This document shows, piece after piece, positions 1 through 64,000 of a stretch of 64,000 nt of DNA. How positions within the stretch are numbered: position 1 is the first letter of the stretch; the number at the start of each line of letters is the position of its first letter. Below the pieces are notes generated by a model, which saw only the letters and a list, made by a program, of their open reading frames with translations, did no database searches and was not told the origin of the DNA. The position numbers and the translations under genes were made by a program. This stretch comes from Eledone cirrhosa (lineage: Eukaryota): positions 334,924,001-334,988,000 of the forward strand of contig OZ024740.1 of the NCBI GenBank assembly GCA_964016885.1, given 5' to 3'.

Positions 1-233
1 TACAAAAAAGGATGAGAAACTTGATGAATTATTTCCTTTAAGACTGTGACAATATATGTTAAGAAATATGATTGTATACGCTGTGGGCGTAAGAAATAAC
101 TGAATATTTGAAAATATTTCCACTAGTAAGATTTTTGACATAGGAAATGTTTTCTCTCAAAGACAGTAAATGAGTAATATATTCAAATCTTTACTAAAAC
201 CCCTATAATATATTTTGAGCATACCTAAATTAA

Positions 234-395
234 TTGTTTCTATTTTTGGCACAACGCCAGCAATTACCCAGTACATTACTGGTACTTTATTTTATCGAAC
301 CCGTAAGGATGAAAAGTGGGATTTGAACTCAGATCATTAAGAGATGTAACTCAATTCTTCAAAGCATGGTGTCCGACTCTCTACCGATACAGCCA
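234..395 (-). mobile_element. tRNA-derived SINE, same family, with internal deletion
   Basis: ggcacaacgccagcaatt...ggtactttattttatcgaacccgtaaggatgaaa...gggatttgaactcag. Confidence 0.75.
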
Positions 396-453
396 AATGC
401 GTGTTGAACATATGATGTGTGAAATATTTTCAAGATGACTTGCATGTTGAGAT

Positions 454-500
<47 letters not shown>

Positions 501-525
501 TCGAAATATGTATAGTAAATAAAGG

Positions 526-586
<61 letters not shown>

Positions 587-2573
587 CGAAACATAAGTCA
601 ATTGCATGAACTCAAAATCCTTTATTTACTATACATATTTCGATGATAGCCATGCTATGAAATCATCAGGCAGTTAGTCAGTTCTTAGATATGCCAGCTC
701 TGTGTTTATAGTGTTGATAGTATCAGAGCCTTGGGACATATGAGCTTGTTAGGGATAATTTTATGTTGTCAGCAGGAATAGTCTTAATTCTCATTTGTCA
801 GTTTGTAGTTGCTAGTAGGGTTGGTATTTGACCTCAAAGAGGCAGGTGGTGTTGTAAAGTTCAAACCGTCAGTCAAGATGACAATAGTTCCATATATATA
901 TATATATATAGATATATATATATATATATATAGCGGGTTGTGTATGTATATTTGTGTGTGTAAATGCATGTATCATATAGTAATGGGTGTCATTAAATAT
1001 TTCATGAATGCACGCATTTCTTCATGTATTTTGGAACATACTATAAGGTGTAAGGTCAGTTCTAGATCTATATCAGGAGGTCCACCTAAGTAGTTATGGT
1101 AGTTAACGTGTATATATATAATAAAATAAATAAATGATTCTCATTTTCGAAAGCAAACTAAAACATAATGAAACAAATAATTATGTAAAAAGCAAAGCAA
1201 ACCAACTTAACTAGTAAATGCTTATACAATACAGATGATATGAATGATATTCGAATGAAATTTACTAAATAATTAAGTCGTTCCTCGTAATATTACAACA
1301 TTTTTAGCAATAGTACTCTTCAATAATATTTCGAAAACCCCAAATATTTTACATTGATAATTGCAGTCATCATGCATGCACGACTATGCCAGTAGAATTG
1401 TTCAAATATTAGTAGGAAATCACCCACGAGTTTGTAAATGTTTCGCAGCCTGTTCAGAATATTGATGGTTGTATATTTATCCTGTGTTGTTAATGCATAT
1501 TCAACCATACCACTAATATATGCAATTTATAACAATGGCTCTGGATAAATCATATATTTTTTATGATTGTGTTTAGAAATTATTTCGTTCCGTGCATTGC
1601 TTACGGTAGTTTACTATCGTTAATAGTGCTTTCCATGGATGGTAATACACGAGCTGATTTTAAGTCTATAAATGTTTTTTCCTGATTTATAATGAGAAGA
1701 CATTCTTCCAGTTCATGTCTTAATTCAATTGTTTTTGACATGTTATTTTCCCTTGCAATCAATCTCCCCAGATAGCATAACTACCAAACTAAAATTAGAT
1801 AAGTCCTGGGTCAAAAGGTGCTACTCGTTGTTTGGTGTACATCTAACACACTGTGTACATTGATATTTACCTTATGGATATACGAGCCATGTAGGGAACC
1901 GTTTTCCTACATCGATATACGAGCAGTTTATTTTTTGTTAATTGTGTAGTATTTGTACGGGTTATGAACACGAACATGAGCTCCTGTTGTCCCGCCAGTG
2001 AATGTTGAATGCAGAGAAATTGTTCTTGAGGCAGATTTTCAAGTTCTATTAACAGTCAGTGTTGTTTTTATTTTGTTTCTGTTCGGAATGTTTTTGGTTT
2101 TTGCTCTAAGAGTCGGTATAAAGGAATGTTATCTTATATTATTATGGAATATGCTATCACTAATATCGGTAACAAATAAATGATATGTATATAAACATCT
2201 AATTCAGCGTAGGACAATTTGTTTATATTGGCGGCCATATGGAGAAGCATTTATGTGATTTGCTTTCCATACGATTTACTCATCAAAATTTTAACCTCAC
2301 CGAATCTTTGATGTATCAAAGAGAATATGAAGCATTACATTGAGCATGCCACCAACAAATGTTATCGAGAGAATAATTGAACGAACGAGATAGTAAGAAA
2401 CGAAATTCTTCGAAATAATGGGGTATAAAATTTAAATGGAAAGATTATAGAAAAAAGTTAAATTAATATGCAAGCTGTACAAAAATATGTAATGTGCTGC
2501 TATTACCTATGGTTGCTCTAAATCATCTCTCAACTGTATTTCTTTAAGATAAATGTAAAGGCAAACATATGTA

Positions 2574-2741
<168 letters not shown>

Positions 2742-2869
2742 TACATATGGCTCTGGATAAATCATATATTTTTTATGATTGTGTTTAGAAATTATTTCGT
2801 TCCGTGCATTGCTTACGGTAGTTTTCTATCGTTAATAGTGCTTTCTTCCTGTTTGACCTGTGAGTAATT

Positions 2870-3310
2870 CTTTTCTCTCACATTCTCGGCCAAGCTGGTC
2901 GGAATTTTTTCTCTCTCGTCTACGATTTCACAGAACTTATGTTTACCGAATTCGCAGACCAGACCCCTTCTTCCTCCCGTTAGACCTGTGCGGAATTCCT
3001 TCCTTGCTCACATTTCAACCAGGTTTGATGGTCTTTATTCTCTCGTTCACGATTTGACCGAACTTAAATTCATAGAAATCTGGGACTTGTCTCCTTCTTC
3101 CTCACTTTCTGTTGCTTCACCATTTTGTTTGTTTACCCTCGTGTCCCCTTTATTTACGTGTCCCAACGACTTTTTTTAGCCGTTTCTCGCACCAACCGGA
3201 GGTATATGGTCTTTAAAGCGATGAAATATGCCTATGATAGTTGGAAGATCACTGATGAAGGACAAACTTTTTTCATATGTAACCCATTTGCAACTCCGCA
3301 GCGCCCTTAT
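2870..3310 (+). mobile_element. Possible degenerate Penelope-like 3' end
   Basis: Frame-broken remnants ILGQAGR and ELKFIE (GIY-YIG C-terminal-like), then a CTGATGA at 3252 and (TA)n. Confidence 0.4.
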
Positions 3311-3311
3311 T

Positions 3312-3380
<69 letters not shown>

Positions 3381-3626
3381 ATGTGTGTATGTGTGTCTAT
3401 CTGTGTGTATGTATGTGTTCGTGTGCGTGTGTGTGTTTGTGTGTGAGTGTCTGAGTGTATCAAAGGTAGAACTTTATTACCAATTCTCAAAGAAAAGTAG
3501 AGAATTAAAAAGATAGCTTGAAATTCCTCGTTTTTGAGAAAAAGGAGTAGCTCAATATATGATATATAAATGTGACACATTTCACCAGAAACTATCTTTT
3601 TACTCTCAGAGCAGAGTCAATTATGA

Positions 3627-3712
<86 letters not shown>

Positions 3713-4326
3713 TTACATATTTCCTATTAGAAACGAATTTTACGAACACCTCGGATAATTGGAGGTCATATTACATTCGAAACGATTATAAAAGAATAAA
3801 TATGGTTTATGTATTAATTTTTCTATTAATACATCTTTCTATAATGCATGTATGCATCCATGTATGTATGAATATATATACGTATGTATGTGTGAATATA
3901 TGTGTGTGTGTATGTGCATAAGGGCGCATGAGCTGCTGTAACATGGATATTTGCACGGTTCATTCATGTTAATGTTGTGTATGTCATTTATACTGATATT
4001 ACATAAGCCTCATGCATGATATGTAAGAATACATGCATACGTACATACACACAAGCCTACAAATGTACAGAAACTCGTATATGATTATGGGATATGTATT
4101 GTATATACCTGCTTTATGCAAGGACAATTTTATTTTCTCACGATATTTGTACATTAAAGTCCGAAATATTGTTGTGAGTGAACCCTTAGGCGTGAAACTG
4201 ATGGACAAATGTATTCTATTTTCAGTTCTATTCGAAGCGTACGATCGATATACTCCATCATTTCTCGTACTGATTGAATTCACCAATAATTCAATAGGCT
4301 GTAGGATAGAAATTATTGTTCGCTAA

Positions 4327-4414
<88 letters not shown>

Positions 4415-7103
4415 ACACCACACACACACACACACCACACCACACACACACACAGAAATACGCATCTCCACACACCTCGGTATCTGAATTACCTGAGTTA
4501 CCCATTGATTCAAGAGCAGATAAAGCAACGTCGAAAAATAAACATTGAATTAGCAATAACAATATATTGTAACCTTTTATTAACATGGTACCACATCTAC
4601 TGCAAGCATAGTATCAACCGAAATAGCTACGGCAAAGAGAGCTCACGTACTTTGACGGAAGCGACAGTAATCTAAGAAATAACAACTGTATTGTCACAAG
4701 GAACGAAAAGGGATTTCAAAAACGACAATTTCCATAAACATGGAAATATTGCAACGCAAATATGAATATGCCCACTTCGAAAATAAAATTTCAAAGAACA
4801 GGAACTGTTCCAGAATTGATTTTCGTTTCAATGAAAATAAAGACTTAAACTATGCCAACGACAGAAAATTATCAAAGTCATCAGCTTGACTATATATATA
4901 TGTTGTTGAAGAAAGCAACCAGTAATATTTTAGAACAAATTTCGAAATAACTCGTATATTTCTATGGTAGCTACATGAAGATATCATACAAATTAATGAT
5001 TCATAATTCTATCTTGATTCTGGCATTAGGAGTAATTTCCTTCTTTTAGATAATTCTGTGTGCGTGTTTGTAATGGTAGATAGTGATTCACTAATTTATA
5101 GACAAATATGGCTTCCTTTCTGACAATATCCCTGCTATAACGCCTGCCACTACGGGAGAATTGCTATTGATATAACACACCTTATCTTTTAACTACTTTA
5201 ATGTCAGAATGTGTATGTAATTAAATATATTATGTTTAATTCATAAGATTACCTTCAAATGAGAAATTGCGTTGTCATAATTGGTCGCCAGTTCATTTAA
5301 CTAATTATGCACTATTTCCTATGTATCCATTCCATTTAAATATTTCGTAACATTTTTAATTTCATTTTATATTCATACCACTCTCTCGATGGAATATCAC
5401 ATTTCTGAATATAAGAGATCGCCTAAAACACGTAGGTTTGTGTATTGAAGCAATACCCGCTTGATTCGATACAGACAAAACTAAATCTTGAAAGATGTAC
5501 ATTTCTATATATAATCAAGCAATAACCTTATTAATTGGGGAGTACTTAGTAATATACATTATTACTTTACTCACTACTTTTGTTACATTTGTTTAACTGT
5601 ATTACATTTGATAACTTTGCAACCATGGTCAACTGGACAACAAAATATAGTCTAACTTTAAAAACACATTTTTGAAATCATATTATAAGTTATTTTGTTT
5701 CAAAAAGACTAGACACACTGGCTTCCTATACAGCATTTCGTTCATTGATGTCTACACTTTGCTGAGGATTAGGGGGATTTGACAGGAATATATCATTAAT
5801 ATTCTTTCATATTATGTGTTTACACCTATACTTCCATAAGCTTTGCTAATTTTATCTGCAGTTCTAACTTTTCTACGGATTGCATTATAATGAATACATG
5901 TATGTGAATCTGGAAATGAAGGAAAATTTAGACATTCACAGGAAACCGTTCCCTGTTAATATTATTTATTTAATTACCAACCACAAAATTTATTCTGTTT
6001 CATAATCATTTCAGTCATGTGGTCATCCATGAAAATTATTACATTTCTTATTAACTGATATATCTCTTGCAAGCAATAATAAATACATTTTGTTTGTTGG
6101 AATATATTACTCTTGTTTTACGTCAATTTAGCCTCGTTTAAAGTAATTTAACTATTTTCGTAATAGTGACTTTGAATGCATGCTATTCTTTCTCCCATAT
6201 CATTATTTCAGATCATTGTGGTCTATAATTTACTGGGGTTTAAATAGGAATATTCCTCTACTCGTCCTTTATATTATGTGTCTGTATACCGTCTAAATCA
6301 CAGTAACGTTTGATATATTTATCTTCAGTACTCTCCTTTCTAAGGTTTGTAATATACTGCAATATACATGGTAGGGTATATGTAAGAGAAATAAATTTGT
6401 TTGCAGTCTGCGAAGTGGTTTTCGTAACAAAACATTAAATTTCATAAAAGCTTATGAGACTAAATCTAACTTTTATGTCTGGTCTAAATTTCGACGAATA
6501 ATATATAAATAAGAGAATTGATTGGTATAAAGAAACAGAGTATTATAGAAATATATTAATTAAAATTGAAGTTAAATAACATCTTTATATTTGAGCGGAG
6601 ACATGATTGAAATATTGAATTTACATTCAAATAATGTAAACATAGATTATATATATATTCTCTTCATTAGTATTCTTCCACTAATTAAAATATCTCTAAT
6701 TAGAATATTACTAATTAAGTTATCCTAATATTTCTTTGAAATATGAAGTGAGCAGCATTTGAATGTAATGTGACATTAAAAATAGACTCGACAATTACAT
6801 CAAATTAAACGTCCTACATTGAAAAGGTTTTATATTAATTCTAGATGATACAGGGAATTTACTCGCTGGTTGAACCAGTACAAGAATAATATAATGAATT
6901 AATAAAATAGTAAACCTATATGATATACGAACATGGGGGGATATTTATAATAGAATATTTGTGAAGAAAACGTATAATGAAAAATGCTTCATGTCTTTGT
7001 TCAAAGGGGAAGAAACTGATATTGTGTATGGGCTAAGTTGTGATTTAACATGAAGATATTTGAAAGCGAAATATATTTGAAATTATAAAGGAACCCTTTA
7101 AAA

Positions 7104-7202
<99 letters not shown>

Positions 7203-7608
7203 TACACACACACACATATATATATATATATGTATATATGTGTGTGAGTGTGTGTGTGTGTGTGTGTGTGAGTGTGTGTGTGTAGAATATGATTCTTAAA
7301 TGTCATGTGAAATTCCATATAGATGATGATAATGTTCGTTATAAGTAATAGCTATTTTAATAAACGGATAAGTAATTAGCTAAAGGCATACGAAATATTA
7401 TATTGCCATCTCTGAGTCAGTTGTATGTCTAAATCCATCCATTTTATAATTCCCAAACAATCAAAAAAGGATATGTTTCAAGAAGAAATACTTAACATTA
7501 TAGATACCTGATTCAAAACTCCACGGATAAGTAAGTATTAATTATTGCACTCGTAAACACATATTATTAAAACAAATAACTGCGCATTTATCCATACATA
7601 TGACATCC

Positions 7609-7639
<31 letters not shown>

Positions 7640-7720
7640 TATATGTGCATATATATGTGTCACATATAGTACCCACAGCTGCATGCCATCCCATTAGCAT
7701 ACAAAGACACGCGCACACCC

Positions 7721-7759
<39 letters not shown>

Positions 7760-7782
7760 CGTAGTGTGTATGGTATGTTGTA

Positions 7783-7822
<40 letters not shown>

Positions 7823-8255
7823 CATATTATACGTGTTCAATTTTTGAAGTTACTAACACTCCAGCAGCTTCTCTACAAAATTCGGTAAAGAAAGTAAAAC
7901 TTGTCATTCTTAAGCGTTTTCAACTCCAAACATTAGATATACTTTACAACTGATTTGTATGTTTAAAACATTACACGACAATTAGATATGTGTGTGCATA
8001 TATATAAATATGTATACATATATATATGTATATTACATGTATATGAATGGATGAATATGTGTATGGATGTGTGTATACGCAGTTTTCCATTCAGAATTTT
8101 ACCTTAAAAGCCCAAGTAGTCTTATTTCCATGTTTCTAGCATGTAGACTTTTAATTAATAATTCTTATGAATTAATATATATTAATACTGTATAAACAGA
8201 TATGTATATGCATACACACGCACACACACACAAACACATATATATATATATATTT

Positions 8256-8324
<69 letters not shown>

Positions 8325-8900
8325 GATCGTAGAATTGTGTACGAAATATATCAGTTTTTTCATGTAGTTATATTTGTATTGATGTAATGTTAGGTTGATT
8401 TGTGACACGTGTAACACAAATCCTTTAGTAAGTACATATGTTCAGGAAAATATCCATGATCTGTTTTGCTTATGTAAAATATGAGTTGTGGTTTAATATA
8501 AAATAGATATAATACCATTTATTTAGAATAACATGTAACTTATAATTTTAAATAAATTCCAGTGACGATATTTAATAGCGTGCAGGATCAAAATTACAGA
8601 TAACAATATATTATCTTCACAGACGTTCGTAAAATATTTTTTCATAAGTGTGAACAAAAACGTTAAATCAACCAAAACCAGAAAAAGTGTCACCGATTAT
8701 TGATTGTTTGTTTTCAAATGACCCTGGGTCATACATTCGCCAATGTAGATTCAGCATTTAGGCTTAGCAAAGAAAATATGTTCTTCAACTTATCACATCG
8801 CGGTATTATGTCTACGCTGGTTTAAGATGACGGATATCTTCACACACGCACACACACACACACACACACATACACACACACGCACAGTCACACACGTATA

Positions 8901-8944
<44 letters not shown>

Positions 8945-11128
8945 TGTGTGTGCGTGCCCGTGTGTGCTGTGTGTTTGTGAATGAGTGTGTGTGATTTTGA
9001 GTCATATTTTAGGTTCAAAATTAGAAAACAACCCAGATTATTTGACTGTTGTTACAGCGTAGAGTTCCTTTTCAATATACAGAGCCATGCAAATTTACAT
9101 TGATTGATGACATACATAATCCTTTGCTTTGTTCGTGTTAAGAACAACAGCATTTAACCATTAATAATTTGAGCAATAGCTAGCGAATGGTGTAGCACTT
9201 GATTTGATTATTTTTTAGAAACATAATCTATATTGTCTTCCTGGTATAAAGACAATTGGCGCTACGCCAGCTATTTTGTTTTTAGTTCAGTGGTTTGAAG
9301 TACTCCTATGTGAATAAAATAAAAATGTATAGAGAGATTTTGTCACCTCATCTTCAGCCATTATTTGCGATTTCTCTTACAATACACAGTACATATGGGT
9401 GATCTCTATACATACACATATATATACACACACATCCATATAAATATATATATATATATATATATATTATAAATATATATATAAATATGTGCGTGTGTAT
9501 GTGTATGTGTTTGTTTGTTTGGCTGTGTCTGTGTTTGTATGGGGGTGCATGCGTATGCATTGTTTTGCATACTGTAAATAATGGGTAGATTTGCAGCATC
9601 ACACAATAAGTAAGTGATTCTTTGCCTTATACTGCTACCTGTCCTTCACAGTGGAAAGCGTAATGTTGATTATCATATCGTCAACAAAACACAGTTTCTC
9701 AGTACATCAGATAAACAAATATGCTTGTCGATATGAATACCGCTATAGGATTATATATTCGTCCATTTATATTTGTTTTATTATCTAAATTAAACAGCCC
9801 AAATTTTTAATTCTCTAGGATTTCATCTATAGTTTCTCCAATAAAACCAATTGGAAATGTGCATACTTTCGAACTTGGATTAATATTTCCATTCCAAAAT
9901 ATTTCGTCTAACATGTAAACGTTTGTTAGTTTTCTCAAATAAATCAAATTTGGAATTCTCTTTAAATTTAGTTATGAGAAACTGATTGATAAACATTGAT
10001 TGAACTTCAAATCATAACAAAAACTTTTTTTATACAATGAATTATTTTAAAACCTTATTTTCATTACCACAATTGTTTCTTCCTTGTATATTATTTTATC
10101 GAATATCAGAATTTGCTAATCTAATATATATATATATGTATATTATTAGTGATAATGCACAATGTTTGTATAAAATTGATAGTTTATGTAACATTTCTTT
10201 ACGAGTTATTATTCTGCATAATAATTTATGAAAATGTTTTCTCTGTTGTGCAAATTATTGGCATATTATAAATCTCACTCACCTAGTTATTACATATGTC
10301 TAATGACGTTAGGACAATCGGCTAGCGAAACTAATCTTATTGCAGTATTTATAACCAAGTTTATAAAATCAGTCATATAGTTTTATATATTTAGGACTTC
10401 AGCACTCCTAATGTGTCAACAGCTTTTCATTCAAATCTATATATAGCATTTTTGACACTGCATTTAGTCGATGGATGCAAACAATTTCGATAATACGAAA
10501 CGAAAGTATTACTAGGACAATATTAGGTAGCTTAGACTAGTCTGATAACTGATATACGCTTTTGATAAATGAAAATTGATAGCAAATGTGTTTTCAAATA
10601 TTACTTGTATAGTCGATTCTTTACCGTTAATCCGCCTTGTATTAAAACGAGGCATAATCTCAAGTTTGATTGAATGTCTTAGTATACTGACATAGCTTTC
10701 AACTTGCAATTAATTTCAGTAATGTGTGAAATTATCATTTTAAATGCAGATGAAATATATATAACATCATCATGCATCATTTTGAAAAATATTTCGCTAC
10801 AAACATAGAATTATATTTATTCTCATACGCTGTTAAAATTTATTGATATTTATTTAAAATGATTAATTTTGCTTGCCCTCAAACGCTTACCAAATGTTAC
10901 AATTAATATAAACATAATTAATAATAATGTTATGATATTCTGGTTGTTATTGTTAACATTACCATTCATGTTTAAAGGTTTATTGTTCTAGTTCTTCTTC
11001 TATGCGTGTGTGTGTTAATGTCCTTTTCAATAAATAACTCATTTTTTATTACTTTATATTATATTTCTAATTATGCAAACTTGCTACATTTTCAATTTTC
11101 ATTATTATTATTATTAATATTAAACTTG

Positions 11129-12331
<1,203 letters not shown>

Positions 12332-13109
12332 TAAACATAATGTTAACGCTGATTTTTTACCGACATTTACTATTTCTAATGTCATTAATTTCATAGCGAA
12401 TAATAATTGTTATAATTACTGTTGTAATATTAGTAATAGTAATATTTTTCTTACTATTGTCATTATCAACATCACACTTTTTCAATAGCTTAAATAATTT
12501 CATCAGCATCTATTGATTGCACTCAGTTCTAAGATATTTTATATCATTACATTTTATAGTATTTTTAATAAGATTTTTACAGTTATTATTGTACAATGTA
12601 CATTTCGTTCACTTTTGCTTTTGTTTTCAGTATTCAATGCGAATGTTCTGTATACATCTGATTCGTTCTCTTCTCTTCTATATTGCTGTATCTAAAATCG
12701 CTACTTCAACATAGGAATAAAGGAAAATTAGGTTATATCAATCAATGTATATCTTCTCGCTTATAATGCAGGATCATATTTAAGGTATATCAACGTAATC
12801 CTATCTTCTGCCTGGTATATACGATTAGATCTTGTGTTATCCCTCTTTTAAGGGAAACATTTCTCGTAGTCATTAAATCATTTTCTATTGTTGTTGCATT
12901 TCGTATATATGTATTAATATATTTTGATTAATATTATGCATTTATAAATATTTTGTTTTTGTTACTAATATCAACCTGTTATATGATGTGAAATTAATAT
13001 TGTTACTGTTTCTGTTACTTTTCACATTTGTAAGGTCCAAATTTTATTGCAATTACTATTATTATTAGTATTATTACAGTTGCATTTATCTTGCTTTATG
13101 TTCATATAA

Positions 13110-13473
13110 GTTATCACCAAGTCACAATCAGTGACCCCAGAGACAACAAGGTCCGCCATGTTCAAGAAAGAACATACATACTCACACATGCATCTTTAGG
13201 TGTTTAGACTTGTGATGAATTTATATTGACAAAATCTTCCTTAGTATATGGCAGGTCCCATTAGTACTATCTTTGTATTTCTCCTATACATGTGTTTCCT
13301 GGGATTTGAGATAAGTAATCATTAGACCCCTTAGGTATTATTCCTAGGGCGCCTAAACCCACTGGTATTGTTTTAGTTCTCAATTTCCATATTTTTCCAA
13401 TTTCTATCTCCAGGTCCTTATACTTGCTCAATTTTTCAAATGTTTTTATAGATACACATATAATTGCACGCAT
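13110..13473 (-). mobile_element. 3' fragment of an RLE-type (Dong/R4-like) LINE
   Basis: EKLSKYKDLEIEIGKIWKLRTKTIPVGLGALG matches the RLE C-terminus seen at 52.2-52.5 kb; TTA-rich flanks. Confidence 0.75.
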
Positions 13474-13527
13474 ATTTATTATTATTTATTATTTTTATTA
13501 TTATTATTATTTATTATTATTATTTAT

Positions 13528-13812
13528 GCCCGAGTGAATGGGCCTACTCTGGGTATGTGTCTGTAAATTAAAGGTTGAAAACTGGGAGAGGGCACTTGCC
13601 TTGGTGGTCAGGGCCACTGTGGCTTTTTAATGGGCTTTCTCCACGAATGTCCCTCGGAGATCTCCCCACTATTGGGGAATGTTTTCATTGTTCTATTATT
13701 ACATCCTCTGTTTTTTTTCTTTTTTTACACGCAATTTTGTACCGTCCAGTATTGTCCTGTACTGTCCTTAATGTCTACTTTATGTAAACCCTTGTGGTTA
13801 ATAAAGAAAACA
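13528..13812 (+). mobile_element. Probable LINE 3' end / 3' UTR fragment
   Basis: GC-richer island between TTA repeats, ending ...aacccttgtggttAATAAAgaaaa. Family not determined. Confidence 0.35.
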
Positions 13813-13841
13813 TTATTATTATTTATTACTATTATTATTAT

Positions 13842-13883
<42 letters not shown>

Positions 13884-13890
13884 CAGTAGC

Positions 13891-13954
<64 letters not shown>

Positions 13955-14398
13955 ATAGTAGTAAACATTGTCAATTGTGGAGCAAGGGATGTTTCCTCCA
14001 AAAGGACTAGGGTAACTCAATCACATGACTATGCTAACTCATATTCCCGTGTGGCTTGATGTAACTTTAATCTCACCCGATTTCATATAATTATGTTCCA
14101 TAAAATGTCGTGGTTACAGACGACACATGCAAGCATGTCTGCGTAAATACCTATTATAGAAATATGTTTAATAGAAGTATTATTATAATAACATATATCG
14201 CAATTAGTAAAGTTATTATTTCCTAGCTATCATAAAAAACAACTTGTATCATGTATATTATGATTACTATCATAATTGTACCAATGACCTCGCGAATATT
14301 ATTTTTAGAAATTTCCTTTGGTGATATTGGATGCAGTAGAACATTTAGAGAATAAGATGTGCTCCTGATTTTAAGCTTCACAAATCAGGAAACTCTTT

Positions 14399-14401
<3 letters not shown>

Positions 14402-14441
<40 letters not shown>

Positions 14442-14489
14442 AACATATGCAGAAATATATACACACACACACATATATATATATATACT

Positions 14490-14555
<66 letters not shown>

Positions 14556-14575
14556 TACACATATATATATATGTA

Positions 14576-14664
<89 letters not shown>

Positions 14665-14757
14665 ATGTATATATATATCTATGTATATATATATATATAC
14701 GTATATGTATCTATCTATGTATATATATGTATTTATATATATATACACACACACACG

Positions 14758-14824
<67 letters not shown>
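14402..14824. repeat. Compound (TA)n/(CA)n microsatellite, representative of dozens of such tracts in the window
   Basis: Directly visible; similar long tracts at ~2577, 19948, 24018, 28070, 34914, 41178, 43792 and 54874. Confidence 0.95.
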
Positions 14825-14826
<2 letters not shown>

Positions 14827-15360
14827 GTACATATGCGTGCAATTATATGTGCATCAAATCAGTATACAAATAACATAATTAAAATGAGATAATGAATGAA
14901 ACAAATGAGTAATTTTATCAGATATGTCAATAGAGGTTTCAACTATAGACTAGAAGTACTGAAACACTGTTCCGTTTAAACAATACAATAATAGAATTTT
15001 AAATTATAATTTAATTATATAACATTATCTAAAGAAGATAAATCACGATTCTACAAAAGAAAATTGAAAATAGTTGTATTTAGAAAAATGTTTCGTATTA
15101 ATATAAGAAAGTATGGCATTCCAATTGGTCTTAAGATTTACACGGGTGTGTGCATATATTTGTAGCTATTGGGCTGTTCAATAGGTGTTATGCTGAACTT
15201 TTGAAAACCTATTGAATAGGTTTATTAAATGCAGGCAAATTTACAATCACACACTCAAATAACACACATACAAACACACACACATACATAAGCATTTATG
15301 TATATATAATATTATAATATATCATGTTATATATTATATATACAAACCCTCACACGCACG

Positions 15361-15431
<71 letters not shown>

Positions 15432-16166
15432 TATATTCGAGAAAGTTGATAATGTATCTCTCATAGAGCATGGTGTGTTCACTGAATATATGGTTTGTGC
15501 ATTCATACAAATATATATAAACTTTATCATTGAATATAAGTATTTATATCTGTATGTAAGTACGTATATATGTATGTATGTATGTTTATATGTATGAATA
15601 TATACATGCATGTTTGTAAGAATGTATGTATCGCTGCATGTTTTGTATGTATGTATTTATGCATGTATACTGCTATACTTTACATATTTTTTGTTATTGT
15701 ATTTTCCTCTTCATTTCATTTCCTAAGTTTTGCTTCTTACATTTCCTGTTGTTTAAATATTAATTCTCAAAGATTGGTTTTACTGATGCCGTTGTACATA
15801 TTCACAAACATTCATTTCTCACCATCTTTTATATATATTTTCCTGCCAGTTGGTTTTGTTCGATTGACTCTGTAAAAAAAGTATTACCTATCTTTAAAAG
15901 AAGCGTCACATTAACCAGTGACAATTTGGACTGAGGCATCAAAACATTGCGCCACTCAGAATACTTCAAAATCTGCTAGAAATAAAAAATATACAAATGG
16001 TCTTCGAAGACATTAACAATGAAATTAAGGAGAAATATTATCGTGTTCACAGTAACATAAAATAATTAAAAATGTGTAACAAACAACAATTTTAGGAAAT
16101 TGAAAAAAAACAACTGAACAAACGAAAATCAAAAGAAAAATCACTTAAAGGACAAAATATAATAGA

Positions 16167-16167
<1 letters not shown>

Positions 16168-16225
<58 letters not shown>

Positions 16226-16289
16226 TAGAAACAACAACGAAAACAACAACAACAAAAACAACAATAATAATAATAATAATAATAATAAC

Positions 16290-16369
<80 letters not shown>
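16168..16369. repeat. (AAT)n/(AAC)n microsatellite
   Basis: Directly visible. Confidence 0.95.
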
Positions 16370-16370
<1 letters not shown>

Positions 16371-17883
16371 CTCACGAGTGTATTTCACTCGTGATAAAGA
16401 ATGAAATATATATTATATATTTTTGTCTAAAATAACAAAAAATTGTAATTTTTTTTTCCATAAAATCTATAAGTATATTTCATAAAAGCCTGATGGAATT
16501 ATGTTTTTAACGTAAACAGAAATGGCATTATTATCATTTATTTCAAGGTGGTGTTTGAAATAAATCATAAATATTGAAAACAATTATATATTTGAAATGC
16601 GTGTTAAATTCTATATATCCAGATAAGAGCTGTGTGTTGATTTCTTTTTACCGACAGCTTCATACAGAAACACAGTTTAACGGAACAATAATTGTAGTGT
16701 AGATATCCACACCCTAAATAATGTTCAGTTTTTCAATATGTTTCCGGTGCACCAATCTTATCTAATAATGAAAATCTCTCATGTCGAAAATGATGTATCA
16801 GCGCATTTGCGGGAAACAATTGAACTAGCTTCTGTTTGAATTAACGTGTGAAATAGTCAAGAATTCAATAGGCATGTGTGCCATTACTACACCCCACACA
16901 GAATGAGTGTCACATAGTTTTACAACTCTGCAATTTGAATCATATTTCAACCTATCCGAAAGACTTGCAAACCGTTTCTTTGTATCGTATTTCTCTTACG
17001 AGTTCTGAGAACTAACAAATTAACTTGCTACAGAATATTTTCTTTATTTTGTTTTTTTCCATAAAACAGGAAGTCATAATCTGAATAGAGGTGGAATGCC
17101 CGATTCGTGTGTGTATTGATATTGCAGTGTTTGTCAACAACCCTTTCGTTATTTCCAAATCCAGCCAAGAGAACCCATGACTATCAACCTTCAAGTGTCG
17201 ATTGAATAGAAGTATCATTGACAAAGGACGATTTAGTCGAGTAAATCTAACCGCGAATTCATAGCCATGTATGTGTATTAGATTTCGTTATTATATAGGG
17301 AAACATTACTAACATGTCTATACTGAAACGAATACAATATTTAGAAATGGGATTTCAATTCATATTTAATATGCTAATTTAATAAGCCTTTTTACTTGTG
17401 TCATTGCGCCCACTTTCATTTTTATTCTGCAAATCAATCTTTGTTATTTTCTTTCTTCATATGTCAGCATTTAAATAGGACTAAGTAGTAATCAACAATG
17501 TTTAGTAAGAAAAATGCAACATATCAATACGCAAATTCACTGATCTTGTCTTGTGTATCACTACAATGGTAATTATAAGAAAAAAAACGTATGTAATAAG
17601 GAAATATAAATTATTTATCTACATATATTACAATAATAATTGAAGATTTATCAGCCTTGCAAGCATTTCAATGATTTCAGTGATATATGAATTATAGTGT
17701 TAATAGAAATTTCTTTAAGAATTATGAAAAATCCTGTTACTTAATTTTTATTGAATATTATTGAATTACATTCCAAGGAAAACTATCTTCTAAATGTTTA
17801 TTTTTTGGTGTACGTACACACGGATGCATTTGGTTTGATTTTATTGTCTTTCACATAGAGAACTATATTGTATATTCTAATAA

Positions 17884-18066
17884 TTGTTTCTACTTTCGGC
17901 ACAAGGCCAGAAATTATCCAGTGCATTACTGGTACTTTATTTTATCGACCCCGTAAGGATGAAAGGCAAAGTTAACCTCGACAGGATTTGAACTCAGAAT
18001 GGCAAGGGCCGTAACTATGCTGGAAAACATGTCCGATCCTCTACCGATACTGCAAATTCACCGCCC
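17884..18066 (-). mobile_element. tRNA-derived SINE, same family
   Basis: High similarity to 46871-47059. Confidence 0.85.
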
Positions 18067-18728
18067 TAATAATACATAATTATCATACTTACTAGAAGAT
18101 AAAACGGTTAAAAATAATCTGTACCTTTCTTAGGTATAAACCTACTTCCTAGTAAAACCAAGTCATTTCACCACTCTTAGATAGGATACATCTCAGTATA
18201 CGGTAATACGCAAAACTCTAATTTTCGCAGATAGAAACCAACACTATCGTAAGATGTTAGGATTCCTAAATTATGTGTCCCCACAATTTACAAGACTAAT
18301 ATATCCATATGGTAGAATACGTTTGAAAGAAAATCTCAAATGAAACTTTTTAGTATTGAACATTCACATGAATCAAATTGTGATGCGTGTAATATTCTGA
18401 CATCAATTACCCAAGTGCAATGACTTCATGGCCGTGTTTTATTTGACTATCTGATAATCATCAATGTTACATCTATATTCGTTTTATAATAATGATAGTC
18501 ATTATAGCTGAAGTAATATAATAACATAAAGAGTCGATATTTTGAAGATTGTATAAGTGTATGCAATTACATTGTGTGATATTTGTAAATATTATTTTCT
18601 GAACAGAACTTGTGAAAATCAAAGTTATTTTCATGAAATTTCATTACATTCTGAAAGAAATTGGTGTTAATATAAGAACACATTCAACAATAGACATTAA
18701 TGAAAATATCTAAAAAAGCATAACAAGA

Positions 18729-18770
<42 letters not shown>

Positions 18771-18792
18771 TATGTGTGTATGTGTGTGTACG

Positions 18793-18825
<33 letters not shown>

Positions 18826-19786
18826 AGTTATGTTTATATGTGTATAGAATTATATTTTCTGTATATATATACTCACACACTCACACACACATACACAGCC
18901 ACTCACAAACACACATATATTTTATATATATTTTATATATATTTTATATACTTATTTATAAGGGGAATGAAAGGCAGTTGTTACTTTACAAAATGTATGT
19001 GTTTGTCTTAAAAATGTAATCGTTTTCTGCTTGTAGTCGTAGTTACAACATGTAAAATATGAATGCAATATGTTACATCACAATTACATATAAATGCTGC
19101 AGCATTCAAGACGATTACCACATGTGTACTGAATTTGCATACATCTTATTTCACACAGTAGACATAGATGTTTTAAGGTAGGTATAAAAGAGCGTATGTT
19201 TCTATGTATATATGTTTCTGTTTTTTAATATTTTTTTTGTTTAAGTGTTTTATGTTTATATGTTATTAAAATATATATTCACAATAGTTATTTATAGTTA
19301 TACATTTGTAAAGTTACGTCGTGTTCTATGGACACTAGTTTGCTTTCATTCACTTTTACAGAAAGATCCAGACAGACCACATTCACGTTATCTATTCAGC
19401 AATGATGCTCCTGATATTGCATGCCCCTAGTTGCGATTTAAGCAGGAGGGACAGAGCTACATTGTGGATAGTAATAATTTGCATATATACAAGGTGATAA
19501 TAATTCAATCGACATTAATGTAACTTCTATAAACTTTAATCTGGTGAAGATATGCATTTATGTACAATATGAAAATATGGTACTGTTAATGTTTCAGATG
19601 TAGGAATATACAAGGTTATCAAATGAAAGTAAAAATGGTATGCAACCCTTCATACTCTCGACTTAAATATGCAATTTGAATATGCGATTCAGCAGTTTCA
19701 GTATTAATGAAGCGTAAGCGTGTAACTATTTGATTCAGGAGATTTTTTATATGAAATATATACCTGGATAATCAATTTATAGCATG

Positions 19787-19873
<87 letters not shown>

Positions 19874-19946
19874 TTATTATGTAATAATCTGTTGCCTACA
19901 TAGAGCACTCTTTTTTCCTGGACTTTTCCGATGGAATTACTTCATT

Positions 19947-20205
<259 letters not shown>

Positions 20206-22534
20206 ATATGTATATATTTATATATATATATATATATATGTATATGTATATCTATATGTATATATATATGTATATATATATATAGGTGTGTGTGTGTATA
20301 ATATCTATATCTATATCTCTCTCTCTATATATATAATATATATATGTGTGTGTGTGTCTGCATGTAAGTATCTATGATTCGGGGATTTTAATATGTCTTT
20401 AGATATATATATATATGTTCATATGAATAGTGTATGACAATAGATTATATATTTATCTAATTATCTCGTCAAGGAATGGACTGGAACATTTCTGTCAGAT
20501 ATATCTGACTGTAGGTAAGAAATGAAAGAGAATGTTCCTTTATAATAGCAATAATAAGGAGATATTTAGCTGAGAGAGTGAAACATCATCATTTCAAGTG
20601 ATGTATTGATTAATCCGTAATTAGTGTATCAAGTTGCTTAAATTCAGTTGAGATAGGTGACAAAAACATAGTTTATTAATTAAGCATTCAGATAATTGGA
20701 AAGGGAGATGAATATCTAGTATATTATTTGGCTTTATAGATAGATACATGATTCGATTGGTCATGGGGCATTGCTGTACATATGTGTATATCTATGTACA
20801 CTGATAGATGAATATATACACTGATAAAGAGATGTTCAGGGAATGAACTAGCTGGGTACATACGTCAGACAAAGTTTCCAGCTGATGGTGTCCACACGTC
20901 AACACAATATGTTGTGTATATATATTTGAAAGAGAACAAAGTGGGTTGTTTTGAAGAACACTAAAATGATTGACTGATGTCTAGAAACAAAATTTCTGTG
21001 ACGACTTGGCATGGATTCATATACAGACAACTAGCTGTTTCCATAGACGGATATGTGAGGTGTTTATGTTGCTGTTGATTATTGATATATCAGGTTGTAA
21101 CGCCGACATAAATGTAGTCGTTGAAGGTGTTTATGTCATTTGTTATTAAGTAGGTTTTACTTCATTTGAGAGCACCCAGCGCAATGATACTTAACCTTAT
21201 TGAATTATTGTACAAGTCAAAGTGAAGGGTCTTGTATATGTTGCATTACCCCTCTAGTTTGTATTACCTATGTTATTTTCTACATAAACAAATATTGCAA
21301 TTTCCTTATCATTGAACTTAATATCTTAATTGATGCTGGTTCTATATTTTAATTCTATAGAGTGGGTGGCAGATGAGTGATTTAAGGATGCTGTTTTAGA
21401 CGGCTTTCTAGTTTATATGGATGTATTTGGTTATTCTGTATATAGAGCAGTTGTAACCAGTTGTGTTTACGTGCGGACACCATCAGCTGGTAACTTGGTC
21501 TGTCGTTTTCAGCAAGCTATGTATGATATAGATATATGTTGTATGTACATCTTCAGAGAAAAAAAACTCAAAGAAATTGAATTTCCCCTATGACCACACT
21601 TTTCAATGTTGTTTAAAAAGTTTACACAGCTATATCCCACTGCCTATACATAATGATATTCCTATATGACGTAATCTCCTGAAATAGTTTCATTGCGTTA
21701 ATTATATATGGGGCATACGGACGCATTCATTGAGTCTGTGTATTATTTTTACCTGTCTTTCTAAATATCAGCTAGTTACTGTATGCCCATTGTGTAGATT
21801 GGTGAATGTCTAAGCAGCAATATTAATATATCTGTAATAGAGAATTCTAAAAATTTGATAGATGACAACATAATTAGCCAAGAATAAAATGAGTAGGATA
21901 AGAAAAATATAAATATGTGAGATGTCGTTGAATCTGTTTAAGGATATTGGATGATATATAAATGATATATCACAACTGCTTCTGAGCAAATCAGTTTTCC
22001 GGCAAAATATTTCAACCGGATTAATTCAAAGTACTGTACAAATTGTTAATCATACGCACCATATGTACACGACCAAATACGCGCAAATAAATGCACTCGC
22101 ACACAAACACACACACACATGCACACACGCACACACACGTACACACTCATACACACACATATAAATATATATGTGTGTGTCTCTGTGTGTATGTGTATGT
22201 ATATGAGTATGTGTTTCGTTGTGTGAGTATATGTAAGTGTATGCATTTGTATAAACACCCACAAAGTTAATTACATTATTATTGGATCAAAATCAATATT
22301 AACAAAGAACCCGCTTAAAATAAGGAACTTACTGTCATGGACAAGATATATTGACATTTCTTCAACTTGTATACGCAAAATTTTAAATACACCACATTCA
22401 CGCAAACACATACATATATATGTGTGTATGTATATGTATAAATAAATAAATAAATATACATAGATATATGTATATAAATATATATGTATAAACTTATATT
22501 TATATATATATATACACACACATGCACACACTCA

Positions 22535-22603
<69 letters not shown>

Positions 22604-22710
22604 GGAACGAGTAGGACCCCGACGGCTAATTCTGGACCCACTCTACTACACTAAGTATTGAGTACTTTGGTGCGTTATGGTCCACCTGGTTCCTTACCAC
22701 ATTTCCTCCG

Positions 22711-22763
<53 letters not shown>

Positions 22764-24014
22764 CATTTGACTATATATCATGTAATATTACAGTTATAAA
22801 TAAAAAGTCTGTTGATCAATTATCATAATCACAGTATTACATCATCCATACAATATTTCATAAAACTTTCAGATAAAGTCTGAAAAAATCTACTCTTTTT
22901 AGAGTTACACTACTTTTATTATACATTACTTTCTGAAATAATGGTGGCTTATAAGGATAAGAATGATTTTTTGGCGATATGTTTAACTATAATTTTCCAA
23001 GAATGTAGGCAGATATTTGCGTTATGTAATTACTAACAGAAATTCATGAATTCACCCGTCATAAAATATACACTCGCTTATATATAAAGATATACACATA
23101 CGTGTTTACATATGCACACACAGATATACGTATCTCCAAGCACGCAGAAACACATACACACATACTCACACACCCACATATACTCACACACCCACACACC
23201 CACATACACACACATATATATATAGTATGTGTGTATGTGTTTCTGCGTGCTTGGAGATACGTATATATGTGTGTGTGTGTGAGTGTGTGCGTGTGTGTGT
23301 GTGTATGTGTGTACAATACAATGGTAAATTTATTGCGTTACATAATGACAAGTAATTTACTCGATTATATCAAGAAGCTTTCACAATATAACAATAGCGA
23401 ATACCATTTGGTTCGTAATTGTGGTGAGATATTACAGGATCTTTAAAAAATGGTAAATATGTTTTAAAATCTTAGAGTTAAAACGAGACTCATTATGCAT
23501 ATATTTGAGAATTCGTTACATTATTGTGCAGGTAGCGATATTTGACTGAAGCAAAGATACTTATTATTAAAAGTTTTTAATTATTTTCAGAAATATTTGA
23601 ATAATTTAAATAGCACAAGACTTCTTTATGAAACAAATGGTTATGTATCATTCTATAAAGACACACATCGACTAAAATATATATGCATATATATATAGCA
23701 GAACTGAGTAGTCGGCACGTCAATATGCGAAAAACCTTCAGAGTCTGTGTGCTTTATTATCAGCAGTTTGTGACCAAGATTTTCGTGTGTTCAGAATCAT
23801 ATTCTCATCACACTAAAGACAAATAAATTCTAAACTACACATATATAGAAAATGTGAAAGATTCATGGAGGGATAAAGATCAAAGTTCTGTACACATATT
23901 GTTTCAGTGTCGTGCATAATATCAATATGATCTAATTGAATTAATCCGAAAATATATATACATACATACACACGCGCACACGCGCGCGCACACACACACA
24001 CACAAACACACACA

Positions 24015-24149
<135 letters not shown>

Positions 24150-24256
24150 TTATATACATATATACAGATATATACATATATATATTCAGATATACACATA
24201 CACATATTTATATATACACATACACACATATATATGTATGTATATATATATATATT

Positions 24257-24353
<97 letters not shown>

Positions 24354-24889
24354 GCGTGTGTGTGTGTGTGTACAAATATAAATATATATATGGGAGTTAT
24401 CGTGCGTGTGGAGTTTTTAATTAATTGTACACAATTGTAGAGAATATTGTTATCACAACTCAGCTGGTATGTTTGCTCTAATTAGTTTTAATTTTGTGTT
24501 TCCTCTTCTGTCGAATGTCTAAAATGCATGGTTCTGTTTTGTCAAATAAATTTCAACCTCTCTCACATTTTCTGGTTTTTATGTTTTATCCATATTCAAT
24601 AGAGGTCTTGTTTGTTGTGCTTCCAAGATTTTTTTTATTCTATGTTTAAGCTTATTAATCACGTGAATCGTCTTTTACTGTTGTAAAGAGAATTCGTTTT
24701 CTATGGATGTCTTTCCTGAAACGTATGTCTTATGGTCCTATCTCTCTCCTTGTTTTCCTGATAGGGATACTCTTAATCGTGCCAAATCTTCTGCCAATTA
24801 TCTGCTGACTTCAAGAGCAGCATTGCATTAGTTATTTAGTGGAGTTTCCAACAAACTATAAATATGCATTTACATACAAACACGCACGC

Positions 24890-25020
<131 letters not shown>

Positions 25021-25049
25021 AGGAGCGAGACATAAAGAGAGAAAGAGAG

Positions 25050-25436
25050 AGAATAAGAAAATGCAAAGTTGTTTCAGATGTTAAAGTCCTTTCTTGATAC
25101 ATATTAATACATTTCATATATAATTCAATGACGACTGTGTCCAGGCGAGTCTGCGTACCCAGTGCGATGATCTCATCAGAGAGCTTCTTACACACTTAGG
25201 TTACGTTCTCGAAATAATCCAAATTAAAACGACAAGGGTACGGACAAAGATGATGTTCTTGAAGCCTTCGCCCGTTCCCTTGTCTTATTATTCTCTTCTT
25301 ATGTAAGAAGCTCTCTGATCAGATCATGGCACTGGGTACGCGGAATCACGTGGCCACTGTCATCAATGAATTATATATCAAAGCCTTATCAACAAATGAC
25401 TTTAACATCTGAAACTACTTCACATTTTCTTATTCT
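25050..25436. repeat. Imperfect inverted repeat, ~140-bp arms, between microsatellites
   Basis: 25050-25192 versus 25302-25436 are reverse-complementary with moderate divergence. Confidence 0.75.
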
Positions 25437-25518
25437 AAATATACTCCTTCATTCCTACTTGGAGAAAATACGTTGAATGTTGAATGCTTGAATTGAACTG
25501 CATAAATATTTACCCTAA

Positions 25519-25585
<67 letters not shown>

Positions 25586-27279
25586 CACACCACTTAATGG
25601 AAACTAATATAAAACTCAGTATTTCGCTAAAAACAGTATATTATTTGGAAATATACCTAACAGTTCAAACGAAAAAATATAATGCATATTTTCTTTCACT
25701 AACAATTCAAGGGCATGAACAATTTAATACCTTCCGAATATATTTACTGAAGGTGTCCATGTAACTTTTCCAGGGGATTGTTTGGTTACAATTAATAAAT
25801 ATTACATTCTGAGAAATATTTGATTATGTTTCGGACGGGATTTGTATATCGATATTGAATGTAATATTCGCGAACCAGTTATAAGTCGAACAAGATTTGA
25901 AATATATACCATCTGAAGCATGTAAGGGATCTTATGCATATTTACTGGTATATGAGGACATATATTATTTGGATACCTATCACTAAATCAGAATAGTCTT
26001 TCAAAGATCACGTATCTTAGATTTTTAATTGTTTGCGGCTTAGAAATGCATTGATATTATAAATGCATTGAAATGCGTTTATTTACTTAATGTTAAATCA
26101 TTTATTTCCTCGTAAATCATTTAAGGTGGGTGATAACATATTTATTGTATCCAAATAGAGTTACAACGTCATTTCGTAGTGTCAGATTCTTAATTGATTT
26201 GATAAAGATCTCTAGATTTGATACTCTTTAATACCAACAATTTATTATATTTCCTCATGATGTTTCTATTATTTTCCTTTCATTTTATTCACTTGTTTAT
26301 TTCCTTACTCAATATCATTAAGAATTCAAATAAATTCCTTTCATTTTACATTTTGGATGATACAGATGAGATGCTTAATCTGGTTGACACCTTCTGAATT
26401 AAAATGTCTGCTGTATGATTTACTTCTTATACACTTTGTATATTCATGTATATATCACTTTTCAGCTTAAGGGTTTATTTGTATATTATTAAGCTTTGTT
26501 TCCAGATGTTCGTTCGTTTATTGCTTAGGAATATTTTAGATCTTGACTCTTTGTTGCTGAAACTATTTTCATCTGATTTCACTTATATTATTGTAATATT
26601 AAGACAATTTCTCTCATACATATTCCTTATGTTCACCAATATTCATTTAGCAGCCTATGTGTGGTGATATAAATTCAATACGGAATTTAGCAGTATCATA
26701 TATGTATAACTGGCAATTCTTTTTATTTGTTTTCTTAGTGTATACTTTCTACAATATATTATCTAAATATTGACAAGTAATATCATTCGTATGATAAAGC
26801 TATGTTATTTTGCAAAATTGATTAGTTCATATTACTTCTGTAAATAGATATGTTTCTATAGCTGATATGTTCATGGGGACCCACAGATTTATGCAGACCA
26901 AAGCGGAATATGATTGTGGTTTGGATATGTATTCTTTTCACATTTATTTATAGTGGTGTATTTCGTTTATGTGCACAGGAGAATAGGTTCCGTCTTCCTT
27001 TTATATACTGAATTATTCGTTTCTGTAAATTGTATACACGAAAATAAGTATTGTCTTTTGAAATCAGGATTGAAATATAAAATTTTCTTTTGTTTCAGTA
27101 GCATAGTTTGTTTTGCACTTGATTTTTGTCAAGGGGGTTTGTCAAATATACGACGAGTATGTTTAAAATGAAACTAGGATGCAATAAGTTGTTCATGTAG
27201 AATAGCACTATGTATTGGTTGCATTCAACAAAGTGGAACAAATTCAAAATGCTAATGATCAACTTTACAACACATCCTA

Positions 27280-27347
<68 letters not shown>

Positions 27348-27703
27348 TTTATAGCAGCAGCAGCAGTAGTGGCAGTAGTAGCAACAGCAGTAGTTATAAT
27401 AGTAGCAGCAGCAGTAATAGGAACAGCAGTAGTTGTGGCGGCAGTAGTAGGAACAATAAACACTTTTAAAAACTGGCAGAATTGTAAAATTTGAATCCTA
27501 ATTTCTAAGTCAAGTAGTACTAAAAAAATACGAATTTACCACACATACATGAACAAGAATTAGTCGTTGATATTCCTTCCAGCAGTAAAGACCACACTGG
27601 CAACGGATTAGAAATATTTAGAGAATCAGCAGAATGAAAAATGTGTATGAATATATCTCATTGTGTGTTATATATTATAACCATACACTTATACACACAA
27701 ACC

Positions 27704-27771
<68 letters not shown>

Positions 27772-28086
27772 TATACACAGCGAGGTGTTATAATGGCCTA
27801 AAACCATTCGAATATATCCCTATCCAGCAACTAAATGACCGATGATGAGGGAAATAAATAAAACACCAGTACTGCATAAGTACCAAATACTTTGTCTTGT
27901 AACCAACACTTTTCAACCTTATATAGTTGTCTTGGCCAGGCTTTGACGAGACTCATCTCTCTCGTAAAACATACATATCCACCAACTGACTCTACTAAAG
28001 CGATAGACCACTCATATATGGGGATCAACTGGAGATTTCATCACACACACACCAACACCAACACCCAAGTATATATATACACACAC

Positions 28087-28153
<67 letters not shown>

Positions 28154-28240
28154 ATATATATATACATACACACTAACATATATATATACATATATATACA
28201 TACATATATATGTATATATACATACATACATATATATATA

Positions 28241-28280
<40 letters not shown>

Positions 28281-28315
28281 CATATATATATATATACACA
28301 TATGTATATATACAC

Positions 28316-28379
<64 letters not shown>

Positions 28380-28391
28380 GTATATATACAC

Positions 28392-28489
<98 letters not shown>

Positions 28490-28805
28490 TTAACACCAGT
28501 TTTTATCAGGGGGATTCATCTGCATTCTATATACATATTATTCACATAAACATTATTATAAAATTAAAAATTAAAACATACATTGCTTAAATTCAGAATT
28601 TTTTTCATATCTTTTTCAATAGCAAATTATTATTCTTATTATGGTCATTATTATCATATTTTGAATTAATATTAATATTTATATAAACTATACCCCCCTC
28701 CCCCATTTTACAACTTATGCCTGAAACGTTAATACTATTCTGGAGGAAACATCGGGATGTGTATAATAATATATTTATATGAATATTTATGAATACACAC
28801 ACATG

Positions 28806-28847
<42 letters not shown>

Positions 28848-30104
28848 GTATACTTACAACTACAGTCGCATACTATACATACAAGCCTGTTAGTCATAAT
28901 ATTTAAAACATTACTTAATAGGGTAATTACATGTACTAACTACTCAGTGTATTTAAAATTACGTTTACTCTGAGGACGGTTTTTATTTACATTTAAAATT
29001 TGCTTATAATGGTCGTATTTTTTTCACGCTTGTCAATTATTATCAACGATGATTAAGTTTAAGATTATTTAATTGATCAAAATTATTGTTATTCACGTTA
29101 GGTAAAGCGGATGCTAAGAATGATTGAGTCAGAGGGGATGATGATGTTGATAAGTTTGCGAATATGATGATCATGGTAGTGGGCATGGCTAATTAGATAT
29201 ATATGAAGAGGACCACCGTAATGATCTTGTGTGTAAGTTGATCATCATCATTATAGGGATTATGATTAAATTAGTGGTCATCGTCAAGTTTAAAGATATA
29301 TATATGAAGAAATCGTGATTTTCATCAATATTGCTTTTGATATAAGCCTCATATCTAACTATGAATCCTTTTTCAATAACTTCGAAGTTGTTGTACGACA
29401 CATGGTTTCGACAAATTAAGATGCATTGTCTGGATACGTAACCTTCCACTATGCTCGTTTCGTCACTCACAGCATTAGGTAGCATTTAATTTTATTCAGA
29501 CTTAATTTAGATCATTGAGGTAATTGAGAAGTATGAAAGCCATCGTAGATCAGACTTCATTTGGACGAGAATATTAATTTCAGATACATGAATAAGCATT
29601 TATCAATATACTTCAGTAAACGACTTTATTAGCTACTTCACCTGTAACAAGAGAGGCAGCACATAACTTATTTAAGCAATGAAGCTAAAGAAACTTTAGT
29701 TAATATTTTGTAAACATCAAATAAATATAAAAATGTATTTAATATACAATATTCAAGAATTAGCACCATGTACACTTAAAAATGTGTTAATTAATTCATG
29801 TATTTTTGTTCCAGCCGAGGGGCTGATGCATTGCCACCGTGTTTTATATTAAAACATCTTAATAGCAATTACGTTCATAGCATTGAAGTGCGTGTTTTTA
29901 TTATCGGAGTTACAGACATGCCTGTTTTATAATGTTGAATGTAAAATTCAGGAATTCTTTTCCAGGTCTAAGTTTGACAGTCAAAATATTTCCAAAATAT
30001 TTGCCCTTTTCACTGTATTTGAATGCATATAAATATAAATGAAGTGCAATTAAATAGAATGAAGAATGAAGAACACAGTGTGTATCCAATGAAAAGTAAT
30101 ATAA

Positions 30105-31289
30105 CACCGTGTAACAAAAAAAAAATTATTTCTCTGTTCCTGGCTTGTAATCACTTTTTTGTGTTGCTTAGGTCCCAAATAAATAAAAAAAAGTGCTATT
30201 AAGCAGTTAAAAGTTTGGGTTTGTAAAATTCTAAGCTATTCACTAGAATTATTTGTATGGTGGATTTTACGTTGTATGTAAGTTTAATTTCCTTATGTTA
30301 AATAATTTTTTTATATATGTTTTAGGTTAAATTAAAATTATAAAATAAAGAGTAATACCTAAAGAAAATTATAAAAGTGCAATAAAGTATAAAATTGTTA
30401 AAAACTGGATTAAAGAGATTTATTGATACTGGATTTTCGCACCCTGAATAAAGGGTAAGTTGTGTTTTAAGCATTTGTCTCCAGGATGAAGCAGTGGAAC
30501 TTGGTCAAGGAGGAAGTGCAGGTGACAAGTCTGAGAAGTCGACACCAAACTTTCTCAGGTTTTTACACTCTTAGGGATAGCCTCTGCTTCTGCCATGACG
30601 TGCCTGGACTGTTTGACGTTATTGGGTGCCGTTTGTGCCCAATGAGTGGCGGCTATTCATAGACAGCTCCACCACAAGTTTGAAGGCTGTTAAGGGCTTC
30701 CTGGGCAACTACAGAGCTGAAAACTACCAGCAACTGGTGCAGGATCTAATAAAGGCTTTTGGCGCCATGTGATGCAGGATGTCGCTTAAACTCCATATTC
30801 TGGACGCTCACCTGGAAAAATTCAAGGACAATATGGGCGCCTACTCAGAAGAACAAGGCGAACGGTTCCATCAAGATGTGAAAGAGATAGAGCGGAGGTA
30901 CCAGGGCCACTATAATTACAAAATGATAGGGGACTATATCTGGGGGCTAGTGCGGGAATGCGACCTGGACTACAACCGCAAATCCAGGAAATCCAGTCGT
31001 TTCTGACGTCTATAAGTTGCTTTATAAGTGTTATTTGGTTTACTTGTTTGCTTTTGAGAAGCTTGTGTAATAAAACAAAATATATACTCTGTTGATTTAA
31101 TTATATGAACTGATAATATTTTTTTTTAAATATGTGTTTTCTTGAAAAATATGAAAATTTCGAAATATGAAACTGCTGACAACAAACCCAAACTTCTGAT
31201 TAAATATTAGTATTTTCCTAGAATAATGGGATATACCAAACCAGGAAATAACATTTAGAACCGGGGAACAATAGAAATGTTACACGGTG
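30105..31289 (+). mobile_element. Internally deleted DNA transposon, probably Chapaev (CMC) type
   Basis: Terminal inverted repeats CACCGTGTAACA / TGTTACACGGTG. Internal remnants EWRLFIDSSTTSLKAV (~30643-30690) fused to KGFLGNYRAENY...MSLKLHILDAHLEKFKDNMGAYSEEQGERFHQD...RYQG (to 31006), with an in-frame stop. The Chapaev assignment is from recalled motifs and CAC...GTG ends; TSD is not clean. Confidence 0.8.
30779..31006 (+). pseudogene. C-terminal transposase fragment (GERFHQD motif)
   Basis: ORF-track peptide MSLKLHILDAHLEKF...GERFHQDVKEIERRYQG; upstream frame interrupted by TGA and a deletion. Confidence 0.8.
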
Positions 31290-31601
31290 AATCAGAGGCA
31301 ATTAAAAACGAACTCGCTAAATAAATTTATTAAACAACTTAAATATATATCAAAGAAAAAGTATCATATAAACATTATTATAGAATGTGTTTCTCACGCC
31401 AAATTAACTTCTAAGATATTAAAGGACTGATAGATTAATTCGGTGTGTTCCACAATCAACATTCTAGCAATTGTATGAAATGTTCCTTACTCATTCATAT
31501 CTTATAAAAAATGATCAAAAACAAACAGAAAAATAAAACATTATATAGTTTATAAATACTATTCTCTGAAGTACCGTAGAATGTATATATGGTGGCTTCG
31601 A

Positions 31602-31654
<53 letters not shown>

Positions 31655-32726
31655 TTATCAACTAATTTCATAGGGAGAAAAAGCAAATTTTACACATAAT
31701 ACTAACTATATTGAAATTTAATGTGTTGAATCTATTTTAGCAACATATAATGTGTATGTAGAGATGGATATGGTAGTGAAATACACTCAATACTCAGCAT
31801 TCTCTCAGATAAATACATAAAGTAAATATAATTTATGTCTAAGCGGAAACATAATTTCAGAGTTAATTACGCCAGGATGACCCATGTATATATATATATA
31901 TATATATACATTTATTTATGTTTTGTGGTTCTCCAATGGGTAGAACTGGCCATTCCGTTTAGTAACCATGATGTAACCGTAAGTACTCTACGTTATGCAA
32001 CTTGTCCCCCGTAGATGTTGAATCCCGTGGCTGGTACGGAGTGAAATGTTTTTTTTTTTATTAAAGCAACATAGGGCTGGAATGGAAATATCCCTTTAAA
32101 GTTTTAATGTTGCATGATATCATCAGGTGCGGATTGCATAATATCTTACTCAGTTAAAGAAATTACGGCAAAAACAGATGGCCCGCGGATTTGGTGTTAT
32201 TGCTGCGGCAGAGCATTTCCGAATATGCATTGACGTGTGTGTTATTCGGAGAAATATATATATAGTGTTTTTGGCAACATTAATCGTTTAAAGGGATATT
32301 TCCATCCCGGTCGTCCATTGATTGAAATACTTTATCTATATTATTCACACACATAATCAACTCGATGGAAATAAGATGGAAGCCAGAAGGTAATTAAGTA
32401 TTGTTACGAAACAATCGGCAACTGTGCTCCTATCAACGCCTGCTATTTTCTTGTATGAATATAATTATTTAATCACTTTGAGAACTGAATACAAAGATGT
32501 TAATAAGATTATCCGTAAAGTATATGACAAATACTTACTAAACCTTTATATCACGTTATTCTCTTTTTTTTACTTGGGCGCCATGAATATTAGGGAGAAA
32601 TTAGGTATAGAAATATATATTGTCATTTAACGATATGAAACAGGAAGTCTAGTTGAAATTAGCTAAAAATTATATTCACATCACTATAGGTATTTAATAT
32701 AAGATTTCGTAAGTATTTACTAATAA

Positions 32727-33062
32727 TGGTTTCTGCTTTAGGCACAAGGCCAGCAATTACCCAGTACATTACTGGTACTTTATTTTATCGACCCCGTAAG
32801 GATGAAAGGCAAAGTTAACCTCGGCGGGATTTGAACTCAGACTGTAAAGGGACGTAACTATGCTAGAAAGCATGGCGTCCAACCCTCTACTGATACTGCC
32901 AATTCACCCACCATTTTAGTATTCAAGTATTTACTAATAACTGTTCCTACTTTAGGCACAAGGCCAGCAATTACCCAGTGCATTACTGGTACTTTATTTT
33001 ATCGACCCTGTAAGGATGAAAGGCAAGTCAACCTCGGTGGGATGTTAACTCAGATCGTAAAG
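32727..33062 (-). mobile_element. Two tandem SINE copies (32727-32912 full, 32941-33062 truncated)
   Basis: Family consensus twice; AAGTATTTACTAATAA-like sequence repeated at each junction. Confidence 0.85.
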
Positions 33063-34909
33063 TGTTTACTAATAACGTGAGTTGGTCACCATTGAACTAT
33101 TAGGTAGAACATTTTCGGGAAAAAATACTTCTTTTTGTGTTTGATATTGACTATGAATTAGGTGGCTATTTCCTAGTAGGATTACATTCGGGTTTCATAT
33201 TTTTTTGTAAAAGACACTTTTATAATTGTATTCTACACCAACCTAAAGTCGTTCTTTATTTAGTTACATTGCTGCGCACTGTATGTTCATATGTTGCCAA
33301 GCCGACATTTTAAAATCGATTTGGGTTTCATAAAATATTTACCAATAATATAGTGAAGTGGAGACATCATTCTATGGATACTGGCAATGTGTCTAGTGAA
33401 AGAATAGAGCTATCTAAGACTATTTGTTCATGTTGTCTAAGATTCCATTTCCTTTTCAGCATTGCTTTTCAGCTACCTCTTGTGGACAACGTGTTATATA
33501 ATATAACAAACTTCACTCAAAGATGTTACTCATAAGAACCTGATTTTAAACACGGAAACAATATTTTATCCTTGTTTATATCAATCGTTTTTAACATTTT
33601 TTATTTTATTCTTTCCTGTCTCTGATAACTATACTCCTTCCTTTACCCTTTGCACTTTATCTTTCTGTTTCAAACTTTATATTGATAAATGTATTCGTTA
33701 TGTCTATCCTCTAAAATCAGTTATTGAAATTAGGTTTTATAATTATCTTTTTCATTTCATTAAATTTTCCGTGTCTATTTTCCCCGTGACTAATTTTATT
33801 TCGGTGAAATTAAATCTCTTCATCTCTTGAGTTTGAAAATTAATCAAATATTAAATGAAAAATTATAATAAGAATCTACATCTTGAACTATATTCAATTA
33901 AAATAAGACATTATAAAACGGATACTTTTATTTCTTTGACTTTAAAGGTGTATCTTCAAAAATTGCAATAACAAAATAAAATGACATGCATATATGTAAA
34001 ACTCTCCTCTGAAAGAAACGAGTGAATGACTAATTGTAGGATACTATGTGTCGTACCCAGGGACACTCGAAACAATTCAGACTGTAAATAAAACAGAAGA
34101 ATGACATATACCGAAAAAAAAACACAATTGACAAAGCTTCATTGAATAAAATGTAGAGGAGTGTTTGTTTGTGCTATTTTCCTGGCAGGGTTATTAAATT
34201 ACATGTGTATTGATTCGTTAATGACCAATTATTAATCATAGCAATATGAAATACAAGATATATTTTGCTGTAGAAGAAAAAGCATATTCTCTCTCTACTT
34301 ACAAAAGCAATGTATAATGCAGTCCCATTTAATAAACGAGTTTGCAGTAAATGTATGAATATTTGGAGTTACTAATTTAGAAGAAAATGTCCAGAACTTG
34401 TAACATTCACTGAAAATTGACTCGATACATATGTAGATTCTAATTAATTATTTTGATAGAAACAGTGAGCAAATATGACTGAGAAATTTCATCAGTGATG
34501 CCACTTGAAATTAAATGCCTCGGCTGAACTTCGAATTCAGAGTTACTCAATATTTTTGTCTAATGAATTATATATTAATAATCACATATCTCCTAAGCAA
34601 ATGGTAAATGCGATATCATATGGTGTGTCCTGTGTATTTCAAAACTGGTGATGCCCATTCTTCTTAATGTTTGGCTACAAAGAGGACGCATTTAACAAAA
34701 GCTTTGAGAAATATGAGTATATACATATTTTGTAAATTGAAGCATGTATTATTTACGTGTGTTTCTGTATATTTACTGAGAAATACAAAATACGATATAT
34801 TTACATATATATATTTAAAAATCTGCATGTTTACACAAATCCTTGTCCTGCTGTTTATGTAAAGATATACATCCCTATCATTCTCAGCTGTATAGTGTAC
34901 AATGTAATA

Positions 34910-34998
<89 letters not shown>

Positions 34999-35027
34999 AG
35001 TGTGTGTGTGTGTGTTTGTGTTTTTTT

Positions 35028-35058
<31 letters not shown>

Positions 35059-35104
35059 TGTAATGTTTATATATATATATATATATATATACATATATAT
35101 ATAC

Positions 35105-35145
<41 letters not shown>

Positions 35146-35155
35146 CATATATATA

Positions 35156-35248
<93 letters not shown>

Positions 35249-36895
35249 GAGGGTTTGCATATATGTATGTATGTATATGTATATATGATTTGTCTTATTC
35301 TCCTGCACTTTAAGCCCGTATACCACTTGACTAAATTATAATAATGTTTCCCATTTAAATTATTTCATTTTAGTCAATATGAAGTAAATAGTCATCATGT
35401 GGATGGCATGTATGTTAAATAGCCTGGCCGTTGGTTTCAGTAAATAAGTTGTTTTGTAATAGCTCCTTATCAGGAATTACTGCAATCGATTATATTGAAA
35501 TCCGTACTCGATACCTCCATATATTATTGAAGTTAGAAGAATGAAAAGCATGGTTAATCCCAGCAAGATTTAAACTGAGAACGTAAGATGCAATAGATAA
35601 ATACTGCCATGCAATTCTTCAAAGCTTCAATGATTCTGCAAAGCATCCCATTTGTTATGAAAATGAATTCACTTAATATCATTCATAGATATATTTCTTG
35701 TTACCATTATTTTCATGAATGTCTAATTATCCTATAGATCATTACATTTTTCACCATCTTTGCTTCCACAGAGTGAAAAGTATGTTTCTGCCAGTCAGAC
35801 ATATTTTGTATTGCACCACTAGTCATTGAATGCATATTTCATACAATTTCAGTTCATCCATTAGAACTGGCCTTCTACATTTCATTTTACTGACATTCAC
35901 TTTTCATGATGAGGCACAAATTTACGTATTAACAGTGAGGATAGATACAGGGAAATTTCTTTCTTTTTTTAGGGGTGTAAGTTATAAGTTGAAGTTTTCC
36001 ATATTTATGAGACGAATTTGTTAACGTTCTCTTCAAATAATCAAAGATTCGTTGAGAAAAAAGAGAAACAGGAATTAAAAATTAAAAGCAAAGTCACCAA
36101 CATTTGCACGTCAGTATTTATCTCCTTGTCAAACAAAAGAGATATCTCAGAATATCAATTTATGAAGAAACCTAAAAACGGTTAATATGCATATATTTTA
36201 CGAGAGAATTTAACAAAAATAAGCAGAAATAAGCAGAGCTTATGCTTCGTTATCATAAAGGTAACAGACAAATTCGTATCATAGTATTGACTTACTAATA
36301 AGTATGAAACATGTACATCATAGACGTTTCCCGGAAACAATGATTAATATAGGATTTCTATTATTAATCTCGGATATATATTGGCGACTACATCCTATAT
36401 TATGATATATTTACATGAGACTTTATTGAACGAGAATGTGTTGTAAGAGATAAGTAACAGATTCGTATGTTTTTGTGTGCAATTACGATTACTTATTTCA
36501 TCCTACTATTAATTTTATCAATTCCTAATTCAAAACATATTACGCAAATGTCAATCAGCTCTCCCTAGTAATAACTGGCAACGGAATAGTTAAACTGATC
36601 ATTCCACTTCGTTTTGATGTCAAAGAAGGTCATTCGCCAAAAATATATATTTTCGCATATATACAACTGAATTTTCTCAATATATATAGCATAGAGCATG
36701 TTTGGTGATAAATAAAAACTGTCAGATTACATTCAATTCATACGCCAATAGATGATTATACCCAGCTACTGAGGCACATATGCATCAGTGTTTCAGTGTA
36801 AACATGTATGAAATTATAAGGTATATGAACATATATACAAATGAATCAGAAAATGAAACACTCCAGATGCATACATATTAATAAACAAACACTCA

Positions 36896-36937
<42 letters not shown>

Positions 36938-37505
36938 ATATGTGCGCGCGCGTGTGTGTGTGTACGGCTGCCAGTCATATCTAGTTGTTTTTAAACACCA
37001 TATATCGACAATGAATGCGTGGTTAAAACTTAGGTTCAATCACGTCGCATTAAGAACAGTATATTTTCTCTTCTCTATAACAATTACACTTAATGTTCAT
37101 GTTTTGGTTATACATGCATATTTATATATATGTGCACGTCTGTTTGTGTAAGTGTGTGTGTTTGTGTATCTGTAGGTGAATGTGTGTGGATGAGTAGAAG
37201 CCGTTATCACTTGTATAGATTACTAGATTATTGTAGCAATTATAAGCTTCCGAAGAACTTCCAAATGTCAAGTAAACACTTATTCACAGGATTGTGTGAA
37301 ATAACTACAATATATATATTAGATTTTACAAAGCCAAACTCGGAATATGCTGATCTAACTTCAAACAACCCACTGTAAAGACTTACCAGTATTTTGGAAC
37401 ATATTTGAAGAACTAAAAATAAATAACTAAATAGTTAAATGAATTAAAGAAAGAACAACGAAATATACATAATTTAAATGTTCCTGACAAAGCATGCGCA
37501 TGCAC

Positions 37506-37555
<50 letters not shown>

Positions 37556-37595
37556 AAATATATAGATATAGATATAGATATATGTATGTACATAT

Positions 37596-37648
<53 letters not shown>

Positions 37649-37914
37649 GAGCAAAATGAGTACAAAGTAATCGGCAAAACAAAAAGACATATATATATAT
37701 ACAAATGAATTTCACATAAACATATTCATATATACAAGTGCTTCTTCAGACCTTTGGCATTGCTTTAACTGATGCTGAGCAAGTGTATGTTTATATAATG
37801 AGATAACATAATTCATACATTATCACAAAAAATTACAATATCTTTTATATATAACAAATTGAAAAGTGGCCATTATATTTATCATAATACTAACTAAAAG
37901 ATGTTGTAATAGTT

Positions 37915-38088
37915 ATTTCTAAATTAGGCCCAATGCCACCGATTCAGTGGAATGGAAACGTCGATTAAATCGATCCCAGCACTCTACTGGTACTTTAGTT
38001 TATCCACATCGCATCAAGGAAAGGAAATGTTGGCATCGTTGGATTTTCAATTTGAACATGAAAAGCTGAATTAACTCTGCAATATTCA

Positions 38089-38145
<57 letters not shown>

Positions 38146-38700
38146 TTCTACTATAAGCACAAGCCCAGCAATTTTGCAGGAAGAGATATTCGAATAAATC
38201 GACGTAAGGATGAAAGGCAGACTTAACATCAGCGTGATATAATTCGTACCCTCTGTATCATACTCTTCATGTGACTTCTGTATGACTAATCAAGAAAATA
38301 TTACTATTAATATTAATTAGCAGAATCGGTAGAGCATCGGACGTAATGCTTCGCAGCTTAGAGTTAGCGCTCTTTATGATCTAAGTTCAAATCCCATTGA
38401 GGCCGATAAAATAAAGTACCAATCACGCACTGGGGTCGATTTAATAGACTTTCCCCTCCCCCAAAATTGCTAGCCTTGTTCCTATATAAGAAACCATTAT
38501 TACTATTATTATTATTGTGGATTGGCAGTATCGGTAGAGGGTCGGACATGCTTTCCAGCATAGTTACGTCCCTTTACGATCTGAGTTCAAATCCCGCCGA
38601 GGTTGACTTTGCCTTTCATCCTTACGGGGTCGATAAAATAAAAGTACCAGTAATGCACTGGTTAATTGCTGGCCTTGTGCCTAAAGTAGAAACACTTATT
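37915..38700. mobile_element. SINE cluster: two decayed minus copies (~37915-38240) and two plus copies (38316-38497, 38517-38697)
   Basis: Plus copy 38517-38697 shows TGGCAGTATCGG A-box-like and GAGTTCAAATCCC B-box with a (TTA)n tail. Confidence 0.75.
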
Positions 38701-38701
38701 A

Positions 38702-38736
<35 letters not shown>

Positions 38737-39221
38737 GCTATTATTTACTATCATTATTATTATTATTATTATTATTATTGTTATCATTATCATTACTACT
38801 ACTACTACTATTACTATTATTATCCAATATATATTAATGTATAACAACTAACAAATATTTCTATACATATATATGTGTGTGTGTGTGTGGATGTGTATAG
38901 TATGTGCTTTTCTATGTTATGTGTATGTTCGATTGAATGTGTATGCGCATGTGTGTGTGCGAATGTGTATTTAAAAGTGTAGATGCGACTGTAAATGCTT
39001 CTGTAAGTACAGAGATCGTGCAAAGTATAGTGAGATATTTTTACCTAAATGCTTTACTACGTGAGAACCTATCAGTTACTATAAATATATATATATATCA
39101 CAACGATTTAAATTCTCTGAGTGTATGTATATATGGATATATGAATATATATATATATATATAGGAAAATGTTCAAGACCCCGACGGCAGAGCTCAAGCC
39201 GTTTCGACGGCTATTTCTGGG

Positions 39222-39260
<39 letters not shown>

Positions 39261-39261
39261 G

Positions 39262-39485
39262 TACATACATACATACATACATACATACTTACATGCATAC
39301 ATGCGTACACTCACACATACATGCATACATACGTACATACATACATACGTACATACATACATACATACATACATACATACATGCATACATACATACATAC
39401 ATACATACATACATACATACATACATACATACATACATACATACATACATACATACATACATACATACATACATACATACATACA
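39262..39485. repeat. (TACA)n tetranucleotide microsatellite
   Basis: Directly visible, just 3' of the M4 exon on the minus strand. Confidence 0.95.
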
Positions 39486-39604
39486 AATCTCTATATAAAT
39501 ATATACACGTGTATTTACGTAACAAAATATCAGCATGAAATTTCTGTACTGCTCATAAAATATTATTTCTCAAACAGAATTACTGGAACTTTTCTTCGAC
39601 TTGC

Positions 39605-39745
39605 CTTGTTTTTTCTTGACCTCATTTTTGAATGAAATAAGTATTCCAATAGAGCAACGAGCATAGCGGCTACCAGGCCCGCTATGAGGATATGAAATAT
39701 TCCGGACACATTACTCAATCGAAGTGCACTGGTCTTTGAAGATTC
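39605..39745 (-). CDS. Exon of the same glutamate receptor: pre-M4 linker, M4 transmembrane helix and start of cytoplasmic tail
   Basis: Acceptor tttctttgcag|GAA. 47 codons ESSKTSALRLSNVSGIFHILIAGLVAAMLVALLEYLFHSKMRSRKNK resemble vertebrate GluA [36 protein letters not shown]. Joins in phase 0 to the 47990-48095 exon. Putative donor AAG|gcaagt; read-through would stop at 39563. Confidence 0.92.
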
Positions 39746-40259
39746 CTGCAAAGAAATGGTAAATTATTTATAGAAATTTTAAAAGGTGTATGCTATATAT
39801 ATTCATATCATAGATATTCAGCAAATACAGCAAATAGAAACACAATAATTACATTTTCAAATTCCTATTTCATCTAAGAAACATTAAAATCTCAACTTCA
39901 TCGACAATAAGAAGTATTTCTTGATAAACCATCCTTTTGGGCAACATGGATACACCCCCACACACAAACACCAACGAGAGGTTGGAGTTTGCTTCCCGGA
40001 TTTCTGTTTTTGAGCAAGAAACTTTATTTCGTACGCTGTATCGGACATCACCTTTCTCTTGACCAAAATCAGTATAACAGAGAGAGGAGGCTGACATGTA
40101 TGGGAAACTGGCCGTTTTCCACAAAAGCCCTTGCCCACATATGCACATATTGTTGTTCTAATCGGTACAGGAGTGTTAAACATTGCTGACCATCTTTTTT
40201 TTTTGTTATTCAGTGTCTAAAAGGTTAGAATGGTTGTTCGAGGATCCTGCAGCATGTTA

Positions 40260-40700
40260 TACTTGGTAACTGGTATTTGTTGCCCTAAACTGCAATAAGT
40301 GATGTTGTGCTATGCAAGCATGGCTTACATATCTCGTTTCTCGATTAGTGGTATGAGTTAGGTCCAAAGAAACTTTCCATATATGCCAGCTGTCGGAATC
40401 ATTGATATATGTTTTACATATTTTCGCTATTCTCCAGTTGATTCTGTAGTCATAAATATCCTCTTTCACCCAATCAATATCTGACTGGAACGTTTCGTCA
40501 TGTCTTTTTCTCTTGCATTGCAACCAACGACGACAAATGTTTGATGTAGCATTTTTATTTTTAACAGTCGATCAGTAAGACTGGTGTGACGCTTCAGATT
40601 GATGGTGAGGTCTGGGTTTGAGGAACGAAGCAGAACTATCATCGGCCTCCTTCGTAAAACTCCAAGAAATACTAATGAATAAGACATTTGTTTTATATAG
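40260..40700 (-). mobile_element. Possible degenerate Penelope-like GIY-YIG C-terminal remnant
   Basis: Peptide DWVKEDIYDYRINWRIAKICKTY resembles the W-LK----Y-I-W-I----Y pattern of PLE C-termini. Heavily decayed. Confidence 0.4.
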
Positions 40701-40844
40701 TATATCATATTTACATGAATATTCGGATATTGAGAATGTTTTAGTGATTTACATCCAACATCCAAGCCACCATATATATAAATATATATATATCTATATA
40801 TATATATACATATATAAAAAAGGAACGATCTACTTTCGTCAAAT

Positions 40845-41030
40845 CGGACCGAGGGAACAATGTTTCCGTTGGTCTTTCCAATTGCTAATACTATTTATCG
40901 GTCGCAACTCCAGGTAGATGAGCAACGTGAAATAAAGTGTCTTGCTCAAGGACATAATGCATCGGCTGGTCCAGGAATCGAACTCACAACCTTACAATTG
41001 CGAATCCAATTCTCTAACCACTCAGCCACA
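40845..41030 (-). mobile_element. Second tRNA-derived SINE family
   Basis: Minus strand TGTGGCTGAGTGGTTAG (A box), GAGTTCGATTCC (B box), then TGTCCTTGAGCAAGACACT. Confidence 0.75.
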
Positions 41031-41118
41031 CATATATATGTATATACATATATGTGTATATACATATATATGTATATACATATATATACATATATGAAAA
41101 ATCAGTATGGATGCAGTA

Positions 41119-41154
<36 letters not shown>

Positions 41155-41173
41155 TACTGAATCCATTCTGATT

Positions 41174-41344
<171 letters not shown>

Positions 41345-41706
41345 AGGATACATAGATAGATAAAATGACAGATAGATAAATTATATATGTTTGTATATAT
41401 ATATATATATATAAAAACAAATAACGAAACGAAATTAAATTTCGTTTCGTTTGTAACTCACTTTTGTATGACTGACGCTTAAACAATTAAGTTAAAAATG
41501 TACATCTACATATGCATACTGAAATACTAGTATGCATATGAATACACACACGTATACATATGTAGATGTAACAAGTCTTTCACTGGTTACTTTACTGTGA
41601 GTAACCCAGCTATTCTGTATGTAAACACACAGACAAACCGGTTTTTAGAGTCATAATGGTTGTCGAGGAAACACCTTTCCTCTATTCTCCAGAAAGCCAG
41701 ATAAGG

Positions 41707-41751
41707 AATATTGAACTAGTTTCGTTGTTGTTACAACTCATCAGCAATATT
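41707..41751 (-). ncRNA. Minimal type I hammerhead ribozyme (copy 1)
   Basis: Minus strand: AATATTG CTGATGA GTTGT-aaca-ACAAC GAAA C-TA-G T T CAATATT, giving stem I 7 bp, intact core, stem II 5 bp, palindromic ACTAGT stem III and a GUU cleavage triplet. Confidence 0.85.
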
Positions 41752-42173
41752 TACCTATCTACCGGCCTTTCTGGAGAATCGTAAAAGCACATATCGTTAT
41801 ATGCTTTTTCTATGAAAATTAGTAGTGGGCAGACTAATTTGCATAGAGTGTGAGTACGCACCGGTTCAGCGGAGACGATAAAAACAAATAACGAAACGAA
41901 ATTAAATTTCGTTTCGTTTGTAACTCACTTTTGTATGACTGACGCTTAAACAATTAAGTTAAAAATGTACATCTACATATGCATACTGAAATACTAGTAT
42001 GCATATGAATACACACACGTATACATATGTAGATGTAACAAGTCTTTCACTGGTTACTTTACTGTGAGTAACCCAGCTATTCTGTATGTAAACACACAGA
42101 CAAACCGGTTTTTAGAGTCATATTGGTTTTCGAGGAAACACCTTTCCTCTATTCTCCAAAAAGCCAGACAAGG

Positions 42174-42218
42174 AATATTGAACTAGTTTCGTTGTTGTTA
42201 CAACTCATCAGCAATATT
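42174..42218 (-). ncRNA. Minimal type I hammerhead ribozyme (copy 2)
   Basis: Same 45-nt motif as copy 1, one repeat unit downstream. Confidence 0.85.
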
Positions 42219-42593
42219 TACCTATCTACCGGCCTTTCTGGAGAATCGTAAAAGCACATACAGAATAGCTGGGTTACTCACAGTAAAGTAACCAGTGAAA
42301 GACCTGTTACATCCACATATGTATACGTGTGTGTATTCATATGCATACTAGTATTTCAGTATGCATATGTAGATGTACATTTTTAACTTAATTGTTTAAG
42401 CGTCAGTCATACAAACGTGAGTTACAAACGAAACGAAATTTAATTTCGTTTCGTTATTTGATTTTATCGTCTCCGCTGAACCGGTGCGTACTCACACTCT
42501 ATGCAAATTAGTCTGCCCACTACTAATTTTCATAGAAAAAGCATATAACGATATGTGCTTTTACGATTCTCCAGAAAGGCCGGTAGATAGGTA

Positions 42594-42638
42594 AATATTG
42601 CTGATGAGTTGTAACAACAACGAAACTAGTTCAATATT
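42594..42638 (+). ncRNA. Minimal type I hammerhead ribozyme (copy 3, inverted unit)
   Basis: Plus strand aatattg ctgatga gttgt aaca acaac gaaa ctagt t caatatt read directly. Confidence 0.85.
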
Positions 42639-43787
42639 CCTTGTCTGGCTTTCTGGAGAATAGAGGAAAGGTGTTTCCTCGAAAACCAGTATGACTCTAA
42701 AAACCGGTTTGTCTGTGTGTTTACATACAGAATAGCTGGGTTACTCACAGTAAAGTAACCAGTGAAAGACTTGTTACATCTACATATGTATACGTGTGTT
42801 TATTCATATGCATACTAGTATTTCAGTATGCATATGTAGATTTACATTTTTAACTTAATTGTTTATATATATATATATATATATATATAAGTGTATGCGT
42901 GTGTGTATGTGTGTGTGGGTGGGTGTGTGGGTGTGTGGGTGTGGGTGTGTGGGTGTGCGTGTGCGTGCGTGTGTGTGGGTATGTGTGCGTGTGTGTATTT
43001 GTATCGCTGAGAGTGGAATCAAGCTCTTCGCTCTATATATGCATATTTTATTACTACGTGAGATACTAGTTCATTTGAAAAATGAAGAATTAAGTAAAAT
43101 TAATATGATGAATTCTTCTGACTAACAATAAAGTCTTTGTATTCAAAAGTAATTATATTAATTTCATTTACTTTAACTATAATTATTTCCTATTTTTTCA
43201 ATAGGATACAACTCTGATGAAAAATTCTCTGGTGGAGCTATGTAGAGTTAACGCTACAATATCTTCAACAGACCGAATAATATCAAGAAACCATCCAGAA
43301 ACACTAATGTTTGTAATAATATTATTATTTTTGTTATATTTTTAATATTTTGCTCTTAATAATAATACTTCGTTTCATAAACAGAGCTAGATTCAAAATG
43401 TTGAACTGAAATTCTCACGCCTCGGCAGATATAGTTCACAACATTTATACAACGTCGGTACCAGTCTGTCTGCAGGTTAAATAAATATTTATGGGTCATA
43501 CCATATATTGTAATAGGGATAAATTTTCTGACATATAGGTTAATATATTAGTGAATTATCTGGCGTTTCTTAACCACATATAATATCTTTAAAAATATAT
43601 ATATATATATATCTTTAGTATACATATTTCCTTTGACTTTCAATGTTATATGTAATTTACTTCCAATAATTTCATTTATGGTGTGTTTCAAGTAGGATTT
43701 ACTATGAAAACTCATACGCAGAACATTACTGTGACACCACTCTAATTTATGTGGAACAAAACATTTCCGGCTTTATATATACATACG

Positions 43788-43893
<106 letters not shown>

Positions 43894-43997
43894 TATAAAC
43901 ATCAATTTACACACGTTCATACATGCACACACATACGCACACATACACACAAACACACACACACACACACATACACACTCATATATATATATGTGTG

Positions 43998-44037
<40 letters not shown>

Positions 44038-44098
44038 AGAAATTGACCATATCTATAATTGCCTATTAACGTAGCATGCCCTGCATATATGTATATGT

Positions 44099-44136
<38 letters not shown>

Positions 44137-45216
44137 GGGGGGGGGTATGTGTGTGTGTGTGGGTGGGTGTATATGTCTGTGCGTGTGTGTGCATGTATGG
44201 ACGTGTGTAAATTGGTCTTTATGACAACCTTAGGATAAATATATGCGTGTTGTCATGGCCAATTAGTCATAAATCATTTGCTGCAACTCTACTTTCTCCA
44301 TTTGCTTCTAGAATTCAGTATGTCACTTGAATAAATTTATGAAGTGTTTACTTATTCTGTAGAAATGTGACATTTTCTTGTTTTTCTTTCATTATTGGGC
44401 CCAAGGAATAAGGTTTTGGAATATTCTAATTTACTGGTTATTCTCCTCAACTTTTATATATTATATATATTTCAATATTAGTTCTTTCAGGAAAATTTAA
44501 TTGCGTTTATTACACCGAAAACGTGATGTGAATCGATAAAGTAAATTTAGTTTCTCCTATTTCCAAATATGCTAATATTTATCGAAATTAATTCTTAATA
44601 TGTATTGCAATCTTTCCTACGGTATGCAAGTTTCCATCATCTGCATCAAAACAGAATTAAATTCCTTTCAGTTACTGAATTCAAATTATCGTTTTAGAGA
44701 AATCATTTTATCTCTATAATAAACGAGGAAGAATTTTGACCGAAATAAAACTGGTTCAAAAATGAATATATGCGTATATTTAAATGAGAGTTATACATCT
44801 ACCTATTCCCACCTATACGTGTATATATGCATATATAAATGAATGCACACACACACACACACACACACAACACATATGTAGATAGATATATATATAAATA
44901 TATATATATACTGACGCACACACACATGTATATATATATGTACACTTAAATATGTACACTTTCTTCTAGTTTATTTTACACCTAATTCTGTTTAGTTGAC
45001 TGTATATCTGGTCGATTTATACATGGTGTAGAAATATTCGATAAATAATCCGTCGTAACCGCCGCGAAGGGGCTACTTTCGGTTATTTGTCGGAGATTTC
45101 TTCATAGGAGCCTTTATTCTTATAGCTTGGTCTAATTGATTTTTTATATGGTTAATTATACTAATTGGGAGAGGAAACTGTATATATTTTATCCGGCGAT
45201 TCTATAGACATGTTTA

Positions 45217-45272
<56 letters not shown>

Positions 45273-45337
45273 AGATGAAATCAAAAATGCAACTGGAGTC
45301 TTATTTTAAAAAAATATATATATATATTTATTTGGTT

Positions 45338-45375
45338 CCTTTACCGGTTTCGCAGTTCTTCTGCTTTTCAAAAGG
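45338..45375 (-). ncRNA. Variant minimal hammerhead ribozyme with U3-A8 core (mirror copy)
   Basis: Exact reverse complement of 45421-45458 in the other arm of a fold-back element. Confidence 0.6.
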
Positions 45376-45420
45376 TGAGTTGAGATGGAGAAAAAACCAC
45401 AGACCCTCCATCTCAACTCA

Positions 45421-45458
45421 CCTTTTGAAAAGCAGAAGAACTGCGAAACCGGTAAAGG
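45421..45458 (+). ncRNA. Variant minimal hammerhead ribozyme with U3-A8 core
   Basis: CCTT TTGAAAA GCAG-aagaa-CTGC GAAA C-CG-G T A AAGG: stem I 4 bp, core UUGAAAA (C3G8 replaced by U3A8), stem II 4 bp, palindromic ACCGGT stem III, GUA triplet. Confidence 0.6.
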
Positions 45459-45628
45459 AACCAGATAAATATATATATATATTTTTTTAAAAATAAGTCT
45501 CCAGTTGCATTTTCGATTTCATCTCTTTTTCTTTATACTTTCACTCGTGTAGGACACCTCGGTTATTTTTCATTTTGTAAAAAAAACCTCACTTTCTAGT
45601 ATATATATATATATATATTTATTTATTT

Positions 45629-45778
45629 ATTTATTAAAATAACAGATTAAAGTTTAAGCAAAGAATCGGTGCTTTACCCTTAACGTGATCTTCTGAAACT
45701 CTGTGCGTTTCAGAGGATCCCGTTAAGGGTGAAGGCAGCGATTCTTTGCTTAAACTTTAATCTGTTATTTTAATAAAT
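45629..45778. repeat. Fold-back inverted repeat, ~70-bp arms; one arm recurs at ~55675-55748
   Basis: atttattaaaataacagattaaagtttaagcaaagaatc...ctgaaac pairs with gtttcag...gattctttgcttaaactttaatctgttattttaataaat. Confidence 0.85.
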
Positions 45779-45863
45779 ATTTGCTCTACGGTTCATATAT
45801 ATCTGATATATATTTATCCTTATCGAGCCCTCTTTGGATTTTAGTCTTCAAATTTATTATTAT

Positions 45864-45899
<36 letters not shown>

Positions 45900-46102
45900 A
45901 TATGCATATGTTAGTGTGTGTACGACGTCACTGGTGCCTTTCCCTTAGCCCGGATCGGTGGTGTAGTAGGAGTAGACAGGTATGCATAGGTGACCGATAT
46001 TCGTCCACAATACACTTTGACCTAACCTGCATGTCAAAAGGGAAGTTTCCATGGTCATTCGTGGCGAAATAGAGCCGTTTTATAAGTTTATATATATATA
46101 CA

Positions 46103-46219
46103 TTTAATATAGATGAGATTCTACAGGACTAGAACTGTTTCATTCTTTAGAAATCATCAGGAATCTGATGATTTCTAAAGAATGAAGTTTTAATCCTGTT
46201 GAATCTCATCTATATTAAA
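46103..46219. repeat. Fold-back inverted repeat centred on a hammerhead-like core
   Basis: tttaatatagatgagattc...aaatcatcag-gaat-ctgatgattt...gaatctcatctatattaaa. Left arm on the minus strand reads CTGATGA...GAAAC...GTC. Confidence 0.8.
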
Positions 46220-46870
46220 ACTGTTATACTCTGCTATGTATTGAGTACCTTATTTCCTGTGGTTACCTCCGATTCAACCCGGAATAACGTACGTATATAT
46301 ATGTTTATATAGTTCAAAGACAGACAAAATCAATGACAGAGATGCAAAACAGAAAAGTGAATTAGATTCAGGCTTAGAATGTGGAAATCGTGATTTTGTC
46401 GGATATAAATCCTTCTTCGGGAAATAGAGATTTCAGGGAGAAGAAAAGTTGGAACAACAGAGTTTGAAAGAAAAGTTTTAAGAAGGCTGGGCATGGTAGG
46501 TGAGTAGTAGCGCGTACGGATATGGGGGCTCGAGTTGGAGACTCCATGTATCATTATAAATTTTAGCTGGAATCATTCCTACAGATAATGGCTAAAGGTT
46601 TTATTTTCAATTATTATGAAAATATCCATCCCCAAGCTCATATTCGAAATTAGGACAGAAACTTTTGGGGATCGAAACATTTCGTTATTTAATGTTAGTC
46701 TGCTTAATATGCTTAGCTCTTATATAGCTACCACAAAATAAACGCACTATCTAACATATTCGAGGAATCACCACAATAAAATACATCTTTATCAAATAAC
46801 ACATTAGTTATTGTAACTAAGGACGCACTTTGTGGTTTTTGTTGGTTTTCAATCAGTGATGTAAAATAAT

Positions 46871-47059
46871 TGTTTCTACTTTTGGCACAAGGCCAGCAAT
46901 TATCCCAGTGTATTACTGGTACTTTATTTTATCGACCCTGTAATGGTGAAAGGCAAAGTTAACCTCGGCGGGATTTGAACTCAGATCATAAAGGGAGGTA
47001 ACTCTATGCTTCAAAGCATGGCGTCCGACCCTCTACCGATACTGCCAATCCACCGCCCT
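46871..47059 (-). mobile_element. Full-length tRNA-derived SINE with ~19-bp target-site duplication
   Basis: Body with GAGTTCAAATCCC B-box and GCCTTTCA..GGGTCGATAAAATAAAGTACCAG central domain. ATCAGTGATGTAAAATAAT at 46852-46870 and 47060-47078. Confidence 0.9.
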
Positions 47060-47989
47060 ATCAGTGATGTAAAATAATAAGTCACTAACATGTGAAGAAG
47101 ATATATAGTGGCCTGGGTTAGGAACACATCTATTAAAAACACTCATATTATTGTAAGAAAATATAGAACTGTTTTCGTTTGTAATCTCTTTTATTGAATT
47201 ATTAATAAATTATATCTGATGGTTACTTTCCTATACTATTGTGTGATAGGGAAGCAGTAACCGATATTAGGGTTAACACCATGTTAGAGCTTATCTAAGG
47301 AGAATATCTACTTCCCACCGGAGTTGAATACATAATTACAACACACTCATCAATACCTAATGTTATACAGCTTCAATTGCTTCAGCCTGGTGAACCCTGC
47401 AGTACTTACGCGCTCCGTATAAATGCCTGAATTATTAATTCGAGCAAATTAATTCTAATCAAGCACACATATGATCAAAACATATACCCGCCTTGTCCAC
47501 ACTATTTTTATTTACAGAAATAGTGTATTGACGATTATAATATTTTATGCCACAATTTAAAGGCGGTATGTTTTGTATAATTAGATGTCAGAGAAAATAC
47601 GATCTCGACCAATTTCCATGTATGGCTTTCACGAAATCACTAGTAGGTTCAATGTCTGTTTCAGCGCATCTCCCTCACCGACCTCCGGGGAAACGCATTC
47701 TCCATCCTGTTGGCCGGGACCTAGAAGAGGAAGGTATGCTAGTTGGCGGTGGAGGATACTCGTTCAGGAGTCACTTCAACAAGTAAAGTACATTTACATA
47801 TGAAGTAGACTATAAATATCAGTCACCTGTATATTCCATCCACCACATATTATGTTACATATGATTTTTCACCTGAGTAATTAACAGGTGCTTGTCAAGT
47901 ACACTAATCATTCGTTTTCATAGCCTCCCAAGTATTTGAGGGAGCTTAAAAATATATTTTGTTCGTTACGATATGAAAGTTAAACTTAC

Positions 47990-48095
47990 TTTATCTGGCT
48001 GTCCACACTGTCCTTTGTCATACCACCATTTTTTCTCCAGTTTATGTAATTCTCCCTTTTCTCGTAGCACGAGAACAGCGAGATTTATTGGCATC
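47990..48095 (-). CDS. Exon of an AMPA-like ionotropic glutamate receptor (GluA/GRIA-like): C-terminal part of ligand-binding S2 lobe
   Basis: Reverse complement reads tttttag|G ATG CCA ATA AAT CTC...GAT AAA|gtaagt. Translation (x)[35 protein letters not shown] matches the AMPA-receptor motif (V/I)NLAVLKL-E-G-L-KL--KWWYDKGEC. 106 nt, canonical AG/GT, ends in phase 0. Not in the ORF track because it is short. Confidence 0.95.
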
Positions 48096-48405
48096 CTAAA
48101 AACATAATTGAAACAATTTATATTACATTTCATATACACATGTCGTTATATACAATTACGAAATAAGGCAAAATCCGAATTCCGGAAAATCTAAACATTT
48201 TCTAACTATGTCGGCAACAATTTATTCACAGCAACATTCGAAAAAGTCTTGTAAATATAATTGTCATGTGTACTAATCTAAAATGTCCTACTTTTCTTTT
48301 ACATTAAAAAAAAGGAAAGAAAAAAAGTGTTTTTGCGCTTGTCGCAATTTAATGGTTATAATGGTTAGACAATGTACTTATTATATAAAAGTCGAGGTAC
48401 ATTTG

Positions 48406-48436
<31 letters not shown>

Positions 48437-48879
48437 CTCTCTCTATATATATATTTATTTATTTACCAATATATATATATATATATACGTGTGTTTGGGT
48501 GCGTGCCTGTGTTTGTGTGTGTTCTGTGTGTGCATGTATGCTCGTCTGAGTATATTAAGATTGAAACTACCACACCTTACCATTTTTAACTGTAACATAA
48601 AAATCAATATATACCACAAATATTCTATTAGTTGCAATCCTGTAGATTTGTATAGCCCACATAAAACTAACACATACTTCGCATATGCATTTCTGTTTTA
48701 TTCGTTTACCAATGTGTTTTATGTATTGCAGTTTACATTTACGAACAGGTCATTGATACCCCATTTCATTTTATATTCCAAGTGAATGTTTGGTCAACAT
48801 TTATAAGGTGCGGAAATAGCTTATTATCTTTTTATTATCTGTGTTATAATTTATATACTGTCTTACTGTCTCTCGATTT

Positions 48880-49640
48880 ATTCCACATAATGGATGCCTG
48901 CGGAGACCTATTTGTAAATCTTGATTTTGCCCGTCCGAGACTCAAAATGGCCTACGTACAGCTCGAGATATCTCGGATAGGCAACAGATAAAGAGGGATT
49001 AGGGGTAAATGTACAAGCCCGGTAGAATTCCAGCGGCATAGGCTATTCATTTTCTCTCGCCAAACATAAAGATTCCGAGGCACCAGCAAAGAAAACAATA
49101 AAGAATGAGACACACCCAAGGGACATCAGATACTATCTAAAGCCTCTACACTTCCATAAGAGAATGACTGTTACCATCCAACAAGCTATCCATACATAGG
49201 AAGCATCTGAACATACGTTTGGTGCTCTTCAGACCATTCATGAGGAGACTACCCTCCAAACGTCGATCTGCATACAACAGCACATGCGCATTTCCTAACT
49301 CTCCCATCAATAACCCGGAAATGTACATAATAACGTATGTCGTTTACAGGATCACATGCAGAGGCTATGCTTCCTCATACCTTGGCAGTACTGTCTGCAT
49401 GTTGCAAATCCGGAAAAAGAACATATAACCGTAGATAAATGACACAACCAAGATCACAATACAAGCGACGGAAAGAAATGTGGGTAATCTACGAATTACG
49501 GAACGGCAAATAGACAATTGAGCGGATTATTGCGCATGTGCAATCCAACAGTCAACTACACTCACACTATAGGGAAGATTCATGAGAACAGAAAGCCTAG
49601 TGGTTTCTAAATGTATTTCAAGAAACGATTTTTACCTTAA
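48880..49640 (+). mobile_element. Degenerate Penelope-like element (GIY-YIG endonuclease remnant)
   Basis: ORF 49219-49428 ends YVVYRITCRGYASSYLGSTVCMLQIRKK, resembling the PLE VVY-ITC--C---YIG-T---L--R motif. Boundaries approximate. Confidence 0.55.
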
Positions 49641-50021
49641 AATATCATGATAAAAGCTCTTTTTTTTTTTTTGTCATCCCTCTATATTTATATCCACATT
49701 GTAATGGAATTCCTAGCATCTTATCCTCATTCATTAATATATAAATATATATATATATAGTTAAAAGAATAGAGGTGTAACATACAAGTTATTATATATT
49801 GGTAAACGGAATAGAAAATGCTGACAAATTGTTCACAGTTGAAAAATAGTTTAATTAGGAATAAAAGAGTATTAGTAATTGTGTGGGTTAGTATTCAGTT
49901 GTGGTTTTAAGTTTTTAAGTTTTTACCGGTTGCGCATTTCTAAATGCTTTTCAAAAATAATTTTGAGATAGAGTGTCCGTGTTGTTTTCTCTGATCTGAT
50001 TAGTTTTGGGAATTCTACCTG

Positions 50022-50266
50022 TTTTTGTGTTAAAAAAGTGTCTCCAGCGCTACTTTGGTGTTGCAAAAATTCTTGTGGTCAAAACAATTTATGATTGGTC
50101 GGTAGAGGTCATGTGAATGTAAAAAATTGATTTTGCGCCAAGAGTGTTTTTATGTTTAAAAAGTGGCTCCAGCGCTACTTGGTGTTGCAAAAATTCTTGT
50201 GGTCAAAACAATTTTGATTGGTCAGTAGAGGTCATGTGAATGTAAAAAATTGATTTCGCGCCAAGA
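50022..50266. repeat. Two-copy tandem repeat, ~125-bp unit
   Basis: ctccagcgctact..ggtgttgcaaaaattcttgtggtcaaaacaattt..gattggtc.gtagaggtcatgtgaatgtaaaaaattgattt.gcgccaaga occurs twice. Confidence 0.9.
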
Positions 50267-50291
50267 CTCAGAAGTGACTCTTTCACAACAA

Positions 50292-50349
<58 letters not shown>

Positions 50350-50779
50350 CAGAGTAATTCGTGGTAGCGGGATGGTCAGTAGGAATGTGTCTGTAAGCAG
50401 TGTGGGGGGGGGGGTTATTTTAGCATGTCAAAAGATATTTTTCAGCTTTTGTCTTATACGGAGAAGTGTGTGTGTGTGTGTATGTGTATATAAGTATCTT
50501 TGTATGTTAATGTATTTCAAGCGTTAAACTAAAATATTCCTTCCATATACTGTATCGATTGTGTTGTTATTCTGTTTTTCGTCTTTCAAATTATTATAAA
50601 AAATTAAATATTCTAAAATTGTGGATATATATTTTCCAAACCATTACAGCCAAACATCATAATGTACATTCAGACAGACAAACAGACGCGAAAGGTCACT
50701 ATTGTGGCAGTAAATGTAAACAAGTTTAAAACATGAAATGATTTTGTAGTAAACTAAAATCCGACTTTATATCAGCAAA

Positions 50780-51395
50780 TAATGTTTACTGGCAGACCAT
50801 CCGTCGACTTCGTATTAAGAAGTCTCCCTCCATATCTGCTCACAGGAAATTGTCTTAAGATCACCAGTGCAATTTTAGCAATCAAATATGGCACGTCATC
50901 TGAGGAGGTCAACATTCGGCCCGAAAAAAAGAGAAGATATAAAACTAGCTGATTTGTTTACCGGATGGTCTTGATCTCTGGAAAGGAACCAGACTAATGG
51001 CTATTGGGAGTGATGATCTTAATTTTCAAAAAGAGAGAAAATAATGATCGCTCTAATTATAGAAGAATATCCTTGTTATGCCTCTCCGCTAAAATGGAGG
51101 TCACTTTGCTCCGATATTAGGTAATCAATCCCGGTAGAGCGGTCCTGTACTACGGACCACAGTCCCGGTACTACGGACATGTGGTTAAAATGGCATTGGA
51201 ATGAATCGCTGGACAGAATTTAGGGGCAAAGACAGCCGGCACGATACCACGAGCAAGATAATTTGATAATATACATAAGCTTGGTGGGACTTGCATAGAA
51301 CTCAAGCTGGATCATTTGGGGACGACAGCGTCTTTTGATAAGTCCAACAGGCCGGCGTGGGGAGGGATTTACAGTTCGCAGCAATTAGTTGGCAA
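50780..51395 (+). mobile_element. Degenerate, internally deleted RTE-clade LINE fragment
   Basis: Remnant motifs WQTIRRLR (~50790), IFKK...SNYRRISLLCL (~51020-51090) and RYYGHVVKM (~51165), with many stops and frameshifts. Confidence 0.6.
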
Positions 51396-51413
51396 ATACA
51401 AATAATAATAATA

Positions 51414-51605
51414 ATTGTTTCTACATTTGGCACAACGCCAGCAATCACCAGTGAATTACTGGTACTTTATTTTATCGAACCCCGTAAAGATGAAAGGCAA
51501 AGTTGACCTCGGCGGGATTTGAACTCAGAATGGCAAGGGCCGTAACTCTATGCGTCAAAGCATGGTGCCCGACCCTTTACCCATACTGCCAATCCACCGC
51601 CCTTA

Positions 51606-51659
<54 letters not shown>

Positions 51660-51846
51660 TGTTTCTACTTTTGGCACAAGGCCAGCAATTAGCCAGTGTA
51701 TTACTGGTACTTTATTTTATCGACCCCGTAAGGATGAAAGGCAAAGTTAACCTCGGCGGGATTTGAACTCAGACCATAAAGGGCCGTAACTCTTTGCTGC
51801 AAAGCATGGCATCCGACTCTCTACCGATACTGCCAATCCAACGCCC
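51414..51846 (-). mobile_element. Two tandem SINE copies (51414-51602, 51659-51846) separated by (TAA)n
   Basis: Family consensus twice. Confidence 0.85.
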
Positions 51847-51888
<42 letters not shown>

Positions 51889-52565
51889 TCTACAAGGAGG
51901 AGGCTAGCCCACTGTGCAGGATCTGTGGAGAGAGAGAGGAGACTGTGGCTCACATTGTGTCCGAGTGTAAACACCTAGCCCAGACCCACTATAAGGGCTG
52001 GAGACACGATGTGATGGGCAGGGTGATCCACTGGCACCTGTGCAAAGTAAACAATCTACCACATTCTGAGAAATGGTATGAGCATAGGCCAGAGGCGGTG
52101 ATGGAGAACAGTCAGGTGAAGGTGCTGTGGGATTTTAGGATACAGACGGACAAAAAACTGGAACACAATAGACCTGACCTGGTGGTTGTGGACAAAGAAA
52201 GAAAAAAGATCGTGCCTGATTGTGGATGTGACCTGCCCGTTCGACACGAGAGTGCAAGAGAAGGAGAGGGAGAAAATTAACCGATACCAGGACCTAAAGT
52301 GGGAGGTGAAAAGGATTTGGAACTTCCATGAAGTCAAAGTGATCCCGATTGTCATAGGCGCACTGGGGACTATCTCCAAAGGTTTCCAGGGATGGTTAAA
52401 GAAAATCGGCCCCTTCACGCTTTTTGGAACGCTTCAAAAGGCATGCTTGCTTGGAACAGCAAGAACCCTCCGATACGTCCTGAATATCTGAGGCTGCAGG
52501 TAGTGGCTTGATATTCAATCCAACGGACTTTGCAGTTAACCAACATCAATGACTGAGATTCAAGG
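51889..52565 (+). mobile_element. 5'-truncated non-LTR retrotransposon with restriction-like endonuclease (Dong/R4-like) in (TAA)n
   Basis: Overlapping ORFs give HIVSEC..RHD..IHWHLC..LWDFRIQTD..NRPDLVVVDK / CLIVDVTCPFD..EKINRYQDL..VIPIVIGALG, i.e. CCHC finger plus PD-(D/E)xK RLE, with a frameshift near 52205. (TAA)n on both sides. Confidence 0.85.
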
Positions 52566-52600
52566 AATAACAATAACAATAATAATAATAATAATAATAA

Positions 52601-52776
52601 TTGTTTCTAATTTTGGCACAAGGCCGCAATTACCCAGTACATTACTGGTACTTTATTTTATCGACCCCGTAAGGATGAAAGGAAAAGTTGACCTCGGCGG
52701 GATTTGAACTCAGAATGGAAAAGGCCGTAACTCTATGCGTCAAAGCATGACGTCCGACCCTCTACCGATACTGCCA
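52601..52776 (-). mobile_element. tRNA-derived SINE followed by (GAA)n
   Basis: Family consensus; 5' end replaced by the GAA repeat at 52777-52871. Confidence 0.85.
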
Positions 52777-53766
52777 GAAGAAGAAGAAGAAGAAGAAGAA
52801 GAAGAAGAAGAAGAAGAAGAAGAAGAAGAAGAAGAAGAAGAAGAAGAAGAAGAAGAAGAAGAAGAAGAAGATAAGAGAAACACTGAAGAGTTGAATTTCA
52901 GCTGTAACTATAGATATAGTAAAAACATAGTGCGTCTGCTATAATCTAAATATGTATATAGCCTATTAAGTAAACCGAATACGCGAGTAAATTATTAAAT
53001 ACAACTACATATAAAATAATAGAAATATTTGGTCGAGATTTATACAGACACACACACTTTTGTTCTGTGTATGGACATAAATAAATAATTGAATTATATA
53101 TATATATATATGGATATGTGTGAGTGTGTGTATAATATATATGTGAGTGTGTGTGATGGGTTGCCGTTCATATGTTATTAACCTATGTTCGTAGATATAG
53201 TTATTCTTTCTTATTTAACAGGTAGTTAAATACACGTAAATCATGAAGCAAAAGATAAATGACAGTGCAATCTATATCTTATATGGATACTTCTATCACA
53301 TTACTTGTTCTGAAAATGAAAATCTATTTCTAATGGACTTAACAAATTGTATATTTGTATCTTAGTGATAAGCATACCTATATACATCAATATCAGAGTG
53401 GACACTAATCATTGTTGACATATTTTTTATACACAAGTGAAAATTCTATAAGATGATATATATGTTGGCTTATAAATGAGTGAATTGGTTATCCGATAGG
53501 TAACAGAGAAGAGCACAGTATAGAGGATTGCAAAGTAAAGTATATGATATAGCATATATAACCCTTTTGATATCTTGAAAATATCTATAATTTTCTTGGA
53601 TAAATATTGGGTGTGTTATCATAGAAGAAACGAAAATGTCGATGGAGGCATTTGTGAGTGGAGAAAAGCTTCGCAAAGCAACTAAGGGATTATGAGTTCA
53701 ATCAAACTGCGTGGCAACTTTGGCAATTGTGCTCTATGTAACCCCTCGAAAACTATTGTATTTCAT

Positions 53767-54066
53767 GGGTCAGACGCCATGCTTTCCAGCATAGTTACGT
53801 CTCTTTACGATCTGAGTTCAAATCCCGCCGAGGTTGACTTTGCCTTTCATTCTTACGGGGTCGATAAAATAAAGTACCAGTAATGCAGTGGATAATTGCT
53901 GGCCTTGTGCCTAAAGTAGAAACAATTATTTCATTACGGCCCTTGCCATTCTGAGTTCAAATCCCGCCGAGGTTAACTTTGCCTTTCATCCTTACGGGGT
54001 CGATAAAATAAGGTACCAGTAATGTACTAGTTAATTGCAGGTCTTGTGCCAATAGTAGAAACAACT
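53767..54066 (+). mobile_element. Two tandem 5'-truncated SINE copies
   Basis: ctgagttcaaatcccgccgaggtt.actttgcctttcat.cttacggggtcgataaaata appears twice. Confidence 0.85.
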
Positions 54067-54107
54067 GTTTCATTATTGCAAGCTAGAATTGAGTATTCCC
54101 CTCCTAT

Positions 54108-54152
<45 letters not shown>

Positions 54153-54154
54153 AG

Positions 54155-54205
<51 letters not shown>

Positions 54206-54235
54206 CATATATACACAACTCCCACCAAAACACAC

Positions 54236-54324
<89 letters not shown>

Positions 54325-54684
54325 GATATTAAATAAATGGAAACTATATTTATAAAACCATATTTATTCTATTATATATATTTCAAGGCTACCAAAACTT
54401 TGGTACGCTCTCTTCAGATGAAATACAAAGACTTTTATAAATATTGACATAACCAGGAATAGGATCTTAAAGGTTCAAGTTATTCCTGGATAGTGTTTAT
54501 ACTCCAGAAAAACTGTCGGGTGCTTTGAATGAGTTATAAACATTTATATTTGTTAAATTACCAACAAATTGAATATACCTTTTGCTTATATGTATATATA
54601 TATATAATTGGTGTTGGATGCTTAGAGCGTCCGTATGTGGTAGGCCGTATGAGCACTCAATGCCCTCGTATAGCAGAGTATAAT

Positions 54685-55010
<326 letters not shown>

Positions 55011-55073
55011 ATATATATATATATATTACATATATATTCATTCGCACCGTTTCCTTTCGCTATATGTATCTCC

Positions 55074-55104
<31 letters not shown>

Positions 55105-55319
55105 ATATATATATATATATATATTACATATATATTCATTCGCACCGTTTCCTTTCGCTATATGTCTCTCCACCACTCCCCTACACACCTTTTGAACTCT
55201 CACCTGAAGAAGGGCCTATGCCCTAAACGTCGTCCCCCACCTACCCCCCACTCTCCTGAGCGTGAATTTAATAAACATTTGTCGTACTGCCTCTCTGTTC
55301 TGTCCCTGTTCAATTTTTC

Positions 55320-55401
<82 letters not shown>

Positions 55402-55791
55402 CATATATATATGTATATATTTAGTGGTCACTGAGCTGTTCAGCTCGTGGGCACCCTCCAGTATATCATGAAAAACTATACGCCTCATATGTATTTTGTC
55501 TGAAGAGGTCATGTTCATGTTTATGTTATACGTAACACTTTGCATCTTCGAAATATATATATAATGAAATAAATAGAGTCGAAATAAAGTATATATATCT
55601 TTCGTTTATTACTATTTTATTATTGTATATATGTATGATTATACATATATATATATATGTATATACAAATATAGTTTCAGAAGATCCCGTTAAGGGTGAA
55701 AGCAGCGATTCTTTGCTTAAACTTTAATCTGTTATTTTAATAAATATATTTATATATATATATATATATATAATATATATATATATAATAT

Positions 55792-55847
<56 letters not shown>

Positions 55848-56289
55848 TAATTAAGTGTGCGTGGGCGCGCGCTTGTGTCTGTGTGTCTGTGTCTGTGTAT
55901 GTATGAAACTAAATTGATACAGCCTTAGGAAATAATATGTTTAAGAGTTCTTTAAAAAATTAGTGGGCAACACAAATATATCTTATATCACTAGAAGTAA
56001 TCGATTCAGATAGAAATTGTTTACTATATATACGTGCTTAGAATTATACAGCAGGGGGTTGATCGTAAGAGAAATTTACTTTGCCACAATATCGCACATG
56101 TTTCATTTAGCTTAAATTAAATCATTTGTACATCCGATTAATTTAATTTACTAAATAACTTGTATAAATTAGGGTGTTTGCCTATGGTTTACCATAATTT
56201 CTAAGTGAATGTTTCGACGCTTATCAGCCAATTTGTTTGAGAATTCTGCGTTGAAAAAGATATGCTGTTTAATATGATTTTATAATACA

Positions 56290-57103
56290 CTAGCAGTAAA
56301 GCCAGGCGTTGCTCGGGGTCGCTCAGTAGCTGTGTTAAAGTTACAATGTTAAGTTTCTTTTTTGGCTTAAAAACTGTAATGTCTACTGTGCAGACTTGCA
56401 TGTGGTGTTTTTGATTAATATTCCCTCAACCAACAATATGCCTTATGAAGTTAAGAAAACATAACGATAACCCGAATGTTATAACAAAAGAGGATGCTGG
56501 GGATAAAAACTGCACTGGTTATTTATTAACAAAGATCGAAAATGTAAACACTGCAACGCAGAGAAAAACATTACCGTAACCAAATTATCAGTTATGTCTG
56601 TCTGCACGCCTATATCACCTCTCTGCACGACTGTCTGTCTGCACGCCTGAAATATTTGCTTGTTTTACGTAGTCTTTAAATAGACTTGTTTTCAAGTAAA
56701 AATATTGTTTTAAAATGCTTTTAAATGGAAATGAAGCAAAACGGAAGCTTAGTGTTCGAACTGATGAATTTTGCAGGTCAATATTTTGCTGGCTCGACAA
56801 CTGTTCGTGTATTGTGTTAATGTCATTTTAAACGCTGAGAAAGCCAGCGTAATTTTTTACGTAAGACGCTCAATGTAAACAGAACAAAGGGAAATAACTG
56901 ATAACTTACGCTCAAAAATCGATACATTATATTCGATTTCGTCACATAGGGTGGGTCAATTTGAAATATTTTTTTCCGATGTCTTCGCTAGGGCTCAATG
57001 TACAAGTATAGCAATTTCGGTGCAATTCCGTCAGAGATTCTAAGAGGAGATGTGTGCCAAAAATCGATAGACAGACAGACAACCACAGTTTTATATATAT
57101 AGA
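56290..57103 (-). mobile_element. Non-autonomous Helitron-like element (~814 bp)
   Basis: Minus strand begins A|TCTATATATATAAAAC and ends CCCGAGCAACGCCTGGC-TTTACTG-CTAG|T: 5' TC, imperfect GC-rich subterminal hairpin, 3' CTAG, inserted between A and T. Internal GTCT repeats. Confidence 0.7.
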
Positions 57104-58237
57104 TTGTAACGATCTACTCACAGACTCATAAAGCGAAACAGACATATACATACTTAAATATACTTATGTGTGCGTTTATGTTGTGTATATATGTATATGT
57201 TGTGTATATATGTACTGGCAGTCACACAACACGTACGTCCATCTATCTACCCTATTAATCTAACATTATATCTGTAGTTTTATTAATTATTGTGCATCAG
57301 TGATTTTTCTATTTAACTGTCTCTATCTGAAATCTTTTGAAACTATTAGAAAATATTTTGATTTTTTTAAAGATATATTAAAATGTATCAGATATTTGTT
57401 TTAATTTTTTTTTTTGTTTCAATTTATCAGGGGAATGAGAAAATATATGTCTAGAATCTTAGATATTCGAATCATATTGCTATATTACTGTATATTTAAA
57501 AAAAATAATTAATGTAATGTTTCCGTCTTATACTTCACGCTATATAAATTGCTAGCTAAATAAACACGAGAGATAACAAGCCTGTGTATGTTGGTGTTTC
57601 TGAGCTACAGATCAGTCGTAATATACTAATACTAGTTTGTCTGCTATATACGTACTCTTGATATACCGGTTTATATTAGTCAGAGCATAAAGAAATTCGT
57701 AGCAAAATTCCATGAGAAATTTCCAAAGGGATGGAGTTCTGGGCGAAGATATTAGTGGGTCCTATATGACATGATAAACAATAAAAGAAAGGGACGGAAT
57801 TGTAACAGTATGTTGGCTAAGTCTGGGCAAACAATAGACAGAGAGCGACTTCAGATGATTAGAGACCATGGAATAGCGATTTAAACACAGCGAAACGAAA
57901 CCAAGTGTCATTGAATGAGATGCTTTAGTTTATTGTTGAACGAATGTTTGCAATTTCAGTAATTCGACTAGAATATCTGTGTATATATTAGGGCAATTAT
58001 TAGTATAGTATTGCTGAGGGTAAGATATTGATGAGGACTTGATATCTGTCTTCGTGATGTGGTTTTGGTTTTCTCGATGCTAAATATAGATGCAATACCA
58101 AGCGAATTTCAAGAATTAAGGGAAGTGACTATAGGTCTTATATATTAGAAATATACAGCATGATATAAAGTTATCTATTTCCATATAAAATATAATCTAT
58201 ATATTGTTCTATCTCACTCTTTCTATCTCTCTCTCGG

Positions 58238-58342
<105 letters not shown>

Positions 58343-58488
58343 GTGTGTGTGTGTGTGTGTATGTGAGTGTGTATATGTGTGTATACGTGCGAGTGAGGTC
58401 ATGTGCATTATGTATGTATATGGGTAGGAGATGGAGACGTTGTCTACGAGACTGAGACAGAAGAATATATCCATTGATCTATCTTTCT

Positions 58489-58535
<47 letters not shown>

Positions 58536-58569
58536 TTCTGCTACTCCTTCATCATCGTCGCCATCATTA

Positions 58570-59540
58570 TGATCTTCAGGCACTTATTCCTAGAAAATTC
58601 GTAGAATCAGAGTCCTCGTGCATGCATTCCAGTATATCCTGTAGAAGCAAATGTCTCAAATTGATCCGGCTGGATCTTCAAGAGAAACCTGCCGACCTCA
58701 TCGGTGAAATACATCCATCACTCATGAACAGAGTCCCGAGATACTTAAGTGGAACTTCCCCACGCGTACAGTGTACTGTGAAGGCTTCCTTGAGAGGTTT
58801 CTCAGTCTTCGTAATAATGATATTCATTCCTGTTCTGCAGTCAGCAAATCTATCATGAGTATGTCGGAGATCATCTTCTGACGACATAATTAATACTATA
58901 TTATTCGCAAATTACACACATCTGATCGTAAAACCGCCAGACTTGATACCATTTTTAACCCACCTGCGCATGACAATCCTATGAACAGGAGAAATGACAA
59001 TACGGATCCTTGTTAGAGTTCGATCCCTATTTTGAATAGTGTTGTTTTAGCCCAATTTATACGAAAAGAATTACTAGTGCATTAGTGAAGAGACATGCGG
59101 ACAATGTGAAGCTGTCCATCGATCGTTCACTCCTACAGAAGCTGCCACAATAGTTCCTGTGGATCGCGCTCATATATATGTTCGAGATCTATGATACAAG
59201 CATACACCTACTCGGAGATTCGCATCACTTTTCAACGTTCCGCCAGGTTTAGGAGATCAGCAAACTATTCTCTCCACCGCGCAATGATACACTTCACTGA
59301 AGAAAGCAGAATACCAGACCTGGTTCGGAGATTAGGTGTGGAGGAAGAATTATTATTATGAAGCCGGTAGATGGTCTATCAGGATACTTCATTAGCTGAT
59401 CTGAAGTCAGATTCAAGCTTAACCCCAAAGTACTCTCATGCCTTAGATTTCGACGTCTTTCCTGTCTCTTCTGCGTCATTCCACGCTTCTTCTACTGCAA
59501 GGAAAACTTATTTCAAAGCCATGTGTGCAAGCCTTTTTCT
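58570..59540 (-). mobile_element. Degenerate RTE-like LINE reverse transcriptase fragment
   Basis: Minus-strand remnants QGSVLS-LLF, SSEDDL--DRFA--GMNI--KT and KYLGTLFMSDG. Confidence 0.65.
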
Positions 59541-61105
59541 TTGCTTCGGTGGCATCTTTGACTGATTGGCTTGACACATACTTGGGAGCGATTCGACAGG
59601 GGGCCGATAACGAAAACCTGTTGATTTACAAACAGCATACATACACACATATAGACACGCACACACAAACACACACACGTACACAGACACATAACCATAT
59701 ACAGTATATATTATATTACATTCTATTATATTACGTCTTATTGTTTTATATCATATATATATATATATATATATACATATGTGTGTATGTGTGTAGGTGT
59801 GTCTGTGCGTTCGTGTGTGTGTATATATGTGTGTGTGTGTGTGTGTATCCCTCTGCGAACTCTTAGAGGCTGACACCGAGATCAGATGCTAGGGAGAAAA
59901 TAACCAAGGTTCTTTCTTTGCTGAGACAGAGCGGAGTATATTCGTTATTTGTTCGATATTTTCTCTCATTTATATTCATTACACTTGTCTACATTTTGCT
60001 GTAAATATTTCATATTATCAGAGTAACTTGCAAAAGATGCAAACACGTATATTCCATGATTCTCCTTGAATTGCTTTGGGGAAATAAATATATGAATGTT
60101 TTCAATAAAGGGTTAACATTCAGATAGTTTAATCAATAACTGCAACTATCTGATTAATTATGTGTATTTTAAAACTAATTTGCCGCAATTAAATATATCT
60201 GTTTTTTTTAAGCAAAACAACACACTAATCAGCTGCAATTATATTATATTAATAGCGAATTATTTAATATCAAGTATATAATGTACATATATATATATGT
60301 ATATTAAGTATGAATGTATATACGTACATGCACTTACAGAAGTATATGCGTGTGGATACGCCTATGTGTGTGTTTTCATTTCAACTTACTCGGAAAAAGT
60401 GAGATAGAGCTGCATAAAGATTTGCCTTGTTAATATGTTGTTTAGACATCAATCCAAGTTCTGACACATCTCAGAACAATTACGAAAGACATATTTAACA
60501 GTTCTCATATTTGTGTTGTCGGTTTCAAGTAATAATGTGCCATGCTCTCGACTCTCAACCAATTAACGAGCCTTGGTAATGGACACAACAAAATGTCGGT
60601 GCTATAAGATAATATACCTTTGGCTTGTTGTCAGATAACCTCCAGTCTCGATCGCTTGCAACAGATATTCATAAATTTTTAATGTCTATTACAAGTGGAA
60701 ATTCAAGAAAATGTTATTAAGAGCATGATTGATACAGCAGGATGCAGAATAATTTCAAAAGCATTTGTAAGATAATTGCTTCCCCTCTACCGCATGCAGG
60801 CAGGCCACTTATGGTAAAACAGCAAATATGGCGTTTTTGTTTTTTTATGATTCATATATTCATTACTTGCACCGTCATTTGTACTATGAATTATTCATTC
60901 AGAATAATTTAACATCAATCCTCTGTAAACAATTATTACAATTTTTACTTGAATCCTTAACTCACTCACTATTTTGCTGGCATAATTTACATATACCAGC
61001 TTTGATATTCAAATATATTTAACGGATAATGCCGTGTATTTACTTCTTATATGATGGGGGATATTCACCCTCTCTTTATATATATATATATATATATATA
61101 TAGAT

Positions 61106-61214
<109 letters not shown>

Positions 61215-62256
61215 GGCTCTAGGAAAATCATAGGCAAATAATACAATACAAAGATGATATAAATTAATTTGACACTTTATATTGTAGGAAAAGTATCTTA
61301 AAGTTTGGGACACTAGTCTTTCCTCGGAAAATAAAATGTGAGGGAGAAGAGTAAATGGGAAATATAGGAAAGTAAGGAAAGAAAGAAAACGGAATATTTT
61401 CAGGAAAACGATGTACGTGTAATTAGTCCACCTTTTGTGTAACTGGATTTCCGCACGAGTTACATGTTTTGAAGATTTGCTGCAGGGGAAACAAATATCG
61501 AGCATGTAGGAGTAAATGAGCGCCCGTGTGTGAGTGTGGTTGCTTCTTCGAAATATTTGTGAGTGTATGAATATGGTGGTGCACATTAGATTATGTCTGT
61601 GGTTGAGGGGGCTGTGGTTCATTCGTTGTTGTCATGTACGAGAGTGGCACGCGCTTCGGTAGATCGTCCTAGAAAGTTATAGAGACTGGCCTGTTAGGAG
61701 TGTGTGTAGGCATACAAATATGGATGTATGCGAATATGCTTACGCCCATACTTGAACTCGGTCAATATGATATACGTACATATACGTACACATAAAATCA
61801 CAAATATACAAGTGTAAAGCCGTATCACAGTTAATGAAGAGATAACACTAAATTGACATATGCATGCAGACCACCATGTCCCATGACAAATATATTCCCC
61901 GTTAACCGCAAATTATCACGCCTTGCGCTATGACAAGCCATATTAAGATGGGTTAGGTCCAAGGATCTCAGGAGGGACAGTACCAGGGTATGAAGAATAG
62001 CTCATAAATATAATTTTAATTATGGCTAAATTGTGAATCATATTACTTAGAACCTAACTGTTTTTTTTTCGTGTTCCTATGACAGCAAACGCGGAACTAC
62101 GAAACAAAAAGACGTAAATATATATGTACAGAGAGAGTAAGAATGAGAGAGTGAAAAAAGAGTAAAAGAGAGTTGTTGAGGAAGACGAGAAGACCAAAGA
62201 TTTGGGGAGTAATCAATATCTAGGGAGCTATAGAGTGGGTATAGTCATAGGTATAA

Positions 62257-62830
<574 letters not shown>

Positions 62831-63467
62831 ATATATATATGGGGGTGGCGTATTATCGTATTTTTATTACATATATATATATGTTTTACCGGCGTGTTGA
62901 GTCTAATATAGATTGTTGACTAACAATTTCTAAGAGTGAACATTTGATCCTTGTACCACTCAAATTTGAACCTCTAATTGGAAATAAATATCATTCAGAT
63001 TTTTTATACGAACATAACAATTCAGTTTTCGGTAATCAAATGACTAATGTTATAATCAGACTCTTAATAAAGTCTTATATAGATGCATAAAAGTAATTGG
63101 CATTCTATATTTCGTGAATATATAATGATTTATTTGCCCATGTGTAAGACCTCCATATTGTCAAACTATACACCATCTAGTCAGCATATTTCTGTTATTT
63201 AGCAGGAATCCTAAACTTAATCATATCAAAAGCTGTGAAGTTTCGTTGTCAATATGAACGCAATAATTATGTTGCTCATTGATTTATTGCAACACAGCCA
63301 CGATCAGCAGTTATATAATATTCATATAAATGAGCCAGAACAATGTTATTTATTGCTTTCCCATGACATACAACAATCCACTGTAGGATTAATACTAACT
63401 AGAATACTTCCATAAGAAATACGAAATGACAATTCATTCTGAACAATCGTTATGGTGATGCCCAAAC

Positions 63468-63547
<80 letters not shown>

Positions 63548-64000
63548 ATTGGTGCTCTGAAATAACAATGTATACATGAATGTATGTATAGTATATTTGG
63601 CAATATACCGTATGTTTAATTTTAAAACCTTTCGAAGATCATACGCTATCTGTTTTTAAGAAGTAAGTGACATAGTCACTACTTTAAAACCGATAGCGTA
63701 TGGTCTTCAAATTTTTTTTAATTAAACATACGGTATATTGCCAAATAGTATATATATATATGTTCAATTTCAATGTACTAAATCTGAACAAACACAAATT
63801 TAAAACAAACGAGAGTGGGGAATAAAATTTGGGATTACTTCCATGACTTCATCTTAATGCGTACCATGCATCTTAAAAGAAACATTAGCTATAATCCAAA
63901 TGCTAGACATAGTAAGACGTCTTATTTTATTAAATAAATTGGATATGAATTCTATGCAATATCCCAGACAGAGATATAATGTTACAGCGTGCTTTCATGT

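What the first reader, a model, noticed from the sequence alone, without database searches (positions are those of the whole stretch)
41411..42865. ~467-nt hammerhead-ribozyme repeat (retrozyme-like element) with four intact ribozymes in one window
Seen: a non-coding 467-bp unit containing a perfect minimal type I hammerhead (stem I AATATTG/CAATATT, CTGATGA, stem II GTTGT/ACAAC, GAAAC-TA-GTT), identical at 41707, 42174, 42594 and 62611. Known: minimal hammerheads with palindromic stem III occur in Penelope-like element repeats and cleave as dimers, and tandem hammerhead repeats (non-LTR retrozymes) in animals yield small circular RNAs. Inference: this is a young, non-autonomous retrozyme or pLTR family, possibly mobilised by Penelope enzymes whose remnants are present in the window. 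I cannot tell whether it has been described in this taxon.
Basis: partly seen in the sequence, partly recalled or inferred. Interest (0 to 1): 0.9.

Follow-up and report, generated by a model that had tools for sequence, protein, structure and literature searches.

The report
Hammerhead retrozyme inserted Penelope-style, thousands-fold
A 467-base non-coding repeat carrying a hammerhead ribozyme motif has been copied thousands of times into TA microsatellites of this animal genome as head-to-head insertions with two fixed end points, which likely records a small RNA circle being reverse-transcribed from two sites at once by a Penelope-like retrotransposon enzyme.

Summary
Confirmed: four identical 45-nt type I hammerheads in a 467-nt non-coding unit. 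It is a non-LTR retrozyme: 4,843 exact copies and 40,258 related cores genome-wide (11, 73), with compensatory stem changes (57). The locus is one head-to-head insertion in (TA)n. The family shows how it likely moves. Arms end at two fixed sites 68 nt apart. In 102 insertions not picked for pairing, 63 had one arm at each site, 1 had B+B, none A+A (76). Neptune-type Penelope-like elements here follow the same rule (7 of 7 two-tailed copies; 75). Both arms share a haplotype in 73 of 76 insertions, against 10% at random (84). Arms reach 30 units. Inherited variants lean A>G on the ribozyme strand (17:5), but strictly private ones did not replicate (5:3). Best reading: an RNA circle primed at two internal sites by both strands of a cut (TA)n and copied round, by a Penelope-like enzyme in trans. 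Not shown: cleavage, expression, circles, which enzyme. Known kind; the mechanistic footprint was not found in print in 8 searches. The scan noted a similar ribozyme-less repeat in another genome.

The parts
41412..42260 (-). Left arm, 1.8 units; 3' end at fixed site A (41412) running into (TA)n; 5' end truncated at unit position 86
42256..42865 (+). Right arm, 1.3 units; 5' end at unit position 257; 3' end at fixed site B (42865) running into (TA)n
42256..42260 (.). 5-nt overlap joining the two arms 5' to 5' (microhomology)
   Evidence: 47 of 87 such junctions overlap by 1-9 nt
41707..41751 (-). Type I hammerhead; predicted cut 3' of 41714 (GUU)
42174..42218 (-). Type I hammerhead; predicted cut 3' of 42181; dimer partner of the 41707 copy in a tandem transcript (predicted)
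42594..42638 (+). Type I hammerhead; predicted cut 3' of 42631
41412..41479 (-). 68-nt 'tail' between end sites B and A, holding a 13-bp hairpin
42417..42495 (+). Predicted helix (42417-42422 with 42490-42495) that encloses site A (42466); kept in three retrozyme variants
   Evidence: motifs chosen by eye
42500..42511 (+). 12-nt motif holding an octamer-like ATGCAAAT, shared with the sister family; also at 41834-41845 (-); possible promoter element, untested
   Evidence: 'octamer' label recalled
41032..41411 (.). Microsatellite-rich left flank ending in (TA)n, the target
42864..42889 (.). (TA)13 right flank, the target
62386..62831 (-). Second, one-armed insertion (446 nt), 3' end at site B into (TA)42; hammerhead at 62611-62655

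Best explanation
This is a non-coding hammerhead repeat family (a non-LTR retrozyme) inserted thousands of times into (TA)n, mostly as two arms joined head to head that end at two fixed sites, and it is likely copied from a small RNA circle by a Penelope-like retrotransposon enzyme acting in trans. Steps: (1) a tandem copy is transcribed (inferred; promoter unknown). (2) Neighbouring hammerheads likely pair through the palindromic stem III and cut 3' of GUU, giving a 467-nt monomer whose ends sit together in a long stem (fold predicted; cleavage untested). (3) A host ligase would close the circle (by analogy with mussel and axolotl retrozymes). (4) A (TA)n-targeting Penelope-like protein, Neptune- or Hydra-type, would nick both target strands; one 3' end primes at site A and the other at site B, 68 nt upstream, probably on the same RNA (end rule and shared haplotype shown; priming inferred). 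(5) Each cDNA runs from a fraction of a turn to many turns, and the two are joined by microhomology (lengths and junctions shown). (6) Older arrays are further reshaped by unequal exchange.
For: Copy number: 4,843 exact hammerheads, control 0; 40,258 related cores, control 3; 2,391 exact site-A/TA junctions. Ribozyme under selection: core and stem III invariant and 6 of 17 pairs with two-sided changes in 19 variants; cleavage triplet GUU, GUC or GUA. End rule: 63 A+B, 1 B+B, 0 A+A among 102 insertions not picked for pairing; 24 of 24 when anchored on an A end. Sister family 4 of 4; Neptune-type family E 7 of 7 two-tailed copies among 21 loci. Same template: 73 of 76 two-armed insertions differ at 0-1 diagnostic sites against 10% for random partners; arm-to-arm divergence median 0.23% against 3.7% between insertions. 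Not a fold-back copy: in 7 of 76 each arm holds sequence the other lacks, and the two 5' ends are unrelated (7 within 15 nt, 5.0 expected). Read-through of the cut site: 101 of 163 arms exceed one unit; 5' ends are not enriched there (7 of 206, 4.9 expected). One insertion has 20 unit pieces with no difference (L031). Inherited rare variants: A>G 17, T>C 5 on the ribozyme strand, against 35 and 47 for unit-specific ones. PMC11167929 shows in vitro that a Penelope-like protein cuts both strands and starts at two internal sites that define the tail.
Against: No RNA data: cleavage, expression and circles are untested here. Long arrays alone do not prove rolling: variants repeat with period 2-3 in L032, L132, L139, L003 and L093, and mirror across arms in L092, so later unequal exchange, gene conversion or a multimeric template also act; assembly polishing may flatten arrays. 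A linear uncut multimer from a uniform source array explains most single observations, and PMC11167929 found uncut RNA to be the main substrate in vitro. Three of 76 insertions have arms of different haplotype. The strictly private A>G excess (10:0) fell to 4:0 with more loci and was 5:3 in the new set. No partner was found by sequence: tail alignments to seven Penelope-like 3' regions were at shuffle level apart from one AC-rich match for the sister family. The inactive fold is 5.4 kcal/mol more stable than the double hammerhead.
Confidence: 0.68

Rival explanations
1. Same family and same enzyme class, but the template is a linear, uncut multimeric transcript of a tandem copy, not a circle; two-site priming still gives the head-to-head form, and long arrays grow later by unequal exchange.
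For: Period-2/3 and mirrored variants inside arrays; uncut RNA was the main substrate for the anole element (PMC11167929); the bioRxiv preprint 10.64898/2026.07.22.740005 proposes local tandem expansion; hammerhead predicted to sit in an inactive fold.
Against: Whole-array fixation of rare variants on both arms, 19 of 27 private ones, needs a one-unit bottleneck; strand-biased A>G among inherited variants; the hammerhead is kept functional-looking across families, which a purely linear cycle would not need.
Confidence: 0.22
2. The unit is the solo terminal repeat (pLTR) of an ORF-bearing Penelope-like element not sampled here, and the copies are its 5'-truncated offspring.
For: Ends, target and inversion are those of Penelope-like elements; only 70 ORF-anchored loci of more than 10,000 GIY-YIG candidates were read; Hydra-type elements with hammerheads exist here.
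Against: In 122 stretches no arm continues upstream into an ORF in the same orientation; arms upstream of a unit are more units. Neptune-type terminal repeats read here carry no such hammerhead.
Confidence: 0.07
3. A DNA-level repeat (satellite or palindromic element) that spreads without RNA; the ribozyme is a passenger.
For: Tandem and inverted form; later array expansion.
Against: Fixed 3' ends with scattered 5' ends on one strand only; stem covariation; strand-biased variants; no terminal inverted repeat common to both ends.
Confidence: 0.03

Closest known systems
Non-LTR retrozymes of animals (PMC7229834; bioRxiv 10.64898/2026.07.22.740005)
   Same: Short non-coding tandem unit, low GC, one type I hammerhead per unit, thousands of copies, short palindromic stem III suggesting dimer cleavage; the sister family has a U-U at the base of stem II like the axolotl Amex2 motif.
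   Different: 467 nt is above the 170-400 nt of the first paper, inside the 51-972 nt of the second. In the parts read neither paper describes fixed end sites, head-to-head arms or (TA)n targeting; reverse transcription of the circle is proposed there, not shown. Circular RNA was shown there and is not shown here.
EN+ Penelope-like elements (Neptune/Nematis and Hydra types; PMC8557442, PMC3846280, PMC11167929)
   Same: (TA)n target, inverted 5' copy, two end sites with a tail present at one end only, microhomology joins.
   Different: No ORF; arms are many repeats of one 467-nt unit; tail is 68 nt rather than 30-40. PMC3846280 explains head-to-head copies by self-priming on an antisense template; the unrelated 5' ends and mutually non-contained arms here argue for two separate primings instead.
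Minimal hammerheads of pLTRs (PMC4209133)
   Same: Type I topology, likely dimer action.
   Different: This motif has a 2-bp helix III with a 2-nt loop and an invariant stem I bulge, so it is the canonical form.
LINE-1 twin priming (recalled, no call)
   Same: Two target strands prime two cDNAs that join by microhomology, giving an inversion.
   Different: Here both starts are at fixed internal sites and the arms overlap and repeat, rather than splitting one linear RNA in two.

Membership tests
Type I hammerhead ribozyme (canonical) | Catalytic core CUGANGA, GAAA, NUH at a three-way junction | tested here: met
   Invariant in 19 variants, H = U, C or A; Rfam HH9 E 1-3e-6 but under gathering score
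Type I hammerhead ribozyme (canonical) | Stems I-III with compensatory change | tested here: met
   91% of cells paired, 6 of 17 pairs with two-sided change, slid controls 33-49%; sequences are related, so counts are not independent events
Type I hammerhead ribozyme (canonical) | Loop 1-loop 2 tertiary contact | tested here: inconclusive
   Stem I bulge GGUA and loop 2 AA-A invariant; no structural test
Type I hammerhead ribozyme (canonical) | Self-cleavage | not testable with these tools
   Only folding energies
Minimal pLTR hammerhead (PMC4209133) | No helix III | tested here: not met
   2-bp helix III with 2-nt palindromic loop in 19 of 19
Non-LTR retrozyme | Tandem units of a few hundred bp with a type I hammerhead in each | tested here: met
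   467-nt period, arms up to 30.7 units
Non-LTR retrozyme | Non-coding, GC below 50% | tested here: met
   GC 35.5%, longest ATG frame 19 and 42 aa
Non-LTR retrozyme | Dispersed, mobile copies | tested here: met
   2,391 exact site-A junctions on many contigs
Non-LTR retrozyme | No LTR, PBS or PPT | not tested
   No LTR arrangement is visible in the loci; PBS and PPT were not searched
Non-LTR retrozyme | Expressed as linear and circular monomer RNA | not testable with these tools
   No RNA holder listed; only contigs could be laid
pLTR of an autonomous Penelope-like element | Unit flanks an RT plus GIY-YIG ORF in the same orientation | tested here: not met
   122 stretches, 12 with a Penelope-like protein hit; direct joins are head-to-head or at an arm's 3' side; sample only
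Penelope-type insertion | Two internal end sites, tail at one end, inverted 5' arm, (TA)n target | tested here: met
   same in family E
Neptune/Nematis clade (candidate enzymes) | CX2-5CxxC linker between RT and C-terminal GIY-YIG | tested here: met
   Present in 5 of 8 ORFs tested; no tree was built, so Neptune versus Nematis is not settled

The most novel reading that the evidence does not exclude
The genome holds a direct fossil record of the retrozyme cycle: one A-to-I-edited RNA circle is primed by both strands of a cut (TA)n at two fixed sites, two reverse transcriptases chase each other round it, and the edits are written into every unit of both arms. The same twin-site priming would explain the long-noted 'tail at one end only' and head-to-head copies of all Penelope-like elements, and the retrozyme would parasitise ribozyme-less Neptune-type elements by mimicking an RNA structure rather than being their terminal repeat.
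Probability: 0.35. Interest if true: 0.78.

Novelty: new member of a known kind. Interest (0 to 1): 0.58.

Why it matters
How animal retrozymes get into the genome, and by which enzyme, is stated as open in both retrozyme papers read, and the origin of the inverted and tailed structure of Penelope-like insertions is called unresolved in PMC8557442. This family is young, abundant and uniform enough to give hard rules: two start sites to the base, one per arm, both arms from one haplotype. That makes the mechanism directly testable with an existing in vitro assay format, and gives a natural 467-nt cargo for a (TA)n-targeting enzyme. About 40,000 related hammerhead cores also make it one of the larger ribozyme loads among those quoted in the papers read (mussel about 5,000, axolotl about 126,000).

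Tried and rejected
RNA evidence: no RNA holder listed; four runs of unrecorded kind were laid as contigs only and say nothing on expression or circles; one holds a 496-nt contig over one unit, which a tandem DNA array gives equally. Partner by sequence: blastn of the unit against 50 GIY-YIG-anchored loci hit only retrozyme copies and simple repeats; local alignment of tails to seven 3' regions was at shuffle level except one AC-rich match; relaxed hammerhead scans found none in Neptune-type terminal repeats. A shared helix round site A is predicted for three retrozyme variants and Neptune families B and E but not A; motifs were picked by eye, so it is a lead. Partner by chimeras: arms are joined to Neptune family A twice (L171, L185), to Hydra-type elements twice (L013, L191), to the sister retrozyme once (L094) and to a family E remnant once (L038); these fit co-insertion or a later insertion into the flanking (TA)n with deletion, and name no single enzyme. 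RNA editing as a firm claim: rejected as not replicated for strictly private variants; four carrier thresholds were tried (p 0.052, 0.019, 0.0045, 0.0008), and selection for G-U-tolerant changes is an equal reading. Linear monomer template: rejected, 5' ends not enriched at the cut site. Fold-back origin of the second arm: disfavoured. Local hop between the two window copies: rejected, haplotypes differ. Rfam microRNA hits in the window are microsatellite noise. A profile search for further Penelope-like families could not be run; a single-protein search returned only family E and its near relatives. Target-site duplications cannot be read in (TA)n.

Full report
Observation. The four 45-nt hammerheads are identical and lie at 41707-41751 (-), 42174-42218 (-), 42594-42638 (+) and 62611-62655 (-). 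The period is 467 nt. Rfam's HH9 model hits all four at E 1-3e-6, under its gathering score. The unit is 35.5% GC and non-coding, and folds far better than shuffles as a circle (z -14.4 ribozyme strand, -10.8 opposite). I number the unit on the ribozyme strand, position 1 = window 41878. The locus is two arms joined 5' to 5' with a 5-nt overlap: the left arm ends at position 467 (site A), the right at 399 (site B), both running into (TA)n. The 62.4-62.8 kb copy is a separate one-armed insertion ending at B.

Host. The genome is 3.0 Gb. That it is an octopus-like cephalopod is my inference from recalled repeat features; it was not tested.

Family size. 4,843 exact hammerheads (control 0), 40,258 related cores (control 3), 2,391 exact site-A/TA junctions and 757 site-B/TA junctions on the forward strand (the reverse count is inflated by repeated matches). 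There are subfamilies down to 86% identity and a sister family of about 470-510 nt. Across 19 hammerhead variants the core and stem III are invariant, 6 of 17 pairs change on both sides, and the cleavage triplet stays NUH. The motif is canonical, not minimal. In the natural tandem dimer the double-hammerhead fold is 9.8 kcal/mol better than two single hammerheads but 5.4 worse than the inactive minimum.

End rule. I classified 125 insertions (one duplicate dropped). Twenty-three were fetched because an A and a B end lay close and are left out of the test. Of the other 102: 63 A+B, 1 B+B, 0 A+A, 25 with an outward 5' end, 11 with one end elsewhere, 2 cut off. In the set anchored on an A end, the other fixed end was B in 24 of 24; with A making about 61% of ends, independence gives about 1e-10 (hand calculation). 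The sister family gave 4 of 4 and the Neptune-type family E 7 of 7 two-tailed copies among 21 loci picked for long ORFs. 5' ends are spread over the unit and not enriched at the cut site (7 of 206, 4.9 expected); 47 of 87 central junctions overlap by 1-9 nt; 101 of 163 arms exceed one unit, the longest 30.7.

One template for both arms. At 61 diagnostic sites, 66 of 76 two-armed insertions show no arm-to-arm difference, 7 show one and 3 show two or more; random partners pass the same bar 10% of the time. In 7 of 76 each arm holds sequence the other lacks, and the two 5' positions are unrelated, so the second arm is not generally a fold-back copy of the first. A shared haplotype could also come from a small pool of source loci in one cell; the data do not separate this from a single molecule.

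Circle or linear multimer. For a circle: L031 has 20 unit pieces without a difference, and 19 of 27 private variants fixed in an insertion are seen on both arms. Variants inherited through the template lean A>G on the ribozyme strand (17 against 5 T>C at up to four carriers; unit-specific changes 35 against 47); 14 of 17 such sites are predicted paired (baseline 87 of 131) and none has a 5' G (baseline 20 of 131), as A-to-I editing would give (preference recalled). Against: the first-set result for strictly private variants (10:0, three loci dropped for misalignment or divergence) fell to 4:0 once more loci were known, and the new set gave 5:3 (five loci dropped for misalignment or duplication); selection for G-U pairs is an equal reading. 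Several older arrays repeat variants with period 2-3 and L092 mirrors them across arms, so later exchange also shapes arrays. I put the circle at about 3 to 1 over a linear multimer.

Enzyme. The genome has 10,597 GIY-YIG candidates. I read 70 ORF-anchored loci. Five of eight ORFs tested carry the CX2-5CxxC linker of Neptune/Nematis elements, one with a 1,096-codon open frame; family E copies are 93-100% identical over the probe. They insert in (TA)n with the same two-site, two-arm form but lack this hammerhead and show no significant sequence match to the unit. Hydra-type elements (CxCX5C linker, as in PMC8557442 section 11) also occur. In 122 stretches no arm sits downstream of an ORF as its terminal repeat. 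Six direct joins to other elements exist (Neptune A twice, Hydra-type twice, sister retrozyme, family E remnant). The three whose two ends could be classed are A+B, A+A and B+B, which would fit the rule holding only within one RNA, but later insertion into the flanking (TA)n with deletion explains them as well. The partner is therefore a (TA)n-targeting Penelope-like enzyme of unsettled family.

Comparison with print. PMC7229834 (read: abstract, Results parts 1-2 of 3, Discussion) defines non-LTR retrozymes, shows circles in coral, mussel and axolotl, and only proposes reverse transcription of the circle. bioRxiv 10.64898/2026.07.22.740005 (read: parts 1-3 of 5; supplements not available) links them to Penelope-like terminal repeats in vertebrates, proposes local tandem expansion and found cleavage in 1 of 9 dimers. 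PMC11167929 (parts 1-2 of 4) shows two-strand cutting and two internal start sites in vitro. PMC8557442 (passages and section 11) and PMC3846280 (passages) describe the tail at one end and the inverted copy, so the end rule is known descriptively for autonomous elements; the latter explains inversion by antisense self-priming. PMC4209133 (passages) defines canonical and minimal motifs and suggests circular templates. PMC13282606 (passages; supplement not read) annotates octopus repeats without the word ribozyme in its main text; PMC6962438 (passages) counts 235 hammerheads in giant squid. Eight searches found no description of this family or of fixed ends in retrozymes; subscription papers, Repbase and Dfam were not searchable, so an existing repeat-library entry is possible. 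The scan's notes held nothing for this genome or sequence and one similar ribozyme-less repeat elsewhere.

Verdict. A real, young, very abundant non-LTR retrozyme family: a new member of a known kind. Its value lies in the insertion anatomy, which ties it to Penelope-type two-site priming and makes an open mechanism testable. Interest 0.58.

Noticed in passing
window 638-669 (-): A hammerhead-like core of another family, resembling one in L201 at 1683; several further hammerhead families appear in fetched loci (L101, L107, L205, L215, L228).
   Followed up: partly
window 49207-49512 (+): GIY-YIG remnant, 35% identical to a Penelope-type ORF of this genome.
   Followed up: partly
window 45203-45390 and 49728-50266: 3' pieces of Neptune-type families B and A; the first explains the strong MIR4208 Rfam hit as a hairpin.
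   Followed up: partly
window 51780-52491 (+): Frameshifted C-terminal part of a non-LTR element with a zinc finger and restriction-like endonuclease motif, beside (AAT)n; R4/Dong-like by recall; 98.6% to a copy in L070.
   Followed up: no
L111:7600-9901; L131: Sister retrozyme family whose unit contains an internal (TA)n, so it carries its own target site.
   Followed up: partly
window 42500-42511; genome-wide: A 12-mer with an octamer-like motif has 30,664 copies against 186 for the control and is kept between the two families; three clustered A>G changes destroy it in the 20-unit array L031.
   Followed up: partly
L198:879-934: A 56-nt GC-rich foreign piece sits between the two arms, possibly captured from another RNA.
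   Followed up: no
family-wide: Unit-specific changes show G>A 83 against C>T 50 on the ribozyme strand, not explained by CpG alone; could reflect deamination of single-stranded cDNA.
   Followed up: partly
L171/L222, L185/L232, L013/L229, L191/L228, L094: Chimeric joins of retrozyme arms to Neptune-type, Hydra-type or sister-family sequence inside one (TA)n site.
   Followed up: yes
window 46138-46160; L119: Small palindromic element inserted in (TA)n; its core-pattern match is not a hammerhead of this family.
   Followed up: no

Follow-up and report, generated by a model that had tools for sequence, protein, structure and literature searches.

A tandem-plus-inverted hammerhead repeat in an octopus glutamate receptor intron, with ribozymes predicted to be blocked by its own antisense arm

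An intron of an AMPA-type glutamate receptor gene in the octopus Eledone cirrhosa holds a head-to-head composite of a 467-bp hammerhead repeat. The composite is very probably a single and recent insertion, probably neutral, of a hammerhead retroelement that is non-autonomous and was moved in trans by a Penelope-like RT/GIY-YIG protein; its ribozyme cleavage is predicted to be slow or absent. The window referred to below is the whole 64,000-nt stretch of DNA that was analysed.

Architecture of the composite insertion and its host gene

Two arms of 610 nt each, 41480-42089 and 42256-42865, align as an inverted repeat across a 166-nt spacer with 9 mismatches and no gaps (98.5% identity; longest perfect run within the 610-bp pairing, 181 bp). 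The alignment returned exactly the coordinates that an earlier note on this DNA had assigned to the repeat, and the pair is the longest and closest-matched among the 38 inverted pairs of at least 60 nt in the 64-kb window, simple repeats excluded. The arms stand, and the element begins at 41411, not at 41480. Its direct part, 41411-42260, comprises 1.82 units of the 467-bp repeat in ribozyme sense on the minus strand. Tandem Repeats Finder, presented with only 1.8 units, did not list the 467-bp period. The features are given below.

41411..42865, no strand assigned: whole composite of the 467-bp hammerhead repeat (non-LTR retrozyme-like), head-to-head, both 3′ ends facing outward into (TA)n
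41411..41877, minus strand: unit U1, one full 467-bp period, ribozyme-sense on minus, that is, sense to the host gene
41411..41479, minus strand: one-sided, tail-like 69-nt 3′ extension, containing a 13-bp hairpin and unpartnered in the 610-bp register
41691..41762, minus strand: type I hammerhead copy 1 (ACUAGU at 41715-41720; predicted cut after 41714, GUU; Rfam HH9 39.8 bits, E 3e-8)
41878..42260, minus strand: unit U2, 383 bp, 5′-truncated at the junction, 98.96% identical to U1
42158..42229, minus strand: type I hammerhead copy 2, in the 166-nt loop (ACUAGU at 42182-42187; predicted cut after 42181)
42256..42260, no strand assigned: junction microhomology ACATA, 5 nt
42256..42865, plus strand: inverted arm, 1.31 units, ribozyme-sense on plus, antisense in the pre-mRNA and transcribed first
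42583..42654, plus strand: type I hammerhead copy 3, whose pre-mRNA complement is an antisense blocker of copies 1 and 2
62386..62831, minus strand: solo copy of the same repeat family, 446 bp, inside (TA)n
62595-62666, minus strand: hammerhead copy 4, carried within the solo copy
47990..48095, minus strand: upstream host exon, 106 nt (AMPA-type receptor residues 779-814)
39605..39745, minus strand: downstream host exon, M4 region (residues 815-861)

The ACATA motif is common to both parents of the inversion junction and was found on both sides of it, as the earlier note had described; joins with at least 5 nt shared make up 0.84% of all possible joins of a unit to its reverse complement. The core of hammerhead copy 2 (42181-42211) likewise falls inside the loop where it had been placed. 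That account of arms and loop holds, and it omits the solo copy and two further pairing registers. Register 2 joins 41947-42260 to 42552-42865 (314 bp, 98.7%) and covers hammerhead copy 2, and register 3 joins 41411-41622 to 42256-42467. The 3′ ends of the solo copy and the inverted arm agree within 1-2 nt, a coincidence that we estimate at about 1% by chance, and the left end of the composite extends 69 nt past this common 3′ end. All four outer ends of the composite and the solo copy lie in (TA)n, with a 2-3 nt overlap at the ends of the composite.

Both host exons lie on the minus strand and are 100% identical to Octopus bimaculoides glutamate receptor 2 isoform X2 (7 matches among 63 candidates), which bears out the earlier claim that the receptor pre-mRNA carries ribozyme copies 1 and 2 in sense orientation. 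The upstream exon resembles the end of the AMPA-receptor ligand domain; in Pfam, the M4 exon gave only a weak Lig_chan match (E 0.063) and the 36-codon exon gave none. The intron between them, 47989-39746, spans 8,244 nt, and the predicted cuts at 42181 and 41714 are 2,435 and 1,968 nt upstream of the 3′ splice site. No other exons of the receptor protein were found in the 64-kb window, the remainder of which is probably intron of the same gene.

The 106-nt exon (48095-47990) sits at what we take to be the position of the flip/flop exon in vertebrate AMPA receptors, just after the R/G site, and a second flip/flop-like copy of it was looked for in the window and not found. Loss of the 106-nt exon from the mRNA would cause a frameshift. 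For the M4 exon, the donor appears to be GC (GCAAGT, 39604-39599, minus strand) and not GT. The solo copy is 98% complementary to inverted-arm positions 42418-42862 over 445 bp, and the two, 19.5 kb apart, flank the 106-nt exon. Circularisation or skipping of the exon through this pairing was ranked low, since partners for the arm exist locally, at distances of 166-291 nt, and the exon has SINE pairs closer to it on either side.

A SINE-like repeat of 150-250 nt recurs in both orientations across the window (226-396, 17870-18074, 32711-33062, 38299-38703, 46864-47060, 51401-51847, 52602-52775 and 53767-54077), and several inverted pairs of it flank the two receptor exons. Other remnants are a frameshifted C-terminal LINE ORF fragment inside (AAT)n (51780-52491, plus strand; zinc motif, zf-RVT E 0.004), presumably of the Dong/R4-like kind with a restriction-like endonuclease, and a short coding-like fragment (30753-31006, plus strand) that resembles a transposase remnant by eye, with no convincing Pfam match.

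Ribozymes, repeat unit and insertion geometry

Identical 31-nt hammerhead cores occur four times in the window (41714-41744, 42181-42211 and 62618-62648 on the minus strand, 42601-42631 on the plus strand), a number reached in 0 of 100 shuffles. A broader hammerhead descriptor recovered the same four copies and none in any of 20 shuffled windows. Stem I has 7 bp, an internal loop and a further 7 bp, the core reads CUGAUGA and stem II has 5 bp; stem III is only 1-2 bp, built from the palindrome ACUAGU, and the cleavage site is GUU (U17). Loops 1 and 2 retain HH9-like bases. GUU is a weaker hammerhead cleavage site than GUC. It is counted among the cleavable NUH sites (PMC3138052).

Against the Rfam Hammerhead_HH9 model the four copies score 38.6-39.8 bits (E 3e-8 to 1e-6), below the cut-off of 52 bits, and membership in HH9 is ruled out by this score. 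At the gathering cut-off Rfam gave 0 matches in the 64-kb window, and what it matched to miRNA and DUF3800-I at loose E-values is noise from hairpins. An exact scan for the core in bacterial and archaeal genomes gave 0 matches, which is uninformative for an animal repeat. All four cores (124 bases) are intact against about 1.1 changes expected, a difference not significant either way, and the intact cores are no sign of selection. A decayed minimal-hammerhead relic of a different family lies at 55205-55232 on the plus strand, with the core and a 4-bp stem II present and one core base changed; it sits in a short insert that is flanked by (TA)n and partly duplicated in tandem, and is probably a second Penelope-type remnant.

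Non-LTR retrozymes are short, non-coding, AT-rich tandem units with type I hammerheads (PMC7229834), and they have been argued to be non-autonomous derivatives of Penelope-like elements (bioRxiv 10.64898/2026.07.22.740005). Here the 467-bp period carries a complete type I hammerhead in two consecutive units (copies 1 and 2), the tandem form that marks a retrozyme. The unit codes for no protein, stop-free runs reaching at most 57 aa in sense and 62 aa in antisense, and its GC content is 35%, where retrozymes lie below 50%; an autonomous Penelope-like element is ruled out, there being no ORF for RT and GIY-YIG. Folded as a circle, the cut-to-cut monomer reaches -151.9 kcal/mol against -93.8 ± 6.1 kcal/mol for shuffled sequences (z -9.5, 0/100 as low). 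The repeat family occurs at two independent loci in 64 kb, and a target-site duplication, which in retrozymes exceeds 4 bp where there is one, is unreadable here, every end being inside (TA)n.

With metazoan non-LTR retrozymes, as these two sources describe them, the repeat shares a weak palindromic helix III, a highly self-paired monomer circle, one hammerhead per unit and solo as well as dimer forms; Xenopus copies are likewise intronic in 42-44% of cases. It differs from them in length, 467 bp against the usual range of 150-450 bp, and in its U17 (GUU) site and inverted arm. The composite passes the sequence tests for a non-LTR retrozyme with Penelope-type insertion geometry. In the open-access literature we found no description of an octopus retrozyme family like the 467-bp unit, and the family is apparently undescribed so far.

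Penelope-like insertions are recognised by a partial tandem, an inverted 5′-truncated copy, a one-sided tail and a bias towards microsatellites (PMC8557442, PMC8969392), and hammerhead pairs on opposite strands, 100-700 bp apart, were noted in 2014 (PMC4209133). The composite resembles insertions of Naiad, Hydra and Poseidon (PMC8557442, PMC11167929, PMC4209133) in having a partial tandem with an adjacent inverted 5′-truncated copy, a one-sided 3′ extension, fixed 3′ ends, a (TA)n microsatellite target at 4 of 4 outer ends and a hammerhead within the repeat. Unlike Penelope-like elements, the octopus unit lacks an RT/GIY-YIG ORF, and its extension is 69 nt long as compared to their 30-40 bp tail. 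The supplement of PMC8557442 lists (TA)n as the target of the octopus families Naiad_Obim and Hydra-1_Obim. Three short exact motifs of the family gave 0 matches in that supplement, and no helper element was identified. The Hydra-1_Obim hammerhead differs in sequence from that of the 467-bp unit, and the motif and hammerhead comparisons gave no sequence link to a named octopus Penelope-like element.

In purified form, a Penelope-like protein makes nicks in both strands of AT-rich DNA and extends them; it starts reverse transcription at two internal sites that set the tail, with uncleaved RNA as template (PMC11167929). From the geometry, the target, the shared 3′ end and the copy-private divergence, all of which are seen directly, we infer a corresponding series of steps. 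A helper protein would cut both strands of a (TA)n tract. Each 3′ end would serve as primer, with the 467-nt RNA, uncleaved and either multimeric or circular, as template, and reverse transcription would begin at one of two sites separated by 69 nt. The resulting two cDNAs, of 850 and 610 nt, would then be joined via ACATA at their 5′-truncated ends. Fixed internal start sites of the kind expected from PMC11167929 would explain why the inverted arm and the solo copy have the same 3′ end. The tandem-plus-inverted arrangement is the ordinary signature of a Penelope-like insertion, and therefore no host function is needed to account for it. The earlier reading of the locus as an inverted repeat was right about the structure and left out this usual signature; the insertion is not a purpose-built hairpin.

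Age and origin of the inverted arm

Among the copies there are 16 variable columns, and in none of them is a derived base common to two copies. One column (U1 equal to U2, arm different, solo copy absent) is unpolarisable, and in another the changes differ between U1 and U2. The composite carries 11 differences in 1,460 bases (about 0.75%, copy-private) and the solo copy 6 in 445. With an octopus calibration in which a distance of 0.09 equals 25 My (PMC13282606), these values give crude ages of about 2 My for the composite and about 4 My for the solo copy. The decay is star-like, which indicates that the units arose together at insertion; the copy-private differences point to a recent insertion and argue against assembly fold-back and against later duplication, which is disfavoured as a source of the units. 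No clear excess of ADAR-type bias was found in the copy differences over the 16 variable columns, which are too few.

A different route to the inverted arm has an outside chance of being correct: the first cDNA, or else a nascent DNA strand, may have snapped back from its 3′ end at 42260 onto 42085-42089 via ACATA and copied itself for 610 nt. Such a snap-back is expected to leave both a 5-nt microhomology and a short 166-nt loop, yet it gives no account of why the arm stops at the unit position at which the independent solo copy ends. It must also date from the insertion itself, since bases private to U1 and U2 are absent from the arm. Its consequences for the RNA are the same as those of the two-cDNA insertion that we favour. 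An assembly artefact is hardly credible: tandem and inverted Penelope-like structures trouble short-read assemblies (PMC8557442), but the arms here differ at 9 sites with private changes on either side, the arm terminates at the repeat family's own 3′ end, and unique flanks resume on both sides with the two exons keeping their order and strand.

Folding, cleavage and editing of the intronic RNA

The RNA was folded at 37 °C with a nearest-neighbour, equilibrium, nested model, which leaves aside pseudoknots, tertiary contacts, proteins and kinetics, and transcription was represented by 15 prefix folds of the minus-strand transcript. We agree with the earlier note that the inverted arm is made first on this strand. 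Once transcribed (prefix to 42170), copy 2 is wholly paired to the antisense arm, in a register that grows to 313 pairs and stays best to at least 41794. By the prefix to 41750 the 610-bp register wins. The full transcript has 608 pairs, with copy 2 in the loop and copy 1 blocked, its ACUAGU having an unpaired probability of about 0.001. The duplex proposed to sequester copy 1 is therefore correct as an end state, but the earlier prefixes pair the arm with copy 2.

A cis ribozyme dimer through ACUAGU had also been proposed. In the nested fold, forcing this double hammerhead adds +24 kcal/mol in the arm-less transcript and +436 kcal/mol when the arm is present; under the most lenient treatment, in which the ribozyme bubble alone is opened, the cost with the arm is +88 kcal/mol (from -112.3, -15.2, -30.0 and -9.2). 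A penalty of at least +88 kcal/mol makes cis-dimer cleavage unlikely in these models.

The folds suggest that the antisense arm, made first, would pair with copy 2 on emergence (up to 313 bp) and at equilibrium would move to the 610-bp register covering copy 1. One antisense arm faces two sense ribozymes, so that one would always be blocked, and the free one, with its 1-2 bp stem III and GUU site, would have no cis partner. By this modelling the insertion most likely switches off its own ribozymes; cleavage would be slow or absent and the intron would be spliced normally. Among the open-access papers listed by our searches, judged by title and the start of the abstract, none described an inverted arm blocking an intronic ribozyme or retrozyme.

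With a helix III of this kind, single hammerheads are poor cleavers whereas dimers cleave well (PMC7229834, PMC4209133); the rate for a mussel retrozyme monomer is about 0.1 per min (PMC7229834). By analogy with this rate, and given its HH9-like loop bases, the free copy may cut slowly by itself, and either the solo copy or RNA acting in trans could supply a cleavage partner. Splicing was reportedly not blocked when hammerheads cut introns slowly, whereas a fast HDV ribozyme did block it (PMC2995048).

Cutting of the intron by a free ribozyme at a useful rate, lowering or tuning receptor mRNA, is quite unlikely, even when all of its modes are taken jointly: copy 2 alone, a cis dimer during the register switch, the solo copy 20 kb upstream, or trans retrozyme RNA from other loci. 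The cores are intact, ACUAGU is palindromic, two sense copies are consecutive, and the double hammerhead folds at -30.0 kcal/mol as compared to -30.4 kcal/mol for two isolated monomers; moreover, an intronic ribozyme can affect its mRNA, as with CPEB3 (PMC10274809). Against these points, the arm imposes +88 to +436 kcal/mol on the double hammerhead, and a lone copy favours a core-paired fold (-15.2 kcal/mol vs -6.6 kcal/mol for the active form). The unblocked splicing reported around slow intronic hammerhead cuts (PMC2995048) also weighs against useful-rate cutting, as does the cleavage in vitro of only 1 of 9 predicted frog retrozyme dimers (bioRxiv 10.64898/2026.07.22.740005).

Like the co-opted intronic ribozymes HH9/HH10 and the HDV-like CPEB3 ribozyme, the insertion places a ribozyme in sense orientation within an intron of a neural gene, and HH9 is its best Rfam match. 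The HH9 and HH10 hammerheads are single-copy and conserved. The CPEB3 ribozyme is likewise single-copy and conserved (PMC10274809; co-opted intronic ribozymes are reviewed in PMC7761336). Unlike HH9 and CPEB3, the present ribozyme occurs as four near-identical copies at two loci in the window, and it belongs to a young repeat copy with neutral-looking decay, its own antisense blocker and a score under the HH9 cut-off.

The two arms contain 398 adenosines on the gene strand, in a duplex of 98.5% identity. The long duplex proposed earlier as an ADAR substrate agrees with the full-transcript fold, and long repeat duplexes are standard hyper-editing targets (PMC5625713). Hyper-editing is exceptionally high in octopus and a lizard Penelope is heavily edited (PMC5625713), and young repeats are the main hyper-editing target across animals (PMC9989829). 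By analogy, the duplex is likely edited by ADAR in a generic manner, with promiscuous A-to-I editing predicted as in other young inverted repeats. It lies more than 1.6 kb from either exon, and therefore site-specific recoding is not implied. As a long, near-perfect intronic duplex it is like Alu pairs and the lizard Penelope (PMC5625713), and it is unlike them in that both arms come from one insertion and that editing would hit the ribozyme core. Three other hairpins occur in the same intron (45269-45528, 45628-45779 and 46103-46219; self-complementarity 87-90%), and similar long hairpins lie at 54685-54872 and 63594-63747.

We think it very unlikely that the inverted arm acts as a conditional antisense lock, one that lets a sense double hammerhead survive in a neural AMPA-receptor intron with the editing level gating cleavage. 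If it did, ADAR hyper-editing, helicase action or a register switch would free copies 1 and 2 together, and a 467-nt circular RNA would be released in octopus neurons; genome-wide, sense intronic retrozyme dimers would be tolerated mainly when carrying an inverted arm. Against such a lock, editing would alter the catalytic adenosines too, and the insertion looks young and neutral.

As a probably neutral insertion, the composite is a clean single-locus case tying retrozymes to Penelope-type insertion chemistry, through its inverted copy, tail, (TA)n target and fixed 3′ end. It supports a retrozyme-Penelope link that had already been proposed and has lately been argued from phylogeny. It is also a small natural construct, with one antisense lock to two sense ribozymes, in which to ask if the ribozymes of elements within genes are silenced by inverted arms. 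Its importance would be much greater only if receptor output were altered by cleavage or editing at this locus.

What the first reader, a model, noticed from the sequence alone, without database searches (positions are those of the whole stretch)
42256..42725. Much of the repeat unit folds into a series of hairpins around the ribozyme
Seen on the ribozyme strand: GGTTACT/AGTAACC; CATATGCATACT/AGTATGCATATG; AACGAAACGAAATT-T-AATTTCGTTTCGTT (14 bp); AAAAGCATAT/ATGTGCTTTT; GAGGAAA-ggtg-TTTCCTC; and a long extension of hammerhead stem I (ATTCTCCAGAAAG...AGATAGG / CCTTGTCT...CTTTCTGGAGAAT). Inference: selection acts on RNA structure, as in compact viroid-like or retrozyme circular RNAs, and the internal loops of extended stem I might supply tertiary contacts with loop II.
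Basis: partly seen in the sequence, partly recalled or inferred. Interest (0 to 1): 0.7.

Follow-up and report, generated by a model that had tools for sequence, protein, structure and literature searches.

The report
Hammerhead retrozyme with Penelope-type insertions
This is one unit of a 467-base, non-coding jumping repeat whose RNA folds tightly around a self-cutting hammerhead ribozyme; that kind of element (an animal retrozyme) is known, and what this copy adds is insertion scars pointing to Penelope-like retrotransposons as the machinery that copies it.

Summary
The hairpins are real: the 467-bp unit folds at z about -10 against dinucleotide shuffles, still -6.5 without the ribozyme, and better on the ribozyme strand than on the other. 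One listed hairpin (CATATGCATACT/AGTATGCATATG) is probably not the fold used. The unit carries an intact canonical type I hammerhead (GUU site, palindromic helix III), encodes nothing, and occurs in tandem and in many variants: a non-LTR retrozyme, a family already described as highly self-paired. Covariation is weak: 11 of 13 stem transitions keep the pair (p 0.02), but only 6 of 8 among common variants (p 0.19), with one compensatory pair. The useful extra is the insertion anatomy: tandem copy plus inverted 5'-truncated copy, (TA)n targets and two fixed 3' ends about 70 nt apart, the signature of Penelope-like reverse transcription, so far argued for retrozymes mainly by co-occurrence and phylogeny. 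The scan noted similar scars before on ribozyme-free repeats in other genomes. One assembled unit shows 7 of 7 rare changes as A-to-G, a hint of ADAR editing. Expression, cleavage and host species were not shown. New member of a known kind; interest 0.38.

The parts
41394..41413 (.). (TA)10 target tract left of the insertion
   Evidence: sequence
41411..42260 (-). copy B: 850 nt, 1.82 tandem units, two intact hammerheads 467 nt apart; 5'-truncated at unit position 297, 3' end at unit position 212
41691..41762 (-). hammerhead in copy B (second unit), Rfam HH9 39.8 bits, E 2.8e-8, below gathering score 52
42158..42229 (-). hammerhead in copy B (first unit), Rfam HH9 38.8 bits
42256..42260 (.). 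head-to-head inversion junction between B and A, 5-nt microhomology shared by both copies, at the tip of the 42537-42562-type hairpin in B
42256..42865 (+). copy A: 610 nt, 1.31 units (unit = 42256-42722, 467 nt, 36% GC), one hammerhead; 3' end at unit position 143
42257..42719 (+). long-range stems 42257-42264/42712-42719, 42267-42272/42704-42709, 42405-42412/42689-42696, 42417-42422/42490-42495 (mean pair probabilities 0.9-1.0)
42396..42398 (+). 3' end site 1 (unit 141-143): end of copies A and C and of 5 contigs in run X1, followed by (TA)n
42399..42467 (+). optional 3' 'tail' of about 70 nt between the two end sites; holds the 13-bp hairpin 42427-42455
42467..42467 (+). 3' end site 2 (unit 212): end of copy B and of 5 contigs in run X1 (plus one longer loose end), followed by (TA)n
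42537..42562 (+). 11-bp hairpin with 4-nt loop
42566..42661 (+). extended helix I: 13-bp distal stem, irregular middle, bulge at 42591-42593, 7-bp helix I proper (42594-42600/42632-42638)
42601..42631 (+). hammerhead core: CUGAUGA 42601-42607, helix II/loop II 42608-42621, GAAA 42622-42625, palindromic helix III ACUAGU 42625-42630, H17 = U at 42631; predicted cut between 42631 and 42632
   Evidence: core definition from PMC3088659
42663..42680 (+). 7-bp hairpin with 4-nt loop
42864..42889 (.). (TA)13 target tract right of the insertion
62386..62831 (-). copy C: separate 446-nt insertion (0.96 unit, 98% identical), intact hammerhead, 3' end at unit position 141, (TA)n on both sides

Best explanation
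A young, high-copy non-LTR retrozyme: a non-coding parasite of a Penelope-like element (PLE). Proposed cycle. (1, inferred) Tandem copies are transcribed on the ribozyme strand. (2, inferred from an intact core) The type I hammerhead cuts after GUU once per unit, most easily as a double hammerhead in which the palindromic helix III of two neighbouring units pairs, releasing 467-nt monomers; the bulge beside helix I docks on loop II. (3, inferred by analogy with coral, mussel and axolotl retrozymes) A host ligase closes the monomer into a circle; the hairpins and long-range stems (shown by prediction) make it compact and stable. (4, shown as DNA scars, enzyme inferred) A PLE reverse transcriptase/GIY-YIG endonuclease nicks (TA)n and starts copying inside the RNA at either of two fixed sites about 70 nt apart (unit 141-143 or 212), runs on past the ribozyme cut site (circle or uncut multimer as template) and stops at random, giving 0.96-, 1.3- and 1.8-unit copies; priming from both target strands and a 5-nt microhomology join give the head-to-head pair A/B. 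So part of the structure, notably the 13-bp hairpin between the two start sites, may be the signal read by the PLE protein rather than mere compaction. Odds by step: retrozyme 0.9; PLE as mobiliser 0.8; fold under selection as RNA 0.8; circle as actual template 0.55; hairpin as RT signal 0.35.
For: Intact core and flanking pairs in 4 of 4 hammerheads in the window, HH9 match E about 1e-8; geometry equals the 'canonical' metazoan type I motif (helix I 6 bp, II 4 bp, III 1-2 bp with palindromic loop; PMC4209133). Two hammerheads in consecutive units in B. Folding excess and strand bias. 1042 contigs of run X1 lie on the unit, spread over 99+/95-99/90-95/<90% identity as 397/417/193/35; contigs in X1, X11 and X17 cross the unit junction. 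The same two 3' ends followed by TA repeats recur in X1 (5 contigs each; 9 of 52 loose ends shown). Partial tandem + inverted 5'-truncated copy + tail + (TA)n bias are the published PLE signature (10.1101/2021.04.23.441226), and the tail equals the distance between two internal RT start sites in a PLE assayed in vitro (PMC11167929). No listed variant falls in 42585-42635 (0 of 24). 11 of 13 transitions at confidently paired sites keep the pair on the ribozyme strand (null 53%, p 0.02) against 4 of 13 on the other strand (Fisher p 0.015). Two hammerhead segments co-fold with exchanged helix I and paired helix III at -17.0 against 2 x -6.8 kcal/mol.
Against: No RNA evidence at all: expression, cleavage and circularity are untested. 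Five of the 11 compatible changes are rare A-to-G variants that are compatible by construction and may be editing; among variants at 10% or more in X1 only 6 of 8 transitions keep the pair (p 0.19), and private changes in the window copies, which should be neutral, do so in 4 of 5 transitions (4 of 7 changes), so the control is not separated from the test. Three family variants break predicted pairs (42289, 42369, 42488). The tail is about 70 nt, not 30-40. The strictly active double-hammerhead fold scores -12.0, weaker than two misfolded monomers (-13.6). 8 of 9 Xenopus retrozyme dimers did not cleave in vitro (10.64898/2026.07.22.740005), so an intact-looking core is no proof of activity. 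No partner PLE was found; no genome is held.
Confidence: 0.82

Rival explanations
1. The copies are 5'-truncated ends (pseudo-LTRs) of an autonomous Penelope-like element; the hairpins belong to its untranslated RNA and no free circle exists.
For: All insertion marks are those of PLEs; pLTRs carry type I hammerheads and Xenopus retrozymes are homologous to pLTRs.
Against: B repeats a full 467-nt unit head to tail with no coding sequence (longest stop-free frame inside the copies 72 codons); contigs in X11 and X17 close the unit on itself; the ribozyme is of the canonical type found in retrozymes, not the minimal type of animal PLEs; long-range stems pair the two ends of the unit.
Confidence: 0.09
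2. The hairpins are neutral by-products of fold-back or template-switch errors in DNA (local inverted duplications), and only the hammerhead is under selection.
For: Both strands fold strongly (z -8.6 on the other strand); several arms are perfect inverted repeats; covariation is weak; the element does make inversions (junction 42256-42260).
Against: The ribozyme strand is 17-25 kcal/mol more stable in all 5 unit-length stretches folded, G-U pairs favour it 10 to 4, two variants convert G-U to A-U in the ribozyme-strand fold while breaking the perfect DNA palindrome at 42338-42369, and one pair shows a double change.
Confidence: 0.06
3. A viroid-like RNA that replicates as RNA and moves between hosts, with the genomic copies as occasional captures.
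For: 20 runs under 17 organism labels (one a wastewater metagenome) and 17 studies hold part of the stretch; the three laid besides X1 show near-complete, closely related units at depth 5-20.
Against: Most variants of those runs also segregate in X1 (17 of 24 at 10% or more); trace carry-over of a very abundant repeat, or low-copy presence in related species, explains low depth; only one strand has a ribozyme; labels are coded, so host range cannot be read.
Confidence: 0.03

Closest known systems
Metazoan non-LTR retrozymes (coral, mussel, axolotl; Cervera & de la Pena 2020, PMC7229834; vertebrate survey, bioRxiv 10.64898/2026.07.22.740005)
   Same: Non-coding tandem unit with one canonical type I hammerhead, GC under 50%, many variant copies, highly self-paired predicted circle in which the ribozyme is not blocked by other parts of the unit (opening the core costs 1.5 kcal/mol).
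   Different: 467 nt, a little above the 150-450 bp of the first paper but inside the 51-972 bp of the second; unrelated in sequence outside the core to anything found; expression not shown; inverted copy, tail and (TA)n targeting were not mentioned for retrozymes in the parts I read.
Penelope-like elements, pseudo-LTR region (10.1101/2021.04.23.441226; PMC11167929; PMC4209133)
   Same: Partial tandem, adjacent inverted 5'-truncated copy, optional tail defined by two 3' ends downstream of the hammerhead cut site, AT-rich/(TA)n target.
   Different: No reading frame; canonical rather than minimal hammerhead; tail about 70 nt rather than 30-40; ends 234 and 303 nt after the cut site.
Rfam RF02275 Hammerhead_HH9 (clan CL00010) and the Schistosoma Sm-alpha/newt satellite hammerheads
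   Same: Core, helix I with an upstream bulge, 4-bp helix II with a 6-nt A-rich loop (alignment).
   Different: 38-40 bits against a gathering score of 52; helix III cut down to a 6-nt palindrome; cleavage triplet GUU rather than GUC as in the HH9 consensus.
Avsunviroidae viroids
   Same: Size range, branched multi-hairpin circle, hammerhead.
   Different: DNA copies with retrotransposition scars, ribozyme on one strand only, no evidence of RNA-to-RNA replication.

Membership tests
non-LTR retrozyme | type I hammerhead with full core (C3-A9, G12-A15, U16, H17) and intact closing pairs | tested here: met
   criteria from PMC3088659
non-LTR retrozyme | at least two consecutive tandem units each with a complete hammerhead | tested here: met
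   copy B, cores 467 nt apart; criterion
non-LTR retrozyme | unit of a few hundred bases, GC under 50% | tested here: met
   467 nt, 167 of 467 G+C; ranges
non-LTR retrozyme | no protein-coding frame, no tRNA-derived head | tested here: met
   longest stop-free frame inside the copies 72 codons; 0 tRNA genes; no Pfam hit at cut-off in the 5 frames of copy A scanned
non-LTR retrozyme | many dispersed, slightly different genomic copies | tested here: met
   two loci in the window; 1042 contigs in run X1; copy number not measurable, run kind not on record
non-LTR retrozyme | stable, highly self-paired predicted RNA | tested here: met
non-LTR retrozyme | target-site duplication longer than 4 bp when present | tested here: inconclusive
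   both flanks are (TA)n
non-LTR retrozyme | self-cleavage of the transcript | not testable with these tools
   needs in vitro assay
non-LTR retrozyme | accumulates as linear and circular monomer RNA | not testable with these tools
   contigs cannot show strand, ends or circularity
PLE-mobilised element | partial tandem with adjacent inverted 5'-truncated copy | tested here: met
   A/B arrangement; description; one locus only, no strand-change joint listed
PLE-mobilised element | two fixed 3' ends (optional tail) | tested here: met
   unit 141-143 and 212 in window and in X1; tail longer than the published 30-40 bp
PLE-mobilised element | insertion in AT-rich/(TA)n targets | tested here: met
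   4 of 4 outer ends in the window; TA loose ends in X1; the window is rich in TA tracts, which lowers the weight
PLE-mobilised element | homology to the pLTR of an autonomous PLE in the same genome | not testable with these tools
   no genome held
autonomous PLE | RT plus GIY-YIG reading frame | tested here: not met
   none in or beside the copies
viroid (Avsunviroidae) | ribozymes on both strands and no DNA form | tested here: not met
   one hammerhead orientation per unit; genomic DNA copies

The most novel reading that the evidence does not exclude
The folded retrozyme RNA is an ADAR substrate and its A-to-I edits are copied back into the genome by the PLE reverse transcriptase, so RNA editing drives the sequence evolution of the family. 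Basis: 17 A/G against 4 C/T transitions among 24 variant sites on the ribozyme strand (5 C/T with the site read from junction letters); all 7 variants rare in run X1 are A-to-G, carried by one self-closing contig, three clustered in one stem (p 0.003 even when only pair-preserving changes are allowed, post hoc); none of the 17 sites has G upstream. If the host is an octopus (my recall-based guess), it is the animal with the strongest hyper-editing signal in PMC5625713.
Probability: 0.12. Interest if true: 0.72.

Novelty: new member of a known kind. Interest (0 to 1): 0.38.

Why it matters
That a retrozyme unit is highly folded is expected. What could matter is mechanism: how animal retrozymes get copied into DNA is an open question, with PLEs proposed from co-occurrence and pLTR phylogeny. 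This locus shows the PLE-specific scars (inverted truncated copy, two internal start sites, TA targets) on a bona fide hammerhead retrozyme and names the two RNA positions and the hairpin to test with a purified PLE protein. If the A-to-G hint held, it would be a route by which RNA editing becomes heritable in a mobile element.

Tried and rejected
Rfam at gathering thresholds: 0 matches in the window; the many miRNA and sRNA matches at relaxed E-value are generic hairpin scores far below their cut-offs. Own genome: not held. Relatives for covariation: the specific core pattern found 0 in metagenome contigs and 0 in prokaryote genomes; a looser one found 0 in viral contigs and 8 metagenome loci that share only the core (best E 0.99 to the unit), so they were not used; five of them look like unrelated hammerheads with the same palindromic helix III. 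No R-scape-type test was possible: the window copies are 97-99% alike and read laying gives sites, not haplotypes. Four of the 28 variant rows (42304, 42314, 42416, 42461) were dropped as private changes of the reference copy. Host gene: 150 of 349 complexity-filtered frames (29700-52761) scanned against Pfam, none at cut-off; a candidate exon at 43205-43312 found no homologue, so an intronic setting is not claimed. Host species is not established by any search. Literature: searches 'retrozyme/hammerhead/octopus', 'octopus ribozyme Penelope', 'retrozyme editing', two ADAR-retroelement searches showed no cephalopod retrozyme and no write-back of edits in retrozymes at listing level; an Octopus vulgaris repeat annotation has 0 occurrences of ribozyme or retrozyme in its main text (supplement listed, not read). 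The supplement of PMC7229834 could not be read and those of the bioRxiv preprints are closed; they may list cephalopod retrozymes.

Full report
Setting. The window is AT-rich, microsatellite-rich animal-type DNA with no gene that I could identify. From recall, its abundant 170-190-bp SINE-like repeat and composition suggest an octopus; no call establishes this, and no genome is held.

Observation. The stretch folds far better than chance: z -10.3 linear, -9.6 as a circle, 0 shuffles as good. The result survives block-wise shuffling (z -9.4) and removal of the ribozyme (z -6.5), and none of 20 control tiles passes -3.9. The opposite strand also folds (z -8.6), as expected for Watson-Crick stems, but is 17-25 kcal/mol weaker in 5 of 5 unit-length stretches, and G-U pairs favour the ribozyme strand 10 to 4. 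Details to correct: the 14-bp hairpin is 13 bp with a 3-nt loop; the first hairpin is marginal alone; and the CATATGCATACT palindrome has probability 0.18 on the ribozyme strand, where a nested 20-bp stem with an inner hairpin dominates.

Anatomy. The finding is one turn of a 467-bp unit. Copy A (42256-42865, +, 1.31 units) stands head to head with copy B (41411-42260, -, 1.82 units), sharing 5 bases at the junction; copy C (62386-62831, -, 0.96 unit) is a separate insertion. Copies differ at 16 private sites, about 1%; A and B share one letter (unit 52) that C lacks. Each unit has one type I hammerhead, identical over the core in 4 of 4 copies: CUGAUGA at 42601, a 4-5-bp helix II, GAAA, a helix III reduced to the palindrome ACUAGU, and a cut predicted after GUU at 42631. 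It matches Rfam HH9 at E about 1e-8, below the gathering score, and fits the core rule of PMC3088659 (passages) and the canonical metazoan geometry of PMC4209133 (first quarter and passages). The alignment with HH9 keeps the bulge just upstream of helix I and the A-rich 6-nt loop II, which is where tertiary contact is expected (PMC6155905, passages; the detailed contact geometry I only recall). In the circle nothing else in the unit blocks the core (1.5 kcal/mol to open), and two copies co-fold through helix III with exchanged helix I (-17.0 against 2 x -6.8), though the strictly active dimer scores only -12.0.

Family. Of 24 runs listed, 20 hold part of the stretch; I laid 4. Run X1 gave 1042 contigs from over 99% to under 90% alike: a large, diverse family. 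Its loose ends (9 of 52 shown over all runs) include TA repeats after 42398 (5 contigs) and after 42467 (5 contigs), the same two points where the window's copies end. X8, X11 and X17, under other organism labels, gave 10, 1 and 1 contigs at depth 5-20; X17's 503-letter contig wraps the unit with a 30-letter overlap, which a tandem array and a circle would both give. Whether these are related species or carry-over cannot be told.

Is structure selected? The table had 28 variant sites; 4 are private changes of the reference copy and were dropped. Of the other 24, 14 lie at sites paired with probability 0.5 or more: 11 keep the pair, 3 break it. For transitions that is 11 of 13 against a null of 53% (p 0.02), and 4 of 13 on the other strand (Fisher p 0.015). 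One double change (T-A to C-G, 42275/42290) is shared by X8, X11 and X17, with the neighbouring pair lost. No variant falls in 42585-42635. Against this, five compatible changes are rare A-to-G variants; restricted to variants at 10% or more in X1 the count is 6 of 8 (p 0.19), and private changes in the window copies keep the pair in 4 of 5 transitions. The covariation evidence is therefore suggestive only; the folding excess and strand bias carry the claim.

Mechanism. The unit meets all sequence-testable features of a non-LTR retrozyme (PMC7229834, parts 2-4 of 6 read; bioRxiv 10.64898/2026.07.22.740005, parts 1-3 of 5), whose RNAs are self-cleaved, ligated to circles and predicted to be highly self-paired. 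The insertion pattern is that of Penelope-like elements: partial tandem, adjacent inverted 5'-truncated copy, a tail on one end, (TA)n targets (10.1101/2021.04.23.441226, passages). In the one PLE assayed in vitro the tail is the stretch between two internal reverse-transcription start sites near a stem-loop downstream of the hammerhead, and uncut RNA was the main template (PMC11167929, parts 1-2 of 4). Here the two ends are about 70 nt apart, both follow a short T-rich motif with 2-3 bases of homology to the TA target, and the 13-bp hairpin lies between them. All three copies run through at least one ribozyme cut site, so the template was a circle or an uncut multimer; the data do not choose. 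I infer that the fold serves stability of the monomer and, in part, recognition by the PLE protein.

Editing hint. On the ribozyme strand A/G transitions outnumber C/T 17 to 4 among the 24 sites (17 to 5 with the junction site, p 0.01); G-U tolerance explains part of this. All 7 variants under 5% in X1 are A-to-G and sit on X17's contig, three in one stem (p 0.003 under a pair-preserving null, post hoc). None of the 17 has G upstream (p 0.07), as ADAR targets tend not to (PMC5625713, passages). Within X1 alone the excess is 10 to 4 (p 0.12). The kind of run X17 is unknown and alleles look like editing, so this stays a lead.

Novelty. A new member of a known kind. My searches listed no cephalopod retrozyme, but the library is partial, supplements were unreadable and the host is a guess. 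PMC7761336 (passages) has no mention of tail or editing. Two earlier notes of this scan describe similar PLE-type scars on tRNA-bearing, ribozyme-free repeats in other genomes; I saw them after reaching this reading and did not test them. Interest 0.38: ordinary as a folded retrozyme, useful as a test case for how retrozymes are mobilised.

Noticed in passing
window 226-396, 17878-18070, 32720-33060, 38316-38700, 46865-47055, 51410-51840, 52596-52776, 53767-54064: About a dozen copies of a 170-190-bp SINE-like repeat, 75-96% alike, often ending in (TAA)n-type microsatellites and twice in tandem; from recall it resembles the abundant octopus SINE.
   Followed up: no
window 43205-43312 and about 43392-43478, + strand: Two candidate short exons in one frame just downstream of the insertion. 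If real, the A/B pair lies in an intron and a read-through transcript would form a 610-bp, 99% complementary hairpin that hides copy A's ribozyme. No homologue found for the first.
   Followed up: partly
window 51780-52277 +: 166-codon frame with a weak zf-RVT match (E 0.004, below cut-off): possibly a LINE remnant.
   Followed up: no
window 42548: The A-to-G variant in run X17 turns the 4-nt loop of hairpin 42537-42562 into a GNRA-type loop; copy B is truncated exactly at this loop.
   Followed up: no
window 42642-42716 and unit junction: Run X1 holds a more diverged subfamily (one 160-letter contig with 12 other letters in 75; 35 contigs under 90% alike), the material needed for a proper covariation test.
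   Followed up: no
L001, L004, L005, L008 (matches at 483, 175, 22, 751): A family of unrelated type I hammerheads with the same palindromic helix III and GUU site, 78-91% alike between contigs, lying 140-170 bases upstream of a long frame of over 350 codons of unknown kind in L004 and L008.
   Followed up: no
L002 480-512 -: Another hammerhead with the same helix III in a contig with direct repeats of 120-130 bases at both ends; possibly a PLE or retrozyme fragment.
   Followed up: no
window 50020-50266, 1535-1633/2747-2845, 45602-45897/55673-55844: Other recent duplications (a 123-bp tandem pair, a 99-bp repeat, an inverted 100-190-bp repeat).
   Followed up: no
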